A DNA stretch of 64,000 nt from an uncultured Nitrososphaerota archaeon (GTDB lineage Archaea > Thermoproteota > Nitrososphaeria > Conexivisphaerales > DTJL01): NCBI GenBank assembly GCA_963842885.1, contig CAWJIE010000004.1, positions 160,001 to 224,000 of the forward strand, in the 5' to 3' direction. The stretch's first letter is position 1, and the number at the start of each line of letters is the position of its first letter. A program made the translations under genes and the position numbers. The notes beneath the pieces are model-generated. The model had not been told where the DNA came from. It worked only from the letters and a program-made list of their open reading frames with translations, and made no database searches. This document shows, in pieces, positions 1 through 64,000 of this stretch.

Positions 1-732
1 GGCCGAGATATGGAAGCCTCCTAGGCCCTTGACGGCCACGATTTTTCCCTCGACGATGAGCCTCCCCACCTCGTTGATGGGGTCGGCCGCTGAGATCCTG
101 TGGCCTCCCGCGTCCTCCAGCCACACCCTCGGTCCGCACATGGGGCAGCTGATCCCCTGGACGTGAAACCTCCTGACGTCCTGCGGGTCGTCGTACTCAC
201 GCCTGCAGGACCTGCAGAGCTTGAAGGGGTCCATCGAAGTGTTCGTCCTGTCGTAGGGGGTGGCCTTTATCACCGAGTACCGGGGGCCACATACGGCGCA
301 GGAGTTGAAGGGGTAGAGGTGGAATCTGCTTTCCGGATCAAGGACCTCGTGGAGGCAGTCCTTGCAGACGGCCAAGTCGGCGGGGATCATCGAGGGGCTG
401 TTGGCGTTGGCGTCGCTCTCCATTATGGTGAAGTTGCAGTAGCCCTTGGGCTCAATAGGTCGTGTCCTGATGGACTCGACATAGGCTGCGCTGGGCTTCT
501 CCGGCTTGATCGAGCTGCGGAAGGCTTCCACGGAGGCGGAAGGGCCTTCCACGACGGCAATCACCGCACTTCCGCCCACATTCTTGACATAGCCTGAGAG
601 GCCATACTGAGTGGCGAGCCTGTAGATGAAAGGCCGAAAACCTACACCCTGGACGATTCCCGTTATGGTGAGCTCCACGGCTTCTTTCAACAGGCCCCAG
701 CCCCGAGTATGCGGGTCAGGAGCATCCTCCAT
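1..732 (-). CDS. hypF: [NiFe]-hydrogenase maturation carbamoyltransferase HypF, N-terminal part (runs off the left edge; start ATG 732 or TTG 690)
   Basis: Manual translation (not in ORF track): acylphosphatase-like 'ITGIVQGVGFRPFIYRLA' and zinc fingers 'DLAVCKDCLHEVLDPESRFHLYPFNSCAVCGPRY...CRSCRREYDDP...RRFHVQGISCPMCGP'. Confidence 0.93.
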   Translation of the reverse strand, partial: MEDAPDPHTRGWGLLKEAVELTITGIVQGVGFRPFIYRLATQYGLSGYVKNVGGSAVIAVVEGPSASVEAFRSSIKPEKPSAAYVESIRTRPIEPKGYCNFTIMESDANANSPSMIPADLAVCKDCLHEVLDPESRFHLYPFNSCAVCGPRYSVIKATPYDRTNTSMDPFKLCRSCRREYDDPQDVRRFHVQGISCPMCGPRVWLEDAGGHRISAADPINEVGRLIVEGKIVAVKGLGGFHISA

Positions 733-842
733 CGATTTATACGTTCAGTGCGAGACGTGAAAGGGAATCGCCAATCATGAAGAAGCCTCATATACGGTCC
801 TGCACGAAGGAGTGAGGTTCGAAGGGAGGCCAGTGAGTAGGC

Positions 843-1289
843 TTGCATGAAATGAGCCTGGCGCACAGCGTCGTCGCATCGGTCCTGTCAGAGGCCGACA
901 AGCATGAGGCGAAGAAGGTCCTGAAGATTCAGCTTGCAATAGGGGAGCTGATGCAGCTCGACAAAGCCATTATGGTCGAGTCCTTCCGGTCGTTGCTGGA
1001 GGGGCCCGTCTTGGGCGGCGCCGAGCTCGAAGTTACAGACGACAAGGCCGTCTTCACCTGTCAGAAGTGCTCCGCGAAGTGGGGCATGGACGAAACGAAG
1101 GAGCAGCTGAAGTCCGTCGCTGCGGAACTCATGATCAGCGAGCCCGACAGCAAGGAGCTCCCCCTTCATTTCCTCCCTGAGCTGTATCCCGCCTTTGTCC
1201 ACTGTCCGCAGTGTGGCAGCTCAGACATCTTCCTGAGCGACGGCGGCGTCATCAAGATAACCAGGCTCGTCCTGGAGAAGAGTGAATAG
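843..1289 (+). CDS. hypA: Hydrogenase nickel metallochaperone HypA
   Basis: N-terminal MHE motif and two CxxC (CQKC, CPQC). Confidence 0.93.
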   Translation: MHEMSLAHSVVASVLSEADKHEAKKVLKIQLAIGELMQLDKAIMVESFRSLLEGPVLGGAELEVTDDKAVFTCQKCSAKWGMDETKEQLKSVAAELMISEPDSKELPLHFLPELYPAFVHCPQCGSSDIFLSDGGVIKITRLVLEKSE

Positions 1290-1291
1290 TC

Positions 1292-2069
1292 ATGCCGTTG
1301 ATGTTCCAGCAGGACCAGGCGCTCGACAGGCTCAGGCGGGTCAAGCACGTCATCCTTGTCGGCAGCGGCAAGGGTGGAGTCGGCAAGAGCTTCGTCGCGA
1401 GCGCCCTTGCCGTAACCCTATCCAGAGGAAGGCAATTCCACGGCCCTCCTGGACATTGACGTGCATGGCCCGAGCCTCCCAGGCTACCTTGACGTGAAGC
1501 CCCCCATCAGGAGCACGAAGGATGGGCTCGAACCCAAGGTCGTGGGGAAGCTGAAGACGATGTCCGTGGGGTTCTTCACAGGGGACAGGCCGGCTCCGCT
1601 GAAGGGAGGGGAGAAGCAGGCCCTCGTGACTCAGCTTCTGGCCCAGACCAACTGGGGGAAGCTGGACTTCCTGGTGGTCGACCTCCCGCCGGGCACGGGT
1701 GACGAGCTGCTCGCCGCCTTCAGGCTGTTCGCTGGCAACTGCCGGCTGATCCTCGTTACCACTCCGTCCGAGCGTGCTCTTTCGGTCGTGGCCAAGCTGG
1801 CCAGACTTGCGAAGCAGGAGAAGGTGGAAGTGGCCGGTTTCGTCCTGAACATGAGCTACCTTTCGGCGGGAGGAAGAAAGCTCTACCTTCTGGGGAAGGC
1901 CAAGCCCAAGTCCATGGAGGAGGACCTTGGAGCTAAGATGCTGGCCGAGATCCCGCTCGAGCCGAAGCTGAATGAAGATGACCTACTTTCAGTGCTCAAG
2001 GAGAACAAGGCCCTCGCCGTGGCCTTCAGCTCGCTCGCCCGGAGCATCGGCGGTAAGCGTCATTCCTGA
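1292..2069 (+). CDS. Mrp/MinD-family P-loop ATPase, probable ATPase-type HypB; one frameshift near 1425
   Basis: ATG 1292 frame gives 'VGSGKGGVGKSFVAS' (deviant Walker A), which joins the ORF 1461..2069 frame 'LLDIDVHGP...DFLVVDLPPGTGD'; directly downstream of hypA. Confidence 0.85.
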
Positions 2070-2485
2070 CGCTGCTTCTTCTTTCTTGAGAACGTGAACT
2101 TCGCCGTCAGTACCTTCTCCGAGCTGAAGAGCTTGGAGCCGATGTACAGTATCAAGACGGTCCAGAGGACCAGGTAGCCGAGCCCCAGCATCCCGATGGC
2201 GTAGTCACCTGTGAAGGCCATCTTGGAGAAGATGGTGGCGTAGGAGAACGGGAACAGGAGGAGGCCCACCTGTATGGGGGTGGAGAAGCTCTGCAGGTCG
2301 CTGAAGAGCAGCATGAAGGTCGGTATCATGATGGGGATGATGAGATAGCCGACGACGGCCTGCGCGCTTCTGACGTCCTCGCAGAAGACGCCGATGACTA
2401 TGGCGAGTGACGTGGCGAAGGCTAAGGTAAGGAATACGAGGGCCAGAATCAAAGGTAAGGTCACCCCTTCAGGAGGTGGCAGCAA
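2060..2485 (-). pseudogene. C-terminal part of an ABC-2/NatB-type permease, likely truncated
   Basis: Hydrophobic helices with 'EDVRSAQAVVGYLIIP' and 'KLFSSEKVL' typical of the ABC-2 permease C-terminus; only 141 aa and no ATPase partner. Confidence 0.55.
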
Positions 2486-2490
2486 CTTTC

Positions 2491-2504
2491 AAAGCCTTAA
2501 ATAA
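2491..2504 (+). promoter_or_regulatory. Probable BRE/TATA box of tRNA-Lys(CUU)
   Basis: AAAGCCTTAAATAA about 26 nt upstream of the tRNA start. Confidence 0.5.
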
Positions 2505-2529
2505 TCCACACAAAAAACGCTATCGATGT

Positions 2530-2643
2530 GGGCCTGTAGCTCAGCCAGGTAGAGATTGACCTCGCCTAGAGCGGCTGGCTCTTACGGCACCGATCGGTGC
2601 TGGGGAAACCAGTAGGTCGGGGGTCCGAATCCCTCCAGGCCCG
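2530..2643 (+). tRNA. tRNA-Lys(CUU) with two introns: 22/23 (2553-2569, 17 nt) and 37/38 (2585-2607, 23 nt)
   Basis: Removing both inserts gives the cloverleaf GGGCCTGTAGCTCAGCCAGGTAG|AGCGGCTGGCT-CTT-A|ACCAGTAGGTCGGGGGTCCGAATCCCTCCAGGCCCG; BHB central helices AGGT/GCCT and CTCT/GGGG with 3-nt bulges. Confidence 0.92.
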
Positions 2644-2913
2644 CCTAAACCCTTTACACAGCAGAGGCTTCACTGTCGGGCGGCGGATTCTCTAGTATCG
2701 AGAAGCCAAGTCGATGCGGGAGAGGCTGGGAATACCGGCGTTGGGATGGTCCCCATTCTTCGAACCATTGTAAAATACTCAATATCCCACTATAATATGC
2801 ATTAAATATGTACTATACTTTTCTTGTAGGGTTTATGCATACCAATAATAGCTGACTGACATCGGTCCTGCATGAACAATCTTCATAGGCTGGGGAGACA
2901 GTGAAAATCCTGA

Positions 2914-4044
2914 GTGAAGTTGCAGTACATCGTCGACCGGGAGTCCCTCTCAAGTCTCATCTCCAATCTGCGCTCCCTTGGGTACACGGTGGTGGGCCCG
3001 AAGCTCGTCGACGATGCCGTATGCCTGACCGAGATAACGAAGTTCGAAGACTTAGCCGGGGGGGTCGTGGACGTTCAGTCCCCTGGCAGATACAGGATCG
3101 AAGGTCTTTCTCCCTTCATCTTCTCCGCGGTTAACGGACCGCATTCCGCCAAGAGATTCCTCCATCCGAGCAGGGTGCCGATGGTCAGGCTTAAGGAAGA
3201 CCGGGGGGGCCTGAAGACCGAATCGGTCTTCCAGGCTGACAGGAAGTTCGCGTTCTTGGGGCTCCGGCCCTGCGATTTGAAGGCCGTCGAGGTGTTGGAC
3301 CGCGCACTCATCATGGCGCAGTACAAGGACCCTGTCTACACCCCTTTGAGGAAGGAGTCGATCTTTATCGTCGTCAACTGTGGCCGGGCCGGAGAGAACT
3401 GCTTCTGCGCTTCGATGGGAACTGGCCCGAAGGCTGAGAGCGGCTACGACCTAGCGATAACCGAACTTCCGGACAAGCTCCTGGTGGATGTCACCGACGG
3501 GCGAATGGGCTTGATGGAGGGCATCGAAATGAAGCTTGCGCGGCCGAATGAGCTGCGCCAGGAGTGGGACCTCATGCAGAAGGTGTGCGGCGACATGCGG
3601 AAGAAGATCGACAGAGAGAACCCCTCGGATTTCATGTACGAAGGGCTGGAGAGTCCCGTGTGGGACGAGGTAGCCCAGAGATGTCTGGGCTGCGGGAATT
3701 GCACTATGGTCTGCCCCACCTGCTTCTGCAACACGCTGCAGGACATCACTGATCTGAAGGACGGCAGCGTGACTAGGGTCAGGCTCTGGGACTCGTGCCT
3801 GTCTCGGAACTTCACCTACAGCGTCGGCGGAAACCCCCGGCTGGACAGGAAGGCCCGGTACAGGCAGTTCGTCATGCACAAGTTCGCCTACTGGCCAGAC
3901 CAATTCAGGCTGTACGGCTGCGTCGGCTGCGGGAGGTGCATCACTTGGTGCCCCGTAGGCATAGACATCTCGGATACGGTGAACAGGGTGCTGAAGACCG
4001 AGGGCGACAGAAGGCCGCTTCCGGAGGTTGTCAAGGTTGCCTGA
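2914..4044 (+). CDS. hydB: Group 3b [NiFe] (sulf)hydrogenase beta subunit (4Fe-4S dicluster)
   Basis: 'GLRPCD', 'CLGCGNCTMVCPTCFC', 'GCVGCGRCITWCPVGID'. Confidence 0.9.
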   Translation: MKLQYIVDRESLSSLISNLRSLGYTVVGPKLVDDAVCLTEITKFEDLAGGVVDVQSPGRYRIEGLSPFIFSAVNGPHSAKRFLHPSRVPMVRLKEDRGGLKTESVFQADRKFAFLGLRPCDLKAVEVLDRALIMAQYKDPVYTPLRKESIFIVVNCGRAGENCFCASMGTGPKAESGYDLAITELPDKLLVDVTDGRMGLMEGIEMKLARPNELRQEWDLMQKVCGDMRKKIDRENPSDFMYEGLESPVWDEVAQRCLGCGNCTMVCPTCFCNTLQDITDLKDGSVTRVRLWDSCLSRNFTYSVGGNPRLDRKARYRQFVMHKFAYWPDQFRLYGCVGCGRCITWCPVGIDISDTVNRVLKTEGDRRPLPEVVKVA

Positions 4045-4867
4045 GACCCTGGCACTCACTTACACGCGAGCCGTGGTCCAAGACATCATGCCGGAGACGC
4101 CTGACACCATGACGTTCTCGTTTGAGCTCGAAGACGGGCGGGGAACGACCGACTTCCAACCTGGCCAGTTCAACATGCTTTACGTCTACGGCGTCGGCGA
4201 GGTGCCCATCTCCATCGCGTCGTCCCGAAGCGAGAGGTCGGTCAAGCATACGATTCGCTCTGTGGGCACGGTGACCACGCTCATTTCCAGGCTGAAGGTG
4301 GGGGAAGTCGTCGGACTGCGTGGCCCGTTCGGTACTCCCTGGCCCCTGGAGGGCGCATACGGCAAGGAACTGATGATAGTCGCTGGAGGCTTGGGGCTCG
4401 CTCCGCTACGTCCGGTGATACTGGAGGCGCTCGCTTCCGCTCACCGGTTCAAGGGTGTGAAGGTGTTGTACGGTGCCCGGACTCCCAAGGACCTCCTCTA
4501 CAAGTACGAGCACGCAGGCTGGAGCAACAGAGAGGGGGCCGAACTCCTCGTCACCGTTGACAGAGCCGAGGAGGGATGGTCAAAGAACGTGGGAGTGGTG
4601 ACCACGCTCTTCAGGCAGGTGGATGTCCTTGCTGAGGACGCAGTCGCCTTCGTCTGCGGACCCGAAGTGATGATGAAGTTCACCGTCCAGGAGCTTCTCA
4701 GACGCAGAGTGCCGCAGGACAACATAGTCGTCTCTCTTGAGCGGCACATGAGCTGCGGGGTCGGAACCTGTGGCCACTGCCAGATGGGGCCGGTCTTCAT
4801 ATGCAAGGACGGGCCCGTCTTCGCGTATCCCAAGGTAAAGCAGTTCTTCGCCAAGGAGGGGGTCTGA
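4028..4867 (+). CDS. hydG: Group 3b hydrogenase gamma subunit (FAD/NAD(P)-binding, 2Fe-2S)
   Basis: 'FQPGQFNML', 'GGLGLAPLRP', 'CGPEVMM', 'MSCGVGTCGHC'. Confidence 0.9.
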   Translation: MSRLPETLALTYTRAVVQDIMPETPDTMTFSFELEDGRGTTDFQPGQFNMLYVYGVGEVPISIASSRSERSVKHTIRSVGTVTTLISRLKVGEVVGLRGPFGTPWPLEGAYGKELMIVAGGLGLAPLRPVILEALASAHRFKGVKVLYGARTPKDLLYKYEHAGWSNREGAELLVTVDRAEEGWSKNVGVVTTLFRQVDVLAEDAVAFVCGPEVMMKFTVQELLRRRVPQDNIVVSLERHMSCGVGTCGHCQMGPVFICKDGPVFAYPKVKQFFAKEGV

Positions 4868-4869
4868 AG

Positions 4870-5637
4870 GTGTCCAAGCCCAAACTGGGAGTGTTAAAGT
4901 TCTCGTCTTGCGACGGCTGCCAGCTCTCCATACTCGACGCGGAGGAGGAGCTTCTTGCGCTGCTGGACAGGGTGGAAATCAGAGACTTCCTCGAGGCCAC
5001 CAGCGCGTCGTCCGGCGCCCCCTACGACATCTCCCTGGTGGAGGGCTCCATCTCGACGCCGGAAGAGGTGGAGAAGATAGTGCGGGTGAGGGAGGACTCC
5101 AAGATGCTAGTTACTATCGGCGCCTGCGCCACGGCCGGAGGATTGCAGGCGTTGAGGAACTGGAGCAGGCTGGACCTCTTCAAGGAGGTCGTCTACCCGG
5201 AACCGAAGTTCGTCAGATCCCTTGAGAAGGCCCTGCCAATCAGCGACTATGTGGGAGTGGACTTCGAGTTGCGCGGCTGCCCAATAAGCAAGGAACAGCT
5301 ACTGCAGTTCTTTTCTGCCGTGCTTCGTGGTGCTAGGCCGAGGCTTCCCACGAACGCTGTCTGTTTCGAATGCAAGCGGAAGGGGAACGTCTGCGTCGTG
5401 GTGGCGGACGGAACGCCGTGCCTGGGACCTGCCACCATGGACGGATGTGGCGCTATCTGTCCGTCGTATGCCAGGGGCTGCTACGGCTGCTTTGGCCCCT
5501 CCGACGACGTCAATTTGAAATCCTACGCCTCCTGGCTTGAGAAGAGCGGCGTCGAGCGTTCGACAGTCAAGCTCCTGGTGAAGGGTATCAATTCCTATTC
5601 GAAGGAGTTCAGAGGGTGGCTGGAAGGCCTTGAGTAA
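4870..5637 (+). CDS. hydD: Group 3b hydrogenase delta (small) subunit; likely GTG start at 4870
   Basis: 'KFSSCDGCQ', 'IGACATAGG', 'GCP', 'CFECK', 'CLGP...GCGAICP...GCYGC'. Confidence 0.9.
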   Translation: MSKPKLGVLKFSSCDGCQLSILDAEEELLALLDRVEIRDFLEATSASSGAPYDISLVEGSISTPEEVEKIVRVREDSKMLVTIGACATAGGLQALRNWSRLDLFKEVVYPEPKFVRSLEKALPISDYVGVDFELRGCPISKEQLLQFFSAVLRGARPRLPTNAVCFECKRKGNVCVVVADGTPCLGPATMDGCGAICPSYARGCYGCFGPSDDVNLKSYASWLEKSGVERSTVKLLVKGINSYSKEFRGWLEGLE

Positions 5638-6922
5638 GCGGATAGTCGTCGACACGGGGCCTCTGGCCCGGGTCGAAGGTGAAGGCTCGCTCGTAATAGA
5701 GAGCGAAGCGGGGAAGGTACTGGACGTCCGCCTGAACATATTCGAACCTCCGCGTTACTACGAAGCTTTCCTCCAGGGGAGGAAGGTGGAGGAGGTGGTG
5801 GACATCGTGTCCAGGATCTGCGGTATCTGTCCCGTGGCCTACCAGATCAGCGCGCTCAACGCGCTGGAAGGGCTGTTCGGGGTGGAGATAGACGAGCAGG
5901 TCCAGAGGCTGCGCCGCTTAATCTACCTGGGCGAATGGATTGAAAGCCATTCTCTGCACGTCTTCATGCTCGCGGCTCCGGACTTCCTCCGAGTCCCCGA
6001 TGCCATGACCCTAGCCAAGAAGGAACCCGAGCTCGTCAAGAAGGCCCTCTCTCTGAAGCATCTTGGCAACGGCATCATGGCTGTGATAGGTGGAAGGGAG
6101 GTCCACCCAGTCTCCCTCAAGCTGGGGGGGATATACAAGGCTCCCACCAAGGAGGCCCTAGAAGATCTGACCGCCAAGCTGGACATACTCCTCGCATTCG
6201 CGGAGGAGGCCGTGCACTTCTCTGCGGCGCTCGAAGCCCCGACGTTGGAAAGGGACGTGACCTTCGTGGGTCTGAGGGAGCCGTCGAGATACGCCATAAC
6301 AGGCGGAGACATCGTGTCGAACAGAGGTCTGCATGTCCCTCCTTCGGCCTTCGAAGACAACTTCGTTGAGCACCAGGTGGAGTACTCGCATGCTTTGCGT
6401 TCCCTGACGAAGGACGGGGGCTCCTACATGGTGGGTCCACTGGCGCGGGTCAACCTGAACTTCGACCAGCTTCACCCAAGGGCGAGGGGACTGGCTGACG
6501 AGATAGGGTTCAAGCCGCCGGTGACCGACCCCTTCAAGAGCATTGTCGCCAGGGCTTTGGAGCTGGTCCACGCACTCGAGCAGGTCAAGGAGGAGGTCGG
6601 GCTGTATTCCGAGCCGGCCCACCCGCATCCGAGCTATGAATATCGCGAAGGGACGGGCCAAGGAGTGAGCGAAGCCCCTAGAGGAGTCCTCTACCACAGC
6701 TACCAAGTGAACCGAAAAGGGTACGTTGAAAAGGCGAAAATCGTTCCCCCTACGGCCCAGAATCAGGTGCGGATTGAGGACGACATCAGGGGGCTGGCCC
6801 CGAAGATCGTCGAAGCCTCCCCGGAAGAAGCAAGGAGGCTGAGCGAAATGGCGGTGCGCAACTACGACCCATGCATATCTTGCGCGACGCACTTCCTCAA
6901 GCTGAAGATCAGATGTCTGTAG
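5630..6922 (+). CDS. hydA: Group 3b [NiFe]-hydrogenase alpha (large) subunit
   Basis: 'RVEGEG', L1 'SRICGICP', L2 'DPCISCATH' plus a short cleavable C-terminal tail. Confidence 0.95.
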   Translation: MSKRIVVDTGPLARVEGEGSLVIESEAGKVLDVRLNIFEPPRYYEAFLQGRKVEEVVDIVSRICGICPVAYQISALNALEGLFGVEIDEQVQRLRRLIYLGEWIESHSLHVFMLAAPDFLRVPDAMTLAKKEPELVKKALSLKHLGNGIMAVIGGREVHPVSLKLGGIYKAPTKEALEDLTAKLDILLAFAEEAVHFSAALEAPTLERDVTFVGLREPSRYAITGGDIVSNRGLHVPPSAFEDNFVEHQVEYSHALRSLTKDGGSYMVGPLARVNLNFDQLHPRARGLADEIGFKPPVTDPFKSIVARALELVHALEQVKEEVGLYSEPAHPHPSYEYREGTGQGVSEAPRGVLYHSYQVNRKGYVEKAKIVPPTAQNQVRIEDDIRGLAPKIVEASPEEARRLSEMAVRNYDPCISCATHFLKLKIRCL

Positions 6923-7066
6923 GAAGAGGTCCATCCTTCGTCGGCCTTTTGAAAAGCGTCGAAGCTCTCTCCCGCCTACCGAAAGAGTGCTCGGCCTAGG
7001 CTTGGTCTTACGGCCCGCCGGCCTCGCGGAAGACGAGCCCTCTGCCCCGATCCACTGCGCAGTTGG

Positions 7067-8398
7067 CTAGTTGGGGAACGGTGGTATTACGCCGCTCTTC
7101 ATCAGGGCTTCGATCTGGTTCCTCGCATGAGAAATCATTGAGGTGGACGTGTGCATGAGCTCCTCCCTAGACAGCTTCTTCCTGGTAATCCCCTGCTCCA
7201 TGGCCTTCGAAGCGACGGCCGTCGCGACGCGCGGGTAGACCTCCCATTCGGTCATCTTCGGGACGATATGCTCTTCGCTGAGGCCCCCTTCTTCTGCGAA
7301 CTTGGCGAGCTCCATGGAAGCTGCGACCGCCATCTCATCGGTGATGGTCTTGGCCCTGATGTCCAAGACCCCCCTGAAGACTGACGGGAAGACCAACGAA
7401 TTATTCACCTGGTTAGGGAAGTCGCTGCGGCCGGTTGCTACAATCTTCGCACCCGCGTCCTTCGCCTCCCAGGGCCATATCTCCGGGACGGGATTGGCCA
7501 TGGCGAAGACAATCGAACCCTTCTCCATCTCCCTGATCCACTCCGGTTTCACGAGGTTCGGGCCTGGGGTCGCTGCGGCTATCAGGACGTTGGCTCCCTT
7601 CAAAGCCTCGGGGAGACCGCCCTTCCGCTTCTCGCCGTTCGTCTTGATAGCGATATCGTACTTCCAGGGGTTCTCGGAGGCCATCTTCTCGATGTCCTCT
7701 CGCTCCGGCTGGAGGATCCCCTTGCTGTCGACCAGGACTATCTTCTTCGCGTCGACGCCGGCCGAAATGGCGAGGCGTGCGTTGCTTAGGTTGGCGGCGC
7801 CGGCCCCGAAGAAGACCACATGGACGTCGGAGAGCTTCCTGCCCACGACCTTGACGGAGTTGATGAGCCCGGCGACGGTGGCTGCTGCAGTCCCCTGCTG
7901 GTCGTCATGCCATACAGGGATGTTCATCTCCTTCCTGCACCTCTCCAAGATGTAGAAACAGTCGGGCTGCCTGATGTCTTCAAGATTGACGCCGCCAAAC
8001 GCCGGCTCCAGCACCTTTGCGACCTCGACGAAACGCTCCTTGTCGAGGACGCTTATGGGCAGGGCGAAGGCGTCGACCCCTCCCAGATACTTGAAGATGA
8101 GCGCCTTCCCCTCCATGACCGGCGCCGAAGCCTCTGGACCTATGTCACCCAGCCCTAGGACCCTGGTACCATTAGTGAGGATCGCGATGGTGTTCCATCT
8201 GTTGGTGTATTCGAAGGAGAGGCCCTTATCCTTGAAAATCTCCCTGGACACTTGGGCCACGCCCGGCGTGTACCACACCCCAAAATCCTTGAGGGAGGTG
8301 ACCGGAACGCGAGGGGCCACCTCGACCTTCCCACCGTAGTACGCCGCATACTTCACGGCGAGTTCGTACGGCTTGTTAACATCTGGTTTCGCTGTCAA
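7067..8398 (-). CDS. NAD(P)-dependent malic enzyme
   Basis: 'YTPGVA', 'VLGLGDIG', 'MEGKA', 'NLEDI', 'HDDQQGT', 'GAGAA', 'ATGRSDFPNQVNN'. Confidence 0.93.
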   Translation of the reverse strand: MTAKPDVNKPYELAVKYAAYYGGKVEVAPRVPVTSLKDFGVWYTPGVAQVSREIFKDKGLSFEYTNRWNTIAILTNGTRVLGLGDIGPEASAPVMEGKALIFKYLGGVDAFALPISVLDKERFVEVAKVLEPAFGGVNLEDIRQPDCFYILERCRKEMNIPVWHDDQQGTAAATVAGLINSVKVVGRKLSDVHVVFFGAGAANLSNARLAISAGVDAKKIVLVDSKGILQPEREDIEKMASENPWKYDIAIKTNGEKRKGGLPEALKGANVLIAAATPGPNLVKPEWIREMEKGSIVFAMANPVPEIWPWEAKDAGAKIVATGRSDFPNQVNNSLVFPSVFRGVLDIRAKTITDEMAVAASMELAKFAEEGGLSEEHIVPKMTEWEVYPRVATAVASKAMEQGITRKKLSREELMHTSTSMISHARNQIEALMKSGVIPPFPN

Positions 8399-8550
8399 TT
8401 CCAGGATCGACTTGAATTGGCTGATGCTGAGATTTAAGGTTGTCCTGTGCCCATTTCACGAATACTGTCAACATGTGAGACGTTGATGTGTGAAAAGCTT
8501 ACAGGAATAACCATAAACACTTAATAGAAACGCGCGACGATTGAATCTAA

Positions 8551-10347
8551 ATGTCCGCCCTCAACTGGCGCACTCGGCCCAGCGCGATAGGAGGTCTTCT
8601 TGTCGACACGGCCATGGGTCGATCCCATGCCGACACCGTCATCAGTCATGCCCGACTCGTCAACGTCAACACGGGCGAAATAGAGGAGGATGTAGACGTG
8701 GCTGTCAAGAGGGACAGGATAGCCCTCGTGGGGGATGCCCGGCACACAGTGGGCCCTTGGACCCACGTCATAGACGCGAAGGGGAGGTACCTTGCACCCG
8801 GCCTCATCGACTCCCATATGCACATAGAGAGCTCCATGGTCACGCCCACCCAGTTCGCCAGGGCGGTGCTCCCCAGGGGCACGACGACGGTCTTCGTTGA
8901 CCCTCATGAGATTTGTAACGTCAAGGGGTTGGAGGGGGTAAGGTACATGCTGAAGGAGTCGCTCTTGCTTCCGCTGAAGGTCTACTTCACGCTTCCGTCA
9001 TGCGTGCCTGCGCTTCCGGGATTCGAGTCGGCGGGAGCTGCCATCGGCCCCCCCGACATCGTTAGAGCGTTGAAGTGGCCCACCGTCGTCGCCCTCGGGG
9101 AGATGATGAACTATCGCGGGGTCCTCGCCCGCGACCGGAAGGTCATGGGGGAGATACGGGCGACACTTGAGGCCGGCATGCTGGTGGAAGGGCATTCCCC
9201 CGGACTTCACGACCGGTACCTTTCGGCCTACGTGGCCGCGGGCATCACATCCTGTCATGAATCGACGGGAAAGGAGGAGGCCATAGAGAAGCTGAGGAGG
9301 GGGATGTACCTCCAGGTCAGGGAGGGCTCCGCATGGCTGGACCTGAAAGAGAGCATCAGGGCTGTGACGGAGGGCGGGGTGGACAGCCGCCACGTCTGCC
9401 TAGTGACCGATGACAGGGAACCCGGCTCACTTGTGAAGCAGGGGCATATGGACCACGTGGTGAGGAGGGCCATCGAAGAAGGCGTGGAACCTGTGGAGGC
9501 CATCCAGATGGCTACCATCAATCCTGCCGAGCACTATGAAATGGGACGCTTCCTTGGATCGATCGCCCCCATGAGGAGCGCTGACCTGGTCCTCCTTTCG
9601 TCCCTAGAGGAGTTCAAGCCTTCCCTTGTGATGGCGGACGGCAGGACTGTCGCCTCCGAGGGTCATCTAGTCCTCCCCATCCGGCAACCGAAGGTACCAC
9701 GGGGGATGGTGGAGTCCATCCATCTGAAACGTCTTCCCGTCCCGGATGATTTCGCTGTCAGTGCCCGCAAGGAGAGAGGCACTGTAGAGGTCAGGGCAAT
9801 CGGAGTTACCGGGGGGAGCGTGTACACCAGGGAGACGGTGGAGGAGGTGACGGTGAAAGACGGCCTCGCCGAGATATCCCGATCGAAGGACGTCCTGAAG
9901 GTGGCCGTGGTGGAGAGGCACCACGCGTCTGGAAGGAAGGTCGTCGCGTTTGTCAAGGGATTTGGGTTCAAGGAAGGAGCCGTCGCTTCGACGGTCGCCC
10001 ACGATTCACACAACCTCCTGCTCATCGGCGCTGACGAAAGGGACATGGCCTTCGCTGCGAAGGCTGTCACGGAACAGGGAGGTGGGATGGTCGCCGTGAG
10101 AGGGGGCCAAGTCCTTGGCGCGATAAGGCTACCCGTGGCGGGACTGCTGTCGGACAGCCCGGTCGAGGAGGTGGCCGAGCAGGCGGAGGGACTCCTCCAA
10201 GCCTGGCGGAGCATGGGCTGCGAAATGGTGGAGCCCTTCATGACCATGTCCATGGTCACCCTGACGGTCCTCCCCGAGCTCAGGCTGAGCGACAGGGGGC
10301 TGCTGAACACCAGGGAGTTCAAATTCGTAGAGCCTGTGCTAGGGTAG
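8551..10347 (+). CDS. ade: Adenine deaminase (amidohydrolase family)
   Basis: 'PGLIDSHMHIESS', 'DPHEI', 'LGEMMN', 'REGS', 'VTDD', 'STVAHDSHN'. Confidence 0.93.
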   Translation: MSALNWRTRPSAIGGLLVDTAMGRSHADTVISHARLVNVNTGEIEEDVDVAVKRDRIALVGDARHTVGPWTHVIDAKGRYLAPGLIDSHMHIESSMVTPTQFARAVLPRGTTTVFVDPHEICNVKGLEGVRYMLKESLLLPLKVYFTLPSCVPALPGFESAGAAIGPPDIVRALKWPTVVALGEMMNYRGVLARDRKVMGEIRATLEAGMLVEGHSPGLHDRYLSAYVAAGITSCHESTGKEEAIEKLRRGMYLQVREGSAWLDLKESIRAVTEGGVDSRHVCLVTDDREPGSLVKQGHMDHVVRRAIEEGVEPVEAIQMATINPAEHYEMGRFLGSIAPMRSADLVLLSSLEEFKPSLVMADGRTVASEGHLVLPIRQPKVPRGMVESIHLKRLPVPDDFAVSARKERGTVEVRAIGVTGGSVYTRETVEEVTVKDGLAEISRSKDVLKVAVVERHHASGRKVVAFVKGFGFKEGAVASTVAHDSHNLLLIGADERDMAFAAKAVTEQGGGMVAVRGGQVLGAIRLPVAGLLSDSPVEEVAEQAEGLLQAWRSMGCEMVEPFMTMSMVTLTVLPELRLSDRGLLNTREFKFVEPVLG

Positions 10348-10377
10348 AACAGAAAACAGAAACGTTGAAGCGAATGC

Positions 10378-11694
10378 CTACTTGACTTCGACGTCCTGCT
10401 TTTCGGTTATTTCCTTGACGATGCCAGCCGCGACTGTCCTGCCCGAGTCCCTCAGCGCAAACCTGCCCAGTTCAGGGAAATCCTTGTAGGTCTCTATGCA
10501 GATGGGCTTCAGTGGTTTTATCTTGACGATGGCAGCGTCGCCCGTCTTCAGGCTCTTCGGCTTGTCCTCGACTACCTGTCCCGTGCGCGGATCGATCTTC
10601 GACACCAGCTCGCTCACCGAAGCGGCTACCTGCAAAGTATGAGCGTGGAGGACCGGCGTGTAGCCGGCCGCGATGGCCGTCGGGTGGAAGACCACGATTA
10701 TCTGGCCTATGAATTCCTTGGCGACTGTGGGCGGCGCGTTCGTTGAACCTACCACGTCTCCCCTCCTGATGTCGCCCTTGGCGATTCCCCTAATGTTGAA
10801 GCCGATGTTGTCGCCAGGTATGGCCTGCGGGATCTGGGCGTGGTGAGTCTCGATGGTCTTCACCTCACCCTTCACGCCGGCTGGCATGACGACGACCACG
10901 TCGTTGGGCTTCATGACGCCCGTCTCAACCCTGCCGACGGGGACGGTCCCTACGCCGGTGATGGTGTAGACGTCTTGAATGGGAATCCTCAGAGGCTTGT
11001 CGGTGGGTTTCGCCGACTCCACGAGCATGTCCATGGCTTCGAACACGGTGGGGCCCTTGTACCACGGCATGTTCGGGGATTTCGTGATGAGGTTGTCTCC
11101 CTTCCAGCCGGAGACGGGGATGATGTTCAGAGATTCAACCTTGTAGCCCACCTTCTTCAGGAGAGCCGACGCCTCGGCCTTCACTTCCTCGAACCTCTTC
11201 TGGTCGTAGGGTGTAGGCGTTGTGGCGTCCATCTTGTTGATCAGCACGATGAGCTGGTTGACGCCGAGGGTCTTCAGCAGGAAGGCGTGCTCAACGGTCT
11301 GGCCTCCCTCACCCAGGCCCGCTTCCGTCTCTCCGGGCTTCGATGATATGACGAGGACAGCCGCGTCCGCTTCGCTGGCTCCGGTAATCATGTTCTTGAC
11401 GAAGTCCCTGTGTCCGGGGGCGTCGATAAGCGTGAACGTATACTTCTTGGTCTCGAACTTCTGGAAGGCGAGGTCGACGGTGATCCCCCTCTCCCTCTCC
11501 TCCTTGAGCTGGTCTAGGACCCATGCGTACTTGAAAGTGTCGCCTCTGCCTGTCTCCTCAGAGCTCTTGGCGTATTCGTCGATGAGACGTTGGTCGACGA
11601 CACCAAGATCGAAGAGGAAGTGACCCATGGTAGTCGACTTGCCGTGGTCGATGTGGCCGGTCACTACTAGGTTCAGGTGTGTTTTCTCAGGCAA
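10378..11694 (-). CDS. tuf: Translation elongation factor EF-1alpha
   Basis: 'GHIDHGKST', 'ERERGIT', 'DAPGHRDF', 'NKMD', 'LGRFALRD'. Confidence 0.98.
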
Positions 11695-11759
11695 CTGTAT
11701 GCACCCTAACTAACGCATAGCAACACGGAGGATATTATTTAAGGTTTAGTGCGAGGATT

Positions 11760-12354
11760 CTAGCGTGAAGAGAGCGCGATGCGCTCCTGCTCCGACTTCT
11801 TCTTCACAGAGAAGCTCGACCCGTCGTTGTTGGCAGCAGCGATGAGCTCGTCCGCCAGCACTTCCTCCACCCCGCGCTGAGACGAAAAGGCTGCCTCCCT
11901 GACCCCTTCGGCGATGAACCTGAGAGCCAGGTCGATGCGGCGCAGCGGCGCGACGTCCACCGAAAGGTGATAGACGACGCCACCGTAGCTGATCCTCGTT
12001 GTGTCTTCGTTGGGAGCGGCGTTCTCGACGGCTTGGACAAGGACCTGAACGGGGTTCTCGCCCGTCTTCAGCTCGACGATTCTCGAGAGCCGTGCGGACG
12101 ATGTTCATGCTCTTCTGCTTCTTGCCTCCCATCCTGCCGGTATTCTTGGCGTGCTTCCGTCCAAAGTGCATCAGAGAGTTGGCCAACCTCTCGACGATGC
12201 TGACATCGGCCTTGCCGAACTTCTTGTGCTCGTGGCGACCGTGAGTGTGCGGGATGACGGAAGGTCGCAGCGAAAGGACCCGCTGCAGCCCCACGTCGGT
12301 GACTTCAATCTTTGCGAGGTCCCATTTTCCGAAAAGCAAAATCTTGTCGGCCAC
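11760..12354 (-). CDS. rps7: 30S ribosomal protein S7 (uS7); single-base frameshift near 12085
   Basis: N-part 'LLFGKWDL...SIVERLANSLM' joins C-part 'ENAAPNEDTTRISYGG...VDVAPLRRIDLALRFI...ERIALSSR'. Confidence 0.93.
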
Positions 12355-12361
12355 GAAGCAT

Positions 12362-12802
12362 CTACCTCTTGGGTTTCTCTTTGCGGCCCACGACGAGCAT
12401 GCCCAAAGAGACACCGTTGACGGTGGATACCTGCCACCGGACCCCTGGGATGTCTCCCATGGCCCTCCCTTGAGACCCGCCGATCCCTTCGATGACGACC
12501 TCGTCGTGTTCGTCGACGTAGTTCAGCGCGCCGTCGCCCGGGAGAAAGGCAGTGACCTGCTTGCCGTTCTTCACAAGCTGCACCCTCACGCACTTTCTGA
12601 TGGCGGAGTTGGGCTGCTTGGACTCGACGCCCACCTTCTCAAGAACGATCCCTCTAGCCTGGGGGGAAGCCTCCAGCGGGTCCGCCTTCTCGTCCAGTTT
12701 CAGCATGCGCCTTTTGTAGTACTTGTTGGACCAGCGATGCTCCTGCCTACTGCTCTGAAGCTTGCGGGCAGCGAACTCGCCTCTCGGAGACTTATGGGCC
12801 AA
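12362..12802 (-). CDS. rps12: 30S ribosomal protein S12 (uS12)
   Basis: '[15 protein letters not shown]', 'GDIPGVR'. Confidence 0.98.
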
Positions 12803-12861
12803 GCCTTAGTCACCAACCCGCTGACATGCGTCCATATAAGATTTAGGTCTCAAAACGCGTT

Positions 12862-13305
12862 TCACTGGGTGATGATGTGTATGTGCTCAATCCCGAAGTA
12901 ACGTTTCGCCAAGATTCTCGCGCGCTCGGCGTTCCGGCCCCCCCGTCCGAGGACGGCCCCCTTGTTCTTGGCTGAGACGGTGACGATGCCAACCTTGGAC
13001 CCGTCCGCCTTCTCGTTAACCTTGGCGTCGATGACGTTCCTTGTGCCCAGGGCGTTCTTTATGAATTCGCGAGGGTCATCGGAGTATTCGACCAGCTCGA
13101 TGGGCCTTGCGATGACGTTCTCGAGGTTGTCGATGGTCTGGCCCTTCTTCCCTATGGCCTGCCCCATGAACTCCTTCTCGAGGACGAAGATGATGCGATC
13201 ACCAGCGGGATCGATGACGCAATCCCTGGAGCTGACGCCGGTTACGTTCTGGAAAATGGCCATGAGGCCGAGCTCTTCGGACGTGAGTTTTATTTCAGGC
13301 GACAA
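12862..13305 (-). CDS. nusA: Archaeal NusA-like KH-domain protein
   Basis: KH motifs 'GQAIGKKG' and 'GAVLGRGG'; conserved position between rpl30e and rps12. Confidence 0.92.
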   Translation of the reverse strand: MSPEIKLTSEELGLMAIFQNVTGVSSRDCVIDPAGDRIIFVLEKEFMGQAIGKKGQTIDNLENVIARPIELVEYSDDPREFIKNALGTRNVIDAKVNEKADGSKVGIVTVSAKNKGAVLGRGGRNAERARILAKRYFGIEHIHIITQ

Positions 13306-13354
13306 ACCAACATCTCAATCCTAAACAAACGAAGCTCGTTTCACTACCTGTTCT

Positions 13355-13696
13355 TTAAGCCTTTTGCTCTGCGGGGGCCTCGGGGGCCCCAGAGCCTAGC
13401 AGCTTGCCGACATCGGCGTCCCCGGCGCTCTTAATGGAGAGCACCTTGACCGGGAACGACCTGCCGGCCGCTGCCCCGAGGGTGACCGCAGAGTCTTCGA
13501 AGACCACCAGGGGGACCTCCGCCTCCTTGCAGGCCTGCTGGACCGCCTCAAGTTCTTCGCTTCGCAGAGAGTTCGATATGACCACCAGCTTCGACGTCTT
13601 CAATGTGCGTAGGCTGGCTCGCTCGCCCAGGACCACCTTGCCAGACTTCATGGCAACCTTAATCACGGATGCAACGGCTTTGTTGTCCATTTTCAT
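13355..13696 (-). CDS. rpl30e: 50S ribosomal protein L30e
   Basis: 'SGKVVLG', 'LGAAAGRSFPV'; operon position. Confidence 0.88.
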   Translation of the reverse strand: MKMDNKAVASVIKVAMKSGKVVLGERASLRTLKTSKLVVISNSLRSEELEAVQQACKEAEVPLVVFEDSAVTLGAAAGRSFPVKVLSIKSAGDADVGKLLGSGAPEAPAEQKA

Positions 13697-16600
13697 TCGC
13701 CACCTTTCATGTAGATATCAACCATTCCAGTGCCAACTGGTATGGTGGAACCCACGATAACGTTTTCGGTCACGCCCCTGAGCTCCTCCGTCTCCCCCCG
13801 TGCTGCCGCTTCGGCCAGAGTCGGGACGGTGATCTCGAAGGCTGCCCTGGCTAGGACGCTCGTCTTCGAGCCGGCTATGCCGTGCCTGCCAATCTGCTGC
13901 AGGATGCCCTTGCTGGTCATCAGGTCCGCCACCAGGAGGATGTGACGCACGTCCACCTCCAGGCCCTGCTCGTCCAGTGTATTGAGTATCTCCCTCACGA
14001 TGGCGTTCCGTGCGGCTTCGACGCCGAGGTTCATCGCTATCTCGTAGATGTTGTTGGTCGTGGTCTTGGTCGAGTCCACTCCCGGAAGCTTGAGCACTTT
14101 GCCGAGGTTGGATCCAGCGGTCTGGACCATCCACTCGTCATCCTTCTGAACCACCGAGACGCTCGTGATTCCGGGAACCCCCTTGACCCTCGTGTTGAGG
14201 GTCTTGTCCCTGACGCTCACGGCGGCCTGGTCCTCGAAGTTGTCGACCAGGATCTTGAAGAACCTGCCCTTTTCGTCCACCTTGGTCTTGTTCTTGGGCG
14301 ACTTGATGACGGAGGTTATCGTCTCCACCGTGCATGCCCTCTCTGCCATCTTCTCCGAGTCAAAGACGAATTCGAATGCTATCTCCTGGTAGTCCTTCTT
14401 GACCTGCTTGACCATGTCTCCCAACTTCGTGAAGAGTATCTCCCTGGCAACTTCCAACGCCTTCTCCTGACTGGCCTTGTGTTCCTCGTCCAAGTAGATG
14501 TCCATGGTGGGGGTGCTGGGCTGCTTGCGTGCGTCCACCAGCTCGATGAGCCTCGGCAGACCCAACGTGACGTCCCTCTCCCTTACGCCCGCAAAGTGGA
14601 ACGTCCTGAGGGTCATCTGCGTTCCTGGCTCGCCGATGGACTGCGCCCCGACGACGCCCATGGCCTCACCCGGCTCCACAAGAGCCCTCTTGTACAGCGC
14701 CACGGTGGCTTCGCAGACGGCCTTGGACGCCTTCTTGCTGAGCTCGCCCTTCTTCAGGGCCTCCTCGAGCTCCTCGGCCAGCCTCGGGTTGAGTCTGTCG
14801 ACGTACCCCTTAACGAGGGACTTCGCTTCGTTTTCCTTTATCCTGACAAGTGTCTTGTCGTCAAGGAGCTCTTGGGAGTCGATGAGCCTATCCACGTTGA
14901 CGGCCTTCCCGTGGTCGCTCTTTGATGGATCCACGCCGTCCTCTCCGTATCTGAACTGGATGAGGTTGCCTTGGGGGTCCCTCACGGTGGAATCGTACTC
15001 CACCCTGATGTGCTCCATGGCGTTCACAAGCCTCCTCTGCATGTAACCGCTCTGCTGGGTCCTGACCGCCGTGTCCACTAGGCCTTCTCTCCCACCCATC
15101 GCGTGGAAGAAGAACTCGATGGGGTCGAGGCCCTCGCGATAGTTGGACTTGACAAATCCATAGGCGTCGGGGTTCTTCTCAAGCTGCTTGAAATGAGCCA
15201 GAGCCCTGTGATAGTAGCCCCTCGTGATACGCTTTCCGCGCACCGACTGCTGCCCGACCGTCGCCGTCATCTGCCCGAGGTTGAGCGACGAGCCTCTGGC
15301 CCCCGTCTTTGCCATGATGATGCCCGCGTTCGTGTCCGGGAGGCTCCTCTCAACGACGCGTCCGGCGTGATCCCTGGCCAAGCTCAGCTGGCTCATGATG
15401 TACTGCTCGAGGGCCTGTTCCGGCCTGAGGCCCTTTATCAGGGGGAGCTTGCCCGCATCGTACTTCTTGTAGAGATCTCCGACGTTAGTATATGCAGTCC
15501 CGATGATGTCGTCGATTTCCTTCACGGCTTCGCCGCTGAGCTCCAGCTCGTCGAAACCAAAGGAGAAGCCCACCGACGTGATGTAGGCTCTGAGAATCCT
15601 AAGTATGGAGTTCAGGAAGGTCCTGGCAGCGTCCGTGCCATAGTCCTTCACTATCCTGTGGAGGATGGTATCTGGCTCCTCAGCCCCGATGGAGGCCTTG
15701 TCGATGACGCCAGATTGCAACACGCCACCCATGACGACGACGTCCTTCCCCTTCTTTCCGCCTTTGGCCTTGAACCACTTCGACGTCAACACATAGTTGA
15801 AATCCTTGGGGAGGAAGAGGCTGAAGAGCTGCCTGCCGGTGTAGAGCTCCTCGGGCTCCTTCTTCTCGGGAGGTGGGAGCTCGCCGCTGTAACCTCCGGC
15901 GTAGGCCAGGTTGGAGAACTGCGTCTTAGTAAGGAAGACACCGTCCTTAGTGAGGAGGAAGGCTGCAGTCAGGAAGTCCCTTATCGCTCCAATGATGGGG
16001 CCGCCGTACCTGGGGGAAATGAGCTGGTCCTGCACTCTCATGAGCGTGAGGGCCTCGGATCGCGCCTCTTCTCCCTGCGGGACATGGAGGTTCATCTCGT
16101 CCCCGTCAAAGTCGGCGTTGTAGGGAGGACAGACGGCGGGGTGAAGCCTGAAGGTCCTGTACGGGAGGACCTTCACGAAGTGTGCCATGATGGACATCCT
16201 GTGCAGCGAAGGTTGGCGGTTGAACAGAACGACGTCGCCGTCGCTGAGGTGGCGCTCCACCACGTATCCCGGAGCCAGCGCCTCGCTGATAGCCTGCCTG
16301 TCTCCAGCGAACTCGAGCCTGATCTTGACGCCGTCGGGTCGAATGATGTAGTTGGCGCCCGGATGCGTCGTAGGACCGTTAATCACGAGCTTCTTCAGGT
16401 GCTCGATGTTCCAGGAGGCCACCTTCTCGGGGATGGTGAGCTTCTTGGCGACCTCGACTGGGACACCCACCTCAGATATGTCCAAGCAGGGGTCAGGCGA
16501 GATGACGGTGCGGCTTGAAAAGTCCACCCGCTTCCCTGAAAGGCTTCCCCTGAAGCGTCCCTCCTTGCCCTTCAGCCTCTGGCTGATGGTCTTCAGCGGC

Positions 16601-17487
16601 CTCCCGGACCTGTGATGGGCCTGGGGGATGCCGGAGACCTCGTTGTCGAAGTAGGTGGTCACGTGGTACTGGAGGAGGTCCACAAGGTCTTGCACGATGA
16701 GGGGCGGCGTCCCCGACTCCTTGCTTTCCCTGACCCTCTGGTTCACCCTCAATATGTCCACGAGCTTGTGGGTTAGGTCGTCTTCCGATCTGATGCCGGT
16801 TTCCAGTGTTATGGAGGGCCTCACTGTCACAGGTGGCACGGGCAGGACCTGGAGGACGAGCCATTCCGGCTTTGCCGACAGCGGGTCGAAGCCCAGCAAG
16901 ATCAGGTCTTCGTCGAGTATCCTCTCCATGCGTTCCCTGATGGCCGCGGGAAGGAGGCGGACGGCGCCACCTTCATCGTTGATCTCATGGAACAGGTGAG
17001 GTTTGGTAAACTCGACCTCCAGCTTCTTCTTGCCGCAGTGAGGGCATACCTTGGCCTTCTTTGCCTTGGCGACTATCTCCTTCGATATCCGCTCGACGAT
17101 GTTGGGTGTCGTATATCCCTTGACCGTGATTTGCTCTCTGTATGCCTTGACTTCGTCCTCGGGGAGCAGAACTCTGCCACAGCTGCGGCAGGTGGCCACC
17201 AGCAGCGTGTGGGTGATCGTGACGAACGCCACATGGAGGACGGGCTCGGCCAGCTCGATGTGGCCGAAGTGGCCGGGGCAACGGGCGCTGGTATTGCCAC
17301 AGGTGCCGCACTTCTGGCCGGGCTCCAGCACGCCTAGGCGGCTGTCCATGAGGCCTCCCTGCACGGGCATTCCATCTTCGTCGTAGGTCTCCGGGACAGT
17401 AATCTCGACGGTGGAGTACTTCCTGACCTCCGAAGGTGAGAAGACGCAGAAACCGATTCCGCCGACGGTCTTTATCGCTTCTTCCAT
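13693..17487 (-). CDS. rpoA: RNA polymerase subunit Rpo1, A' and A'' fused in one 1264-aa ORF
   Basis: 'NADFDGDEMN', 'QSGYMQRRL', 'GEPGTQMTLRTFH' and C-terminal 'ENVIVG' in one continuous frame. Confidence 0.97.
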   Translation of the reverse strand: MEEAIKTVGGIGFCVFSPSEVRKYSTVEITVPETYDEDGMPVQGGLMDSRLGVLEPGQKCGTCGNTSARCPGHFGHIELAEPVLHVAFVTITHTLLVATCRSCGRVLLPEDEVKAYREQITVKGYTTPNIVERISKEIVAKAKKAKVCPHCGKKKLEVEFTKPHLFHEINDEGGAVRLLPAAIRERMERILDEDLILLGFDPLSAKPEWLVLQVLPVPPVTVRPSITLETGIRSEDDLTHKLVDILRVNQRVRESKESGTPPLIVQDLVDLLQYHVTTYFDNEVSGIPQAHHRSGRPLKTISQRLKGKEGRFRGSLSGKRVDFSSRTVISPDPCLDISEVGVPVEVAKKLTIPEKVASWNIEHLKKLVINGPTTHPGANYIIRPDGVKIRLEFAGDRQAISEALAPGYVVERHLSDGDVVLFNRQPSLHRMSIMAHFVKVLPYRTFRLHPAVCPPYNADFDGDEMNLHVPQGEEARSEALTLMRVQDQLISPRYGGPIIGAIRDFLTAAFLLTKDGVFLTKTQFSNLAYAGGYSGELPPPEKKEPEELYTGRQLFSLFLPKDFNYVLTSKWFKAKGGKKGKDVVVMGGVLQSGVIDKASIGAEEPDTILHRIVKDYGTDAARTFLNSILRILRAYITSVGFSFGFDELELSGEAVKEIDDIIGTAYTNVGDLYKKYDAGKLPLIKGLRPEQALEQYIMSQLSLARDHAGRVVERSLPDTNAGIIMAKTGARGSSLNLGQMTATVGQQSVRGKRITRGYYHRALAHFKQLEKNPDAYGFVKSNYREGLDPIEFFFHAMGGREGLVDTAVRTQQSGYMQRRLVNAMEHIRVEYDSTVRDPQGNLIQFRYGEDGVDPSKSDHGKAVNVDRLIDSQELLDDKTLVRIKENEAKSLVKGYVDRLNPRLAEELEEALKKGELSKKASKAVCEATVALYKRALVEPGEAMGVVGAQSIGEPGTQMTLRTFHFAGVRERDVTLGLPRLIELVDARKQPSTPTMDIYLDEEHKASQEKALEVAREILFTKLGDMVKQVKKDYQEIAFEFVFDSEKMAERACTVETITSVIKSPKNKTKVDEKGRFFKILVDNFEDQAAVSVRDKTLNTRVKGVPGITSVSVVQKDDEWMVQTAGSNLGKVLKLPGVDSTKTTTNNIYEIAMNLGVEAARNAIVREILNTLDEQGLEVDVRHILLVADLMTSKGILQQIGRHGIAGSKTSVLARAAFEITVPTLAEAAARGETEELRGVTENVIVGSTIPVGTGMVDIYMKGGE

Positions 17488-17499
17488 CTCAATACACCT

Positions 17500-20400
17500 C
17501 TATACCTTGTCCTTCAGCTTGAGACGCGGCGCGATGACCAAGCTCATCATCTCCTGCAGCAGCAACTTGAAGGCATACGCTACGGTGACGGTGGAGATCT
17601 TGCTCGAATCTCCATCCACCTTGCAAATGTACTTGCGCTGCCTGGAGTCGTAGTAGGCGATCAGACCACACTTCTCGCAGATGTGGACCTCCGTCTTGTC
17701 GGACTCCTCCAGGAGCCTGTCCTTCAGGACCATGGCGGCGCCATAGGCTATGAGACAGTCCCTCTCCATCTCTCCGAACCTCAGGCCTCCCCCCCGGGCC
17801 CTGCCTTCCGTCGGTTGCTTGGTGAGCATCTGCACCTGACCGCGGGCGCGAGCATGGATCTTGTCGGCCACCATGTGGTGGAGCTTCTGATAGTAAACGA
17901 TGCCGGTATAGATGTCGGCCGGGTACCTCTTACCCGTGCGCCCGTCATACATCACTTCCCGGCCCGACGGCAGGAAGCCGAACTGCTTTAGGATGCCCTT
18001 GATCTCCGAGGGCTTCTCTCCGAGGAAGGCCGTGCCGTCCACCGCAGAGCCTCTCAACGCCGCTGCCTTGCCAGCCAGCGACTCCAGGAACTGGCCCACG
18101 GTCATCCGCGAGGGAAACGCGTGGGGGTTCATGATGACGTCTGGAACGATTCCCTGTTCGGTGTAAGGCATGTCCTCCTGGTTGACCAGGAGTCCCACGA
18201 CCCCCTTCTGGCCGTGTCTGAGAGGCGAACTTGTCGCCCAGCTCAGGGATCCTCTGGTCCCTGACGCGTATCTTGTATATCTTGTTCCCTTCGACGGTCT
18301 GCGTCATAAAGACGGAGTCGACGACGCCGTTCTCGCTCGGCCTCACCGCGATAGAGGTGTCGCGCCTGTAGGGACCCTTCACCTCGAACTCCTTGTATTC
18401 CTCCATGAAACGGGGTGGGCTCGTCCTTCCTGCCAAGACGTCTCCTCCGGAGACCACGGCTTCGGCCATGACGACCCCGTCGGGCTCGAGGAGCCGGTAG
18501 AACTTCTCACCCCTGAAGCCGCGTATGTTGGCGTCGGCGTTGGGAAGTTCAAACTTGTCCTTCATTCCCCCGAGGTACTGCTGGGCCTCGGCCTCGTAGA
18601 GCCTGTAGAAGAACGTGCGACCCAGGCCTCTGTCGACGCTGGACTTGTTCAGGACAACGGCGTCTTCGATGTTGTAGCCTTCGAAGCTGAGGACGGCCAG
18701 CACGGCGTTCTGACCCATGGGCCTTTCGTCCATGTCGATCAGCGTATGCGAGCGCGTCTTGACCACGGGGACCTGAGGGTAGACGGCGAGGTGCTGCCGA
18801 ACGTAGCTAACTATGCCGAAGTTGGAGGTGGAGAAGCCGAGAGCCTGCTTGGCCATGGCCGACTCGTAGGTGTTCCTTGGGGACTGGTTGTGCTCCGGAT
18901 ACGGGATGAGGGAACCCGCCACGCCCAGGATGGCTGGCGTGTAGAGCTCGAGGTGCGTGTGTTGAGGGGTCAGGTCCCGGGCATCCAGGGCGATGTAAGC
19001 GTTCTCCTCTTCATTGGCGTCGATTATCTCGAGCACGCCCTGGGAGACGAGGTCGCGCCAGCTGAGCATCCCCGTCTTGACCTTCTCGATCATGTCGGGC
19101 GTCACCTGCGGCCTGCCGTTCTCGACGACGATTAGAGGCCTAAGAACCCTGCCTGCGCTGGCCGAGACGTAGACCCTGACCGTAGCGTTGGGCAACTCCG
19201 GCTTGTAGACATATATCGAGACGTCGGAGGGGATTTCGCCCCTGCGCCGGAGCCTCCTGAAGGCAGAGGCGAGGCGGAAGGCGTCGTCCACATAGCCCAC
19301 CATCCTGCCGTCTACGAAAACCTTTGCTCCTGTCTCCTTCAGCTCTGGAGTCGCTTCGCCGTATCTCACGACGCCGAGCGTGAAGGGTTTGTTGAGCACT
19401 TCATGGCTAGACGACGTGACCGAAATGATGGCCGAAAGGGCCAAGTTCTTGACCAGGCCGCAGTTCGAGCCTTCGGGGGTTTCGTTGGGGCATATCCTGC
19501 CGAAGTGAGTCGAATGGAGGTCCCTTGCTTCGAAGTTGGGCTGGCTCCTGCTGAGGGGCGACTGGATGCGTCTCAGATGGCTCAAGGTCGAGAGATAGTT
19601 TGTCTTGTCCAGAAGCTGCGTGACGCCCACCTTCCCCCTTCCCCAGTTGCCTGTGGCGATGGCGTTGGCCAACTTGTCAGTTATGATTCCGGGACGGATA
19701 GCCGCGCCGACGACTGCGGGCCCCCGCCTCTGGCCTACCCTGTCCAGCTGATACTTCATGTCCCGCACCATGTTCCTGAAGGCCGTGCGGAACAAGTCGG
19801 CCAGCATCTGGCCGGCGAACTTGATGACCTTGTTCCCGTAGTGGTCCTTGTCGTCCTGGTCGATGTATCCCAGCCGAAGCTCCAATAGCTTGCATGCGGC
19901 TTCGCCAAGGAAAGCAGCCTTGTCAAGCCTGTTGGACGGCTGCCGTCCAAGGTGGGGGAGGAGGTACCAGTCGAGGAGCATCTCAGCCCTCTTCAGCCTC
20001 AGCTCGTCCATCATGCCGTGGGCTACCCTGTTGCCTATGTACATCAAGGCGTCCTGGGACGTAAGCGCCTCAGAGGCCTTCTCGAAAGTGGTCTCCAGCT
20101 GGTTCTGTATGAAGCTCTTGACTGAGACCATGTCGGCCACCTCCTTGTCGGTGTTGATGCCGAGGGCCCTGAGAACGATTACGAATGGAAGGTCGACGGG
20201 GGAAGCCGGAAGCTTGACATACAGTGCGCCGTCAGGCTTGAGCTCCAGCTCGAGCTTGGACCTGTATCCCACTATCGAGGAGTAGATCTTGGCCTTGTAA
20301 GACGTCTTGCCGCCGCTCTTGTCGGTTTCGACCAGGATCTTGTTGGGCGAAAGGTCCTCCAGACCCACGATGACCCTCTCGGAGCCGTTGATGACGTAGT

Positions 20401-20881
20401 AGCCTCCTGGATCCTTGAGGTCCTCGCCTGCTTCGATGAGCTGCTCATCGGAGAGGCCGAAGAGCGCGCAGAGGTTCGACTTTACCATCACGGGGAGGTC
20501 CCCGATGTGGAACTTCTGGGTGACCTGGCCGGCAGGGCCCAGTTGCGGATCGATTATTGTTATTTCGAGGTAGAGGGGAGCGCCGTAGGTGAGGTTCCTG
20601 AGCCTCGCCTCCGTCGGAAGGATGTAGCTTATTGAACCATCAATCTCGACGACGCGTGGGCGGTCCACTATGACCTTGCCGAACTTCACCTTGTAGGAGC
20701 CGCTAGCTGTCTCGATGTCGGCCTCGTTGACCTCATCTATGATGCTCTGGAGCCCCCGGGCGACGAATTCGTTGTACGAATTCAGGTGCTGCCTGGCTAC
20801 GCCTTCCTTCTTCAGTATGTCCTCTATTATCGGCCATCCGTCCGTAAGCGTGGTCGAAGAAGATTCCATCATAACCATCAA
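17500..20881 (-). CDS. rpoB: RNA polymerase subunit Rpo2 (unsplit B); single-base insertion near 18222
   Basis: ORFs 17945..20881 and 17500..18198 join across the invariant GDKFASRHGQKG motif when one base is removed. Confidence 0.96.
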
Positions 20882-21135
20882 CCCTCGACAACGAGGCGGT
20901 AGTAGACACTGGAACCGGCGGTCTTGCTATTCCGACTTATCTTAATCAGGTCGCCCGGTTTGGCCTGCAGCTCCAGGACGACGGGGTCCGTCGTCAGAAT
21001 GTACGGGAGCTGCTCGAAGGTGGCGTTGTACCGTTTCAAGACGCCTTCCACCTCGTCCTTCAACACAATCTCGTGCTTGGGCACGTCACGGTGAGCTGAC
21101 GGCTTGACCTCCTTGACAACTTCAGCCACGGGCAA
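20878..21135 (-). CDS. rpoH: RNA polymerase subunit Rpo5 (H)
   Basis: 'VPKHEI', 'QLPYILTTDPV', 'PGDLIKISRNSKTAG..YYRLVV'; start probably TTG 21135 or GTG 21129. Confidence 0.93.
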   Translation of the reverse strand: MPVAEVVKEVKPSAHRDVPKHEIVLKDEVEGVLKRYNATFEQLPYILTTDPVVLELQAKPGDLIKISRNSKTAGSSVYYRLVVEG

Positions 21136-21332
21136 CCACCTAGCTGAGATTGCGCTCCAGCGCCGGACAGGAAGTGCCTTAAAAACCGAAGATATGTAAA
21201 CATACAAAATTTTCCGCAACAATAGCGCCAGAAGGTGTGTATTTAACTTTTCTGTCCATTCTGGTTCCGTCTCGCGGGCCCCTTTTTGCCAAATACTTAT
21301 TATCTGAGACGGTGGGCGGGGGAGTGGTAATC

Positions 21333-22385
21333 ATGAAAGTCCCATCGTATGTCGGAGCCTTCAAGGGAAAGGATTTCCTGAACACTCAGGATTTCTCGCA
21401 GGAGGAGCTCAACCAGGTGTTGGACGCCTCTTTCGACTTGCAGAAGAAGTTCAGGGCAAGGAAGGAGACGCCCTACCTCCCAGGAAGGACGCTCTTCATG
21501 CTCTTCTACAACCGGTCCCTTAGGACGCGGAACTCCTTCGAGGGCGGCATATACCAGCTGGGTGGGCATGCGCACTTCCTGAGCCCCCAGGACGTTTACA
21601 CCCCCTCTCTCCCGGAGGACATGGTGGCCTACCAGACGGAGGCCATCTCGGACGTCGCCAGGGTGCTCAGCAGGATGGGCGACTCTATCGCCATCAGGAT
21701 CTACGGTGACGCCGCGAAATGGAACATCGGAAGGGGGCACAAGGTCATTCAGGAGTTCGCCAAGTGGGCTTCGATCCCCGTTCTGAACATGGAGGACGAT
21801 ATGTACCACCCGTTCCAGGCAATGGCGGACATCATGGCCGCCAAGCAGGCGTCGCCTAAGCTAAAGGGTAAGAAGTTCGTGGTGTCCTACGCCTACTCCG
21901 GCGGCCTGAAGCCGCTAGCCGTGCCCCAGAACGAGGCGTTGATAACCACGCAGTTCGGCATGGACGTCGTGCTGGCCCACCCGAAGGGGTTCGAGCTGGA
22001 GGACGTCGTGACGAAGGCCTGCAAGCAGAACGCCGACAGGTACGGCGGGAGCTTCGAGGTCAGCTACGACATGAAGGACGCGTTCGAAGGGGCGGACTTC
22101 GTTTACCCCAAGGCGTGGTCGCCCAAGGAGTTCTTCCCTCCGCACAGCGCGAAGATGGACAAGGACGGCGCCACGGCCTACCAGTCGAAGTACAAGGACT
22201 GGATATGCACCATGAAGAGCCTGGACAGGACCAACAAGGCCTACTACATGCACTGCGGACCGGCCGACAGGGGGCAGGAAGTGACGGATGAAGTGATTGA
22301 TGAGAACAAAAGGTCGCTGTACTTCGAAGAGGCCGAGAACAGGCTGCACGTGCAGAAGGCGGTAATGGCCATGACGCTCCCCTAG
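21333..22385 (+). CDS. YgeW/AOTCase-like (knotted-type) transcarbamylase, substrate uncertain
   Basis: SLRT carbamoyl-phosphate motif, HPFQ, 'YAYSGGLKPLAVPQ...FGMDVVLAHPKGFEL', 'ADFVYPKAWSP', 'YMHCGPADRG'. Confidence 0.8.
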   Translation: MKVPSYVGAFKGKDFLNTQDFSQEELNQVLDASFDLQKKFRARKETPYLPGRTLFMLFYNRSLRTRNSFEGGIYQLGGHAHFLSPQDVYTPSLPEDMVAYQTEAISDVARVLSRMGDSIAIRIYGDAAKWNIGRGHKVIQEFAKWASIPVLNMEDDMYHPFQAMADIMAAKQASPKLKGKKFVVSYAYSGGLKPLAVPQNEALITTQFGMDVVLAHPKGFELEDVVTKACKQNADRYGGSFEVSYDMKDAFEGADFVYPKAWSPKEFFPPHSAKMDKDGATAYQSKYKDWICTMKSLDRTNKAYYMHCGPADRGQEVTDEVIDENKRSLYFEEAENRLHVQKAVMAMTLP

Positions 22386-22467
22386 GCACCTAGACGCTAC
22401 ACTGCCGTCATTAGGGAGTTCCGCAACCCTAGTCTTAATAACGGGGGGATTTCAACCAAGTCAGAAC

Positions 22468-22565
22468 GGGCCCGTAGCTCAGCCAGGTAGAGCGCCGGGC
22501 TTTTATGGCCGACCGCGGTCAAAGCGACCCGGGTGTCTCGGGTCCGATTCCCGACGGGCCCGCCA
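22468..22565 (+). tRNA. tRNA-Lys(UUU) with canonical 37/38 intron (22506-22526, 21 nt); CCA encoded
   Basis: Cloverleaf GGGCCCG...CGGGCCCGCCA; BHB helix CTTT/AAAG with bulges TAT and CGA. Confidence 0.95.
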
Positions 22566-22995
22566 AACATTCTTCGTCCTCGCACTTGAGGTACTCCTTC
22601 AATCGCGGGACGCCGACGTACCCTCCCAGCTTCCCCGCCAGGGCGCTCTCCACCAGGGGAGAGACCTTCCCTTTCCTCATAGCCCAGAGGAAGGTGGGCC
22701 ACCCCAAGACGAGCACCATCCTATAAGGAGCCGACGAGGACACCAGGACGACCCTTCCCCTCCTGCAGTAGGGCTTAAGAGGTCCGGGCACGGTCACCAG
22801 GCCCAGGCCGGTCACTTTGGCCACCCAGTCTCTGCCCCTGAGGCGGCGAGCCCTAGTGAGGGCGACGGAGAAGGCCATGCCGGGACCTGCCTTCCAGTAC
22901 TTTCCCTCTTCGATGCTGGAGGCCAGCTCTCCGATTTCCCTGTGGGTGCAGCTGGGATACATCCTGCCCAGTTTGACCGTAAGGCGGGGGTCCAA
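22519..22995 (-). CDS. Hypothetical protein (C-terminus overlaps tRNA-Lys antisense)
   Basis: 158-aa ORF following the 23024..23527 ORF on the same strand; no recognisable motif. Confidence 0.45.
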   Translation of the reverse strand: MDPRLTVKLGRMYPSCTHREIGELASSIEEGKYWKAGPGMAFSVALTRARRLRGRDWVAKVTGLGLVTVPGPLKPYCRRGRVVLVSSSAPYRMVLVLGWPTFLWAMRKGKVSPLVESALAGKLGGYVGVPRLKEYLKCEDEECLAGPSGIGPETPGSL

Positions 22996-23023
22996 TCGCC
23001 CTTTGGAAGAAGCTCTCTCGGAT

Positions 23024-23527
23024 TTAAGCAGGACTGAGAGTAGTGACGGGCTCCATGTGAATTGTCATGTAGACGTCACCGCCGAAGAGCTCCTTGACCT
23101 TGTCCTCCAGCAATGTGACGGCATCATGGATTTCCGAGAGCTGGGCGGAGCCCTGCGCCACACAGCTGATGTTCACGTACTGGACGTCGCCCATCACTTC
23201 GACGGTGACATTCCTCAGCAGCAACGAAGAAGAGGTCGTGATGAAGGACTTGACCTCCTCGATCTTGTCGAAGACTTGGACGGTCTCCAGCGGTTCGGTG
23301 TGCACCACTATGCTGGCGATATGGCCGTTGACTTCCCTTATCTTTGCCTCTACCGTGTCGGCCACTGCGTGCACGCCGGCCACCGTGGCATGGGGGTCGA
23401 CCCCCACATGAAGGCGCACGTTGTACGAGCCATTCACTTCGGACACCGTCTCGGCGCGGGTTCCTATAAGGATACCATCACGTAGTCGATGAGAGTGGGA
23501 GCACGTCATTCTGTCCGCTTCGGACAT
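23024..23527 (-). CDS. Stand-alone protein of two tandem cation-efflux (CDF) dimerisation-like domains
   Basis: Two repeats of 'LHVxV...HxxxxxxExKI...VHxEP' ('IVVHTEP', 'MTIHMEP'); no transmembrane domain. Confidence 0.65.
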   Translation of the reverse strand: MSEADRMTCSHSHRLRDGILIGTRAETVSEVNGSYNVRLHVGVDPHATVAGVHAVADTVEAKIREVNGHIASIVVHTEPLETVQVFDKIEEVKSFITTSSSLLLRNVTVEVMGDVQYVNISCVAQGSAQLSEIHDAVTLLEDKVKELFGGDVYMTIHMEPVTTLSPA

Positions 23528-23689
23528 CGCCTGCGGAGGGCTTCGATGAGAGCGCGGGCTCCGCTGGCCGCCGCTGCTTTTGTCGATTCAACAGGACATG
23601 CTTTCAAAGGACCGCGAAGGAGCCGAAGCGCTTGGGAAGGTGACCATCGTAAAAGGATAAAAACCCCCTTTCAGACTTTCGGCAGTGGA

Positions 23690-23787
23690 GCCCAAGTCGT
23701 ATAGCCCGGCCTAGTATGTCCGCCTGTCACGCGGACGACGCGAGTTGGTCCAAGACCACGCGAATTCAAATCTCGCCTTGGGCGCCA
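23690..23787 (+). tRNA. tRNA-Asp(GUC) with a non-canonical T-arm intron at 53/54 (23745-23764, 20 nt); CCA encoded
   Basis: Acceptor GCCCAAG/CTTGGGC, anticodon arm TCCGC-CTGTCAC-GCGGA; strict hBHBh': GA-CGCG-AGT-TGGTC...GACCA-CGCG-AAT-TC. Confidence 0.93.
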
Positions 23788-24016
23788 TTTCTGTCGTTCA
23801 AATAGCGAGCGCTATACTCATGATGGGTTAGGCTGCTTGACCGTTGCTGCAGAAAGGGTCACGGTATCCTCTATTCCGCTCTAAGGCCATCTTATCCAGG
23901 TGCGGTAGCTGACGCCCAGCACACTCGTTTGGATGAGCTCGTGGGCCCCATCAGAAATCTGTGCAACAGTGAGGGCGCGAACAGCTCTGCTTCTGGTCGT
24001 TCGCCATTGTGACTTC

Positions 24017-24736
24017 CTACCCTCTGGCCCCCATCTGCCAGCCTAAGAGGACCAGGTTCAGCTCGCGCGCAGAGGAATCGTCCAGGCGCATCACATGGAT
24101 TCCGTTCACGAAAGCCAGTCCCACCTTTCTCGCCACGACTACCTTCTTCAGCCATGCCAAGTCCCTGGTCATAGATGTGAAGAACCAGTAGATTCGAACG
24201 TCGAGGCTTACCTTGAACGCGACCAGAGTGTCTCCCTGGTCCTTCATCATGTAGATATCGGTCCTGAGGTCTGGCTGGGTCTTGATCGTCCAGCCCTCGA
24301 CCCGGATGACCGGCAGGTACACACCAGGCTCCGGTTCCGCTGTCTCCAGCATCTCCTCATCTATCAACTCCTTCTCGATGCCGGGAGTCTCAACGCGTGG
24401 GGCGAAGTCATACGCTATCCCCATCCTTTCCCGCAAGCTACGGCTGGCTTCATCAATCTCCTCCAATACTTCGGCTTCGTCGTCGGCGTCGGCCAAGGCC
24501 CTAAGGAGGTCCTGCGTTCTGCCGTACTCAGGCTCCTCTCTCCTCAGGTCGGATTCGATGATGGCGCCGTCCCCACTAGTGAACTCCCTCAGCTCAAGGC
24601 CTAGCGAGCCGCACTTGCTGCAGGCCGAAGTCGCGACGATACCAGCTAGCTCTGCGGGCTGGCGGCGAAGCGATAGCGACGGGTTCACCGGGAAGGGGAG
24701 GGGTCCGCAGCTCCTGCAAACCACAAAGCAGACCAA
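24017..24736 (-). CDS. Hypothetical protein with N-terminal CxxC...CxxC zinc ribbon
   Basis: 'CRSC' and 'CSKC', acidic middle region; 239 aa. Confidence 0.55.
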   Translation of the reverse strand: MVCFVVCRSCGPLPFPVNPSLSLRRQPAELAGIVATSACSKCGSLGLELREFTSGDGAIIESDLRREEPEYGRTQDLLRALADADDEAEVLEEIDEASRSLRERMGIAYDFAPRVETPGIEKELIDEEMLETAEPEPGVYLPVIRVEGWTIKTQPDLRTDIYMMKDQGDTLVAFKVSLDVRIYWFFTSMTRDLAWLKKVVVARKVGLAFVNGIHVMRLDDSSARELNLVLLGWQMGARG

Positions 24737-24905
24737 TACTTGGTAAGTTCAGGGGAACCATCTGAAAAAGGTTGCCCGCCAGGGCGCGCTTCGCGTATCC
24801 AAGGACGCAAGGACTGCTTGATGAAATCCCCACGACATTGAAGCCTTCCCTCTTCACGGGGATGCTCGAAAGCTTATAGGGTAACGACGGAGCCATGGGC
24901 TGGAA

Positions 24906-25979
24906 ATGGCAGGAAGGCATGCGCGCGGCTCGGTCACCTTGGGCTATCTCGCCGTAGCCGGACTGCTGCTGCTCGTCGTCGCTACGATCCTAGTGGTCGC
25001 CCCCCTCGCCGTGGGAGACTTGGAGCCACTCATACAGGGCCTGGACCAGGGAGTGGGCCAAGTGCTCGTCGCCCCTGTCAACGGGACCTCCAATTCTCCC
25101 GTTCTCCTCTACGGCAACTCTCCGCTGCCTTCCGACTACTCCGTGCTAGTCAACTTCACTTTGCAGCTCATCAACCAAGACAGGAGCACCGCGGGCGGCC
25201 TCGCGGCGGTGAGCCTGGATCCGCAGCTGGCCGCCCAGCAGCACGCCTATAGCATGCTCATCAACGGTTACTTGAGCCACTGGGACACGCAAGGTCTGAA
25301 GCCCTACATGCGATACACCATTGCCGGCGGGAGTGAATACGTATCTGAGAACGTGGCGTTCATACAGGCAATCGGGAACTACAGGACCACCGCTTCGGTC
25401 GAAGATGCCGTAAAGAGGCTGGAGTATGAAATGGTCTACAATGACGCCTCACATGACTGGGGGCACAGGGACAACATCCTCGATCCGTATCACACCGGCG
25501 TTTCGATAGGCATAGCCTACAACGCCGACAGCGTATATCTGGTGCAGGACTTCACAAGCGATTATCTGAATTGGACGGCTCCCATAACCATGAGCGGGAC
25601 GGGGATCGTCACCCTCTCGGGGACCTTGTCCGGAGCCAACGGAGTGACAGGCGACAGCATACAGATGGTGCAGGTCTTCTACGACCCGACACCCTCTCCG
25701 CTGAACGCATCCCAGCTTTCGGGCTCTCCATACAATGGTGAATATGGGGAAGGGACTTTCGTAGCTGGCGTGGTGCAGCAGGGGTTCCTGGTGCCTCAGG
25801 GCGCTACCGTGACGGCGAGCCAGTGGGAGGCCAGCCAGACGAGCATTTCCATGACCTTCAACCTTGGACCTGTCATAAGGTCGAGCGGACCAGGGTGCTA
25901 TACCCTCTACATGGCATGGCAAAGCTCTTCAGGGGAGCAGATCCTTCTGACCAGCGACACGATCTTCGTCAACGCCTAG
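24906..25979 (+). CDS. Secreted/membrane-anchored CAP (SCP)-domain protein
   Basis: N-terminal TM helix; 'LINQDR', 'AAQQHA.SM..GYLSH', 'SENVA', 'HDWGHRDNILDP', 'VSIGIAY'. Confidence 0.85.
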   Translation: MAGRHARGSVTLGYLAVAGLLLLVVATILVVAPLAVGDLEPLIQGLDQGVGQVLVAPVNGTSNSPVLLYGNSPLPSDYSVLVNFTLQLINQDRSTAGGLAAVSLDPQLAAQQHAYSMLINGYLSHWDTQGLKPYMRYTIAGGSEYVSENVAFIQAIGNYRTTASVEDAVKRLEYEMVYNDASHDWGHRDNILDPYHTGVSIGIAYNADSVYLVQDFTSDYLNWTAPITMSGTGIVTLSGTLSGANGVTGDSIQMVQVFYDPTPSPLNASQLSGSPYNGEYGEGTFVAGVVQQGFLVPQGATVTASQWEASQTSISMTFNLGPVIRSSGPGCYTLYMAWQSSSGEQILLTSDTIFVNA

Positions 25980-26083
25980 GAGGGGCCCCGGCAGAGCCGC
26001 CTTCGCGCGCGATAGAGAAGTATTAATTACGCGACCTTGATAACCTTGGTTGGTGTAATCAGACGTCTAAATCCCGTGAAGCT

Positions 26084-26632
26084 TTGAAACCTATGCTGCA
26101 GAACGCGATGAACACGCTCACAACTGTCACCAAGCTCCTTGACGATAGAGAGTACAGGTTGAAGAACAAGGATGCGGAGGTGTTCGGCAAGATAGTCAGC
26201 GCCCTTAAGGCTAACGACTCGTCGCGGGCCAAGATGCTCGCCAGCGAGCTGTCCGAGCTTAGGAAGACGGAGAAGACTGTCATGAAGTCGAAGCTCGCGT
26301 TCAACGCCATCGTGCTCAGGATGGAGACCGTCAAGGACTTGGGCGACTTCAACTATATCATGGGGCCCGCCATCGCGGTGGCTGCCACGCTGCAGAAGCA
26401 ACTGGCCAAGGTCATGCCAGAGGCTAGCGGGACCATCAGTGACTCGTTCACCAGCCTGCAACAGACGATGTCCGAAGCCGGGCAGCTGACGGGAGGCTCG
26501 TTCAACGTGTCGTTGGCCAACGAAGAGGCCGAGAGCATCATAAGGGAGGCCGCCGCCGCCGCAGAAGAGCAGGCGAGGCAGAAGTTCCCCGAGGTGCCTT
26601 CTCGGGTCAGGCAGCTGGAGTCGGGGACCTAG
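26084..26632 (+). CDS. ESCRT-III/Snf7-family CdvB paralog
   Basis: Helical Snf7 pattern 'RAKMLASELSELRK...LRMETV..LGD...PAIAV...VMPEA...EEAESIIREA...KFPEVP'. Confidence 0.85.
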   Translation: MKPMLQNAMNTLTTVTKLLDDREYRLKNKDAEVFGKIVSALKANDSSRAKMLASELSELRKTEKTVMKSKLAFNAIVLRMETVKDLGDFNYIMGPAIAVAATLQKQLAKVMPEASGTISDSFTSLQQTMSEAGQLTGGSFNVSLANEEAESIIREAAAAAEEQARQKFPEVPSRVRQLESGT

Positions 26633-27057
26633 AAGCTTAGCATAGCTATTCCCGTCACAGGGTCCACCTTCCTTTCCAATTTCACACCATCGACCTCCAC
26701 CAGATGGACCTCTCCCACGAAGACTTCTGTTCCCCGCATGAGATGACCGCCGAATGCCTTACCCTCCCTGTCGGAGAAGACGACGTGGCAGTGTATCCTT
26801 GGGCGGCCGTCAAGAACGCCGAAGTTGCCGGAGCACGACACGATCTCCAGCTCCTCATTCTTGCTGATGTTGACGTACTTGTGGTTCGCCTGGTCGTAGA
26901 ACGTGAACCCGGCCTTGCCGACCGCTCCAATGGCGGTGAATACCCCTCCGACCACACCAGATTCGGCGGCTAGCTTCTCAAGAGACTCCAGGAGATCGCT
27001 GCCCCTCTGGAGGTTGGCGATTATCACTCTCCCTGCCCTGCCTTGGACTGTGCCCAA
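26629..27057 (-). CDS. PPC-domain (DUF296) protein
   Basis: 'GSDLLESL', 'AIGAV', 'EIVSCSGN', 'HCHVVFSD..G...GGHL'. Confidence 0.88.
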   Translation of the reverse strand: MGTVQGRAGRVIIANLQRGSDLLESLEKLAAESGVVGGVFTAIGAVGKAGFTFYDQANHKYVNISKNEELEIVSCSGNFGVLDGRPRIHCHVVFSDREGKAFGGHLMRGTEVFVGEVHLVEVDGVKLERKVDPVTGIAMLSF

Positions 27058-27249
27058 ATGATTGTCGCTAGGGAGGCAGCGCGGACCGAAATAAGAACGT
27101 TGACGAAGCCCTTCTATCCTCCTTCGACCCAAGGGGAGGGCCTCCCTCATCCACCCGCAACCAACCGTGAGGCTAGTCCGCGAAGGGCCCCATGCATAGA
27201 TGATCCCGGCCTAGCAAGTCTCCGGAAAGGAGAAACGGGTTGGATGCCT

Positions 27250-27410
27250 TTTCGTCGCCTATGGTGGACTCCCCCCTTATGCCCGGGATGGATCATGGTC
27301 TGGCCTGGGAGGGAGATCAGTCCTTTCAGGGAGCACGTCGCCAGACGACATAGCTCGTCCTCCTGAAGGAATCTCCTCTCCTGCGGAGTAAAGACAACTT
27401 TCACAGATGG
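27250..27410 (-). pseudogene. Remnant of a pyridoxamine 5'-phosphate oxidase-like (PPOX) gene
   Basis: 'FTPQERRFLQEDELCRLATCSLKG' resembles the PPOX N-terminus; similarity is lost soon after. Confidence 0.45.
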
Positions 27411-27442
27411 CCCCAGCGCCAAGTCAATGTAAGAACTGTTTC

Positions 27443-27985
27443 CTAGGGAGACTTCGGAGGTGAGGAGGGGACGACGAGACGCCTTCCGTTGTAGTCGACG
27501 TTCGTGACCAGGTCAATGGCTTTCCTGAGCGTGTTTGACGCAAAGCACTGCCTCTCCGCATCCCTGCAGAGCTTCTCTACACGAGCGTCGCCTTCGGTGC
27601 CCGAGATCTTGACGTCGTAAATCATATTAGTGAAGGCTCCCTCAATCTTCCTGTCGAAGTGGCCACGGGCTGTGATTGAGAGTGAGTCGATCTTGAGCTC
27701 TCCCAGCATGGAGAGCTTGGCAAGCTGGGTGAGAAGACAGGTCGCCGCGCCCAAGACGAAGTAACTTAGGGGTGCGGGGCCAGTGGCGTCACCTCCGCGA
27801 AACGGAGGCTCGTCTACGGTCAGGGGGAACTTGAACTCCGTGCCCTCCCAACAGACAGCTGAAAGGCGAAGCTGTTTCGCGTGGCTGGCGTCAACTCTGA
27901 CTGTGCCGATGGGGCGGACGCTGTCTGGGAGCAGCTCGTCATTGTCTTTTTGAAGTGCCTTAAGGTGAGATGGGTCCGACTTCAA
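27443..27985 (-). CDS. OsmC/Ohr-family protein
   Basis: 'VDEPPFRGGDATGPAP', 'GAATCL', 'AERQCFASNTL'. Confidence 0.82.
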   Translation of the reverse strand: MKSDPSHLKALQKDNDELLPDSVRPIGTVRVDASHAKQLRLSAVCWEGTEFKFPLTVDEPPFRGGDATGPAPLSYFVLGAATCLLTQLAKLSMLGELKIDSLSITARGHFDRKIEGAFTNMIYDVKISGTEGDARVEKLCRDAERQCFASNTLRKAIDLVTNVDYNGRRLVVPSSPPKSP

Positions 27986-28092
27986 GGATACGTCAGAAGT
28001 CTCAGGAGGGTGTCAGCTAGATATGTCTTCCCGAGAAGCGAGAGGTGATCAGGCGATCGCCTTTTAACCGGACGTCGGCATGATGCCTTCAA

Positions 28093-28839
28093 ATGTGCCG
28101 GATGCTGGCCTGTCTGACAACCGAGAGCCTGCCGGAAGGACTGCTGACTCAGTTTCGCCGACTTTCGCATGAAGGCAAGGTCCCCCCGAAGGCGACTCCG
28201 GGCCACCTCTCTGGGTGGGGAGTATACGCTTCTGACTTCGGAAGCTCGACCCTTCACTACCGTAGCAGGAAGGACGCATGGGATGACCCTTCGTTCGATA
28301 TAGTCAGGGAGGTCGTGGGGGATCTCTCGGGCGCCCGCGCGTTCATGGTCCACCTGCGAAAGGCGTCAATCGGCGCTCCCCGCGTGGTCAACAGCCATCC
28401 CTTCGTGGTCGACGGAAAGGTCTTTATGCATAACGGAAGCATAAAGGGCCTGTCCAGTTCCTTCTCGGCGTCGCGGGCAGCCGTCGGTCAGACGGACAGC
28501 GAGAAGTTCTTCCTCCTTCTGCTGGACAGCCTCGGGGACAAGAAGATGCCAGCGGCGCTGAGTGAGGTCTTGCCCAAGCTCGAGACGATGGACTACTCCT
28601 CGCTGACCTTCATCATGCTGGACGGCCCCTCACTGTACGCCTATCGTCACTTCGGAAGGTATGAGGACTACTACACGCTGTACTATGCTCAGACCCGAGG
28701 CTCCGTGCTATTCTCCTCTGAACCCCTGACTTCCAGGCTTGATTGGCATCCTATCGGGAACAGGGAGCTAATGCGGGCTCGTCTGGATGGGCGAAGGCCA
28801 GAGTTAGAACGATGCGTCATCCCCCAGCTCGTGGCCTAG
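28093..28839 (+). CDS. Class II glutamine amidotransferase (GATase_4/EgtC-like)
   Basis: N-terminal MCR, 'GWG', 'HLRKAS', 'NSHPF', 'MHNGSI', 'TDSE'. Confidence 0.88.
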   Translation: MCRMLACLTTESLPEGLLTQFRRLSHEGKVPPKATPGHLSGWGVYASDFGSSTLHYRSRKDAWDDPSFDIVREVVGDLSGARAFMVHLRKASIGAPRVVNSHPFVVDGKVFMHNGSIKGLSSSFSASRAAVGQTDSEKFFLLLLDSLGDKKMPAALSEVLPKLETMDYSSLTFIMLDGPSLYAYRHFGRYEDYYTLYYAQTRGSVLFSSEPLTSRLDWHPIGNRELMRARLDGRRPELERCVIPQLVA

Positions 28840-28878
28840 GGAAAGCGTTATACATTGCGCGACCCCCCGCCAGCCTGC

Positions 28879-29682
28879 ATGAAGATCTGTCTCGCCCAAG
28901 TCGCTGTCACGCCTTCGAAGGAGGAGAACCTGGGCAAGGTCATCTCCGTAATCGATCACCTGGACGCGGGGACCAAGCTCGTGGTGTTCCCTGAATACAG
29001 CATGGGCTTCCCGAATGCGGGCCTGAGCCGCAGATATGTGGAAGAGACCTCCGAAGAGATGGAGGGGAGTTTCGTCGGCGCGGTAGCTTCTTTGAGCAAG
29101 GAGAAGGGTGTGAGCGTCCTCCTCCCGATTCTCGAGAGGGGTCGTGGGCACCTTTACAACACCGCCGTCGTGATAGCCGGAGGGAAGGTACTGGGGGGCT
29201 ACAGGAAGACGAAGCTGTTCGACGCGTTCGGCTACAGGGAGTCCGACTTATTCGGGACGGGGTCCGAACTCGTCCTTTTCGAGCTTGGGTCGATCTCGTT
29301 CGGCACGGTGATCTGCTACGACATCAGGTTCCCCGAGCTGGTCAAGAAGCAAGCCATGGCTGGGGCCGATGTGATATTGGTACCTGCGGCGTGGTACAGG
29401 GGACAGATGAAGGAGGAACAATGGCAGACTCTGCTGATGTGCAGGGCCCATGAGAACACCTCATATGTCGTCGGCGTCGGGAACGCCAACGAGGCCTTCA
29501 TCGGCAGGAGCATGGTGGTCAGCCCGTCTGGCATCAAGGCGTTGGATCTCGGCGGAGGCGAATCCGTTGGATACTTCGACTTGGACTCCCGCGTCGTCTC
29601 CGATGCCCGCCGGAAACTCCCCGTCTTGAGGCAGTCTACAGAAAGGGCTCTAGCCTGCCGTGTCTTGGAAAGGGGCCGATAG
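28879..29682 (+). CDS. Carbon-nitrogen hydrolase (nitrilase superfamily, Nit/omega-amidase-like)
   Basis: E-K-C triad: 'VFPEY', 'YRKTKLFD', 'ICYDIRFPE'. Confidence 0.9.
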   Translation: MKICLAQVAVTPSKEENLGKVISVIDHLDAGTKLVVFPEYSMGFPNAGLSRRYVEETSEEMEGSFVGAVASLSKEKGVSVLLPILERGRGHLYNTAVVIAGGKVLGGYRKTKLFDAFGYRESDLFGTGSELVLFELGSISFGTVICYDIRFPELVKKQAMAGADVILVPAAWYRGQMKEEQWQTLLMCRAHENTSYVVGVGNANEAFIGRSMVVSPSGIKALDLGGGESVGYFDLDSRVVSDARRKLPVLRQSTERALACRVLERGR

Positions 29683-29685
29683 AGT

Positions 29686-30003
29686 TCACCTGTACCTGAT
29701 TCTGAGGACGTAGGATCGCCCGGTGGTCTCGGGATGGATGAATTCGCTCACGTCGTCCAACTCCGCCAAAAGACGGTCGAGCTTTCTGAAGAACCCGGCC
29801 CTCGGGAACTGGAAGTCCTCCACGCGGTGTCTTGGGAGGCCTCTCACCGCGGCTGTGATGTCCCAGACCTCGCTGGCGGGGAAGGCCGACGCATGAACCA
29901 AATGAAGGTCGGAATTGGCAGTGAGAGGACGGGCTTTTAGGTTTGATGGGCTTTCGCGCTCGGACGATGGGGCATCGGTCAAAGCTGAGCCCAGCAAGGC
30001 CAT
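29686..30003 (-). CDS. Small hypothetical protein (start uncertain)
   Basis: ORF convergent with the nitrilase gene; protein-like composition, no motif. Confidence 0.35.
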   Translation of the reverse strand: MALLGSALTDAPSSERESPSNLKARPLTANSDLHLVHASAFPASEVWDITAAVRGLPRHRVEDFQFPRAGFFRKLDRLLAELDDVSEFIHPETTGRSYVLRIRYR

Positions 30004-30044
30004 CGGAAAAGTTCTTACACCCGACAGCTGGGACCAATTCTGCT

Positions 30045-30123
30045 GGGCCGGTCGTCTAGTTCGGTCTTGGACATCTGCCTTACACGCAGAAGATCACAGG
30101 TTCGAATCCTGTTCGGCCCACCA
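30045..30123 (+). tRNA. tRNA-Val(UAC), intronless; CCA encoded
   Basis: GGGCCGG/TCGGCCC acceptor, TCTGC-CTTACAC-GCAGA anticodon arm, TTCGAAT T-loop. Confidence 0.95.
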
Positions 30124-30318
30124 ATCAATTCCACTAGGCTCCAGTCGGAGAAACAAATGATCTTCTGACGCCTGCTAGGCCTTGGCCGCCGCAGTGGCCA
30201 CCCTCGTGATAGGATTCGTCGCGAGGACGTTCTTGGGCATAGCGGTCTAGCGGCCTTGAGTAGGGTGACAGGCGCACTTCGCTAGAGTGAAGAGGCACAC
30301 GCCACACGATGGACTGGG

Positions 30319-30846
30319 CTAGAACAGCTCTTCCGGCGCGCCTTGCACCTGGCAGACGTATCGGGCCAGGACGAAGAGCAGGCTGGAGAGCCTGTTCATG
30401 AAGGCGATTTCGTAGCCCGCCGGCTTCCTCCCAATCTTCATCTTCACAACTCGCCTCTCAGCCCTCCGACAGACGGTTCGCGACACATGGAGGACGGCAC
30501 CAAGATGTGACCCTCCGGGCAGGATGAACCTCCTCAGCGTGGGCAGCTTGGAGTCGTAGTCCAGAGAGGCCTTCTCCAACCAAGCTACGTCTGCCGACGT
30601 CACCTCATAGCCTTTGATTGAGAGGAGTGCGGCGTTGTAGCGGAAAAGGGTGAGCTGGATGGCCCTGAGGGTGGCTGAGACATCCTCCATCTCCTTGGAC
30701 AGGGCCCGGGCGAGGCCTATGTATGCCACCAGCTCGTCCACCGTCCCGATAGCCTCCATCTGATCTGAATCCTTCCTGACCCTTGATCTGGCGGTCGCCG
30801 TCAGTCCGCCGTCGCCAGTCCCTGTGAAAGGCTTTGCCCTAGCCAA
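30319..30846 (-). CDS. ATP:cob(I)alamin adenosyltransferase, PduO type
   Basis: 'TGTGDGGLT', 'EAIGTVDEL', 'FILPGG', 'RTVCRRAER', 'NRLSSLLFVLAR'. Confidence 0.92.
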   Translation of the reverse strand: MARAKPFTGTGDGGLTATARSRVRKDSDQMEAIGTVDELVAYIGLARALSKEMEDVSATLRAIQLTLFRYNAALLSIKGYEVTSADVAWLEKASLDYDSKLPTLRRFILPGGSHLGAVLHVSRTVCRRAERRVVKMKIGRKPAGYEIAFMNRLSSLLFVLARYVCQVQGAPEELF

Positions 30847-31002
30847 AACTCCTTGCTCCGTCTTGGTGGTGGGCAGAGGGCCGTATGAAGTTTACTTGAG
30901 ACATGCAGTGACCGCGCGCAAGCAGTATCATGAGCGTGGTGGAGGGAAGTCTTATATGCGTCGTAGAATTGCTTCCGAATTCGCCTGCTTGGGTGTGGCG
31001 AT

Positions 31003-32490
31003 TTGGTTCAAGAGCCAGATTACGACGTCATCATCGCGGGAGGCGGCATGTCCGGCCTGCTCACTGCGGCTGCCTTAGGGGTCTACTCGAAGCAGAAGGC
31101 CCGAATCCTAGTTGTTGACAGGAACTCGCCCTCCGAGCCAGGGAAGAAGACGGTGAACGGGTGGACCTGCGGCGACGCCACATCGAAGAACAGCTTGGAG
31201 TACTTGAACAAGAACTTGGGCATTAGCTACCTCCCACCAGAGCTCGAGCACCCGGTGGACGGGGTCCTGCTCTTTTCCCCCGATCATCAGACCAAGGTCC
31301 TGTTCGAAGGAGAGGGGTTCATGCTCAGCAGGAAGTTGCTCGCCAGGCGCCAAGTCGAAGATGCCAAGAAGCTTGGCGTCGAGTTCGCCTTCGGGGTTAA
31401 CCTAGACGCACTCGTCGCTTACGATGGTTGGATTAGGGGCGTCGCCGGCAGGAATCAAGACGGTTCGAACTTCAAGAAGACGGCGAAGGTCGTGGTGGAC
31501 TCCGCTGGCTCCGCCACGAAGCTCAGGCGAAGCATACCCGTCGATTGCAAGATTGAGAAGGAGCTAGACAGAGACGACTTGGAGAGCACGGGCAGGTACA
31601 TCTTCGACTTCGAGAGGGGGGTGGAGGACAAGACCTGGTTCGACCCAAAGTACGCCATCATCCATTTCGATCAGTATCTTAGCCCTGGAGGATACTGTTG
31701 GACGTTTCCTCGAGGGGAGACCAGGGTGAACATTGGCCTCGGGGTACAGAAGTCAGCGCTGGACGCCAGGAACAAGGAATATGGCAAGAGCGACACCCTT
31801 CAGGACCTCATCGATCAGTACGTCATGACGAACAGGGCCATCAAGAACCCGGTGGTGTCGAAGGAGGAAAGGGACCTCGGCAACAACAAGGGGAGCTGGC
31901 AAGTGCCCGTCAGGAGGCACAACGACTGCCTGGTGGCGAACGGCTACGCCTTGGTGGGCGACGCTGCTTGGATGCCCAGACCGATAGATGCGGGGGGGAT
32001 AGGACCCTGCATCTATTCCAGCGTCATACTCGGAGGTGTTCTGGCGCGGGCGTTGGAGGCCAAAGACACCAGCGAAGCTGGCCTGTGGGGATACAACGTG
32101 GAATACATGCGGTTCTACGGCTTTCAGATGGCGAGCTTCGAAATCCTCAGGGCCTACCTTCAGACTCTTACCAACAAGCAAATCAGCTACGGAATGAAGC
32201 ACTTCCTGTCCGAGGAGGACGTGGCGCACATTACTAGGCGGCAGCATCCCGAATTCGACAGGCTGAGGATGTTCAACCCCATGATGTGGCTCAGAATCCT
32301 GAGCGAGCCAGCCCTGGCCAGCAACTTGAGGTTCACGGCCAAGAAGAGCGAGTCGCTAATAGCTCATAACCTGAGGTATCCGGAGAAGCCGGCGGGCTGG
32401 CTTGAGTGGAAGAAAGGCCTGGTCAGGGAGATGAACGAGGCGTTCAGGAGATTCCAGGTCAAAGAGATCACCGGGACTCCGATCGCCTGA
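31003..32490 (+). CDS. Geranylgeranyl reductase-family flavoprotein (digeranylgeranylglycerophospholipid reductase-like)
   Basis: 'DVIIAGGGMSG', 'TCGDA', 'PGGYCWTFP', 'LVGDAA..PRPIDAGGI'. Confidence 0.85.
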   Translation: MVQEPDYDVIIAGGGMSGLLTAAALGVYSKQKARILVVDRNSPSEPGKKTVNGWTCGDATSKNSLEYLNKNLGISYLPPELEHPVDGVLLFSPDHQTKVLFEGEGFMLSRKLLARRQVEDAKKLGVEFAFGVNLDALVAYDGWIRGVAGRNQDGSNFKKTAKVVVDSAGSATKLRRSIPVDCKIEKELDRDDLESTGRYIFDFERGVEDKTWFDPKYAIIHFDQYLSPGGYCWTFPRGETRVNIGLGVQKSALDARNKEYGKSDTLQDLIDQYVMTNRAIKNPVVSKEERDLGNNKGSWQVPVRRHNDCLVANGYALVGDAAWMPRPIDAGGIGPCIYSSVILGGVLARALEAKDTSEAGLWGYNVEYMRFYGFQMASFEILRAYLQTLTNKQISYGMKHFLSEEDVAHITRRQHPEFDRLRMFNPMMWLRILSEPALASNLRFTAKKSESLIAHNLRYPEKPAGWLEWKKGLVREMNEAFRRFQVKEITGTPIA

Positions 32491-32523
32491 ACGGGCTGGA
32501 GCGTGCTCGCTGGTGCGTAAAGG

Positions 32524-33435
32524 TTGCTCAGACGCATTGACTTGAAAGGCGAGGCCCTGGACCTCGACTACACGTTCGAATCCGGGCAGATCTTCCAGTG
32601 GAGGAAGGCGGACGGCTGGTGGCTGGGGCTGGTCGACCTCCATGCGACGCTTCTAAAGACTGAGGGTGGTTCGCTCCTGTTCAGGTCAGAACATGGCTTG
32701 TCAGAGGACGCGTTGCGAAGGTTCCTCAGCCTGGACATCCGGCACGACGAACTCGCAGGAGGGAGATTCATCGATGAATTCTCCCACTCCCTGCTTCGGA
32801 AGTACAGAGGGTTGAGGATCCTGCGGCAGGACCCTTGGGCCTGCCTTGTCACCTACATGATCTCCGCTAGCCTCAGCATCAAGGCCATAGACAAGGTGCT
32901 GGGCAGCATCGCATCTCCGGCCAAGGAGGTGAGAGTGGGTGGGCACTTTCTCAACGCCTTTCCCGGCCCTAGGGAGTTTCTGCGCATGCGGAGACCCCGG
33001 AGAGGTTACCTTGGCAGGAAATGGGGCTATCTGAGGGGCGCCGCGAGAAGCGTCGCGGCTGGGGGGCTTGACTTGGGCGATCTCAGGGCTTTCTCCTATG
33101 ATGAAGCATGGAGGTCTCTTGTCATCACAGAACAGGGCCACATCCTGGGGGTCGGCCCGAAAGTGGCTGACTGCGTTCTCCTTTTTTCGCTGGACAAGCT
33201 TGAGGCCTTCCCCTTGGACAGATGGATACTGCGCGGGCTGCGGCGGCACTACGACTGGCTGGTGCCGGAAAGGACGGCGCTCAAGCTGAAGAACAAGGGA
33301 GAGACCCTCACTCGCAGGGAATATGAAGAGATATCCAGCAACGCGAGATCGTATTTCGGCGACTTGGGTGGGCTGATACAGGAGTGCCTATTCCTCCACA
33401 TGAGGACGGCGACGCCTATGCGGCCTTCGGCTTAA
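32524..33435 (+). CDS. OGG1-type 8-oxoguanine DNA glycosylase/AP lyase
   Basis: 'DLDYTFESGQIFQW', 'GLRILRQDPW', HhH 'GVGPKVADCVLLF', 'AFPLD'. Confidence 0.88.
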   Translation: MLRRIDLKGEALDLDYTFESGQIFQWRKADGWWLGLVDLHATLLKTEGGSLLFRSEHGLSEDALRRFLSLDIRHDELAGGRFIDEFSHSLLRKYRGLRILRQDPWACLVTYMISASLSIKAIDKVLGSIASPAKEVRVGGHFLNAFPGPREFLRMRRPRRGYLGRKWGYLRGAARSVAAGGLDLGDLRAFSYDEAWRSLVITEQGHILGVGPKVADCVLLFSLDKLEAFPLDRWILRGLRRHYDWLVPERTALKLKNKGETLTRREYEEISSNARSYFGDLGGLIQECLFLHMRTATPMRPSA

Positions 33436-34132
33436 TCGATTCCAGCAGCTTCACGTTCTGCTCGTGAGAGGTCTTCCGCCTGTTGTCCACGCGAAGCCCA
33501 GATTGCAGCGCTCGGCTTTTGGTTACGCCAGCCGCTCGGAGCTCGGCGTACGAGAAGCCCTTAGCTTCCCTTTGCTTCACATCTCCCCCGTACGCGAACA
33601 TCACCATGGGAGCGGCCTTGCTCTTGATGGGCGCTGGTTTGGGCTTCGACACTCTTACGGCCTTTGGAACCACGACCTTCTTGACCTTGGGAGCCGGCTT
33701 CGGAACCACGACGGCCTCCTGGGGCGCCTTGCTTGGCGTCTCCTTCGTGACTGTCACGGTCGCCGCAACTGGCTTCGCCGCGACGGGCTTAGCCACGCGT
33801 TCGGTGACCTTGGGCTTCTCGGCAGGCTTGGGGGCCTCGGGAATGAGTTTCTCCTGCTTCGGTGCTGGGGAGGCCTTCGTCCTAGGCTTCGCAGCAGCCT
33901 TCTTCGCACTCACCTTCGTCACCTTCGTCACCTTCGTCACCTTCGGGGCGGCTTTCTCGGCGGCCTCCTCGACCCTGGCCGAGGCCTTGGCCCTGGTGAC
34001 CCTCTTCGTGGCCTTCGCCGGTGCCTTCTTGGGCACCGTGGCCTTCTTCACACGGGCTTCCTTTTCGACCTTGGCAGGCTTCTTCGCCTTCCTCTTCGAA
34101 GGCGTCTTCTTAGCGGACTTGTCTTCACTCAA
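33416..34132 (-). CDS. rpl13e: Ribosomal protein L13e with a long Lys/Ala/Pro-rich N-terminal extension
   Basis: C-terminal 'REAKGFSYAELRAAG...GLRVDNRRKTSHEQNV' matches the eL13 signature; the preceding ~165 aa are low-complexity and basic. Confidence 0.82.
   Translation of the reverse strand: MSEDKSAKKTPSKRKAKKPAKVEKEARVKKATVPKKAPAKATKRVTRAKASARVEEAAEKAAPKVTKVTKVTKVSAKKAAAKPRTKASPAPKQEKLIPEAPKPAEKPKVTERVAKPVAAKPVAATVTVTKETPSKAPQEAVVVPKPAPKVKKVVVPKAVRVSKPKPAPIKSKAAPMVMFAYGGDVKQREAKGFSYAELRAAGVTKSRALQSGLRVDNRRKTSHEQNVKLLESIKPKAA
33911..33945. repeat. 9-bp tandem repeat (CACCTTCGT)x~3.9 encoding KVT repeats in the eL13 extension
   Basis: caccttcgt caccttcgt caccttcgt caccttcg seen directly. 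Confidence 0.9.
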
Positions 34133-34213
34133 TGCAATTCATCAGTAACTAACCGTGTTACGGCGGATAGGCTTTACCGATTACCATATAAAAACGCTTT
34201 CCAATGTAACGGG

Positions 34214-34636
34214 ATGAAGTTGATTCAGGCGCCAAAGGAGCTCAGAATCAAGAGAGATGACTTGGCCTCCATCCTGCTTCAGGGCAGAGAAGAGTTACCC
34301 TTGGAGTCTTGCGGCCTAATGGTAGGGAAGAGGGATGGAGTTTCATGCCTCTGCGACCATATCCTTCCCACCGAGAACATCGACAAGTCCCCCCGTTCCT
34401 TCACGATCGCCCCTGAGGAGCTCTTGGAAGGTTATCGCCACGCCGACAGGATCGGCATGGAGCTCGTGGGCATCTACCATTCTCATCCCGCCCGGCCAGC
34501 GCCTTCTCAAGTTGACATCGGGTTCATGAAATGGAGTGCGCCGGTCTGGCTCATCGTCTCAAGCCTGAACTGGGAATATGCCGCATTCAGGTTGGACGGC
34601 GAGCGCCCAACGAAGGTCGACGTCACGCTGCTCTAG
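34214..34636 (+). CDS. JAMM/MPN+ metalloprotease (desampylase-like)
   Basis: 'ESCGLMVG' and 'IYHSHP..PAPSQVD' JAMM motif; ATG 34214. Confidence 0.9.
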   Translation: MKLIQAPKELRIKRDDLASILLQGREELPLESCGLMVGKRDGVSCLCDHILPTENIDKSPRSFTIAPEELLEGYRHADRIGMELVGIYHSHPARPAPSQVDIGFMKWSAPVWLIVSSLNWEYAAFRLDGERPTKVDVTLL

Positions 34637-34676
34637 CCAACCTTTTATCCTCAATGACGGGCTACCCCAAGGGGAG

Positions 34677-35230
34677 TTGATCGAAAATAAGAGCCATGGT
34701 GGAATCGCAGGGACTTCAGGAAGCTCTTTGACGACCTTGACAAGGAGCCGGAGGACATTCTCGAGATGTTTGAGAAGACCTTGAAGTCGTTCGAGAATTT
34801 TCCCGCGGACAGCGAGTTCGAAGGCTCATTCTTCTACGGGTTCTCCATAACGCAGGGACCTGAAGGCAAGCCCGTCATCAGGGAATTTGGAAACGTCAAG
34901 CCGTCTGGTCGTTCCATCTCCAGGTCGGACACTCGTGAACCCCTGGTGGACACGGTGTACGACCGCAAGCACAATGAAGTCAGAGTGGTGGTCGACATGC
35001 CCGGGGTCGACCCAAGGGAAGTCGTAATCTCCATTCACCAGCGTAGTGTCCGCGTACGTGCCTCCGACGGCGACCGAAGATACGAAACGAGCGTCCCGCT
35101 CGACGTCCCCGTCGAAGGGAAGCTCCTCAGGAAGACCTTCAATAACGGCGTCTTGGAGCTGACCTTGCGGGCCAAGCCCTTGCGCCGAGGTCGCAAGGGC
35201 CCGCGAACTGGAGCCGTTCCGTCTTCGTAG
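34677..35230 (+). CDS. hsp20: Archaeal small heat-shock protein Hsp20; probable indel near 34690
   Basis: 'FYGFSITQGPEGKPVIREFGNV', 'REPLVD', 'DMPGV', 'FNNGVLEL'; upstream 'EPWWNRRDF' frame is cut off from the TTG start. Confidence 0.88.
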
Positions 35231-35238
35231 CGATAACC

Positions 35239-35246
35239 TTTTTATC
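35239..35246 (+). promoter_or_regulatory. Probable TATA box of tRNA-Tyr (predicted TSS about 35270)
   Basis: TTTTTATC centred about 27 nt upstream of G35270. Confidence 0.55.
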
Positions 35247-35279
35247 GGGAGCTCGTGGAGCTTCAAACCGGTCCCGCGT

Positions 35280-35461
35280 CCCGCGGTAAGAACCTCCCTT
35301 CAGGGGGCTCCCGCAGGCTCAGCCTGGTAGAGCTTCCGACATGAGCGGTTGCGACCGTTCGTGGGAGATGCTGTAGTGGTTGGCTGTGGCTGACCCGTCC
35401 AGCCTGCCAGGCCTACACAGAAACCGGAGTGTCGCAGGCTCAAATCCTGCCCGCGGGACCA
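35280..35461 (+). tRNA. tRNA-Tyr(GUA) with three introns: 9/10 (35289-35316), 30/31 (35339-35369), 37/38 (35377-35422); CCA encoded
   Basis: Spliced product CCCGCGGTA|GCTCAGCCTGGTAGAGCTTCCG|GCT-GTA-G|ACCGGAGTGTCGCAGGCTCAAATCCTGCCCGCGGGACCA with the C1-G72/A73 Tyr identity; each insert has a 4-bp helix flanked by 3-nt bulges. Confidence 0.92.
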
Positions 35462-35512
35462 ACATAGCTCCCTAGGCTGGGCCACGATTCGAAAGGCGAG
35501 GTCAAAGGGTGG

Positions 35513-36118
35513 TCAGGAGATGACCAGAAAGACGAAGATGAGCTCGTCAAAAAGGACGTGCGAAACCAGGACGGGGAAGAGGTTTCCCAGCCTGTTGAAC
35601 ATATATCCCCAGAAGAGGCCACCGATGAGCGCCACCAGCATCAGGGAGGGGTTGAAGGTGGAGACGTGAATCATAGTGTATAGAGCGCTCGTCAACAGTA
35701 AGGCCATGTTCGGCGAAACTGTGGTGTTGAGGTGCCGCTGAATGAATCCCCTCCAATACAGCTCCTCAGAGGGGCCGATGGGGAAGAGGAGGGCGGCCGA
35801 TATGAAAGTGATGGGTGTGCTTCCTCGGAGCTGGTACACCCAGTTGACCTGCTGCGAGAAACCGGCGAAGCCCTTGACGATCTGGAACCCTCCCCAGAAG
35901 AAGGCGTAGATGAGCAGAGCGCATGCGACGCCTATCAGAAGGTCTTTCGCCGTGACCCTGATCTTCATTGAAGAGAAGCGGATGAGCGAGAGGGAGAGGA
36001 GTATCAGCGCTGACACCGTTATCATGGGCCAGAAACCTCCGAGCACGGGGTCGTTGAAGAGGAAGAACCAGAGGACGAAGGGCACGGGGAGGGTCAACAC
36101 TTCATAGCTAATCTTCAT
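35513..36118 (-). CDS. CPBP (CAAX/Abi) family intramembrane glutamic protease
   Basis: 'SEELYWRG', 'YTMIH', 'SHVLFD'. Confidence 0.88.
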   Translation of the reverse strand: MKISYEVLTLPVPFVLWFFLFNDPVLGGFWPMITVSALILLSLSLIRFSSMKIRVTAKDLLIGVACALLIYAFFWGGFQIVKGFAGFSQQVNWVYQLRGSTPITFISAALLFPIGPSEELYWRGFIQRHLNTTVSPNMALLLTSALYTMIHVSTFNPSLMLVALIGGLFWGYMFNRLGNLFPVLVSHVLFDELIFVFLVIS

Positions 36119-36159
36119 GGTTCTCCCCACCAAGGTCCTCCGGTGCAGTGTTCAATAAA

Positions 36160-37077
36160 CTATCGTGATGAAAAGATTCTCCCTGTCTTCTGGTTGTTCG
36201 CCACGGAGGTCCAGTTCTCCTCAATCGCCGCCATGAACCTCTCCCTTTCATCCTCGGTCATCTTGGCGAACCTTCCTTGGGCCTTCAGGTAGAGTTCGAT
36301 GGGCTTCCGTCTCTCCTTGTTGACGAAGGGCAGGCTGGGCGTAGACAGCCTGTAAACGCCGTCTTCCACTTCGTAAACTATCCAGGAGCCGGTCTGGACG
36401 GCGAGGCGACCCACCTCTATGGTCTTCTCCGAAGAGAACTTCCAACCCGGAGGACAGGGGGCGTGCAGATGGATGTACTTGAAGCCTTGAATCCTAGCAG
36501 CCTTCTGTAGCTTCTCCGCAAAGTCGAGTGGGAAGGCCACGCTAGCAGTGGCCACGTATGGCACGTGGTGCATCATCATTATGGAGGGGAGGTCCTTCTT
36601 GCCCTCTATCTTGCCGGTGACGGTGGTCGTTGTCCAGGCCCCGATGGGGGTCGAGCTGCTCCGCTGTATCCCCGTGTTCATGTAGGCCTCGTTGTCATAG
36701 CAGACGTAGATGATGTTCGCGTTCCTCTCGGCAGCCCCGCTGAGCGACGCCATGCCTATGTCCGAAGTGGCCCCGTCGCCTGCCCACACCAGAACGCTGA
36801 CGTCCTTCACGCCCCTCTGCTCCAGCGCCGCAGCTACGCCAGATGCGCTAGATGACGCGGCAGCGAAAGCTATGTTGAGGAGCGGCACGCGGGCTGATGT
36901 CTTGGGGAAGGAGCCCTGGATGATGGTGGCGCAGCCTGCGGGCACCACCATGATGGTCTTTGGCCCCAGCGCCTTCAGAGCGATGCGCAAGCCGACGGCG
37001 GCAGGGCAGCCGTGGCATGAGGGGTTGCCGCCCAGCCAGTACTCCTCGTTGGGAAGGTCCTTGATCTTCAATACCAT
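36160..37077 (-). CDS. porB: 2-oxoacid:ferredoxin oxidoreductase beta subunit
   Basis: 'SCHGCP', TPP motif 'GDGATSDIG...DNEAYMNTGIQRSSSTP'. Confidence 0.92.
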   Translation of the reverse strand: MVLKIKDLPNEEYWLGGNPSCHGCPAAVGLRIALKALGPKTIMVVPAGCATIIQGSFPKTSARVPLLNIAFAAASSSASGVAAALEQRGVKDVSVLVWAGDGATSDIGMASLSGAAERNANIIYVCYDNEAYMNTGIQRSSSTPIGAWTTTTVTGKIEGKKDLPSIMMMHHVPYVATASVAFPLDFAEKLQKAARIQGFKYIHLHAPCPPGWKFSSEKTIEVGRLAVQTGSWIVYEVEDGVYRLSTPSLPFVNKERRKPIELYLKAQGRFAKMTEDERERFMAAIEENWTSVANNQKTGRIFSSR

Positions 37078-38257
37078 TACAGTATCTCCTCCCTGAGCTC
37101 AACCCATTCGTCTTGGCCCTCCTCGACCGACCTCGTGGTGACCAGCATGGCCTTCTTGACGTCCTCGACAGTGATGTCTCTGCCGCCCAGCCCAGCGATG
37201 AAACCTTTGACTTGAGGGGGTCTTCTGAGCCCGTAGAGGGCAGAGGTGAGTTCCGCGCGAATAATGCCGCCGAGTCCCAGAGAGATGTCCCTGTCTATGA
37301 CCGCCACGCCCTTTAGGTTGCCCAGGGCTGAGCGAAGAGCATCCTTGGGGAAGGGCCGTAGGACCCTGATCCTCGCCACGCCCGCGTCAATACCCTGCGA
37401 CCTCAACTGGTCGACGGCCTCTTTCGCTTCGCCCGCATGAGCCCCGGCGGCCACCACGGCATACTTGGCATCCTCCATGCGGTAGAGCTCGACCAGCCCG
37501 CCGTAGGACCTGCCGAAAGCTTCCTGGAACTTCCTGTCCACCTCGACTATCTTGCTCTCGGCCTTCTTCATCGCTTCCTCGAGCGAGATACCGGAACTCC
37601 ATGTGTCCATTCGGGGTAGGCCAGGTTCCCCATGGTCTTCGGCTCGTCAGTGTCCAGGAGGAAGCCTGGGACGCGGTTCTTCGGGAGGAAGGAATCGACC
37701 GCCTCCTGGTCGGGGACGTCGACGGGCACGGCCGTATGCGACACGATGAAAGCGTCGAGTCCGATCATGGCCGGCAGCAGGACGTCCGGGTCCTCCGCGA
37801 TCATGTAGGCCTGGATGACGCTGTCGAGGGCCTCTTGGTTGGTCTGCACCATCAAGGTGATCCAGCCTGTGTCCCTCTGGGCGAGGATGTCCGTGTGTTC
37901 CGACCATATCCCCCACGGAGGGCCGATGGACCGCGTTATCACGGCCATGACCATGGGGAGCCTTGCATAGCCGGCCCAGAAGACCATCTCGTTCATGAAC
38001 AGCAGGCCATGAGAGGAGGTCGCCGTGAAACAGCGTGCCCCGGCGGAGGCCCCGCCGACGCAGGCTGCCAGGGCGCTATGCTCCGATTCGACCCTCACCA
38101 GCTTGGCCCTGAGTTTGTCGGTGTCGACCAGTTCTGACAGCTTCTCTACGACGGAGGTCTGGGGCGTGATGGGATAGGCGGAGACGAGCTCCACCCGGGA
38201 AAGCGCTGCGCCATATGCGATGGCGTAGTTCCCCGACATGACCTTGTATTTGGGCAA
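37077..38257 (-). CDS. porA: 2-oxoacid:ferredoxin oxidoreductase alpha subunit; frameshift near 37600
   Basis: 'YPITPQT', 'ESEHSA', 'TATSSHG' in ORF 37568..38257 plus C-domain 'RVLRPFP', 'GLGGRD' in 37077..37610. Confidence 0.9.
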
Positions 38258-38260
38258 CTC

Positions 38261-38521
38261 TCACCCCTCCTTGACCATCGTTATCGCCTTGGGCGGGCAC
38301 TCGTTCATGCAGATGCCGCAGCCCTTGCAGTATTGGTAGTCGATGTAGACGACCTTTTCGCCGCGCCGAATGGAGCCCTCAGGGCAGTATATCCAGCAGA
38401 AGAGGCAGTTGATACACTTCGACTCGTCGAGAACGGGCTTCTCCGTCCTCCAGCTGCTGGTGTCGCCACCGGAGCCGAGCGTCGGGGTCGAGAACGGGAC
38501 GGCCTTGATTTTCAGTGTCAA
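38261..38521 (-). CDS. porD: 2-oxoacid:ferredoxin oxidoreductase delta subunit (2x[4Fe-4S])
   Basis: 'WRTEKP', 'CINCLFCWIYCP', 'YCKGCGICMNECP'. Confidence 0.9.
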   Translation of the reverse strand: MTLKIKAVPFSTPTLGSGGDTSSWRTEKPVLDESKCINCLFCWIYCPEGSIRRGEKVVYIDYQYCKGCGICMNECPPKAITMVKEG

Positions 38522-39085
38522 ATGGTCTTCGTCACATCCAAGAGCGTGAGATCGTAGGCCGTCCGTAGGGCGCTGCAGTTCTTCTCGCCCACCTCGCCCT
38601 TCCACGTGTCGGCGGTGGCCTGGAGCGCCGACTCCAACGAGGCCACACCGGTGGCCCTAATGACGGCGCCCACCATCGAAGCGTTGACGAATGGAAAGCC
38701 GGATATCACAAGCCCGTTATCCAGACGCAATCTTCGTCGCGTCGACGGCCAGCACCCGGAACTTCGCGTGTGGGGACCCTGGGGCATGAGGGGCGTTGAG
38801 GATGAGGAGACCCCCTTCCTTGAGTCCTGCCGTGACGTCCACTGTCTTCATCAGGTTGGGCTCGAAGACGGCCACTACATCGGGGTTGCTGGACTGTCCG
38901 TGGATTCGCACGGGGGAGTCGGAGATGCGCACTGTCGCAGAGACCGCCGCTCCCCTCCTCTCGGCTCCGAAGTATGGAGTGCTCTGCCCCCACTTCCCTT
39001 CGCGAAGGACGGCGTTGACGATGAGCTCGGCGGCGGTGACGATCCCCTGACCGCCCCGACCATAGAGCCGGATCTCAAGCAGCAA
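38518..39085 (-). CDS. porG: 2-oxoacid:ferredoxin oxidoreductase gamma subunit; frameshift near 38720
   Basis: 'EIRLYGRGGQG', 'FGAERRGA', 'VDATKIA' plus the 'NASMVGAV' fragment. Confidence 0.9.
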
Positions 39086-39217
39086 TCCGCGTTACCTGTC
39101 CCATGAGGGGCTGATGGATATATAAGCCCTCTAGGAATCCGGAGCAATACATACGAGGCTTAGCTTGAACCAACGCCACATGGCGAATTCGTTGATGGGT
39201 GTCTTGCCGACTCTCTG

Positions 39218-39420
39218 TCAGTGTCCGAAAGTGATATCCGCCGGCTCGAAGTCCTGAAGCCTTCCATGGTTGTACTCGTCGTATGCGCTCAGGTCGAGAA
39301 GGCCGTGGCCGCTCAGATTGAAGAAGATGGTCTTCTTCTCTCCCGTCCTCTTGCATTCCAAAGCCTCGTCGATGGCCACCCTGATGGCATGTGAAGACTC
39401 CGGGGCTGGGATGATGCCTA
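39218..39420 (-). pseudogene. C-terminal remnant of TrpB2 (tryptophan synthase beta-like)
   Basis: '[46 protein letters not shown]' is the TrpB2 C-terminal signature; the rest of the gene is absent. Confidence 0.85.
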
Positions 39421-39601
39421 TTATTGTACGCCATCTCCTTGTTTGGGTGACCCCGATTAGGTGGTCTGAATCCAGGCTCATTTCCCGTCGTTGCATGGTC
39501 GCCCACCGTCTCCTCCTCTTATTCTTGGGGCTCGAGGACCCCAAATTCGGCGCGGTTGGTGACGAATCAAGCGTGTAGATTTCGTGGTGACGTACTCGGC
39601 A

Positions 39602-40455
39602 TCAGCCTGAAATGAGGGACCTGAAGAGCAGGAGTATGTTCCGTCTTCCTCTCCTTCATCCTCCTCATTCCGTAAGGAAACCAGTTGGCGCCATAGGGGA
39701 GGTAGACGGAGAGGCTGTAGCCCTCGCTGAGAAGCTTCCTTCCCAGCTCCTCCCTGACCCCTCTGAGCATCTGGAACTCGAAGTTCGAAGCGGTCGCCGC
39801 CGGCGAGGCCCTTCGCCTCGTCTTGGAGCTTGTCGTCATGAGTCGCAATGGCGAAGAACGCCTTCTGGGCGAAGAGCTTCTTCATCATCCCGCTGTAGTT
39901 GTCCTTCACCTCCTTCTTGTCCTTGAACGCGACCGAAGCGGGCTCGTTGTAGGCGCCCTTGCAGAGCCTGACTTGTCCACCTTCCTTGACCAGGCGGTCG
40001 ATATCGCCGGAGGTACGCCGGAGGTACGCCTGGATGGCTATCCCCATCCGGTCATAGCCCTTGATTTCCTTCAGGTAGAGTTCTATCGTCTGCTCGGTGT
40101 AGGGCGAGCCTTCCATGTCGACCCAGAGGTATGTGCCGGACTTCTTCGCCCGCTCCACTATCGTGTGGAGGTTCTCCACAGCTCTCTCGAAGCCCATGGT
40201 CAGACCCAGCTGGGTGGGCTTGACGGAAACGCAGCCGTCGACCTTGTTCCGGTCCATCTGGTCGAAAATCGAGAGGTACTCGTTCTTGGTCTGCCCCAGC
40301 TCCTTTTCGTCCCTGATCTCCTCTCCTAGGAAATTGATGATGACCTTGAAACCGCGGCTGTTCATCTCCTTGGCGGTGGTCATGGCGTCTCCGAGGTTGG
40401 CCCCCGCGATGAAATGCTTGGCGATGGGGAGGAAAAGTCTGTCAGCAAGACCCAA
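39602..40455 (-). CDS. Monofunctional proline dehydrogenase; two frameshifts (near 39795 and 39640)
   Basis: 'HFIAG', 'SVKPTQLG', 'VDME', 'IQAYLRR', 'RLCKGAY.EP', 'ATHD', 'FEFQML.G', 'YLPYG..WFPY..RRM.ER'. Confidence 0.88.
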
Positions 40456-40636
40456 CTGGCTTCACTGAGTCTACCGACCTAGCCGTAGCTAGAAATACTT
40501 TGCTCGGCGGAGGGAGTCGAGAAGATTCTGAACAGGTTACAAAGCACTATTTAATCCAGTGATAATCCTGGCAGAAATCCACGTCAACTGTTGCGTGGCA
40601 GGGAAAGGTTATTATGGGATTTCGCAGTATATTTCA

Positions 40637-41167
40637 GTGGCGACGGTGTTGGACAAGAAACACTTGGACAAGACCGAATTGGGCATCCTCCGAGTGCTCA
40701 TCGACAACTCGCGAGAGACTCTTTCCGCGATCTCCGAGAAGACAGATACGCCGCTGAGCACCGTCAGGAACAAGTTCAACGGGCTTGTAGCCAAGGGCGT
40801 CATAAAGGGATTCACGGCGTTCCTGGACGTCAGGAAGATGGGGATGGTGGGCGCCGTGTTCCTGATCAGATGCGGCCGCAGCTACGACAAGGTGGTTGAC
40901 GCGGTGACCTCTCATCCCAACGTCGGATGGGTCATGGAGCTGGTGGGGGAGTATGACATCATCGGCGACGCGCTTTTCATGGATATGGATGAGATCTCTG
41001 GCTTCAAGGAATGGTTAATGAAACACGACGGAGTGATGGACGTCAGGATCGAGGTCCTGAAGAACTGGGTATCGGCTCCCAGGTTCCCCGCGCGTCTAAT
41101 CGACCTGTATAGGGAAACTTACTACGCCAGCCCGGCCTCGCCGGCTACAGAGAGCAAGCCTCAGTAG
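40637..41167 (+). CDS. Lrp/AsnC-family transcriptional regulator
   Basis: HTH 'LDKTELGIL...NSRETLSAISEK...STVRNK..L..KGVI' and 'GEYD' in the RAM domain; divergent from the proline dehydrogenase gene. Confidence 0.88.
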   Translation: MATVLDKKHLDKTELGILRVLIDNSRETLSAISEKTDTPLSTVRNKFNGLVAKGVIKGFTAFLDVRKMGMVGAVFLIRCGRSYDKVVDAVTSHPNVGWVMELVGEYDIIGDALFMDMDEISGFKEWLMKHDGVMDVRIEVLKNWVSAPRFPARLIDLYRETYYASPASPATESKPQ

Positions 41168-41168
41168 T

Positions 41169-41549
41169 CTAGGACGGCTTGCCCGTCATCATGTAGGTCC
41201 CGAAGGCCTTGGCGACGAGCTGGCCGCTTTCGTCTGTCACTTCACACTGGACGAAGGCGAGGTGGTCACCCATCTTGTCTACCTTTGAGGTAGCCGTCAG
41301 TATCCCCCTTCTGGCTGGCCGGACGAAGTTGATCTTGAACTCGACGGTGACCAGTGGCCTCTGCGCCGCCACCAGGCAAGCCAGACCCATTGAGTTATCC
41401 ACGAGGGTCGCGATGGCGCCACCGTGCGCTAGTCCGAGCTGGTTCAGGTGCCTCTGCTCCAGCGGGAGAGTCACGACCACCTTGTCGCCGACGACGTCGT
41501 ATCCCTCAAGGCCCACAAAGACCGCGAAGTTCGAAGGTTGGTCCGTCAT
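41169..41549 (-). CDS. PaaI-family hotdog thioesterase
   Basis: 'HLNQLGLAHGGAIATLVD', 'VTVEFKINFVRP'. Confidence 0.9.
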   Translation of the reverse strand: MTDQPSNFAVFVGLEGYDVVGDKVVVTLPLEQRHLNQLGLAHGGAIATLVDNSMGLACLVAAQRPLVTVEFKINFVRPARRGILTATSKVDKMGDHLAFVQCEVTDESGQLVAKAFGTYMMTGKPS

Positions 41550-41688
41550 GAGATTACGAGGTTTTGCCCAATTAGCCTAGAATAAAAGCATATGCGGAAT
41601 CGGATTCTCGGGTTCCGGCGCCAGTTCACAATTGACGCATGAGGTTCTTGAAAATCATATATATCGTCAGAGCGGAGAAAGGCGAGGC

Positions 41689-41996
41689 ATGGTATTCCCG
41701 CTGGGCGAGCTGGGGGACTACGAAATCAAGTTCAAACCAGAAAACGGGATGTTCAGGAAGTTGATCAGAGAGTTCTTCGAGAAAGAGGTGGAGCCTAGAG
41801 TCCCGGAGATTGAAGAGAACGACGCGGTGCCAGCCGACCTGTTGAAGAAGATGGGGGAGCTGGGGTCGTGATCGACCTACACATCGGGAGAATGCTGTGC
41901 GATGTGGAGATCAGCAAGGGATGCGAAGTTTCGAACGAAATACAGCGGCTTGTCATCATCAGGCAGACGATGGGCTTCGACCCGATGGGAATGTAA
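41689..41996 (+). pseudogene. Acyl-CoA dehydrogenase with a large internal deletion
   Basis: N-terminus 'FRKLIREFFEKEVEP...LLKKMGELG' is directly followed by a decayed C-terminus 'SNEIQRLVIIRQ'; lies upstream of etfBA. Confidence 0.82.
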
Positions 41997-42028
41997 GTAA
42001 TTAGGGTCATTGGAAGGTTCCATCGCCC

Positions 42029-42811
42029 ATGCTCAACATTGCCGTCCTCGTCAAGCATGTATACGACGAGAATCAGCTCAAGGTGGACAGGGGAAGTGGG
42101 ACGATAAGCTTCGAAGGCGTGCCCGGGAAGATCAGCGACTTCGACCGCTCCGCCGTGGAGGCGGCCCTGGTGCTGAAGTCAGCAGGCGGCGGTAAGGTGA
42201 CGTCGGTCACGTTGGGCCCAGAGGAGGCCGTCAGGTCGTTAAGGGAGGTGATGGCGATGGGCGTCGACCAAACAGTCCTGGTGAAGGAACAAGCCTTCTT
42301 CCGGCTGGATGCCGCGGCGACAGCCTCCGTCCTAATGAAGGCTCTGGAGAAGGCGGGCGGCTTCGACCTTCTGATCTGCGCCGAAGGCTCCGTCGATTCC
42401 TACACTTCACTGCTCGCGCCCATGCTGGCCGAAAGGCTACGCCTTCCGTTGGTGACGTATGCTCAGTCGTTGCAGGTCAGGGAGGGGTCGATGAGGGTCG
42501 AAAGAGTGCTCGAGAAGCGGATAGAGGTGGTCGAGGCCAGGCTGCCCGCCATCGTGACCGTCACGGGAGAGATAAACGACCCGAGGATCCCCACCCTGCT
42601 GCAGATAATGGGCGCCATGAAGAAGCCCATAGCCATGTTCACGCTTGCCGATTTGGGACTAGACCTGCAGAGCCTGACGGCGGGTGGCTACAGGCTCCTT
42701 GAGTACTCGGCGAAGTCCAAGGAGAGGCGCAAGGTGATATTCGATGGGACCGTCCCGGAGGCCGTCGCGAAGCTCGTAGACGCCCTGGTCAAGGACGGGC
42801 TGGTGAGCTGA
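42029..42811 (+). CDS. etfB: Electron transfer flavoprotein beta subunit
   Basis: 'VLVKHV', 'DRSAVEAAL', 'EINDPRIP'. Confidence 0.92.
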   Translation: MLNIAVLVKHVYDENQLKVDRGSGTISFEGVPGKISDFDRSAVEAALVLKSAGGGKVTSVTLGPEEAVRSLREVMAMGVDQTVLVKEQAFFRLDAAATASVLMKALEKAGGFDLLICAEGSVDSYTSLLAPMLAERLRLPLVTYAQSLQVREGSMRVERVLEKRIEVVEARLPAIVTVTGEINDPRIPTLLQIMGAMKKPIAMFTLADLGLDLQSLTAGGYRLLEYSAKSKERRKVIFDGTVPEAVAKLVDALVKDGLVS

Positions 42812-42812
42812 A

Positions 42813-43772
42813 ATGGCTGACATACTGTTCTATTCTGAGGAGGACGACCTCCTTCACGAGCTGGCTGGGCTGGCCGCAGGTCTGGCCGCACAAGCAGGAG
42901 GGAGGAGCTGCGCCGTGATGGTGGGCGAAGACAAGGCGGCGATGGCTTCCTCTATCGCTTCTGAAGGCGTCTCTGAGGTTTACCTGTTCAAGGCGACGGC
43001 GGTCGTCAGGGCGCACCCTGAAGCCGCTGCGCAGGCGCTGGCGGAAGCGTTAGCCATGCATCACTCCGCCTTCCTGCTTGTGGGATCGACGAAGGAAGGG
43101 AAGGTGGTCGCCGGGAGGCTGGCGGCGGCTCTAGGGGCGCCGGTGGCTTCCGACTGCGCCACCCTTCAGCTCACGGGAGAAGATTTGGTGGTGGAAAGGC
43201 CCAGCTATGGCGGGAGGGTGACCACCAAGGTCGCCCTTTCTGGCAGATATGTCGTCGCCTGCGTCAAGGCCCGGGCCTACCCTAAGGCCTCGCCCTCCGG
43301 CTCGGCAGGCAAAGTGACAGAGATCTCCTTCGAACCGGCGCTGACGACCTCCCTGATTGAAATCCTTGAAAGGCCGACGAGCAGTGTGGATCTGACTAAG
43401 GCCGAGAAGATAGTCTCTGTAGGCCGTGGGCTGAAGAAGAAGGAGGACGTCTCCATAATTCAGAGCCTGGCAGACGCCATGGGCGCTTCGGTGGGATGCT
43501 CTAGGCCGCTCTCGGCCGACCTAGGTTGGCTCCCCGAAGAGGCCCACATCGGGCTCACTGGCATCGAGGTCAAGCCCAAGGTTTACGTCGCCGTGGGGAT
43601 CTCGGGCCAGCTGCAGCACTTGGCGGGCGTCAAGGAGGCAGGCACCATAGTCGCGATAAACACGGACAAGGCAGCCCCGATATTCGCGAATGCAGATTAC
43701 GGCATCGTGGGCGACCTCTACCAGGTAATCCCAGAACTGGTCCACCAACTTGCAGCTTTAAGAAATAAATGA
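42813..43772 (+). CDS. etfA: Electron transfer flavoprotein alpha subunit
   Basis: 'VSVGRG', 'GCSRP', 'IGLTG', 'GISGQLQH', 'AINTD..APIF'. Confidence 0.93.
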   Translation: MADILFYSEEDDLLHELAGLAAGLAAQAGGRSCAVMVGEDKAAMASSIASEGVSEVYLFKATAVVRAHPEAAAQALAEALAMHHSAFLLVGSTKEGKVVAGRLAAALGAPVASDCATLQLTGEDLVVERPSYGGRVTTKVALSGRYVVACVKARAYPKASPSGSAGKVTEISFEPALTTSLIEILERPTSSVDLTKAEKIVSVGRGLKKKEDVSIIQSLADAMGASVGCSRPLSADLGWLPEEAHIGLTGIEVKPKVYVAVGISGQLQHLAGVKEAGTIVAINTDKAAPIFANADYGIVGDLYQVIPELVHQLAALRNK

Positions 43773-44045
43773 CTATATTGTTCAAAGTTTAGGATATCTG
43801 TTCAAGGGAACGTGTATCAAGTACTTACGTCTGAGATAGGAAAGTAGTAGTTTTGTCGATGACTGCCAGCCTAGGCGTCCTGAACGCAGACCATCAAGAG
43901 GAGGTCTTGGGCGAGCAGAAGCCCGCTACTCGGCACGTCCAGCTCTTGCCCGACGGAAGCCAGCAGGAGGTTGAGAAATCCGGCTTCACGAAGGACGTTA
44001 TGGTCAATAGCCACCGAGGATTACCACTTGAAGTGGTGATATAAG

Positions 44046-44119
44046 GCCGGGGGGTGGCATATGCCGCTTTGGCGGGGCATATGCCTCCGTCGTTCCCCGG
44101 CATACGCTAGCGTATGCCG
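44046..44119. repeat. Cluster of nested inverted repeats/palindromes
   Basis: GGCATATGCC at 44056 and 44076, outer GCCGGGG/CCCCGGC, and the perfect 22-bp palindrome CGGCATACGCTAGCGTATGCCG (44098-44119). Confidence 0.8.
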
Positions 44120-44250
44120 CCTACGACACCGATAAGTCCAGCCGTTGATATAGCAGACAGCGAACGCAGAAATGACTCTCCAGCTCAGGCTCGTGATGGA
44201 GAAGCGTGAAGCGGACGGGATTTTCACTTACTGGTTCGAATCTGCCTAGG

Positions 44251-46239
44251 CTATTTCCCCTTGAACTTGGGCTTGCGTTTCTCGAAGAAGGCTCCCAGCC
44301 CTTCTCCTACGTCCTCACTGCTGAACAAAGCGGCGAAGCTGGCGGCCTCAATCTCCGACCCTGGCCCGATGGGATAGGTGGCTGCGTTGATGGCCTTCTT
44401 GGCCGCGGCTATGGCCAGAGGAGGCTTCTCTGCGAGGGAAAGGGCGAAGGCTTCCACCTCATCAGCCAGCTTCGTGTCTTCGAACACGCCGTCCAGTAGG
44501 CCCATCTCCGCCGCTTGGCTCGCGGCGACTGTCTCGCCAGAGAAGATGAGCCTCTTCGCCCTTCCGGGTCCGGCCAAGCGGGTGACACGCTGGGTGCCTC
44601 CTGCGCCCGGAATGAATCCCAAGTTGACCTCGGTCTGCCCAAGCTTCGACGACGCGGACGCGAATCGCAGGTCGCACGCCAGGGCCATCTCCAGCCCTCC
44701 TCCCAAGGCGTAGCCTTGGATGGAGGCGATGACAGGCTTCGGAAGACCCTCGATAAGGAAGTTCAGCTCCTGGAACTGGCGCACCAGGCTCAGCACGTGT
44801 TGTGGGGAAGTGTCTTCGAGGAATGAGGCGAGGTCGAAACCCACGCAGAACGCTCGCCCTTCTCCCTTGAGCACGATGACCCGGACATCAGGGTCGCCCG
44901 CCGCTGCGCCCAGCGCCCCGGTCAACTCCTTCAACATGTCCGGGCTGACGGCGTTGAGCTTCTCTGGGCGGTTCAGAATCAAGTAGGCGATGGGTCCCTT
45001 CTTCTCCAGCAGGACGGTGCCTTGTTTCTTCTCGGCGGAGGCGGAATAGTCGAAGAAGCCCCTCCCGCTCTTGACCCCCAAGTGGCCCTCCGAGACGAGG
45101 CTCGAAAGGTATTCGCAGGGCACCAGCCATTCCTTCGCCGTCATTATATAGAGGGATTCCAGTGACGCCTTGACGACGTCTAGGCCCCATTCGTCGGCCA
45201 TCTTCAGCAGCCCCTTGGGGAACCCGAGGCCCAGGACGATGGCGGTGTCGACGTCGTTCGCGGTGGCGATGCGCTGGGAAACCAACCACGCCGCCTCGTT
45301 CACCGCGGGGGCCAATAGGTCGACGAAGTTGACCTTCCCGGCCTGCTCCATGGGGACGCGGGCGCGAGGCTCACCTGCAGAATATGCGTAGAAACCCTTC
45401 CCGCTCTTCACTCCCAGAGCCCCAGACCGCACCTTCTCCTCGAAGAGGGGGCTGGGCTCGATGTCATAGCCGCGCCGGGAGAGGGCCTTCTCCACGTCCA
45501 AGAGGACATCTAGGCCCACGTAGTCGGCAAGCTCGAATGCTCCCATGGGAAGGCCAGCTCTGAACTTCAAGCTCGAATCCACCTCGATGACCGACGCCAG
45601 CTTGAGCTGGACGAAGATGCTGGAGGCCGCCATGAGGCGGGCCATAATCCTGTTCACGATGAAGCCGGGGATATCCTGCTGCACGACGACGACCTGCTTG
45701 CCCAGCTTCTTGGAGAAGGAGACGACCGAGTCGACCGTCGCCTGGCTCGTCTGAGCGCCTTTGATGATTTCGACGAGGGCCATCATGACGACCGGGTTGA
45801 AGAAGTGCAGGCCCACCACCCTACCCGGCTCCGGGACCACAGCGGCGATTTCGGTGATTGGGATGCTGCTGGTGTTCGTGGCCAGGATGCTCTCAGGCTT
45901 GGCGAACTTGGCTACCTCTGAATAGACGGCACGCTTCAGTTCCAGGTCCTCGGGGACGGCCTCTATCACGAGGTCGGCCGATCTGACCGCCTCTTCAAGG
46001 CTGGTGGAGTAGGCGATGCGTGATAGGACCTTGTCGGCGGGCTCCGCGAGCTCGCCCTTCTCGGCCAGCTTCTTCACGCTCCAGGTGACCTTCTCCCTCG
46101 CTCTGTCGATGAACCTCTGCTCGACGTCCCTGACGACGACGTCGTAGCCAGCGATGGCGGACACCTCGGCGATGCCGTGGCCCATCGTCCCGGCGCCCAG
46201 GACCGCTATCTTGTGGATGCTCTCGAATGGTAATACCAC
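44251..46239 (-). CDS. Bifunctional 3-hydroxyacyl-CoA dehydrogenase/enoyl-CoA hydratase
   Basis: 'VLGAGTMGHGIA', 'IEAVPE', 'NTSS', 'GLHFFNP', 'PGFIVNR'; crotonase 'ALGGGLE', 'GQTE...PGAGGTQR'. Confidence 0.93.
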   Translation of the reverse strand: MVLPFESIHKIAVLGAGTMGHGIAEVSAIAGYDVVVRDVEQRFIDRAREKVTWSVKKLAEKGELAEPADKVLSRIAYSTSLEEAVRSADLVIEAVPEDLELKRAVYSEVAKFAKPESILATNTSSIPITEIAAVVPEPGRVVGLHFFNPVVMMALVEIIKGAQTSQATVDSVVSFSKKLGKQVVVVQQDIPGFIVNRIMARLMAASSIFVQLKLASVIEVDSSLKFRAGLPMGAFELADYVGLDVLLDVEKALSRRGYDIEPSPLFEEKVRSGALGVKSGKGFYAYSAGEPRARVPMEQAGKVNFVDLLAPAVNEAAWLVSQRIATANDVDTAIVLGLGFPKGLLKMADEWGLDVVKASLESLYIMTAKEWLVPCEYLSSLVSEGHLGVKSGRGFFDYSASAEKKQGTVLLEKKGPIAYLILNRPEKLNAVSPDMLKELTGALGAAAGDPDVRVIVLKGEGRAFCVGFDLASFLEDTSPQHVLSLVRQFQELNFLIEGLPKPVIASIQGYALGGGLEMALACDLRFASASSKLGQTEVNLGFIPGAGGTQRVTRLAGPGRAKRLIFSGETVAASQAAEMGLLDGVFEDTKLADEVEAFALSLAEKPPLAIAAAKKAINAATYPIGPGSEIEAASFAALFSSEDVGEGLGAFFEKRKPKFKGK

Positions 46240-46241
46240 TG

Positions 46242-46578
46242 TCAGCGTGCTCCCTTCAACAAGGAATTGAGGGCCATGGTCTTGAATATGTCCCCCTTTA
46301 TCTGCACCTTCCCCTGGAAGAAGGCCTTCGCGGCGTCCATCTGGCCGTCCAAGATGGCCTTGAGGTCTCCCGAGGATGTGGTGAGCGTGGCGGTGGGACC
46401 GGGATGGGTCCCCGACTCGACGCTGATGGAGGCGTTGTTCGCCCTGATACGTATAGGAGCCACCGTCGCTCAGCTGAAGGACGAATACCTGTTCGACGGA
46501 GGAGAGCTTGTCCTTGATCAGCGGATAGTTGGTCCGGGCTATGGACCTTATCCTTTCGAGCAGTTCGTCTGAAGCCAT
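46242..46578 (-). CDS. SCP2 sterol/lipid-binding domain protein; frameshift near 46460
   Basis: C-part 'TATLTTSSGDLKAILDGQMDAAKAFFQGKVQIKGDI' is the SCP2 signature; N-part lies in another frame from ATG 46578. Confidence 0.8.
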
Positions 46579-46712
46579 AGAGGCCAATTAGCGCTGTTAG
46601 GCATTTAGCCTTTTTGCAGCGACCAGATTCTGAGGTAAATCCAAACTGGCGCAGGGCATGAGGGAGAGCCGAAGCCAAACAATTTAAGCCGCTCGAGTCA
46701 TGGACGCTACGA

Positions 46713-48726
46713 TTGACCGTACCCTTCCGCGACAACTTCGTGTTCATCCCGGGATGGCAGGTGGTCTTCCTCTATGCGAGCCTGGCCGTCGCCACGGCCA
46801 TAGCCGTCTACCTCTTCTATCGCAGGTTCAAGGTATATGGAATAGGGCAGACGTGGCAGAGGGTTGCGGTCCGCAGCTCGGGGCAACCTGGGCACGTTCG
46901 CCAAGGGAGGGCTCCTGCAGAGGAAGGTCGCCCAGAGGGCACAGGGAGGAGTCCTCCACATCCTGATCTTCTACGGGACCGTGGCCCTCTTCATCGGCAC
47001 CACGCTGGTCTTCTTCGACGCGGACCTGCTCAAGCCCTTCGGAATCAAACTGCTCCAAGGGGACTTCTACCTCTACTACAAGGTCATCCTCGATGTGTTC
47101 GGCGTCCTATTCGTCATTGGCATCCTTTACGCGCTGTTCAGGAGGCTGGCCCTGAGGCCCAGCTACCTGCACAGTACGAGGGGGGACTATATCATACTGC
47201 TGGGTCTCCTTTACATGGGTCTGACGGGCTTCCTTCTCGAGGCCATCCGTCTGGCCCTCACCAACGTTCCCTGGGCCGGCTGGTCGATAGTGGGCTATCC
47301 CCTATCATTGGCATTGGCGCCATACGCGAGCAACCAGCAGCTCTTCGAAAATGTGTACCGGGCCCTCTGGCTGGGGCATTCTCTTGTGGCCCTCGCCATG
47401 GTCGCCTCCATACCCTACTCCACCCTCTACCACATCCCGGCGTCTGCCGTCAACATGCTGGTGGCGCCCAGGAAGCCACTGGGGAAGATGAATACGCCAT
47501 TCAACCTCCAGAAGATGATGGAGACGGGCAACTTCGACGTCAAAGTGGGCATCGACAAGGCCGAGGACATACCGTGGCACAGGAGGGTCATGCTGGACAG
47601 CTGCACCAACTGTGGGCGGTGCGAAGTGGTCTGCCCCGCCAACGCCGCAGAGCGGCCTCTGAGCCCGCGGAAGCTCATTCAGGATGTCGACAGGTTCATG
47701 CTCGCGCAGGTGGCGGGGAAGACCGCCCAGGGCGCGTTCGAAACCGACACCGTCAACGATGACGAGCTGTGGGCATGCACGAGCTGCAATGCATGCGTGT
47801 ACGAATGCCCGGTCTACATCAACCAGCTGGACTTCCTGATGGACTTCAGGAGGACCATCGTCGCGGCCAACAGGCTGGACGACTACAAGAACAGGCTGCT
47901 TCTCAACGAGGCAACGTACAGCAACCCCTACGGCCTCCCGTCATCAGATAGGGACTCGGCTCTCGAAGAGATCGGGGGGAGGGCTTACAGGGAGGGCGAG
48001 CAGTTCGACTATGTCTACTGGCTCGGCTGTGTTGCGAGCTTCGACGCCCGGGCTCGGAACATCGCAAAGAGCATGGTCAAGGTCTTGGAGGCGGCCGGCG
48101 TCAGCTACGTGATGCTCGGGTCCAAGGAGAGGTGCACGGGCGACCCGATCCGGCGCCTGGGGGAAGAGGGGAGGTTCCAGGAGCTGGCACTCCAGAACAT
48201 CGAGATGCTGAAGGGGATAGGGGCCAAGAAGATCCTCACCCACTGTCCCCACTGCTTCAACACCCTGAAGAACGAATATCCCGACATCGGTGGAGAGTTC
48301 GAAGTCATCCATCACTCCGACTTCGTCTCGAAGCTCTTGATAGAGGGAAGGCTCAAGCCGTCCAAGCCCCTGAACCTCAAGGCGACCCTCCACGACGCTT
48401 GTTTCATAGCGAGGGGGAACGCCATGGTGGAGGAGCCGCGCAAGGTGATGGGGGCGTTGCCAGGGCTCAAGTTGGTCGAGATGAAGGACAGCAGGGAAAG
48501 GACGTTCTGCTGCGGAGCAGGGGGAGCCAACTATTGGTACAAGATGAACGAGAAGAAACCTATCTCGAAGCTTAGGCTGGGCCAGGCGCTGGCCACCGGT
48601 GCGGAGGTCCTCGCGGTGGAATGTCCCTTCTGCACCGCCATGTTGGAAGATGCCGTCAAGGCGGAGGGCGCAGAGGGCAAGGTGGCCGTCAAGGACCTTG
48701 CAGAGCTCGTGGCGGACACGATATAG
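46713..48726 (+). CDS. Membrane-bound Fe-S oxidoreductase, FadF/HdrD-like (ETF:quinone oxidoreductase-type); frameshift near 46875
   Basis: TM domain with His residues, 'CTNCGRCEVVCP', 'CTSCNACVYECP', CCG domains 'CTGDP...CPHC' and 'CCGAGG...CPFC'. Confidence 0.88.
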
Positions 48727-48775
48727 CGCTGGCACGCCTAGCACGTTAATTAGAACCGCCGCGTAGTCCAGTGAT

Positions 48776-49180
48776 GTGAAGAAGCTGGACGTTAAGACGG
48801 AACGGTCGCTGATTTCGGAAGCTCGCAAGGCTGCCGAGAAGGCCTACTCTCCATTCTCCAAAGTCGAGGTCGGCGCAGCCATACTCACCTCCGACGGCAG
48901 GGTTTTCTCGGGCTGCAACGTGGAGAACTCTTCGTACGGGCTCAGCATCTGTGCGGAGAGGACCGCTGCCGTCAAGGCCGTGTCCTCAGGTGCGAGGAGT
49001 TTCGAAGCGGTGGCCATCGTCTCCAACCTGGAGGGGCTGACCTACCCCTGCGGCGCCTGTCGTCAGTTCTTAAGTGAATTCGGAGACGACATCATGGTGG
49101 TTGTCGCGACGAAGAAGGGGAGGGTCAAGCGTCATGGCCTCGGAGAACTTCTCCCGGAGACTTTCTTGTTAAAGAAATGA
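48776..49180 (+). CDS. cdd: Cytidine deaminase
   Basis: 'AYSPFS', 'GCNVENSSYG..ICAER', 'PCGACRQ'. Confidence 0.95.
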   Translation: MKKLDVKTERSLISEARKAAEKAYSPFSKVEVGAAILTSDGRVFSGCNVENSSYGLSICAERTAAVKAVSSGARSFEAVAIVSNLEGLTYPCGACRQFLSEFGDDIMVVVATKKGRVKRHGLGELLPETFLLKK

Positions 49181-49277
49181 TAGATAATACCCAAGACAAC
49201 TTGAAATCTCATAGCGTTTTGCTTGTCCGAGAATCACTTATATAGCTTGGCAAGGCTGTATCCGTCGGGAATCGTAA

Positions 49278-50522
49278 ATGTCCCTGCTTTCTCACAGCAA
49301 GAAACGTGCGATCGCACGAGGCACTCTGGTGGGTGCAGTCATCGTGATAATCGTGGTGGCTGCGATAGGCATTTACTACTACTCAACTCTGACGACTAAA
49401 TCGTCAACCAAGGTGACCATCGGAATCGTGTATGACACTGGTGGCAAAGGAGACAAGTCATTCAACGACATGGCGTATGCGGGAGTCCTCCAAGCTAATA
49501 GTAGCCTAGGCATAAACTATATCGAGGAATCGTCTACCGACGCGAGCGACTACGTGCCGAACATTGACGCACTGGTCAGCAAGAACGTCAGCCTAATCGT
49601 GTGCGTCGGCTTCCTGATGGACGATGCCGTCGCTTCGGAAGCTGCGAAGTATCCGAACATGAAGTTCGCCCAGATAGACGGCGACGACTACAACATATCA
49701 AACGTCGTCGCGATAAAGTATCAAGAGAACCTCGGAAGTGCGCTGGTGGGCGCTCTCGCCGTGGCGATGACCAAGTCGGACGTCATTGGGTTCATCGGCG
49801 GCATGAGCACCGGCATCATCTACAAGTTCTGGCATGGCTACCAGTACGGCGTCTCGTGGGCGGAGAACTACACGGGGAAGACCGTCACTCTGCTCCCCGC
49901 CCAGTACACGGGGACGACACCGTCAGCCTGGGACGACCCAACCACCGACAGCCAGATAGCCCAGTCCATGATGGCGAAGGGCGCTGACATAATCTACGCG
50001 GCCGCGGGCGCTAGCGGCGTCGGCATGTTCAATGCGGTAGGTGCTGCGGACAAGGCCACAGGGTGGAACTGGTCGTTGACGACACCTCCCAAGTACTTTG
50101 CTATCGGCGTCGACTCTGATCAGGACTACTATGGGACCTACCAGTACTTCGTTCAAGGACTGAGCAGTGGCTTCACGGCGCCTTCATTCGTCCTCACGTC
50201 CGAGATGAAGAGGGTGGACACTGGCGTATACACGGTCATCGAGAGCGTGGTTGCCGGGAACTACAGTAGCTTCTGGAACAACCCAATGACGTGGGCTCCT
50301 ACATTCTACAACGGTACGACGCAAATCTGTGGATCCACCGGAGACCAGCCATGCAATGTCAGAGGGGTCTTCCTCCTTGGGCTCGCCCAGGGCGGCGTTG
50401 GACCAAGTCCGATGACCTACACGTTGCAGTATCTTACACCCGAAGCCACAACCGTCATGGCACAGCTGAAGGCAGCAATCCTCAACGGCACCGCAAATGT
50501 TCCTGAGAACTACAATCCATAG
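49278..50522 (+). CDS. BMP/PnrA-family nucleoside-binding protein of an ABC transporter
   Basis: 'GGKGDKSFND', 'GFIGG', 'GADIIYAAAG', 'IGVDSDQ', 'MKRVD'. Confidence 0.92.
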   Translation: MSLLSHSKKRAIARGTLVGAVIVIIVVAAIGIYYYSTLTTKSSTKVTIGIVYDTGGKGDKSFNDMAYAGVLQANSSLGINYIEESSTDASDYVPNIDALVSKNVSLIVCVGFLMDDAVASEAAKYPNMKFAQIDGDDYNISNVVAIKYQENLGSALVGALAVAMTKSDVIGFIGGMSTGIIYKFWHGYQYGVSWAENYTGKTVTLLPAQYTGTTPSAWDDPTTDSQIAQSMMAKGADIIYAAAGASGVGMFNAVGAADKATGWNWSLTTPPKYFAIGVDSDQDYYGTYQYFVQGLSSGFTAPSFVLTSEMKRVDTGVYTVIESVVAGNYSSFWNNPMTWAPTFYNGTTQICGSTGDQPCNVRGVFLLGLAQGGVGPSPMTYTLQYLTPEATTVMAQLKAAILNGTANVPENYNP

Positions 50523-50559
50523 AGGGGGGTGGGCTCACGCTCACCTTCTTCGTTTTTTT
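50523..50559 (+). terminator. Hairpin plus T7 tract between the binding-protein and ATPase genes (possible intra-operon terminator/stabiliser)
   Basis: AGGGGGGTGGGC-TCAC-GCTCACCTTCTT followed by TTTTTTT. Confidence 0.5.
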
Positions 50560-50564
50560 GGTGA

Positions 50565-52088
50565 TTGCCTACTTTGAGTGATTTAGCCATAAGGATGACC
50601 GGTATGAGGAAGTCCTTCCCTGGCGTCCTAGCGGTTGATGACGTCGACTTTGAGGTCAGGAAGGGAGAGATCAGGGGACTATTGGGGGAGAACGGGGCCG
50701 GCAAGTCAACCCTGATGCGTTTGCTCTACGGGCTGTACCGCTTGGATGTCGGACGAATAGAAGTAGACGGGAAGGAGGCACACATCGGAAGCTCCCATGA
50801 CGCGATTCGACTAGGCATCGGGATGGTCCACCAGGAGTTCATGCTCGTCCCGAACTTGTCGGTCAAGGAGAACATAGTTCTGGGGTTCGAACCCGGCAGT
50901 TCTGGCGTCTTCAGTCCCGGAGAGTCCAGACAGAGGGTACTGGACCTCAGCAAGTCTTCTGGCCTGCCCGTCGACCCCGATGTAGCTGTCGAGAGGTTGC
51001 CCACAGGGCTCAAACAGAGGGTTGAGATTCTCAAAGCTCTGTACCGTGGGGCAAGGACTCTGATTCTGGACGAGCCCACGGCGGTGCTGACGCCAGTTGA
51101 AGTCGTGGAGTTATTCAAGTCCATTAGGAAGATGAGAGATTCAGGGACGACCATAATCTTCATAACGCATAAGCTTCAAGAGATCAAGGAGATTACCGAC
51201 AGTATAACCGTTATGAGAAGAGGACGTGTAGTGGGCAGCGGCCCGACGAAGGAGGTGAGCATAGGCCAGCTCGCTAACATGATGGTCGGGCGGGAGGTCA
51301 TCAGGTCGTTCTCCTTTGACCCATATAATCCTGGCGAGGTGTTGCTGGAGGTCAAGGAATTGAGGGTAGCAGGCCAGAGGAAGGCCGTGGCCGTCGACGA
51401 CGTTTCTTTCTCCGTCAGAAGGGGCGAAATTGTGGGCCTAGCAGGCGTGGACGGCAACGGTCAGAGTGAGCTAGTCGAGAGCCTCATTGGTTTCAGGAAG
51501 CCGTTAAGCGGGAGCATCTCTATCAAGGGGGTCGTAACCACTAGCCTCGACACGAGCAAGATATTTGAAAAGTCCGTCGGGCATATCCCCGAGGACAGGG
51601 TAGCCCAGGGTCTGGTGTTGGACTTCTCCATCTCTGACAACTCGGTCCTGGGTATAGTGCAGAAGGACGAATTCTCGTCTAGGAGTGGATTGATTCACGT
51701 TGACAAAGTGAAGCGCTTCGCTGAAAACGTTGTCCATGCATTCGGGATAGTCACTACCAGCGTAAGCATGCCGGCGAAGTATCTTTCTGGCGGCAATCAG
51801 CAGAAGCTCATAGCTGGAAGGGAGCTTTCAAGCGACCCAGATCTGCTCATCGCTGCCCAACCGACCCGTGGACTGGACATATCGGCTACGGAATACATCC
51901 AGTCCCTCTTGGTGAAATCGCGGAACGGCGGGAAAGGGATACTTCTCGTCTCCGCAGACTTTGATGAGGTCTTGAACCTTAGCGATAGGATATTGATCAT
52001 ATTTGAAGGGAAGATCATCGGGGAACTCTCGAGAGAGCAGGCAAGTGTGGAAGCGCTTGGGAAGCTGTTGGGAGGAGTGAGCGCTTGA
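50565..52088 (+). CDS. CUT2-type nucleoside ABC transporter ATPase (tandem domains)
   Basis: 'GENGAGKS', 'QRVEILKAL', 'LSGGNQQK', 'AQPTRGLD'. Confidence 0.93.
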   Translation: MPTLSDLAIRMTGMRKSFPGVLAVDDVDFEVRKGEIRGLLGENGAGKSTLMRLLYGLYRLDVGRIEVDGKEAHIGSSHDAIRLGIGMVHQEFMLVPNLSVKENIVLGFEPGSSGVFSPGESRQRVLDLSKSSGLPVDPDVAVERLPTGLKQRVEILKALYRGARTLILDEPTAVLTPVEVVELFKSIRKMRDSGTTIIFITHKLQEIKEITDSITVMRRGRVVGSGPTKEVSIGQLANMMVGREVIRSFSFDPYNPGEVLLEVKELRVAGQRKAVAVDDVSFSVRRGEIVGLAGVDGNGQSELVESLIGFRKPLSGSISIKGVVTTSLDTSKIFEKSVGHIPEDRVAQGLVLDFSISDNSVLGIVQKDEFSSRSGLIHVDKVKRFAENVVHAFGIVTTSVSMPAKYLSGGNQQKLIAGRELSSDPDLLIAAQPTRGLDISATEYIQSLLVKSRNGGKGILLVSADFDEVLNLSDRILIIFEGKIIGELSREQASVEALGKLLGGVSA

Positions 52089-53212
52089 ACGCGCAAGCAA
52101 AGGGCTCGACGCTCTCGTCATACCTAGAGACATCAGTTCACAACGCCCTTCCCTCCCTGCTGTGCCTTCTGCTGGGATTGGTCGCCGGCTCCATCCTCAT
52201 CATCATATGCGGCTACAACCCTGTCCTCGTGTTCGGCGAAATGTTCTCAGGAGCCTTCGGGTCGGTTCAAGGCCTCTCATATACGATAACCTACATATCT
52301 CCTTTCATACTCGCCGCCTTGGCCTTCCTCATTCCAGGTAAGGCGGGCATCTGGAACGTTGGCGGACAGGGACAGGTCTACCTTGGCGGCATAACAGCTA
52401 CCCTCGTAGCTCTGTACATTCCGATGCCCCCTATCCTCTGGCCAATAGTTGCTCTCCTCGCCGGTGCCGGAGCAGGAGCTTTGGGGGCGGCACTTCCGGG
52501 CATCCTTGAATCGTACCGGAACGCGTCCGCGATAGTTACGACCATAATGCTCAACTATGTGTACGCGCCAATCGCGTCGTTCATCCTGTTCTTCGTAATA
52601 GCCGTGACATATCCGACGACCAGGGTCGACAGCCAGACCCCGAAGTTCAGCTCCGCCGTGAGGCTCCCACATATCCCTGGTTTGAGCTCGTCGATAATGG
52701 TGTTCTTCACCATCCTGATCGCGATAGGACTCTATTACTTTCTGCTTCGGACCACCCTTGGCTACAAGATCAGGGCAGTGGGGCTAAACCCGACGGCGGC
52801 TGAGATGAAGGGGATCGACTGGAGGAAGATCAAGGTTGTGGCCATGATGATTGGCGGTGCTGTGGCAGGGTTAGCTGGTGCCAGCGAAGTCCTGGGCACC
52901 TACGGAAACTACGTGGATCAGTTCGCTGAAGGGTATTTCGGTGGTATGGGATTCGCGGGCATAGCCGTTGCGCTCGTGGGGGCTAGCAGCCCCATAGGAG
53001 CCATATTCTCCTCTGTCTTGTTCGCCGTGATGGTTTCTGGTGGACCGTACATCCAAGCCTTGGGGATACCTAGGGAGCTGGTCTGGTCCCTACAGGGCAT
53101 CATAATCATCTTCGCCTCCATGCCCTACATCTACAAGATCATCACCAAGACGGACTGGAGCCGCGCCTGGCGGAGGACCATAGTCTCGCCCGGCAAGCTG
53201 GAGGGACAGTAG
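52085..53212 (+). CDS. Nucleoside ABC transporter permease
   Basis: 'WNVGGQGQ', 'TIMLNY', 'GYKIRAVGLNP', 'GFAGIAVAL'. Confidence 0.9.
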   Translation: MNAQAKGSTLSSYLETSVHNALPSLLCLLLGLVAGSILIIICGYNPVLVFGEMFSGAFGSVQGLSYTITYISPFILAALAFLIPGKAGIWNVGGQGQVYLGGITATLVALYIPMPPILWPIVALLAGAGAGALGAALPGILESYRNASAIVTTIMLNYVYAPIASFILFFVIAVTYPTTRVDSQTPKFSSAVRLPHIPGLSSSIMVFFTILIAIGLYYFLLRTTLGYKIRAVGLNPTAAEMKGIDWRKIKVVAMMIGGAVAGLAGASEVLGTYGNYVDQFAEGYFGGMGFAGIAVALVGASSPIGAIFSSVLFAVMVSGGPYIQALGIPRELVWSLQGIIIIFASMPYIYKIITKTDWSRAWRRTIVSPGKLEGQ

Positions 53213-53213
53213 A

Positions 53214-54131
53214 TTGGCCATAAGTGAAGTGGTGATCCTTCTGGTGCTGGGCCTTCAGCAGAGCGTAACCATCGCTCTGGCCGCCCAAGGTGAGCTACTA
53301 TCAGAGAAGTCTGGCGTGATGAACATCGGCATAGAGGGAACCATGCTCATAAGCGCCTTCGCCGCAGCATATATGAACTGGCTGTTGAGGCCGACGTTCG
53401 GCCTTACAACCCCCTACGTCGCTTTGCTGTTCGGGATTGCGACCGGGATGCTAATCAACTTCCTTCTCGCCGTCCTGAGCACGAAACTCTATGTGGACCA
53501 AGTGATAGCCGGGATAGGTATCAACGTCCTGGCTGGCGGGATCACTGTGCTGGCTTTGATCCACATATTCGATGTCCACGACCAGACGCCTCCGGCCAAT
53601 ACACTACCTTACGTCTTCACAATACCCGGCCTTGGCAGCACCGGACAAATCAGCCTCCTTGAAATCTTAGCCTTCGTCCTTCCGGTCCTCACCTTCCTTC
53701 TCTTGAGCAGGACGAAATTCGGCCTCAGGATCAGGGCAGTCGGGGAGAACCCCAAGGCCGCCGAGACCGCAGGGCTCAACGTGGTCCGCACCAGGATACT
53801 AGCTACTACATTGGGAGGCGCGATGCTTGGCATGTCAGGTTCCTATCTGTCGATAGTCCTCAATCCATTCTTCGTCAAGTCCATGACGCACGGCCTGGGG
53901 TTCATTGCACTGGGAGCCGTAATCGCGGGCGCCTGGAGCTCTTTCCTCGTGTTCGGCTTCAGCCTCCTTTTCGGTGTGACCTTCGGTGTCTACATAGAGT
54001 ACGGTGGGATGCAGGGATACACCTATCTGCTCGCCGCGCTACCTTACCTAGTGACAGTCATCGCCATGGCCTTGACGACCAAGCGACTTCGACCGCCGAC
54101 GGCCCTAGGTGCGCCCTACAAGAAAGAGTAA
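53214..54131 (+). CDS. Nucleoside ABC transporter permease
   Basis: 'SEKSGVMNIGIEG', 'GLRIRAVGENP', 'LPYL', 'PTALGAPY'. Confidence 0.9.
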   Translation: MAISEVVILLVLGLQQSVTIALAAQGELLSEKSGVMNIGIEGTMLISAFAAAYMNWLLRPTFGLTTPYVALLFGIATGMLINFLLAVLSTKLYVDQVIAGIGINVLAGGITVLALIHIFDVHDQTPPANTLPYVFTIPGLGSTGQISLLEILAFVLPVLTFLLLSRTKFGLRIRAVGENPKAAETAGLNVVRTRILATTLGGAMLGMSGSYLSIVLNPFFVKSMTHGLGFIALGAVIAGAWSSFLVFGFSLLFGVTFGVYIEYGGMQGYTYLLAALPYLVTVIAMALTTKRLRPPTALGAPYKKE

Positions 54132-54440
54132 ATCGACTGAATCCGGAAGGGGCTTCGGCCTAGCGCGCGATCCAACTTGGAACCGTGTATGATTGAATCA
54201 TAGACGGATCTAGAGGACCTATCTCAAGAGCGACGAAATGTTGGTATGGAAGAATGAAGACGGATTCGAGACTTGCAGGAGCGTGGCCTCGTTTCGGATT
54301 CTCGGAGCACGGAGCGCTTCGCGTCTGCAAATTCCCAGTTCATGAGGAGTTCCGCGCAGTTGAACAGGGGTCCGAAAGCCAGGACCTGTTGTGCGTGAGC
54401 GAAGCTTTGTGACCGTGGGCAGGGGCTGGACTCGTGTGCA

Positions 54441-54527
54441 TGGCGCCGGGGGTGGGATTTGAACCCACGAGGGCTTTCGCCCACAGACTTAGCAGGCCTG
54501 CCCCCTACCAGGCTAGGGTACCCCGGC
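54441..54527 (-). tRNA. tRNA-Ser(GCU), intronless, long variable arm; CCA encoded
   Basis: GCCGGGG...CAGGC-CTGCTAA-GTCTG-TGGGCGAAAGCCCT-CGTGGGTTCAAATCCCACCCCCGGCGCCA. Confidence 0.95.
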
Positions 54528-55143
54528 TTCAAGGCAAAGCGTAAACCCTCGTGGTTAATCATCTTTATGTTATTGAAGGCAACTTGTTAATTGAACGAAA
54601 ACAGGGCCGAGCCTCCGGCCAAGCCGTGCTCGCTGCCAAGTTAGCGTGACCGTACCTCCCGACTCCAGCCAAAAGCATCTCCCATGACCCAGACCGTTTG
54701 GAGGGGTTGAATTCAGCGGTGGGTTCCGAGCCCCAAGATGTGAATTTGATAGGCCAGAGGGAACCCGAGGCCAAAGGCGGCACACCTACAACTGCAAGAT
54801 AGAGCCACCGAGGCCATGCCAAAGTCTTGTTGAATGGCAGTCGGTGGCCGCGACCACTGTCGGGTGGATTCTTCTCTCTGTCTTTAGCTTGAATGTGCTT
54901 GGCGGAAGCAGAGCAGGGCGGCCATGCCGGCCTAGTTTTATTTTGCGATCTTATTTTGCCTATCTTGCTTTCTTGCGCGGCCTATTCTTCTATTCTGCGA
55001 CTGGTTCTGTGACTCTTCGACACCATTCTAGACCTTTTTGAGACAGCCGTGGACCTCAAACATAGGCTTGGACCTTCGCTTACTCAAGTCCAACTGACGT
55101 AAGCCTTAATCGTAAGTCGACTTGGAAGAAGGTCAGAGATATC

Positions 55144-56931
55144 TTGAGTGTGAAGGAGATTTCATGGGACCTCACCGGCATCTTCCCAAGTGCGACCGAC
55201 CCCTCCGTCGAGGCGGCCATCGAAAAGGCGTTGAAGGCGGCTGGCCGATTCACTGACGAATACAAGGGAAGAATCGGCAGCATCCCGCCGGCGGACATTG
55301 CGGCATGCATAGGCGAGTACGAGGACCTTGAGACAGAGCTTTACGACCTGGACTTGTTTGCCACGTTGTCATTCCAGGCGAACATGACCCTCCCCGAGGC
55401 GCAGGCGATTCACGACCGGGTGAGCAAGCTCGTAGCCGAAATCAACAAGGAGCTTGCCTTCTTCGAATTGGAGCTAGTCTCGAGAATCTCCAAGGACCCA
55501 GGGATTGTGCATGATTCGGCCTTGGTGACGTACATGCACGCTCTCGAGAGGCTCGAGAGGAAGAGGCCCCACCTGCTTTCTGAGGCCGAGGAGAAGCTGG
55601 TCATAGGAAAGGACCAGTTCGGCGTGAAGGCTTGGGAAGAACTGCAGAACAAGTGGCTCAATACGCGCCAGTTTGAAGTGGTGGTGGAGGGGACCAGAAA
55701 GACACTCACGTACGGAGAGGCGAACGGCCTCCTTCATCACCATGACAGGGCCACACGAGAGTCGGCCAACAGGTCGATATACGGTACCCTGGGTCAGTCG
55801 GGAGAAATCTTCAGCTTCGCGTTGAGGAGCATATGCAGCGACTGGGTCAACACCTGCGGAGTCAGGAAGTACGACTCGCCGATGCATCCCAGCCTCATCG
55901 CGAATGACACCGAGCAGGGGATCATCGACGGTCTTCTGAAGGCAGTGGAGGGACACGTCGAGCTTTACCACAGATACCTCAGGCTGAAGGCCAAGCTGAT
56001 GGGGCTGCCCAAGCTGGGATGCCATGACATCGTCGCTCCCCTCCCCCAAGTCCCAGACATGAAGTATGACTACGAGACTGCGAGGGACATTGTCGCAAGG
56101 GCCTACAGCAAGTTCGACGAAGGCTATGCTTTCGCCGTGAAGGACATGTTCGCCCAGAGGCATATCGACGCATCGCCGAGATATGGCAAGATGAACGGCG
56201 CTTTCTGTGCGCCGTGGTTCACCGGGAAGTCCGCTTTCGTGATATCAAGCTTCAATGGCCACCTCGACGACGTCTACACCCTTGCCCACGAACTCGGCCA
56301 TGCCACCCATGACTACTACTACGAAGGGAGCCAGACCTACATGAACATGGATATCCCATCGGTGGTGGCTGAAACGGCCTCGATCTTCGGGGAGCTCCTA
56401 CTGACGGACCTCTTGCTCGGCGAAGCGGGGTCGGACGCGGAGAAGCTGGCCGTCCTCTGCCATGTGCTTGACGGCGCCGGGAGCGTGATATACCAAGTCA
56501 CGGCGAGGGCGTGGTTTGAGCAGAGCCTCTACGAGGCGATAAGGAAGGGAGAGTATCTGGACTACAGTAGCATCTGCGAGCGCTGGACAGCCGCCAGGGA
56601 CAAGGTCTACGGCAGCGAGGTCGAATGGTTCGATGAGCTTGCGGCAGAGTGGACCATGAAGCCCCACTACTACTTCGCCAACTACAGGTTCTACAACTAC
56701 CCCTACGTGTACGCCCAGCTCTTCGTCTATGCCGTCTACGAGAAGTACCTCCAGGAAGGCAAGGCCTTCGTGCCCAAGTTCAAGAAGGCCCTGTCAGCGG
56801 GCAGCAGCGTCTCCCCGGTCGAGATCGGGAGAATCGTAGGGTTGGACGTCACCAATCCCGCCTTCTGGGAGCTGGGCCTAAAGCGGTTCGAGCACTTCTT
56901 GAACGAGCTCGAAAGGATATCCAAGGGCTGA
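55144..56931 (+). CDS. pepF: M3B oligoendopeptidase F
   Basis: 'WDL..IF', 'TLAHELGHATH', 'AETASIFGE', 'PHYY...FYNYPY'. Confidence 0.92.
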   Translation: MSVKEISWDLTGIFPSATDPSVEAAIEKALKAAGRFTDEYKGRIGSIPPADIAACIGEYEDLETELYDLDLFATLSFQANMTLPEAQAIHDRVSKLVAEINKELAFFELELVSRISKDPGIVHDSALVTYMHALERLERKRPHLLSEAEEKLVIGKDQFGVKAWEELQNKWLNTRQFEVVVEGTRKTLTYGEANGLLHHHDRATRESANRSIYGTLGQSGEIFSFALRSICSDWVNTCGVRKYDSPMHPSLIANDTEQGIIDGLLKAVEGHVELYHRYLRLKAKLMGLPKLGCHDIVAPLPQVPDMKYDYETARDIVARAYSKFDEGYAFAVKDMFAQRHIDASPRYGKMNGAFCAPWFTGKSAFVISSFNGHLDDVYTLAHELGHATHDYYYEGSQTYMNMDIPSVVAETASIFGELLLTDLLLGEAGSDAEKLAVLCHVLDGAGSVIYQVTARAWFEQSLYEAIRKGEYLDYSSICERWTAARDKVYGSEVEWFDELAAEWTMKPHYYFANYRFYNYPYVYAQLFVYAVYEKYLQEGKAFVPKFKKALSAGSSVSPVEIGRIVGLDVTNPAFWELGLKRFEHFLNELERISKG

Positions 56932-57011
56932 ACGGCACGGCTGTCCACCTCTCCCTGCGCAGAGGAAGGCGGGGGAATCGGCCATCGGTGACCCTGCATT
57001 GTGAGAAGGGC

Positions 57012-57326
57012 GGCAGCTCCCGTAGTTTTCCCGAGCCAACCACTGCTCCGGCGAAGCCCGCGAATCCCCCACGTAGGCCCAGCAGCGTCACTACCCCGAC
57101 TTAGAGCTGCTCCCTCCCGGGCCTGACTCATTTCGCCGGTTCACGGGTGGAACCCTTCCTTCGAAGGGCCCTTCCCCCTTCGTAACGACCCGCTGAGGCG
57201 CGGGTTCAGCTTCCGGTGCCTGCCGGAAACAGGGGCCGAACAGGGTTAACCTACGGGTTACTGGCTCCTGCGTATAGCCGGTTTCAGGTACGGGGGACGG
57301 CTGGCCCCCCAACCCTACCCACCGCC
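57012..57326 (-). ncRNA. Archaeal SRP (7S) RNA, about 315 nt
   Basis: Helix-8 SRP54 motif GTCAGGCCC-GGGA-GGGAGCAGC; 5' GGCGGT pairs with 3' GCTGCC; Alu-like 5' domain; TATA-like TTTAATTA about 25 nt upstream. Confidence 0.88.
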
Positions 57327-57352
57327 CAGACCTAGGCAGGGCATGAGGGTAA

Positions 57353-58276
57353 TTAAACCCTGACAGGCTTGACGGTGTCGAGCAGTGTGCAGACCGAACA
57401 GGGGTCGCTCGTGCTCGGGAAGCCGCACCTCCTGCAGTTAATCACCGGCGGCTGCTCCGCCAACGGCTTCTCCGAAAGCTCGAGCGCCGACTTCAGGAGG
57501 GCGTACTTCATCCCCGGGTGCTTCTCCTCCATTTCGTTGAGGTAGGCCCTCACCTCGGACCTGATGCCCTCGTCCATGTAAGGGCAGGGGATGGTCTGCA
57601 GCGGCGTGCCGTTTCCGAAGGCGTAGAGCGCTATCTCCTTCTCGTATACCTCCAGGAAGGGGTGGACCCGCCGGACCCTGAACCCGTTGCTGCCGTCGCG
57701 GGAGGAGTTCAACCAGGTGATGCGTTTCAGGTCGCCGCTGAGGAGGTTGATCATGAAGGTCTGGACCATGTCGTCGAGGTTGTGGCCAGTGGCCAGTACG
57801 GTAACGCCGGCCTTCATGGCCGCCACGTCGATGGCCCTCCTGCGAAAGGTCCCGCAGATGGCGCAGGAGGAGAGTTTGGTGCGCCTGTCCTTCAAGGCCT
57901 CGTCAAGAGAGAAACCGAAGAGCTCCTTGTAAGAATAGAGGAGATGAGGGACACCCAGCTTCTCCGCGACCTCGGCGACGTATGAGAGGGACTCGGCCCT
58001 GTAGCCTTCTATCCCTTCGTCGATGGTCAGGGCGACCAGCTTGCTGCCGTGGCCCGCCGTTATCCTGGTGAGGATCCTGAGGAGGCTGAGGCTGTCCTTC
58101 CCTCCTGAGACGGCCACCCCGATGTAGTCCCCATGGCGGAACATGCCGTACTTGGCGATGGAGTTCTTCGTCTTGTCCTCGATGGATTCGGAGAAGCAGG
58201 AGCGGCAAAGAGACTCCCCGGAGTAAGCCCTGTGGTAGAACACATCTTTGCCGCAGTTATCACAGGTCGAGGGCAT
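57353..58276 (-). CDS. TtuA/Ncs6-family tRNA 2-thiolation protein
   Basis: Terminal zinc fingers, PP-loop 'SGGKDS', 'CAICG..RR', 'GHNLDD', 'CPY'. Confidence 0.9.
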   Translation of the reverse strand: MPSTCDNCGKDVFYHRAYSGESLCRSCFSESIEDKTKNSIAKYGMFRHGDYIGVAVSGGKDSLSLLRILTRITAGHGSKLVALTIDEGIEGYRAESLSYVAEVAEKLGVPHLLYSYKELFGFSLDEALKDRRTKLSSCAICGTFRRRAIDVAAMKAGVTVLATGHNLDDMVQTFMINLLSGDLKRITWLNSSRDGSNGFRVRRVHPFLEVYEKEIALYAFGNGTPLQTIPCPYMDEGIRSEVRAYLNEMEEKHPGMKYALLKSALELSEKPLAEQPPVINCRRCGFPSTSDPCSVCTLLDTVKPVRV

Positions 58277-58283
58277 TGGCCGA

Positions 58284-59466
58284 TCAGAATGGCCTGAAGC
58301 CTACTCTAAAAAGACTAGCTATAAGATTGGCCGCGAAGAGGACGAGGATGAAGCCGTTGACCGAATACCGAAGGTATTTCGCTACGTTCGGCCGGGAGAT
58401 AGCGCTCCAGGAAGGAATTCATGTAACCCTCGCCGTCGAAGGGGACCATGGGAAGCATGTTGAATGCCCCGACAACGGCGGAGAAGTAGCTGAGCCAGAG
58501 CAGGAAGGAGAAGATCCAGGCGGGCATCTCAGGGACGTTCAGGTAGGGCGGGTAGTAGGTTTCGCCGTAGAAGCCCAGTGCTCCTCTAGAACTGTTGTTA
58601 GGGTTCGGCAGAGTGGTGACATCGACGGTCTTCGTGACCCCCTTCGAAAGTATCTGGACAGATACGGTCTGGTTGACGGGGAGGGTGATGGCGCTCAGCT
58701 GGCCCAGATCGTGAACCGTGACCCCGTTGACCGAGGTGACGGCGTCGCCGACGCCCACCCCGGCGAGCTGAAGGCCGGTGTTCGAATAGAAGCCGGTGAC
58801 GGCTATACCAGAGGCGGGCCCATAGAACGCCGACCTGAACGGCGACGGAATCCAGTAAGCGAACGTGGGCTGGAAGATGAGGAGGGCCGCGACGATGACG
58901 GCAAGGATGATGTTGGACCAGCTTCCCGCGGCCAGGACCCTCCTCCTCTTCTCCGGCGTCGCCGCCTTGAACTCCTTCTCGTCGGGCTCAACGAAGCCGG
59001 CGATAAGTATGGCGAAGAGAGCTATCCCTCCGCTCTTCAGAGAGATTCCTTCGTAGCGAGCGACGATGGCGTGAGAGAATTCATGGACGACCAAGATGAT
59101 GGGGATGGCGGCGAAGAAGTAGATCAGGAGCTGCGAGCTCTGGATGGTTACGAAAGGAACCACCAGCGTCACGGCCTGAAACTGCGACGGCGCGAAGCTG
59201 AGACTCAGAATGTTGTTCAGGAAGAACCAGATCGAGTAACCCGCAAGGAAGACGCCTGCCACGACGCCAAGGCTGGCGAAGATGTCCACGGCCCTTCGGT
59301 ACTTCAATAGCCTGTCGAAAAACGGGTTGACGTTGCCAACCCTGAACATGAAATAGAACGGCTGCACGTCGAAACCCCTTTTCTTCAGGAACGGAATGCG
59401 ACCTATGAGGTAGAGGGCGCCCCAGAAGATGAGGAACCCTATCAGAAGCTCAAGGTAGTAGTTCAA
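58284..59466 (-). CDS. Site-2 protease (M50) with PDZ domain; frameshift near the C-terminus (about 58385)
   Basis: 'VHEFSH', 'FVEPD', 'AAGSWSN', 'FNMLPMVPFDG'; the last TM helix lies in a shifted frame. Confidence 0.88.
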
Positions 59467-59566
59467 GGGCCGTTCCTTTCACTGGGCTGCACTTTCGCTT
59501 CTATAAATGCATCGTAGGCAACCCGTGCCCGTGGGTGCTTGCATCGACGGAAAGGCGTGAGAATCG

Positions 59567-59827
59567 ATGAGCGGCGTTCCGTTCGACGATTCCGGTCTCC
59601 AGGGCCTGACGGACGTAGCCAAGAACATGGTCGTGGGCATAGCCGACTTCCTGAAGGTCATACTGGCCCAGATAACGCAGCTCATCGCGGAGATATCGAT
59701 ACCTCTGGCCCTGGTGCTAATCCTCACCGGCTCCATCCTGTACTTCTCTCAACTGAACAGAAGGCTGAGCCGAGATTTCGTCGTACTCTCCATGGTCCTT
59801 ACGATAGTTAACCGAATCTTCAAGTGA
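59567..59827 (+). CDS. Small hydrophobic membrane protein
   Basis: 86 aa with two hydrophobic segments; TATA-like CTATAAAT near 59501. Confidence 0.55.
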   Translation: MSGVPFDDSGLQGLTDVAKNMVVGIADFLKVILAQITQLIAEISIPLALVLILTGSILYFSQLNRRLSRDFVVLSMVLTIVNRIFK

Positions 59828-60888
59828 AGGTGGAGATCGGATACCTGAGGAGGGCGACCGCGCCGCCCAAGCCGTCCACCTGACCGCCCAAGAGGGTCGA
59901 AGAGTCCAAGAGGAAGACTTCTCCCGCCTTGGCTTCCACTTCGTTGGCCAGCTTCACGACAGAATCCTCGTCCGACAGCTTGAACACGGCGTCGGAGATT
60001 AGCAGCGAATCGACGGCCCCCTGCGAGGCCGCCGACTGACAGGCAACGAAGCCCATGGCCAGCCTGCCGTCGTTCTTCGCCAATGAAATCTTGGCGTCGT
60101 CCACGAGCTTCTGCACATGGCTGAATTCCGTGTCGGCGAGCAGCCCCCTGAAGGGGCTGTAGGCGAGGAGGAGGCGCACCCCGTCCTCTCCTGCGAGGTC
60201 GTAGCCATCGAGGACCACCGCGTTCATGGGGGAAGCTGGCGTTGTTGAAGTAGTTGTTGAACTGGTTCTTGAGGTTGCCGGGACCGACGAGGACGACCCT
60301 GGCATCGGGTGACGCCTGCAGTACCGTCCTAAGCAGGTCGGCGATGTTGCGGAAGTAGGCTCGCGCGAGCTTGTCATGGTCCTGCGAATAGGCTTTCCCC
60401 GAAATGCCAGATTCAATCGTGCCGTAGAACTTGAGGGTGACTCCCGTCAGGAGGCCCACCCCGGCCTCCCTAGAATCCAGAGCCACGACGATAGTGCTCT
60501 CCACCTTGCCTCTCTTGGACAGCATCCCCATCATCCAGCCGGGGTAGACGTCCCTCCACAGCGTTATCTCGGAGGTAGGCTCGACTTCGATTGAATGATA
60601 TGATCCGTGAGGGACAAGCTCGTTGTCTGACTCCACGATCCTGCCCTTGATTCTGAGCCTTCCCAAGTCGGAGTCGAAGTTCACGGACTCGACTTCGACC
60701 TTCACCTTCACGCTCACCCGCCGCCCCTTGTCAGGCCTCTGGAACTCCCCTTCGAGCTTGACCTCACGGGTGGTCCAGGACTGAACCTGGTCCCCTCTGG
60801 AGACGATCCTGCGCAGGGTCCAAATGTCCTGCGAGTTCAAAGGCTTGAGGAAGAGGGCCTTCCTACCATCGACCCAGCGGAAGAGCAA
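59820..60888 (-). CDS. pelA: mRNA surveillance protein Pelota (aDom34); frameshift near 60230
   Basis: 'DIWTL...GD.V..WTTR', 'RLRIKG', 'GSYHSIEV', 'VGPG..K', C-terminal 'GLGGAVALLRY'. Confidence 0.88.
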
Positions 60889-60899
60889 TGTCCAACAGC

Positions 60900-62091
60900 T
60901 TAGGCAAGCCCGACGGAACCGAACGACTCGATGACCATGCCGTCGGGCTTCTTGATGGCGTCAGACACCTTGTAGCCGATTATGGTCGACACGCCGGACT
61001 TGCGTTGCGATGTCCACCAGCCTCTGGGTGACTATTCCGTCGAATACGATGTGCTTCGCGCCCTTGAAGCCCTCTAGGGATGTTGCCAGTTCGCTCACAG
61101 GAAGGTGGCCCAGCACGTTCAGCTCTTCGTCCAGTATGAAGGCCTCCAGGCTGTCCTTGAGGTCCGGGAAGACCTCCTTCAGCTTGGCGCCCAGCTTCTC
61201 CGGAAGCTTGACAGTGGGCTTTGGCGCGACAGGCCTCGGAGGCGGAGCGGGCTGCTCCTCCCTTCTCTCTTCCCTTCTCTCCTCTCTTCTCTCCTCCCGC
61301 TTTCCATGCAGTATGTCCAGTAGCTCGACCGGCGTGAGGTCTTCCACTTCCTTGCCCGGCGGCGCACGGAAGACTTTCGAGACTCTGGCTACCTGCTGTA
61401 GCTCCTTCTGAATCAGGTCTCCTCCGCGGTCCCCGTCCAGGAAGGCGATTAGGTTCCGCTCCTTGGCCAGCTTGATGACCGAGTCGGGGATCTTCGCACC
61501 TTCCACGGCAAGGGTGTTGTCGACACCGGCCCTGAGAAGGTTCAGAACGTCAGCCCTTCCTTCCACCAGTATGACGGTGTCGGCGTTGAACATTCCGGGG
61601 CCGGCGGGCAGTCCCTCGGGTCCGTATGAGGCGATCCTCCCAGGCTTCGCGGCCTCCGTGACCTCCCTGACCAGCTCCTCGCCTTCGCTGGTGGACCTTG
61701 CCGACCAAACCTTCAGGATCTCCTTGGCCCTGTCGCTGATGAGCTTCCTCTTCGAGGCCCTGACGTCTTCAATCTCACCCAGCTGGAACCGTGCAGCGCA
61801 CGGCCCGACCTTGTCCACGCTCTCGACCGCGGCTGCCAGGAGGGCAGCGGTGGTGATGTCCGTGGAGGACGGTATTAGAACCTCACCGAACGTCTGATCG
61901 TTCCTGGAATTCAGGTTGATTTCGATCCTCCCGATCTTCCAGTTCTTCTGCAGCTCGTTGAGGTTTAGCTCGGGTCCGAAAAGGCCCTCCGTCTGGCCGA
62001 AAATAGCGCCAATGACGTCTGCCTTCTCTACCACTCCTTCGATGTTGAATTTCAGCCTTACCATATACTTGATAATACTCGATTCCGGCAT
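60900..62091 (-). CDS. dnaG: Archaeal DnaG (exosome-associated, Toprim); frameshift near 61000
   Basis: 'DVIGAIFGQTEGL', 'ILVEGRADV', 'FLDGDRGG', 'DGIVTQRLVD'. Confidence 0.93.
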
Positions 62092-62203
62092 TTTCCTATA
62101 TCATCTCATTCTGTTCGTTCTAACGTGTTAAGCGTTAAGCGTTAACAGCTAGAGCCTCCCTGAGCATCATAATAAACCTTTTTCAGCCATTTGTTCGTGT
62201 TGC

Positions 62204-62678
62204 CTATGAACCGAATCGTTTCAGGTCCTCCACGTGGTTGGCGAGGCCGTTCGTCATGGCCCTGATCTCGCGACGGAAGCTGGTGTCCACGTTCATCCCT
62301 CTTCTCTGGAGCATGGAGGCGACCTTCCAGGTCAGGTTTCGCCCCTTCATGTCGTAGTCAAGAAGGAGTATCACCTTGCTGGTGTGATTCCGCCTCGGCC
62401 ATGACGGCGGAAAGGGAGTTCCTCGTGTGGCAGAGCTTGAAGGCGCGTCCCTTGAAACCCAGGTGCTGAAGGGCCCTTTCGTCCCTCACCCCCTCGACTA
62501 CCACCAGCGCCCCTTCGTCCAGCTCGGCGTTGAGCTGCGACACAAGAGCGATCAGCCTGTCCACCGCCAGGGCTTCGTCGAGCCTGTTATGTCTCTCCGC
62601 GGGCAGCTTGGCGTAGCTATCTCCGGAGGCGGTGGGCTTGGCCGTCCGCCGGAGGATCTTCCTCGTCGCTTCGTTCAT
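62204..62678 (-). CDS. Small Toprim-domain protein; frameshift near 62370
   Basis: 'VVVEGVRDERAL..LG' followed, after the shift, by 'VILLLDYDMKGR'. Confidence 0.8.
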
Positions 62679-62887
62679 GAATAGAATCAGTTGGTGTGAG
62701 TCGGCTCTTAAGGAAAGCGGCCCAAGCGGTAAGGATGGATGATTATGTCCCGCCTCTGACAGCTGTTGAGTTCACAGCGGGCCTTTGTTGGCCCCCTCCC
62801 GCAGCTCTTTAACGGGACGGACGGGTGACGCCCTCGCGGACACCACGCGCCGATGACGTTCGGCTCTGCCTCGGCTTTAACCCTTTC

Positions 62888-64000
62888 CTAGGAGGAGACC
62901 TTCCGGAGGAAGGGGTCGAGCGAGACCTCCAAGATGGAGACGGGGGTGCGCAGGCCGAAGGAGAGTACCACCTTGGGGGACACCTCACCTACGACGCCCA
63001 GCCTCCTCCCACGGTAGATGCATTCGGCAGCCCGCCCGTCTATGAGGAATGGGACTTGGATAGGCCTGTACGCCGCCTTCACGTTGAACGTCCTGAGGAG
63101 GACCGTGTCGATGATGGATTTTGCATCGGTGAAGCTGGCCGTGTTGTTCGTGATTGCGGCGGCGAAGTGGAGTTCCTCTTTGACGCCCGTCTCCGTGCCA
63201 TGGGCTGGTGAAAAGACCTCGGCCATCTCGAAGACGCACTGCGGATACTGTTCGTGAATGTTGTCGGCAAGGAGCTGCAGAAGAGTGGGCACCAGCATGT
63301 CCCTCAGATATTCGTAGAGAGAGCTCTTCGAAGCGGCCACCTTCAGGGGAGACTCCTTCTTCCTTTCCATCTTCTCATAGAGGACATCTCCGCTGGTCAG
63401 AGAATATCCCATCACTTCTTGGAGGCCCAGTCCGACGGCGGACCTCCTGACGGCCTCCATGAGATGCGTTCGAGGAGGACAGGGAGCCCTTCGTGTACTT
63501 GAAATCGTAGGACGGCTGCAGCTTCTCGAATCCGTATCCGTACATCACTTCCTCTGCCAGGTCCACCGAGTGGAGAAGATCGAACCTGTAACGGGGAGCC
63601 GTCACGGCTATCTTCCCGCCGCTGGCGGCGGCGTCCAACCTGGACCTCCTGAGCGCGTTCACGATCTCCGAGTCCTTGAGCTTGAGACCCAGCCTGTTGG
63701 AGATGAGCTGGTTGGTCACGACAAAGGAGAAGGGTTCGAGGGAAGGCGTGAACGCTCATCCTTCCCCCGTCTCTCACTCCCACGCTGAAGACCTGAGCGC
63801 CGGCGTCCCAGAATACCTCGGCCAGGAGGGCCAAGCAGTCCTCAAGTACCCTCCGGTCAGTCCCAGTGACATCGATGAGCAAGTTCTTCGTCTGCGGAGT
63901 GACCTTCGTCGTGTTGCCGTTGATCACCGGGGGGAAGGACAGGACCGTCTTCTTCGCGTCGATGATGATCGGGTAAATCTCGTGGGCGGAGACCAGGGAT
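62888..64000 (-). CDS. pheT: Phenylalanyl-tRNA synthetase beta subunit, C-terminal part (two frameshifts; runs off the right edge)
   Basis: 'LSFPPVING..T.VT..T.NLLIDVTGT', 'PRYRFDLLHSVDLAEEV..GYG', 'LRDMLVP.LL', 'GEVSPKV'. Confidence 0.92.

What the first reader, a model, noticed from the sequence alone, without database searches (positions are those of the whole stretch)
35270..35461. 5' leader acting as a decoy acceptor strand: possible built-in splicing chaperone for the 9/10 intron
Seen: the leader GGTCCCGCG (35270-35278) is the exact reverse complement of the tRNA 3' end CGCGGGACC (35452-35460), forming a tandem TCCCGCG-TCCCGCG with the mature 5' end. A TATA-like box at 35239-35246 predicts transcription from about 35270, so the leader would be essentially just this element. 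The 9/10 BHB helix needs acceptor bases G4-G7 (GCGG) to pair with intron CCGC, which is incompatible with the acceptor stem. Inference: the 9-bp leader:3'-end duplex displaces the 7-bp acceptor helix, frees GCGG for the BHB, and may delay RNase P or 3' processing until splicing. I know of no description of such a cis switch, but could not search.
Basis: partly seen in the sequence, partly recalled or inferred. Interest (0 to 1): 0.85.

Follow-up and report, generated by a model that had tools for sequence, protein, structure and literature searches.

The report
Leader stand-in strand for tRNA splicing
An archaeal tyrosine tRNA gene carries, just ahead of its start, a short copy of its own first strand that can hold the tRNA's tail while the real first strand folds with a nearby intron so that the intron can be cut out; the same arrangement recurs in other tRNAs and in many related archaea, and I found no description of it.

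Summary
Window 35280-35461 is a three-intron tRNA-Tyr(GTA) gene that ARAGORN and Rfam miss. The leader GGTCCCGCG (35270-35278) is the exact reverse complement of positions 67-75 (35452-35460). The central helix of the 9/10 intron's bulge-helix-bulge (BHB) motif uses acceptor bases G4-G7.

All 21 distinct tRNA-Tyr genes with the 9/10 intron carry a leader complement of 7-10 nt. This holds for 9 family relatives and 12 further archaeal genomes found with a leader-blind pattern. All 18 scored intron-less tRNA-Tyr genes have only 2-5 nt.

The leader core is conserved in 20-21 of 21 genes, whereas the TATA-to-leader spacer is not. It starts where transcription is expected to start.

Four more tRNAs of this genome follow the same rule: Thr-GGT, Asn-GTT, Arg-CCT and Gln-CTG, with introns at 8/9 or 10/11. 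Intron and leader copy are gained and lost together. There are two compensatory changes and three G·U-compatible ones.

Constrained folding puts the BHB conformer 10.2 kcal/mol above the cloverleaf without the leader and 0.8 below it with the leader.

No transcript data exist. How the leader is released after splicing is unexplained. Seven literature searches found no prior description.

The parts
35239..35246 (+). TATA-like box TTTTTATC of the tRNA-Tyr promoter
   Evidence: An A/T box stands at the same distance from the leader in all 21 intron-bearing tRNA-Tyr genes. The box centre lies 27 nt before 35270 and 37 nt before C1, whereas ordinary tRNAs of this genome have a median of 30.5 nt to position 1.
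35270..35278 (+). Leader stand-in (surrogate acceptor) strand GGTCCCGCG, complementary to positions 67-75 of the tRNA; the predicted start of the transcript
   Evidence: Exact reverse complement of 35452-35460. The core G-TCCCGC is conserved in 20-21 of 21 genes, while the spacer upstream is not. The predicted duplex probability is 0.93.
35279..35279 (+). One-base spacer (T, position -1) between the stand-in strand and C1
   Evidence: Spacers in relatives are 0-3 nt and variable: none, T, A, AT, AA, AAA, AAT, TT, AG.
35280..35288 (+). Exon 1, C1-A9 (CCCGCGGTA). G4-G7 form the 5' strand of the BHB central helix, and U8 A9 are the first two bases of the 5' bulge
   Evidence: The mature sequence is known from intron-less orthologues L010-L029.
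35289..35316 (+). Intron 1 at position 9/10 (28 nt), of the HBh' type. It has the inner hairpin h', then CCGC (35311-35314) pairing with G4-G7, then AG of the 3' bulge
   Evidence: The central helix has 4 of 4 pairs in 20 of 21 genes. The inner helix keeps pairing through several different pair types. There is no outer helix.
35317..35338 (+). Exon 2, G10-G30 (D arm and the 5' side of the anticodon stem)
35339..35369 (+). Intron 2 at position 30/31 (31 nt)
   Evidence: Derived by comparison with intron-less orthologues. The boundaries printed fit the BHB rule by my reading of the sequence.
35370..35376 (+). Exon 3, G31-G37, containing the anticodon GTA
35377..35422 (+). Intron 3 at the canonical position 37/38 (46 nt)
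   Evidence: It is present in all tRNA-Tyr orthologues seen.
35423..35461 (+). Exon 4, A38 to the encoded CCA. 35451-35457 is the 3' acceptor strand CCGCGGG, 35458 is A73, and 35459-35461 is CCA
35452..35460 (+). Target of the leader: CGCGGGACC (positions 67-75)

Best explanation
The 9-nt leader is a functional stand-in for the 5' acceptor strand.

Shown from sequence:
- The 9/10 intron can only offer its BHB splicing motif if acceptor bases G4-G7 pair with the intron instead of with the 3' acceptor strand.
- The leader is complementary to that 3' strand plus the discriminator and C74 C75.

Inferred mechanism:
1. In the primary transcript, which is predicted to start at the leader's first G, the leader takes over the 3' strand. 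The top of the tRNA stays closed and exon 1 is free to form the BHB hairpin.
2. The same duplex keeps the very short 5' exon (leader plus 9 nt) tied to the body once EndA has cut. At that point exon 1 is no longer paired to anything that remains.
3. After ligation the true strand, which has the same sequence over 6-7 nt, must displace the leader by strand exchange.
4. RNase P then removes the leader.

The same rule holds for every tRNA I could resolve whose intron at 8/9, 9/10 or 10/11 borrows acceptor-strand bases.
For: (1) Co-occurrence in tRNA-Tyr.
- 21 of 21 distinct genes with the 9/10 intron have a leader complement of 7-10 nt Watson-Crick (8-10 nt counting G·U).
- 18 of 18 scored intron-less genes have 2-5 nt.
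- The 12 genomes outside the family came from a pattern that did not include the leader.

(2) Selection.
- The leader core is conserved in 20-21 of 21 genes.
- The 23-nt stretch between TATA and leader shows only 6-15 of 21 identity, and the spacers vary.

(3) Generality in this genome. Thr-GGT (8/9), Asn-GTT (8/9), Arg-CCT (8/9) and Gln-CTG (10/11) each carry a leader complement of their own 3' strand, always reaching the discriminator. The other 41 ARAGORN predictions have 2-5 nt.

(4) Coupled gain and loss.
- Arg-CCT has intron and leader copy only in the window's genus: 4 genes with both. In 6 orthologues inspected by eye, neither was seen.
- For Asn-GTT, one genome of the same genus (L157) lacks both, and 7 relatives have both.
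- Gln-CTG has both in 8 family genes and neither in 2 genes of the next family.

(5) Pairing-preserving change.
- In Gln L108 the leader reads GAT opposite a 3' ATC, where the others read GGT opposite ACC.
- The Asn leader has T opposite A68 in L158 and L160, and C opposite G68 in the window's genus.
- C-to-T changes that keep a G·U pair occur in Tyr L066, Thr L070 and Asn of the window's genus.

(6) Thermodynamics.
- acceptor 0.997 and H 0.000 without the leader; leader duplex 0.93 and H 0.20 with it.
- the H-forced fold is 10.2 kcal/mol worse than the acceptor-forced fold without the leader, and 0.8 better with it.

(7) Enzymes are present: two EndA-domain reading frames and an archaeal RNase P RNA.

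(8) This is the only tRNA-Tyr gene found in the assembly, so it should be functional.
Against: - No RNA data. The transcription start is inferred from TATA spacing only, and no RNA run was listed.
- The energy model gives the BHB helix only 0.20 probability. The minimum-free-energy fold with the leader is not the BHB fold, and the margin is only 0.8 kcal/mol.
- After splicing, the leader duplex is still predicted to dominate: 0.99 at 37 C and 0.74 at 70 C. Release before RNase P is therefore unexplained, and the leader looks costly at that step.
- Most leader:3' pairs never vary. Real covariation rests on two events, and Asn L159 has one C·A mismatch.
- A leader kept identical to exon 1 by repeated duplication or gene conversion would look similar.
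- CCGCGG is a palindrome, so in tRNA-Tyr the leader could also pair with exon 1.
- The genomes are kin. The number of independent gains and losses is perhaps 5-8, not 49.
- The assembly is 87% complete and several isoacceptors were not found, so exceptions could exist.
- One partial tRNA hit in G041 (L149, His-like) shows no leader copy, but its exon structure could not be resolved.
Confidence: 0.7

Rival explanations
1. The leader does pair with the 3' end and is selected for that. Its main role is not to enable the BHB. Instead it blocks or orders end processing (RNase P, tRNase Z, CCA addition) or shields the ends of a slowly maturing precursor from exonucleases.
For: The complement always extends over the discriminator and 1-2 further bases. 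These include trailer bases that are not part of the mature tRNA (Gln L108 ATC; Thr TC). The duplex is predicted to persist after splicing.
Against: Multi-intron tRNAs of the same genome whose introns lie in the D loop or anticodon region have no leader complement. The feature therefore follows the intron position, not slow maturation as such. Without the leader the BHB helix has probability 0.000.
Confidence: 0.12
2. The leader copy is a neutral relic of a tandem duplication of the gene's 5' end, perhaps the event that created the intron, and has no function.
For: The leader is a direct repeat of exon 1. In Gln the intron-less relatives already have GGT in register before A1, so the leader looks like a duplicated unit of GGT plus acceptor strand. 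[quoted passage not shown]
Against: The leader is conserved in 20-21 of 21 genes across record titles that span two archaeal classes, while the flanks have diverged. It is lost together with the intron within one genus. Substitutions keep pairing. Spacers vary freely while the copy does not.
Confidence: 0.08
3. The leader acts locally. It pairs with exon 1 (palindrome CCGCGG) or with the intron's CCGC to regulate or compete with BHB formation, not with the 3' end.
For: In tRNA-Tyr, CCGCG (35274-35278) can pair with CGCGG (35282-35286). The leader also contains CCGC and GCG.
Against: In Asn the acceptor strand is not self-complementary, and in Gln the leader copy lacks the self-complementary CCGG, so those leader copies cannot pair with exon 1. 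In Thr and Arg a 4-nt CCGG core would allow only a short pairing. The complement extends to bases 73-75, which lie only at the 3' end, and it covaries with them. The ensemble gives 0.93 to the 3'-end duplex.
Confidence: 0.04
4. The leader is a promoter-proximal or initiator element of the tRNA promoter.
For: It sits at the predicted transcription start at a fixed distance from the TATA box.
Against: Its sequence differs in each of the five tRNAs and follows each tRNA's own acceptor stem. Ordinary tRNA genes of the genome have nothing like it.
Confidence: 0.02
5. The tandem TCCCGCG is an assembly or sequencing artefact.
For: None beyond its being a short tandem repeat.
Against: It is present in 21 separately assembled genomes.
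Confidence: 0.005

Closest known systems
Split tRNA genes (Nanoarchaeum equitans, Caldivirga maquilingensis): complementary leader and trailer of the halves
   Same: An extra transcribed segment outside the mature tRNA base-pairs to hold exon pieces together and let a (relaxed) BHB form for EndA. Source: passages of PMC4090602 and PMC4033280 read.
   Different: There, two transcripts pair leader to trailer right next to the BHB, and EndA itself removes both extensions. Here there is one transcript. The leader pairs with the mature 3' acceptor strand far from the BHB, mimics a part of the tRNA, and must be removed by another enzyme, presumably RNase P.
Non-canonical archaeal tRNA introns with relaxed HBh' motifs (Marck and Grosjean 2003 classes)
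   Same: Intron 1 fits the class: a 4-bp central helix between the four exon bases before the 5' bulge and four intron bases, two 3-nt bulges, and an inner helix of intron sequence. The definition is quoted from the preprint passage read.
   Different: The descriptions I could read treat the motif and the intron position. None mentions a leader element that frees acceptor bases for the motif. The original 2003 paper was not held.
Permuted tRNA-Tyr and tRNA-iMet of Thermofilum pendens (Chan et al. 2011)
   Same: Unusually long promoter-to-tRNA distance, and tRNA-derived sequence between the promoter and the 5' end; tRNA-Tyr is again affected (passage of PMC3218864 read).
   Different: There the upstream piece is the real 3' half of the tRNA and is joined through a circular intermediate. 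Here it is a redundant copy of the 5' strand that is discarded.
rRNA processing stems with BHB motifs, and rRNA or pre-tRNA leaders that guide folding
   Same: A transient helix made with flanking sequence presents a processing site, and the flank is later removed.
   Different: Those helices are formed by leader with trailer. Here the leader replaces one strand of a helix of the mature molecule, so the mature helix can form only after strand exchange.

Membership tests
Archaeal tRNA-Tyr(GUA) | Cloverleaf with anticodon GUA after removal of the intervening sequences; orthology with uninterrupted tRNA-Tyr genes | tested here: met
   The spliced sequence is 77 nt with CTGTAGA in the anticodon loop. 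The exons are collinear with intron-poor tRNA-Tyr genes L010-L029 of relatives.
Archaeal tRNA-Tyr(GUA) | C1-G72 first pair and A73 (archaeal/eukaryal tyrosine identity; recalled, not from a call) | tested here: met
   C1 is at 35280, G72 at 35457 and A73 at 35458. The same holds in all orthologues.
Archaeal BHB intron, HBh' class | [quoted passage not shown] | tested here: met
   G7:C, G6:C, C5:G, G4:C here. The helix has 4 of 4 pairs in 20 of 21 genes, and one gene has a G·A.
Archaeal BHB intron, HBh' class | Two three-base bulges holding the cut sites | tested here: met
   UA|A and AG|G (AA|G in relatives), invariant in register in 21 of 21 genes. The cut sites themselves were not assayed.
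Archaeal BHB intron, HBh' class | Inner helix h' of at least 2 pairs made of intron sequence | tested here: met
   Positions 2-5 of h' show 3-6 different standard pair types across the 21 genes.
Archaeal BHB intron, strict hBHBh' class | Outer helix h formed by 5' exon and 3' exon | tested here: not met
   C3, C2 and C1 cannot pair with C11, U12 and C13. My scan gave h = 0 for this boundary.
Archaeal BHB intron | Splicing endonuclease of a broad-specificity type in the genome | tested here: met
   Two separate reading frames match PF01974, at 95.9 and 64.5 bits. That they form an alpha2beta2 enzyme is inferred from the review passage.
Archaeal BHB intron | Actual excision and ligation in the cell | not testable with these tools
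   No RNA run was listed.
Split or permuted tRNA gene | Mature tRNA assembled from separately transcribed or rearranged pieces; leader and trailer removed by EndA at a BHB | tested here: not met
   All exons are collinear on one strand within 182 nt behind one TATA box. The leader lies next to no BHB.
RNase P substrate with a 5' leader | RNase P present; a leader upstream of position 1 | tested here: inconclusive
   An archaeal RNase P RNA is found at 189.9 bits. The leader is inferred from TATA spacing. Cleavage was not assayed, and the predicted leader duplex would hinder it.

The most novel reading that the evidence does not exclude
A general and obligatory 'placeholder strand' rule in Thermoproteota. 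Any tRNA intron whose BHB borrows bases of the 5' acceptor strand needs a leader-encoded copy of that strand. The copy makes the precursor a two-state strand-exchange switch.
- State 1: the leader is paired to the 3' end, the BHB is exposed and the 5' exon is tethered.
- State 2: the native acceptor stem is formed and the leader is single-stranded for RNase P.

The switch imposes the order splicing, then end trimming. Loss of the two trailer pairs at 74-75 may be the trigger.

In evolution, a tandem duplication of the gene's first 8-11 bases would come first. That duplication would license the gain of introns next to the acceptor stem, which would explain why such introns are rare elsewhere.
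Probability: 0.35. Interest if true: 0.88.

Novelty: new variant of a known kind. Interest (0 to 1): 0.8.

Why it matters
- It would explain how an archaeal endonuclease can reach introns placed right beside the acceptor stem. At that position the splicing motif and the mature fold exclude each other, and the 5' exon is too short to stay bound by itself.
- It adds a cis-acting RNA device, a disposable copy of one strand of a mature helix, to the list of ways in which interrupted tRNA genes are expressed.
- It gives gene finders a usable signature. This tRNA-Tyr is missed by ARAGORN and by Rfam at gathering score. A tandem copy of the acceptor strand behind a TATA box flags such genes.
- It offers a concrete, testable route for the gain and loss of introns: the coupled loss is seen within one genus.
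- The system is small enough (a 192-nt RNA and a two-subunit enzyme) for direct biochemical tests.

Tried and rejected
- A second tRNA-Tyr gene that would make this one dispensable. ARAGORN's 'tRNA-Tyr' at C4 c[381628,381717] is a tRNA-His(GTG) with G-1 and C73. BLAST of the locus against its own genome found only itself and the T arm of tRNA-Phe.

- An outer BHB helix made with the leader, or coaxial continuity between the leader duplex and the central helix. The sequence does not allow it (and my reading).

- An integration (att) repeat. The copies are 0-9 nt apart, not separated by an element.

- The leader as the real exon 1. The base after the leader copy is not a conserved U8 (spacers: none, T, A, AT, AA and others).

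- The exact boundary of the Thr-GGT intron. I first placed it at 9/10, which would give one base too many. Relatives with 4 of 4 central pairs (L075, L152) fix it at 8/9.

- tRNA-Asn. Several exon models were tried. Intron-less orthologues fix the mature 5' end as GCCGCCGUA-GCUC and the intron at 8/9. The central helix has 3 of 4 pairs in the window's genus and 4 of 4 in L158-L160.

- G041. L149 (His-like, 29.7 bits) could not be resolved into exons and shows no leader copy. L151 runs into a masked stretch of N.

- RNA evidence. For window 35150-35560 no RNA holder was listed.

- Literature. Seven searches were answered. Passages were read in PMC4090602, PMC3218864, PMC4033280, PMC3293823, PMC3728597 and the bioRxiv preprint 10.64898/2026.10.13.758758. 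They describe leader-trailer pairing only for split and permuted tRNAs. Marck and Grosjean 2003 (PMC1370505) and Sugahara 2007 (PMC1852824) are not held. Sugahara 2008/2009 and Fujishima 2010 were not looked up. No supplements were opened. A mention in any of these cannot be excluded.

- Rows dropped.
  - One search left out six ARAGORN predictions: C2:254272, C4:15278, C4:230458, C5:461688 and C8:36019, with poor or dubious acceptor pairing, and C4:360437, whose start ARAGORN misplaced.
  - could not parse L012 and L023 (cut at a contig end), L030 (another tRNA) and seven long-intron loci. The seven were then read by eye.
  - One search did not parse L116-L122, L165-L168 and L069. Their leaders were read.
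  - L111 (partial match) and L119 (contig start) were not analysed.
  - Seven loci (L031, L038, L042, L044, L046, L048, L053) are identical over the compared stretch to L004, L009, L005, L002, L003, L006 and L008, and were counted once.
Full report
**What is at the locus**

The window belongs to an archaeon: it holds an archaeal SRP RNA, and the genome has an archaeal RNase P RNA. Positions 35280-35461 encode a tRNA-Tyr(GTA) broken by three introns, at 9/10 (28 nt), 30/31 (31 nt) and 37/38 (46 nt). Joining the four exons gives a 77-nt tRNA with C1-G72, A73 and an encoded CCA. That C1-G72 marks archaeal tRNA-Tyr is recalled, not from a call.

ARAGORN and Rfam at gathering score both miss the gene. 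It is the only tRNA-Tyr gene found in this 87%-complete assembly. The ARAGORN 'Tyr' elsewhere on the contig is a tRNA-His.

**The observation**

- 35270-35278 (GGTCCCGCG) is the exact reverse complement of 35452-35460, which is positions 67-75: six acceptor bases, A73, C74 and C75.
- TCCCGCG stands twice in tandem.
- The word occurs nowhere else in the window. A 9-mer of this make-up is expected about once per 64 kb, so the telling point is its place.
- Among the other 41 ARAGORN tRNA predictions of the genome, the longest Watson-Crick complement between the 30 bases before position 1 and the 3' strand plus four bases is 2-5 nt (2-6 nt in control windows). Here it is 9 nt.

The BHB reading is also right. 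I used the published definition as quoted in the preprint passage. The central helix is G4-G7 with intron CCGC (35311-35314), the bulges are UA|A and AG|G10, and an inner intron helix follows. There is no outer helix, so the motif is of the relaxed HBh' class.

**Relatives, tRNA-Tyr**

A BLAST of the locus against 40 relatives found tRNA-Tyr in 30 of 41 genomes, counting the window's own.

- All nine genomes of the window's family (four genera) have the 9/10 and 30/31 introns. All nine have GGTCCCGC(G) directly before C1, with a spacer of T, A or nothing.
- The tRNA-Tyr genes of the other families have only the canonical intron, and their leaders are unrelated.

To avoid choosing genes by the feature under test, I scanned 185,579 species genomes with a pattern made only of exon 1, a gap of 12-42 nt and the D arm. 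It returned 37 loci.

- 18 carry bacterial titles. Eleven of them parsed as other tRNA genes with a leader complement of 3-6 nt, and none shows a tRNA-Tyr 3' end.
- 19 are archaeal. Their titles read Bathyarchaeota/Bathyarchaeia, Nitrososphaeria/Nitrososphaerota, Conexivisphaerales, Geothermarchaeales, Thaumarchaeota and Nitrosopumilales.
- Seven of the 19 repeat the family relatives in sequence, and 12 are new.
- Every new one has (G)GTCCCGCG(G) before a 2-3 nt spacer and C1. Most have the full ten bases GGTCCCGCGG, complementary to positions 66-75.

In all, 21 of 21 distinct intron-bearing genes have a complement of 7-10 nt (8-10 nt with G·U). All 18 scored intron-less genes have 2-5 nt.

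Aligned on the leader:
- G-TCCCGC is identical in 20-21 of 21 genes.
- The stretch between TATA box and leader reaches only 6-15 of 21.
- The A/T box keeps its distance.

The one substitution in the core (L066, C to T) keeps a G·U pair. Across the same 21 genes the BHB central helix has 4 of 4 pairs in 20, and the inner helix changes by compensatory pairs. So the intron is a real, structured BHB intron.

**Where transcription probably starts**

In 28 ordinary tRNA genes of this genome with a clear A/T box, the box centre lies a median of 30.5 nt before position 1. For tRNA-Tyr the centre is 37 nt before C1 and 27 nt before the first G of the leader. For Thr, Asn and Arg-CCT the figures are 34-37 nt and 24-25 nt. 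For Gln no convincing box was found. The leader complement therefore begins at about the expected start. This is inference: no RNA run was listed.

**The same architecture in other tRNAs**

A scan of the genome for T arms with matching acceptor strands turned up tandem acceptor copies in further genes. Four could be resolved with the help of orthologues.

- tRNA-Thr(GGT), intron 8/9. The leader (GA)GCCCCGG is followed by a 3-9 nt variable spacer. It is present in 8 family genomes and in a distant Bathyarchaeota-titled genome.
- tRNA-Asn(GTT), intron 8/9. The leader is GCGCTGCCG or GCGCCGTCG, in 7 genomes.
- tRNA-Arg(CCT), intron 8/9. The leader is TGCCGGGA, in 4 genomes.
- tRNA-Gln(CTG), intron 10/11. 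The leader is GGTAGCCC(GG), in 8 genomes.

In each case the central helix uses acceptor bases (3-6, 4-7 or 5-8), and the leader complement reaches the discriminator. tRNAs of the genome with introns in the D loop or the anticodon region have no such leader.

Counting all five tRNAs, 49 of 49 intron-bearing genes examined have the leader complement. None of the 35 intron-less orthologues scored or inspected has a leader copy of the acceptor strand; two Asn genes (L163, L164) show a 6-nt complement that is not such a copy. The genomes are kin, so these are not 84 independent observations.

**Coupled gain and loss, and covariation**

- Arg-CCT has intron and leader only in the window's genus. Three other genera of the family and three genomes of other families have neither.
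- For Asn, one genome of the window's own genus (L157) lacks the intron and also lacks the 13 bases that hold the leader copy. These 13 bases lie between two GAGC repeats in the window's genome.
- Gln has neither intron nor leader copy in the neighbouring family.

Two changes are compensatory.
- In Gln L108 the 3' end reads A-T-C instead of A-C-C, and the leader reads GAT instead of GGT.
- In Asn, the leader has T where the 3' strand has A68 (L158, L160), and C where it has G68 (the window's genus).

Three further leader changes are C to T opposite G. One gene (Asn L159) has a C·A mismatch.

**Folding**

Unconstrained ensembles with ViennaRNA at 37 C:
- Precursor without leader: acceptor-stem probability 0.997 and central-helix probability 0.000.
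- With the leader: leader duplex 0.93, acceptor stem 0.07 and central helix 0.20.

Constrained folds:
- Without the leader, forcing the central helix costs 10.2 kcal/mol relative to forcing the acceptor stem (7.5 at 60 C).
- With the leader, the helix-forced fold adopts the leader duplex by itself and is 0.8 kcal/mol better (0.4 at 60 C).

The model handles 3-nt bulges and protein binding poorly, so these are rough figures. The direction and size of the leader's effect are nevertheless clear.

Against the simple story, the leader duplex is predicted to stay dominant after removal of intron 1 or of all introns: 0.99 at 37 C and 0.74-0.80 at 70 C.

**Mechanism proposed**

Shown:
- the complementarity
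- its conservation
- its coupling to acceptor-proximal introns
- the mutual exclusion of acceptor stem and BHB
- the presence of two EndA-domain frames and of RNase P RNA

Inferred:
1. The transcript starts at the leader.
2. The leader holds the 3' strand, so the body stays tRNA-like and exon 1 forms the BHB hairpin in the 7-to-10 connector.
3. After EndA has cut, the leader duplex is the only thing that ties the 19-nt 5' piece to the body.
4. After ligation, the true strand displaces the leader by branch migration over identical sequence.
5. RNase P then cuts.

The leader always pairs with 73 and one or two bases beyond, and in some genes these are trailer bases. Trimming of the 3' end would therefore remove two pairs and could tip the balance. 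This last point is speculation.

**Comparison with what is known**

The closest cases are the complementary leaders and trailers of split and permuted tRNAs, which build a BHB and hold pieces together. The locus is not a member of those classes. The gene is collinear, and the leader mimics a strand of the mature tRNA instead of pairing with a trailer next to the BHB. The intron itself is an ordinary member of the relaxed HBh' class.

Seven full-text searches and passages from six papers gave no description of a leader copy of the acceptor strand (22, 39, 40, 47, 53, 65, 66).

**Verdict**

The finding extends to a rule covering at least five tRNAs and record titles from two archaeal classes.

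Open points are the transcription start, the pairing in the RNA itself, the dependence of EndA on the leader, and the way the leader is released. I rate it a new variant of a known kind (BHB-dependent interrupted tRNA genes) and of high interest to tRNA and archaeal RNA-processing specialists.

Noticed in passing
G000 contig C4 (-) 318335-318520; C5 (-) 44055-44245; C4 (-) 360425-360610; C5 (-) 111800-112000 (all outside the window): Four more multi-intron tRNA genes have a leader copy of their acceptor strand: Thr-GGT, Asn-GTT, Arg-CCT and Gln-CTG. Rfam reports the first two only as partial matches (model 9-63) and Arg-CCT only below its gathering score (26.9 bits); it does not list Gln-CTG. 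ARAGORN mis-starts Arg-CCT and misses the other three.
   Followed up: yes
L157 versus L153 (tRNA-Asn of a genome of the same genus): The relative has lost the 8/9 intron precisely. It has also lost 13 bases holding the leader copy, which lie between two GAGC repeats. The promoter region is otherwise the same. This is a recent coupled loss.
   Followed up: partly
L109, L110 (tRNA-Gln(CTG) of the neighbouring family): The intron-less genes have GGT directly before A1, in register with A73 C74 C75. The leader of the intron-bearing genes therefore looks like a tandem duplicate of 'GGT + acceptor strand'. This hints that duplication of the gene's 5' end is the origin of the leader copy.
   Followed up: no
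G000 contig C4 c[381628,381717]: ARAGORN calls this tRNA-Tyr(gta) with a 16-nt intron. The sequence is a tRNA-His(GTG) with G-1 and discriminator C.
   Followed up: yes
L035, L037, L047, L057, L062, L064, L067 (Bathyarchaeia-titled tRNA-Tyr genes): These genes carry, besides the 9/10, 30/31 and 37/38 introns, one or two further insertions in the T arm. That makes four or five introns in one tRNA gene.
   Followed up: no
L149 (G041:C1:1724275-1724330): A His-like partial tRNA hit (29.7 bits). Its 5' acceptor strand fits with one A·G mismatch, and about 26 nt are inserted before the D arm. I found no BHB and no leader copy. It may be a pseudogene or a structure I could not resolve.
   Followed up: partly
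L151 (G041:C1:387154-387211): A partial tRNA hit that runs into a withheld stretch of N, so its 3' end cannot be read.
   Followed up: no
window 2530-2643, 22468-22565, 23690-23787: Three further long tRNA genes in the window. ARAGORN on the whole genome calls them Pro-CGG (116 nt), Lys-TTT (98 nt) and Asp-GTC (98 nt). In the window run it left the anticodon of the second undetermined. Their leaders show no complement to the 3' end (2-4 nt).
   Followed up: partly
G006 contig C13:5094-5242: This is a second match to the tRNA-Tyr body in one relative, besides the copy on its contig C1. It could be a second gene copy or a contaminating contig. It was not fetched.
   Followed up: no

What the first reader, a model, noticed from the sequence alone, without database searches (positions are those of the whole stretch)
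35280..35461. tRNA-Tyr(GUA) split into four exons by three introns, including a 9/10 site
Seen: exons of 9, 22, 7 and 36 (+CCA) nt separated by 28-, 31- and 46-nt inserts, so introns make up more than half the gene. Motifs are GCGG-TA^A...CCGC-AG^G (9/10), AG-CTTC-CG^A-[10-bp hairpin]-GGAG-AT^G-CT (30/31) and CTGT-AG^T...ACAG-AA^A (37/38). The anticodon sits on a 7-nt micro-exon. Known: triple-intron tRNAs are rare and reported mainly from Thermoproteales; I do not recall 9/10 among common sites.
Basis: partly seen in the sequence, partly recalled or inferred. Interest (0 to 1): 0.85.

Follow-up and report, generated by a model that had tools for sequence, protein, structure and literature searches.

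The report
Three-intron tyrosine tRNA gene
This is a real tyrosine tRNA gene of a soil/peat archaeon that is cut into four pieces by three small protein-spliced introns, a known but rare gene layout, here accompanied by a conserved leader that looks built to hold the tiny first piece in place.

Summary
Window 35280-35461 (+) holds exons of 9, 22, 7 and 36 (+CCA) nt split by introns of 28, 31 and 46 nt at positions 9/10, 30/31 and 37/38. Joining the exons gives a canonical tRNA-Tyr(GUA) with C1-G72 and A73. ARAGORN and Rfam miss the unspliced gene.

All three introns have the 4-bp helix flanked by 3-nt bulges used by archaeal splicing endonuclease. Their helices are kept by compensatory changes across 28-38 relatives. 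The genome encodes alpha-like and beta-like EndA subunits, RtcB and RNase P RNA. No second tRNA-Tyr was found in this 87%-complete assembly.

The layout is shared by the whole family (9 of 9 genomes) and by 27 species representatives across GTDB. It is a new member of a known kind.

Two extras. An 8-11 bp leader complementary to the tRNA 3' end occurs in 28 of 28 genes with the 9/10 intron and in 0 of 21 without it. I read it as a clamp; this is inferred. Bathyarchaeia-labelled relatives carry five introns, whereas the reviews I read state a maximum of three.

No RNA data exist, so splicing itself is inferred.

The parts
35235..35246 (+). Promoter-like AACCTTTTTATC (TATA-type box)
   Evidence: Conserved in all family members shown. 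Its last T lies 22-24 nt before the leader GG in 5 of 5 family sequences that I measured by eye. The start site is inferred from recalled archaeal promoter geometry and was not mapped.
35270..35279 (+). 5' leader GGTCCCGCG+T, of which 9 nt are complementary to the tRNA 3' end CGCGGGACC (positions 67-75)
   Evidence: a leader:3'-end helix of 8-11 bp in 28 of 28 genes with the 9/10 intron, against 3-6 bp in 10 of 10 without; 11 more genes without the intron lack it (by eye); the leader pairs with the 3' end in the MFE of 28 of 28 precursors and in the window's centroid structure.
35280..35288 (+). Exon 1, tRNA positions 1-9 (CCCGCGGTA)
35289..35316 (+). Intron 1 (28 nt) at 9/10, relaxed HBh'-type motif. 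Its CCGC pairs with exon G4-G7; it has an internal hairpin and no outer exon helix.
   Evidence: H helix 4 of 4 bp in 26 of 28 genes, outer helix 0 bp in 28 of 28. H 98.2% paired, hairpin 94.6% paired, with 3 of 4 pairs showing changes on both sides.
35317..35338 (+). Exon 2, positions 10-30 (D arm plus the 5' strand of the anticodon stem)
35339..35369 (+). Intron 2 (31 nt) at 30/31, BHB with a 10-bp inner hairpin and a 2-bp outer helix
   Evidence: H 4 of 4 bp in 26 of 26 genes. H 100% paired, and 6 of 6 hairpin pairs show changes on both sides.
35370..35376 (+). Exon 3, positions 31-37, a 7-nt micro-exon with anticodon GTA
35377..35422 (+). Intron 3 (46 nt) at the canonical 37/38 site; the outer helix is the anticodon stem
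   Evidence: H 4 of 4 bp in 27 of 28 genes, outer helix 5-6 bp. H 99.1% paired.
35404..35412 (+). Segment CTGCCAGGC inside intron 3, complementary to D-loop/D-stem bases GCCTGGTAG (35322-35330)
   Evidence: helix 1: 96.3% of cells paired over 36 distinct sequences. One pair switches C:G to U:A in 7 sequences. Slid controls give 29-49% paired.
35423..35461 (+). Exon 4, positions 38-73, plus an encoded CCA

Best explanation
This is the functional, apparently single-copy tRNA-Tyr(GUA) gene of a Nitrososphaeria archaeon. Public records carrying the same genus' gene are labelled Conexivisphaerales, and DNA holders are peat and soil metagenomes.

Inferred pathway. The gene is transcribed from a TATA-type promoter as a roughly 190-nt precursor with a roughly 10-nt leader. 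Three introns at 9/10, 30/31 and 37/38 are cut out at bulge-helix-bulge-type motifs by a two-subunit (alpha/beta) splicing endonuclease. The exons are joined by RtcB, and RNase P removes the leader.

Inferred order. Intron 2's central helix uses positions 25-28. Positions 27-28 also belong to the anticodon stem, which serves as the outer helix of intron 3. Intron 2 should therefore leave before intron 3.

Inferred role of the leader, about 50% likely. Intron 1 can form its motif only if exon bases G4-G7 pair with the intron rather than with the 3' acceptor strand. The leader pairs with the 3' end (positions 67-75). This frees exon 1 for the motif and keeps the 9-nt exon tethered to the tRNA body during cutting and ligation. 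Exon 1 then replaces the leader in the acceptor stem.

What is shown: the sequence anatomy, the conservation and covariation, and the presence of the enzymes. What is inferred: transcription, splicing, the order of events and the clamp role.
For: - **Product.** The exons joined by coordinates fold into a canonical tRNA-Tyr with a 7-bp acceptor stem, C1-G72, A73 and anticodon GTA.
- **Missed when unspliced.** ARAGORN and Rfam do not call the unspliced gene.
- **Conservation.** The layout is present in 9 of 9 genomes of the family and in 10 of 401 sampled genomes of the class. A GTDB-wide scan found 27 species representatives.
- **Spliced relatives.** 26 of 28 unique relatives' genes gave ARAGORN tRNA-Tyr after removal of their predicted introns.
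- **Motifs.** Central helix 4 of 4 bp in 26 of 28 genes for intron 1, 26 of 26 for intron 2 and 27 of 28 for intron 3.
- **Covariation.** Intron 2 hairpin: 6 of 6 pairs with changes on both sides. Intron 1 hairpin: 3 of 4 pairs. 96-97% of cells are paired against 29-60% when the partners are slid.
- **Enzymes in the same genome.** An alpha-like EndA above the TIGR00324 cut-off, a beta-like EndA, RtcB (575 bits) and RNase P RNA (190 bits).
- **No other tRNA-Tyr.** ARAGORN's second 'Tyr' is tRNA-His(GUG): G1-C72, C73, G-1 and a canonical intron. blastn-short finds no other copy.
- **Clamp.** An 8-11 bp leader:3'-end helix in 28 of 28 genes with the 9/10 intron, against 3-6 bp in 10 of 10 without, and none in 11 further genes without it, including four that carry the 30/31 intron.
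- **Folding.** In MFE folds the leader pairs with the 3' end in 28 of 28 precursors, exon 1 pairs with it in 0 of 28, and intron 1's central helix forms in 21 of 28.
- **DNA support.** Contigs from three metagenome runs carry the intact three-intron gene.
Against: - **No expression data.** No RNA run holds the locus, so no mature or intermediate tRNA has been seen.
- **The window's own fold does not show intron 1's helix.** It is one of 6 of 28 precursors whose MFE lacks that helix. Locally its intron 1 prefers to pair with exon 2, and its hairpin has an A.C mismatch.
- **Introns 2 and 3 rarely appear in MFE folds.** In full-length folds the central helices form in 1 of 26 (intron 2) and 0 of 28 (intron 3) precursors. 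The motifs rest on comparative evidence, not on thermodynamics.
- **Intron 1 is a relaxed motif.** It has no outer helix (0 bp in 28 of 28).
- **Incomplete assembly.** At 87% completeness a second tRNA-Tyr cannot be excluded.
- **Weak points of the clamp idea.** The 3' end never varies, so there is no true covariation, only wobble changes in L032 and L046. The leader partly repeats the acceptor strand and could be a duplication relic. One intron-less tRNA in this genome (C5:2863-2936) also has an 8-bp leader:3'-end match. The genes are related, so the counts are not independent.
Confidence: 0.85

Rival explanations
1. There is no intron 1. The tRNA would start at the internal CCCGCAG (35310), giving a two-intron gene, and the upstream CCCGCGGTA would be leader.
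For: Intron 1 ends in CCCGCAG-GCTCAG, which resembles the mature 5' end. BLAST aligned other genera from query position 31 for this reason.
Against: That reading gives an A.C mismatch in the acceptor stem and lacks U8 and A9 (sequence). In other genera the corresponding bases are CCCGTAA, which cannot make an acceptor strand. The 9/10 model gives a perfect cloverleaf in all 13 three-intron genes tested, and its helices covary.
Confidence: 0.03
2. The locus is a decaying pseudogene or a chance arrangement of tRNA-like pieces, and the working tRNA-Tyr lies in the unassembled 13% of the genome.
For: The assembly is 87% complete. Standard finders miss the gene. There are no RNA data.
Against: Exons are nearly invariant while introns diverge with compensatory changes, from genus to class level. 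Genomes of 95-99% completeness in the family carry only this form. A promoter-like box is conserved at fixed spacing.
Confidence: 0.04
3. The three-intron gene is real, but the leader's match to the 3' end has no role in splicing. It would be a relic of a duplication of the 5' end that accompanied the gain of the intron, or a generic leader-trailer pairing.
For: The leader repeats the acceptor strand CCCGCG(G). The intron's 3' end also resembles it, giving three CCCG copies in a row. An intron-less tRNA in this genome shows an 8-bp leader:3'-end match. There is no strict covariation.
Against: The match extends beyond the repeat into GGT, which pairs with A73-C74-C75 and is not a copy of tRNA sequence. 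It is kept in 28 of 28 genes across lineages whose flanks and introns have otherwise diverged. The two substitutions seen (L032, L046) are wobble-compatible. A neutral relic would be expected to decay.
Confidence: 0.4

Closest known systems
[quoted passage not shown]
   Same: One tRNA gene interrupted by three short BHB-type introns, one canonical and two non-canonical. Processing depends on a broad-specificity (alpha-beta)2 endonuclease.
   Different: Different isoacceptor and phylum-level lineage: Nitrososphaeria from peat and soil rather than hyperthermophilic Thermoproteales. One intron sits at 9/10, leaving a 9-nt first exon. The layout is old and conserved rather than a recent lineage-specific burst. 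A leader complementary to the 3' end accompanies the 9/10 intron.
Split and tri-split tRNAs of Nanoarchaeum equitans and Caldivirga maquilingensis (PMC4033280 and PMC4390854, passages read)
   Same: Sequences outside the mature tRNA pair to hold tRNA pieces together so that the endonuclease and ligase can act. 30/31 is also a split site of tRNA-Lys(CUU) (PMC3218864).
   Different: Here all exons lie on one strand behind one promoter, so splicing is in cis. The leader pairs with the tRNA's own 3' end, not with another transcript, and it is not part of the BHB.
Circularly permuted tRNA-Tyr(GUA) of Thermofilum pendens, joined at 59/60 (PMC3218864)
   Same: The same isoacceptor is disrupted at a non-canonical site in an archaeon of the same broad group. 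59/60 is also an intron site in relatives of this gene.
   Different: The window's gene is not permuted and has no 59/60 intron.
Multi-intron nuclear tRNAs of the red alga Cyanidioschyzon merolae (PMC3728597)
   Same: Up to three BHB-type introns, including D-stem sites. RT-PCR there showed an ordered removal of introns, which I only infer here.
   Different: Eukaryotic nucleus, and experimentally verified. No leader clamp is described in the passages I read.

Membership tests
Archaeal endonuclease-spliced (BHB-type) tRNA intron | Two 3-nt bulges separated by a 4-bp helix (strict hBHBh' or relaxed hBH/HBh'/BHL), with cuts after the second bulge base | tested here: met
   the 4-bp helix is complete in 26 of 28 (intron 1), 26 of 26 (intron 2) and 27 of 28 (intron 3) genes. 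Intron 1 is relaxed (no outer helix). Intron 3 relies on the anticodon stem. Searches show covariation.
Archaeal endonuclease-spliced (BHB-type) tRNA intron | Removing the introns restores a canonical cloverleaf | tested here: met
   for the window. for 26 of 28 unique relatives; 2 were not resolved by the script.
Archaeal endonuclease-spliced (BHB-type) tRNA intron | The host encodes a splicing endonuclease of a type that accepts relaxed motifs, plus an RtcB ligase | tested here: met
   two PF01974+PF02778 proteins. One matches the catalytic repeat and passes TIGR00324. The other matches the structural repeat and, weakly, the beta-subunit models. RtcB. Subunit assembly and specificity were not tested.
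Archaeal endonuclease-spliced (BHB-type) tRNA intron | Spliced RNA product observed | not testable with these tools
   No RNA run holds the locus.
tRNA-Tyr (archaeal/eukaryal type) | Anticodon GUA, C1-G72 pair and A73 discriminator (identity set recalled from general knowledge) | tested here: met
   Cloverleaf.
Split, tri-split or permuted tRNA | Pieces encoded at separate loci or in permuted order | tested here: not met
   All four exons are colinear within 182 nt on one strand.
Intron-encoded C/D box guide (as recalled for the Haloferax tRNA-Trp intron) | C (RUGAUGA) and D (CUGA) boxes flanking a guide | tested here: not met
   Reading alignment A1 by eye: no C box. A CTGA occurs in the window's genus only and is not conserved.

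The most novel reading that the evidence does not exclude
The precursor of this tRNA-Tyr is built so that it does not fold as a cloverleaf. Each exon segment is held by a dedicated non-tRNA partner: the 3' acceptor end by the 5' leader, exon 1 by the tail of intron 1, and the D loop by a conserved segment of intron 3. This stages the removal of the introns and keeps a 9-nt exon from being lost. On this reading the leader clamp is an unreported cis-acting device that makes introns inside the 5' acceptor/D region tolerable. It would also help explain why tRNA-Tyr could accumulate up to five introns in Bathyarchaeia-labelled relatives, above the stated maximum of three.
Probability: 0.4. Interest if true: 0.7.

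Novelty: new member of a known kind. Interest (0 to 1): 0.5.

Why it matters
- **Annotation.** Standard finders (ARAGORN, Rfam tRNA model) miss this gene. ARAGORN instead mislabels a tRNA-His as Tyr, so automated annotation of these peat and soil archaea would report a wrong tRNA set.
- **Age of the layout.** Heavy tRNA fragmentation is not confined to hyperthermophilic Thermoproteales. The same intron sites are kept across Nitrososphaeria-labelled and Bathyarchaeia-labelled genomes.
- **Testable leads.** A leader clamp tied to the 9/10 intron, an intron 3 segment that pairs with the D loop, and relatives with five introns are concrete questions about how far a tRNA gene can be broken up and still be processed.

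Tried and rejected
- **RNA evidence.** No RNA holder was listed by the look-up of sequencing runs. Read laying on four DNA runs confirmed only that the DNA exists. One joint (35339 to 35418, one contig, side 23, run X4) is most likely another organism's tRNA and was not used.
- **Thermodynamic folding.** Folding the window's precursor or local pieces did not reproduce the BHBs of introns 1-3 as MFE structures. I therefore rest the motifs on comparative counts.
- **Literature on 9/10.** The slash cannot be searched. 'positions 9 and 10' gave nothing relevant.
- **More than three introns in print.** Searches for 'four introns' and 'five introns' with tRNA terms returned only the C. merolae paper, where the phrases count introns per region, not per gene.
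- **Leader pairing and Bathyarchaeota in print.** Searches on leader pairing and on Bathyarchaeota tRNA introns found no description of the clamp or of these genes.
- **Papers not available.** PMC1643844 and PMC1852824 are not held. The title search listed no Sugahara 2008 or Fujishima 2010 paper, only papers citing them. Supplements of the tRNAscan-SE 2.0 paper, which list Thaumarchaeota introns, are closed and may already contain a 9/10 intron.
- **Class-wide pattern search.** Intron-less matches can also be tRNA-Phe or tRNA-His; G055 proved to carry a GTG anticodon. Only the intron-bearing matches were used.
- **Rejected models.** A leader copy serving as the real acceptor strand was rejected because it is truncated to CCCGC(G) in the window's family. 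A C/D guide in intron 3 was rejected because there are no boxes (by eye).

Full report
**What is in the sequence.**
Window 35280-35461 (+) reads as follows:
- exon 1: CCCGCGGTA, 9 nt
- intron 1: 28 nt
- exon 2: 22 nt
- intron 2: 31 nt
- exon 3: GCTGTAG, 7 nt
- intron 3: 46 nt
- exon 4: 36 nt, followed by an encoded CCA

Exons joined by coordinates in a script give a 77-nt sequence that ARAGORN calls tRNA-Tyr(gta). It has a 7-bp acceptor stem starting with C1-G72, and discriminator A73. The unspliced gene is invisible to ARAGORN and to Rfam at the gathering threshold. Rfam at E<=10 over 35200-35520 returned only one chance hit. The gene is also not among the 35 Rfam tRNA matches of the whole assembly. 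The locus lies between a 154-aa ORF ending at 35230 (+) and a 206-aa ORF at 35513-36133 (-). The two short ORFs that overlap the gene are most likely spurious.

**Is it the only tRNA-Tyr?**
The window is G000:C4:160001-224000 of a 2.03-Mb assembly with 11 contigs and 87% completeness. ARAGORN in intron mode lists 49 genes, including one 'tRNA-Tyr' at C4:381628-381717. On inspection that gene has G1-C72, C73, an encoded G-1 and a canonical 16-nt intron that leaves anticodon GTG. It is tRNA-His with the intron misplaced. blastn-short with the spliced sequence finds only the locus itself and, as the next best match, tRNA-Phe at C3:360530-360616. No second tRNA-Tyr was found, but 13% of the genome is missing.

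**Relatives.**
- A DNA search of 41 related genomes found the full 182-nt layout at 90-95% identity in 4 of 4 genomes of the genus.
- Reading the loci showed that the other four genomes of the family (three further genera; G006 has two copies) also have all three introns. Their intron 1 is 20-22 nt.
- Ten unique order-level genes from families f2 and f4 have only the canonical intron.
- An exact pattern for exon 1, a 9/10 insert and exon 2 found 27 species representatives among the 185,579 species of GTDB. Their record titles read Bathyarchaeota/Bathyarchaeia, Nitrososphaerota/Thaumarchaeota, Conexivisphaerales (two records identical to genus members), Geothermarchaeales and one Nitrosopumilales MAG.
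- In an even sample of 401 genomes of the class, the 9/10 insert was seen in 10 genomes: 9 of 9 in family f1 including the window, and 1 of 2 in family f9. That pattern allows inserts of at most 30 nt and exact exon sequences, so these counts are lower bounds.
- Ten further tRNA-Tyr genes of other families have other combinations and never a 9/10 intron: canonical only in 3, canonical plus a T-loop intron in 3, and 30/31 plus canonical in 4.
- A complete 1.6-Mb genome of the largest family (f7) has only the canonical intron.

**Are the introns real splicing substrates?**
I parsed 28 unique genes that carry the 9/10 intron, out of 36 parsed with 8 duplicates.
- **Central 4-bp helix.** Complete in 26 of 28 genes for intron 1, 26 of 26 for intron 2 and 27 of 28 for intron 3, always flanked by 3-nt bulges at the proposed cut sites.
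- **Intron 1.** Inner hairpin but no outer helix (0 bp in 28 of 28), that is the relaxed HBh' type.
- **Intron 2.** Inner hairpin of 4-10 bp and a 2-bp outer helix.
- **Intron 3.** The anticodon stem serves as the outer helix.
- **Counts on MAFFT alignments, intron 1.** Central helix 98.2% paired; first four hairpin pairs 94.6% paired, with changes on both sides in 3 of 4 pairs; slid controls 30-60%.
- **Counts on MAFFT alignments, introns 2 and 3.** Intron 2 central helix 100% paired, with changes on both sides in 6 of 6 hairpin pairs. Intron 3 central helix 99.1% paired. Slid controls 29-49%.

After removing the predicted introns, 26 of 28 genes gave ARAGORN tRNA-Tyr.

Against this, single-sequence folding is unhelpful. 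In full-length MFE structures, intron 2's helix appears in 1 of 26 precursors and intron 3's in 0 of 28. The window's own precursor is one of 6 of 28 that lack intron 1's helix.

**Machinery.**
The genome encodes two proteins with both endonuclease domains.
- A 183-aa protein matches the catalytic repeat and passes TIGR00324.
- A 193-aa protein matches the structural repeat and, weakly, the beta-subunit models.

This is the two-subunit arrangement that the Yoshihisa review assigns to Thaumarchaeota and links to relaxed motifs. RtcB lies at C4:47449-48756, right next to the beta-like gene, and RNase P RNA is present.

**The leader.**
Directly upstream of exon 1 the window has GGTCCCGCG+T, the complement of CGCGGGACC (positions 67-75, including encoded C74 and C75).
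- The longest leader:3'-end helix is 8-11 bp in 28 of 28 genes with the 9/10 intron and 3-6 bp in 10 of 10 order-level genes without it.
- The 11 further genes without it, four of which carry the 30/31 intron, also lack the segment, by eye.
- Among 33 other tRNAs of this genome the value is 2-6 bp, with one exception of 8 bp at C5:2863-2936.
- In MFE folds of leader-containing precursors, the leader pairs with the 3' end in 28 of 28 and exon 1 does so in 0 of 28. Intron 1's central helix forms completely in 21 of 28 and has 3 of its 4 pairs in one more.
- The window's MFE and centroid both show the leader:3'-end helix.
- The conserved TATA-like box ends 22-24 nt before the leader's GG in the five family sequences I measured. 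In the outgroups a similar box sits about 24-25 nt before C1. By recalled archaeal promoter geometry the transcript would therefore begin at the clamp, and the clamp would be essentially the whole leader.

My reading is inferred. The leader occupies the 3' acceptor strand so that G4-G7 can pair with the intron, and it tethers the 9-nt exon during cleavage and ligation. Exon 1 then displaces it, and RNase P trims. The rival reading is a neutral relic of a duplication, and I cannot exclude it: the 3' end never varies, so only wobble substitutions (L032, L046) speak for selection.

**Order of splicing (inferred).**
Intron 2's central helix uses positions 25-28, and positions 27-28 also belong to the anticodon stem that intron 3 needs. 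Intron 2 should therefore go first. The tRNAscan-SE 2.0 paper describes such dependencies in general terms.

**Comparison with what is known.**
- Reviews and the tRNAscan-SE 2.0 paper state that archaeal tRNA genes have up to three introns, mostly in Thermoproteales, and that Thaumarchaeota also have multiple non-canonical introns (passages read).
- The Caldiarchaeum genome paper reports three multi-intron tRNAs, none of them Tyr.
- 30/31 is a known split site, and 59/60 is the join of the permuted tRNA-Tyr of Thermofilum pendens.

The window's gene is therefore a new member of a known kind.

**Noticed beyond the window.**
- **Five-intron relatives.** Ten unique Bathyarchaeia-labelled genes carry five introns (9/10, 30/31, 37/38, 53/54, 59/60), each giving ARAGORN tRNA-Tyr after removal. 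By alignment L039 has five and L031 four. L043 and L045 have four. The two T-arm introns are 98.4% paired, with 6 pairs changed on both sides. My searches found no report of more than three introns in one tRNA gene.
- **Intron 3 pairs with the D loop.** The canonical intron carries a segment complementary to D-loop bases 15-22. It is kept in 36 distinct sequences (96.3% paired) and shows a C:G to U:A switch in 7 sequences. It is also visible in the additional families and in family f7. Its role is unexplained.

**Verdict.**
The observation and the interpretation hold. This is an ordinary kind of object in an unusual lineage, with two conserved accessory features that deserve an experiment.

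Noticed in passing
L022, L023, L026, L029, L032, L034, L040, L042, L044, L047 (public MAG contigs labelled Bathyarchaeota/Bathyarchaeia); also L039, L031, L043, L045: These tRNA-Tyr genes have five introns (9/10, 30/31, 37/38, 53/54, 59/60), i.e. six exons as short as 6-7 nt. Others have four. The reviews I read give three as the maximum for an archaeal tRNA gene.
   Followed up: partly
window 35404-35412 pairing with 35322-35330; the same columns in alignment A1: The canonical intron of tRNA-Tyr carries a conserved segment complementary to the D loop (positions 15-22). It covaries with the D-loop C/T variant, across the class and in Bathyarchaeia-labelled genomes, including genes with no other intron. 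Its function is unknown.
   Followed up: partly
G000:C4:381628-381717 (-), outside the window: ARAGORN in intron mode calls this tRNA-Tyr(gta), but it is tRNA-His(GUG) with G-1, C73 and a canonical 16-nt intron. This is an annotation trap.
   Followed up: yes
G000:C4:47449-48756 and C4:48808-49389 (L049:1210-1791), outside the window: The RtcB ligase gene lies directly upstream of the beta-like splicing endonuclease subunit on the same strand, so the pair may be co-transcribed.
   Followed up: no
G000:C5:2863-2936 (-), outside the window: An intron-less tRNA-Ala-like gene (G3.U70) has an 8-bp match, including one G.U, between its leader and its 3' acceptor end. It is the only other such case among the 33 tRNAs checked.
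   Followed up: no
window 2530-2643, 22468-22565, 23690-23787: Other tRNA genes in the window are 95-114 nt long, so they also carry one or more introns. I did not analyse their intron positions.
   Followed up: no
G006:C13:5071-5242 compared with G007:C4:39439-39610: G006 has a second tRNA-Tyr copy on a different contig whose exon 1-intron 1-D-arm stretch (47 nt shown) is identical to the G007 gene's. This may be bin contamination or a recent transfer.
   Followed up: no
window 57011-57324 (-): Archaeal SRP RNA (Rfam, 127 bits), which confirms that the window is archaeal.
   Followed up: no
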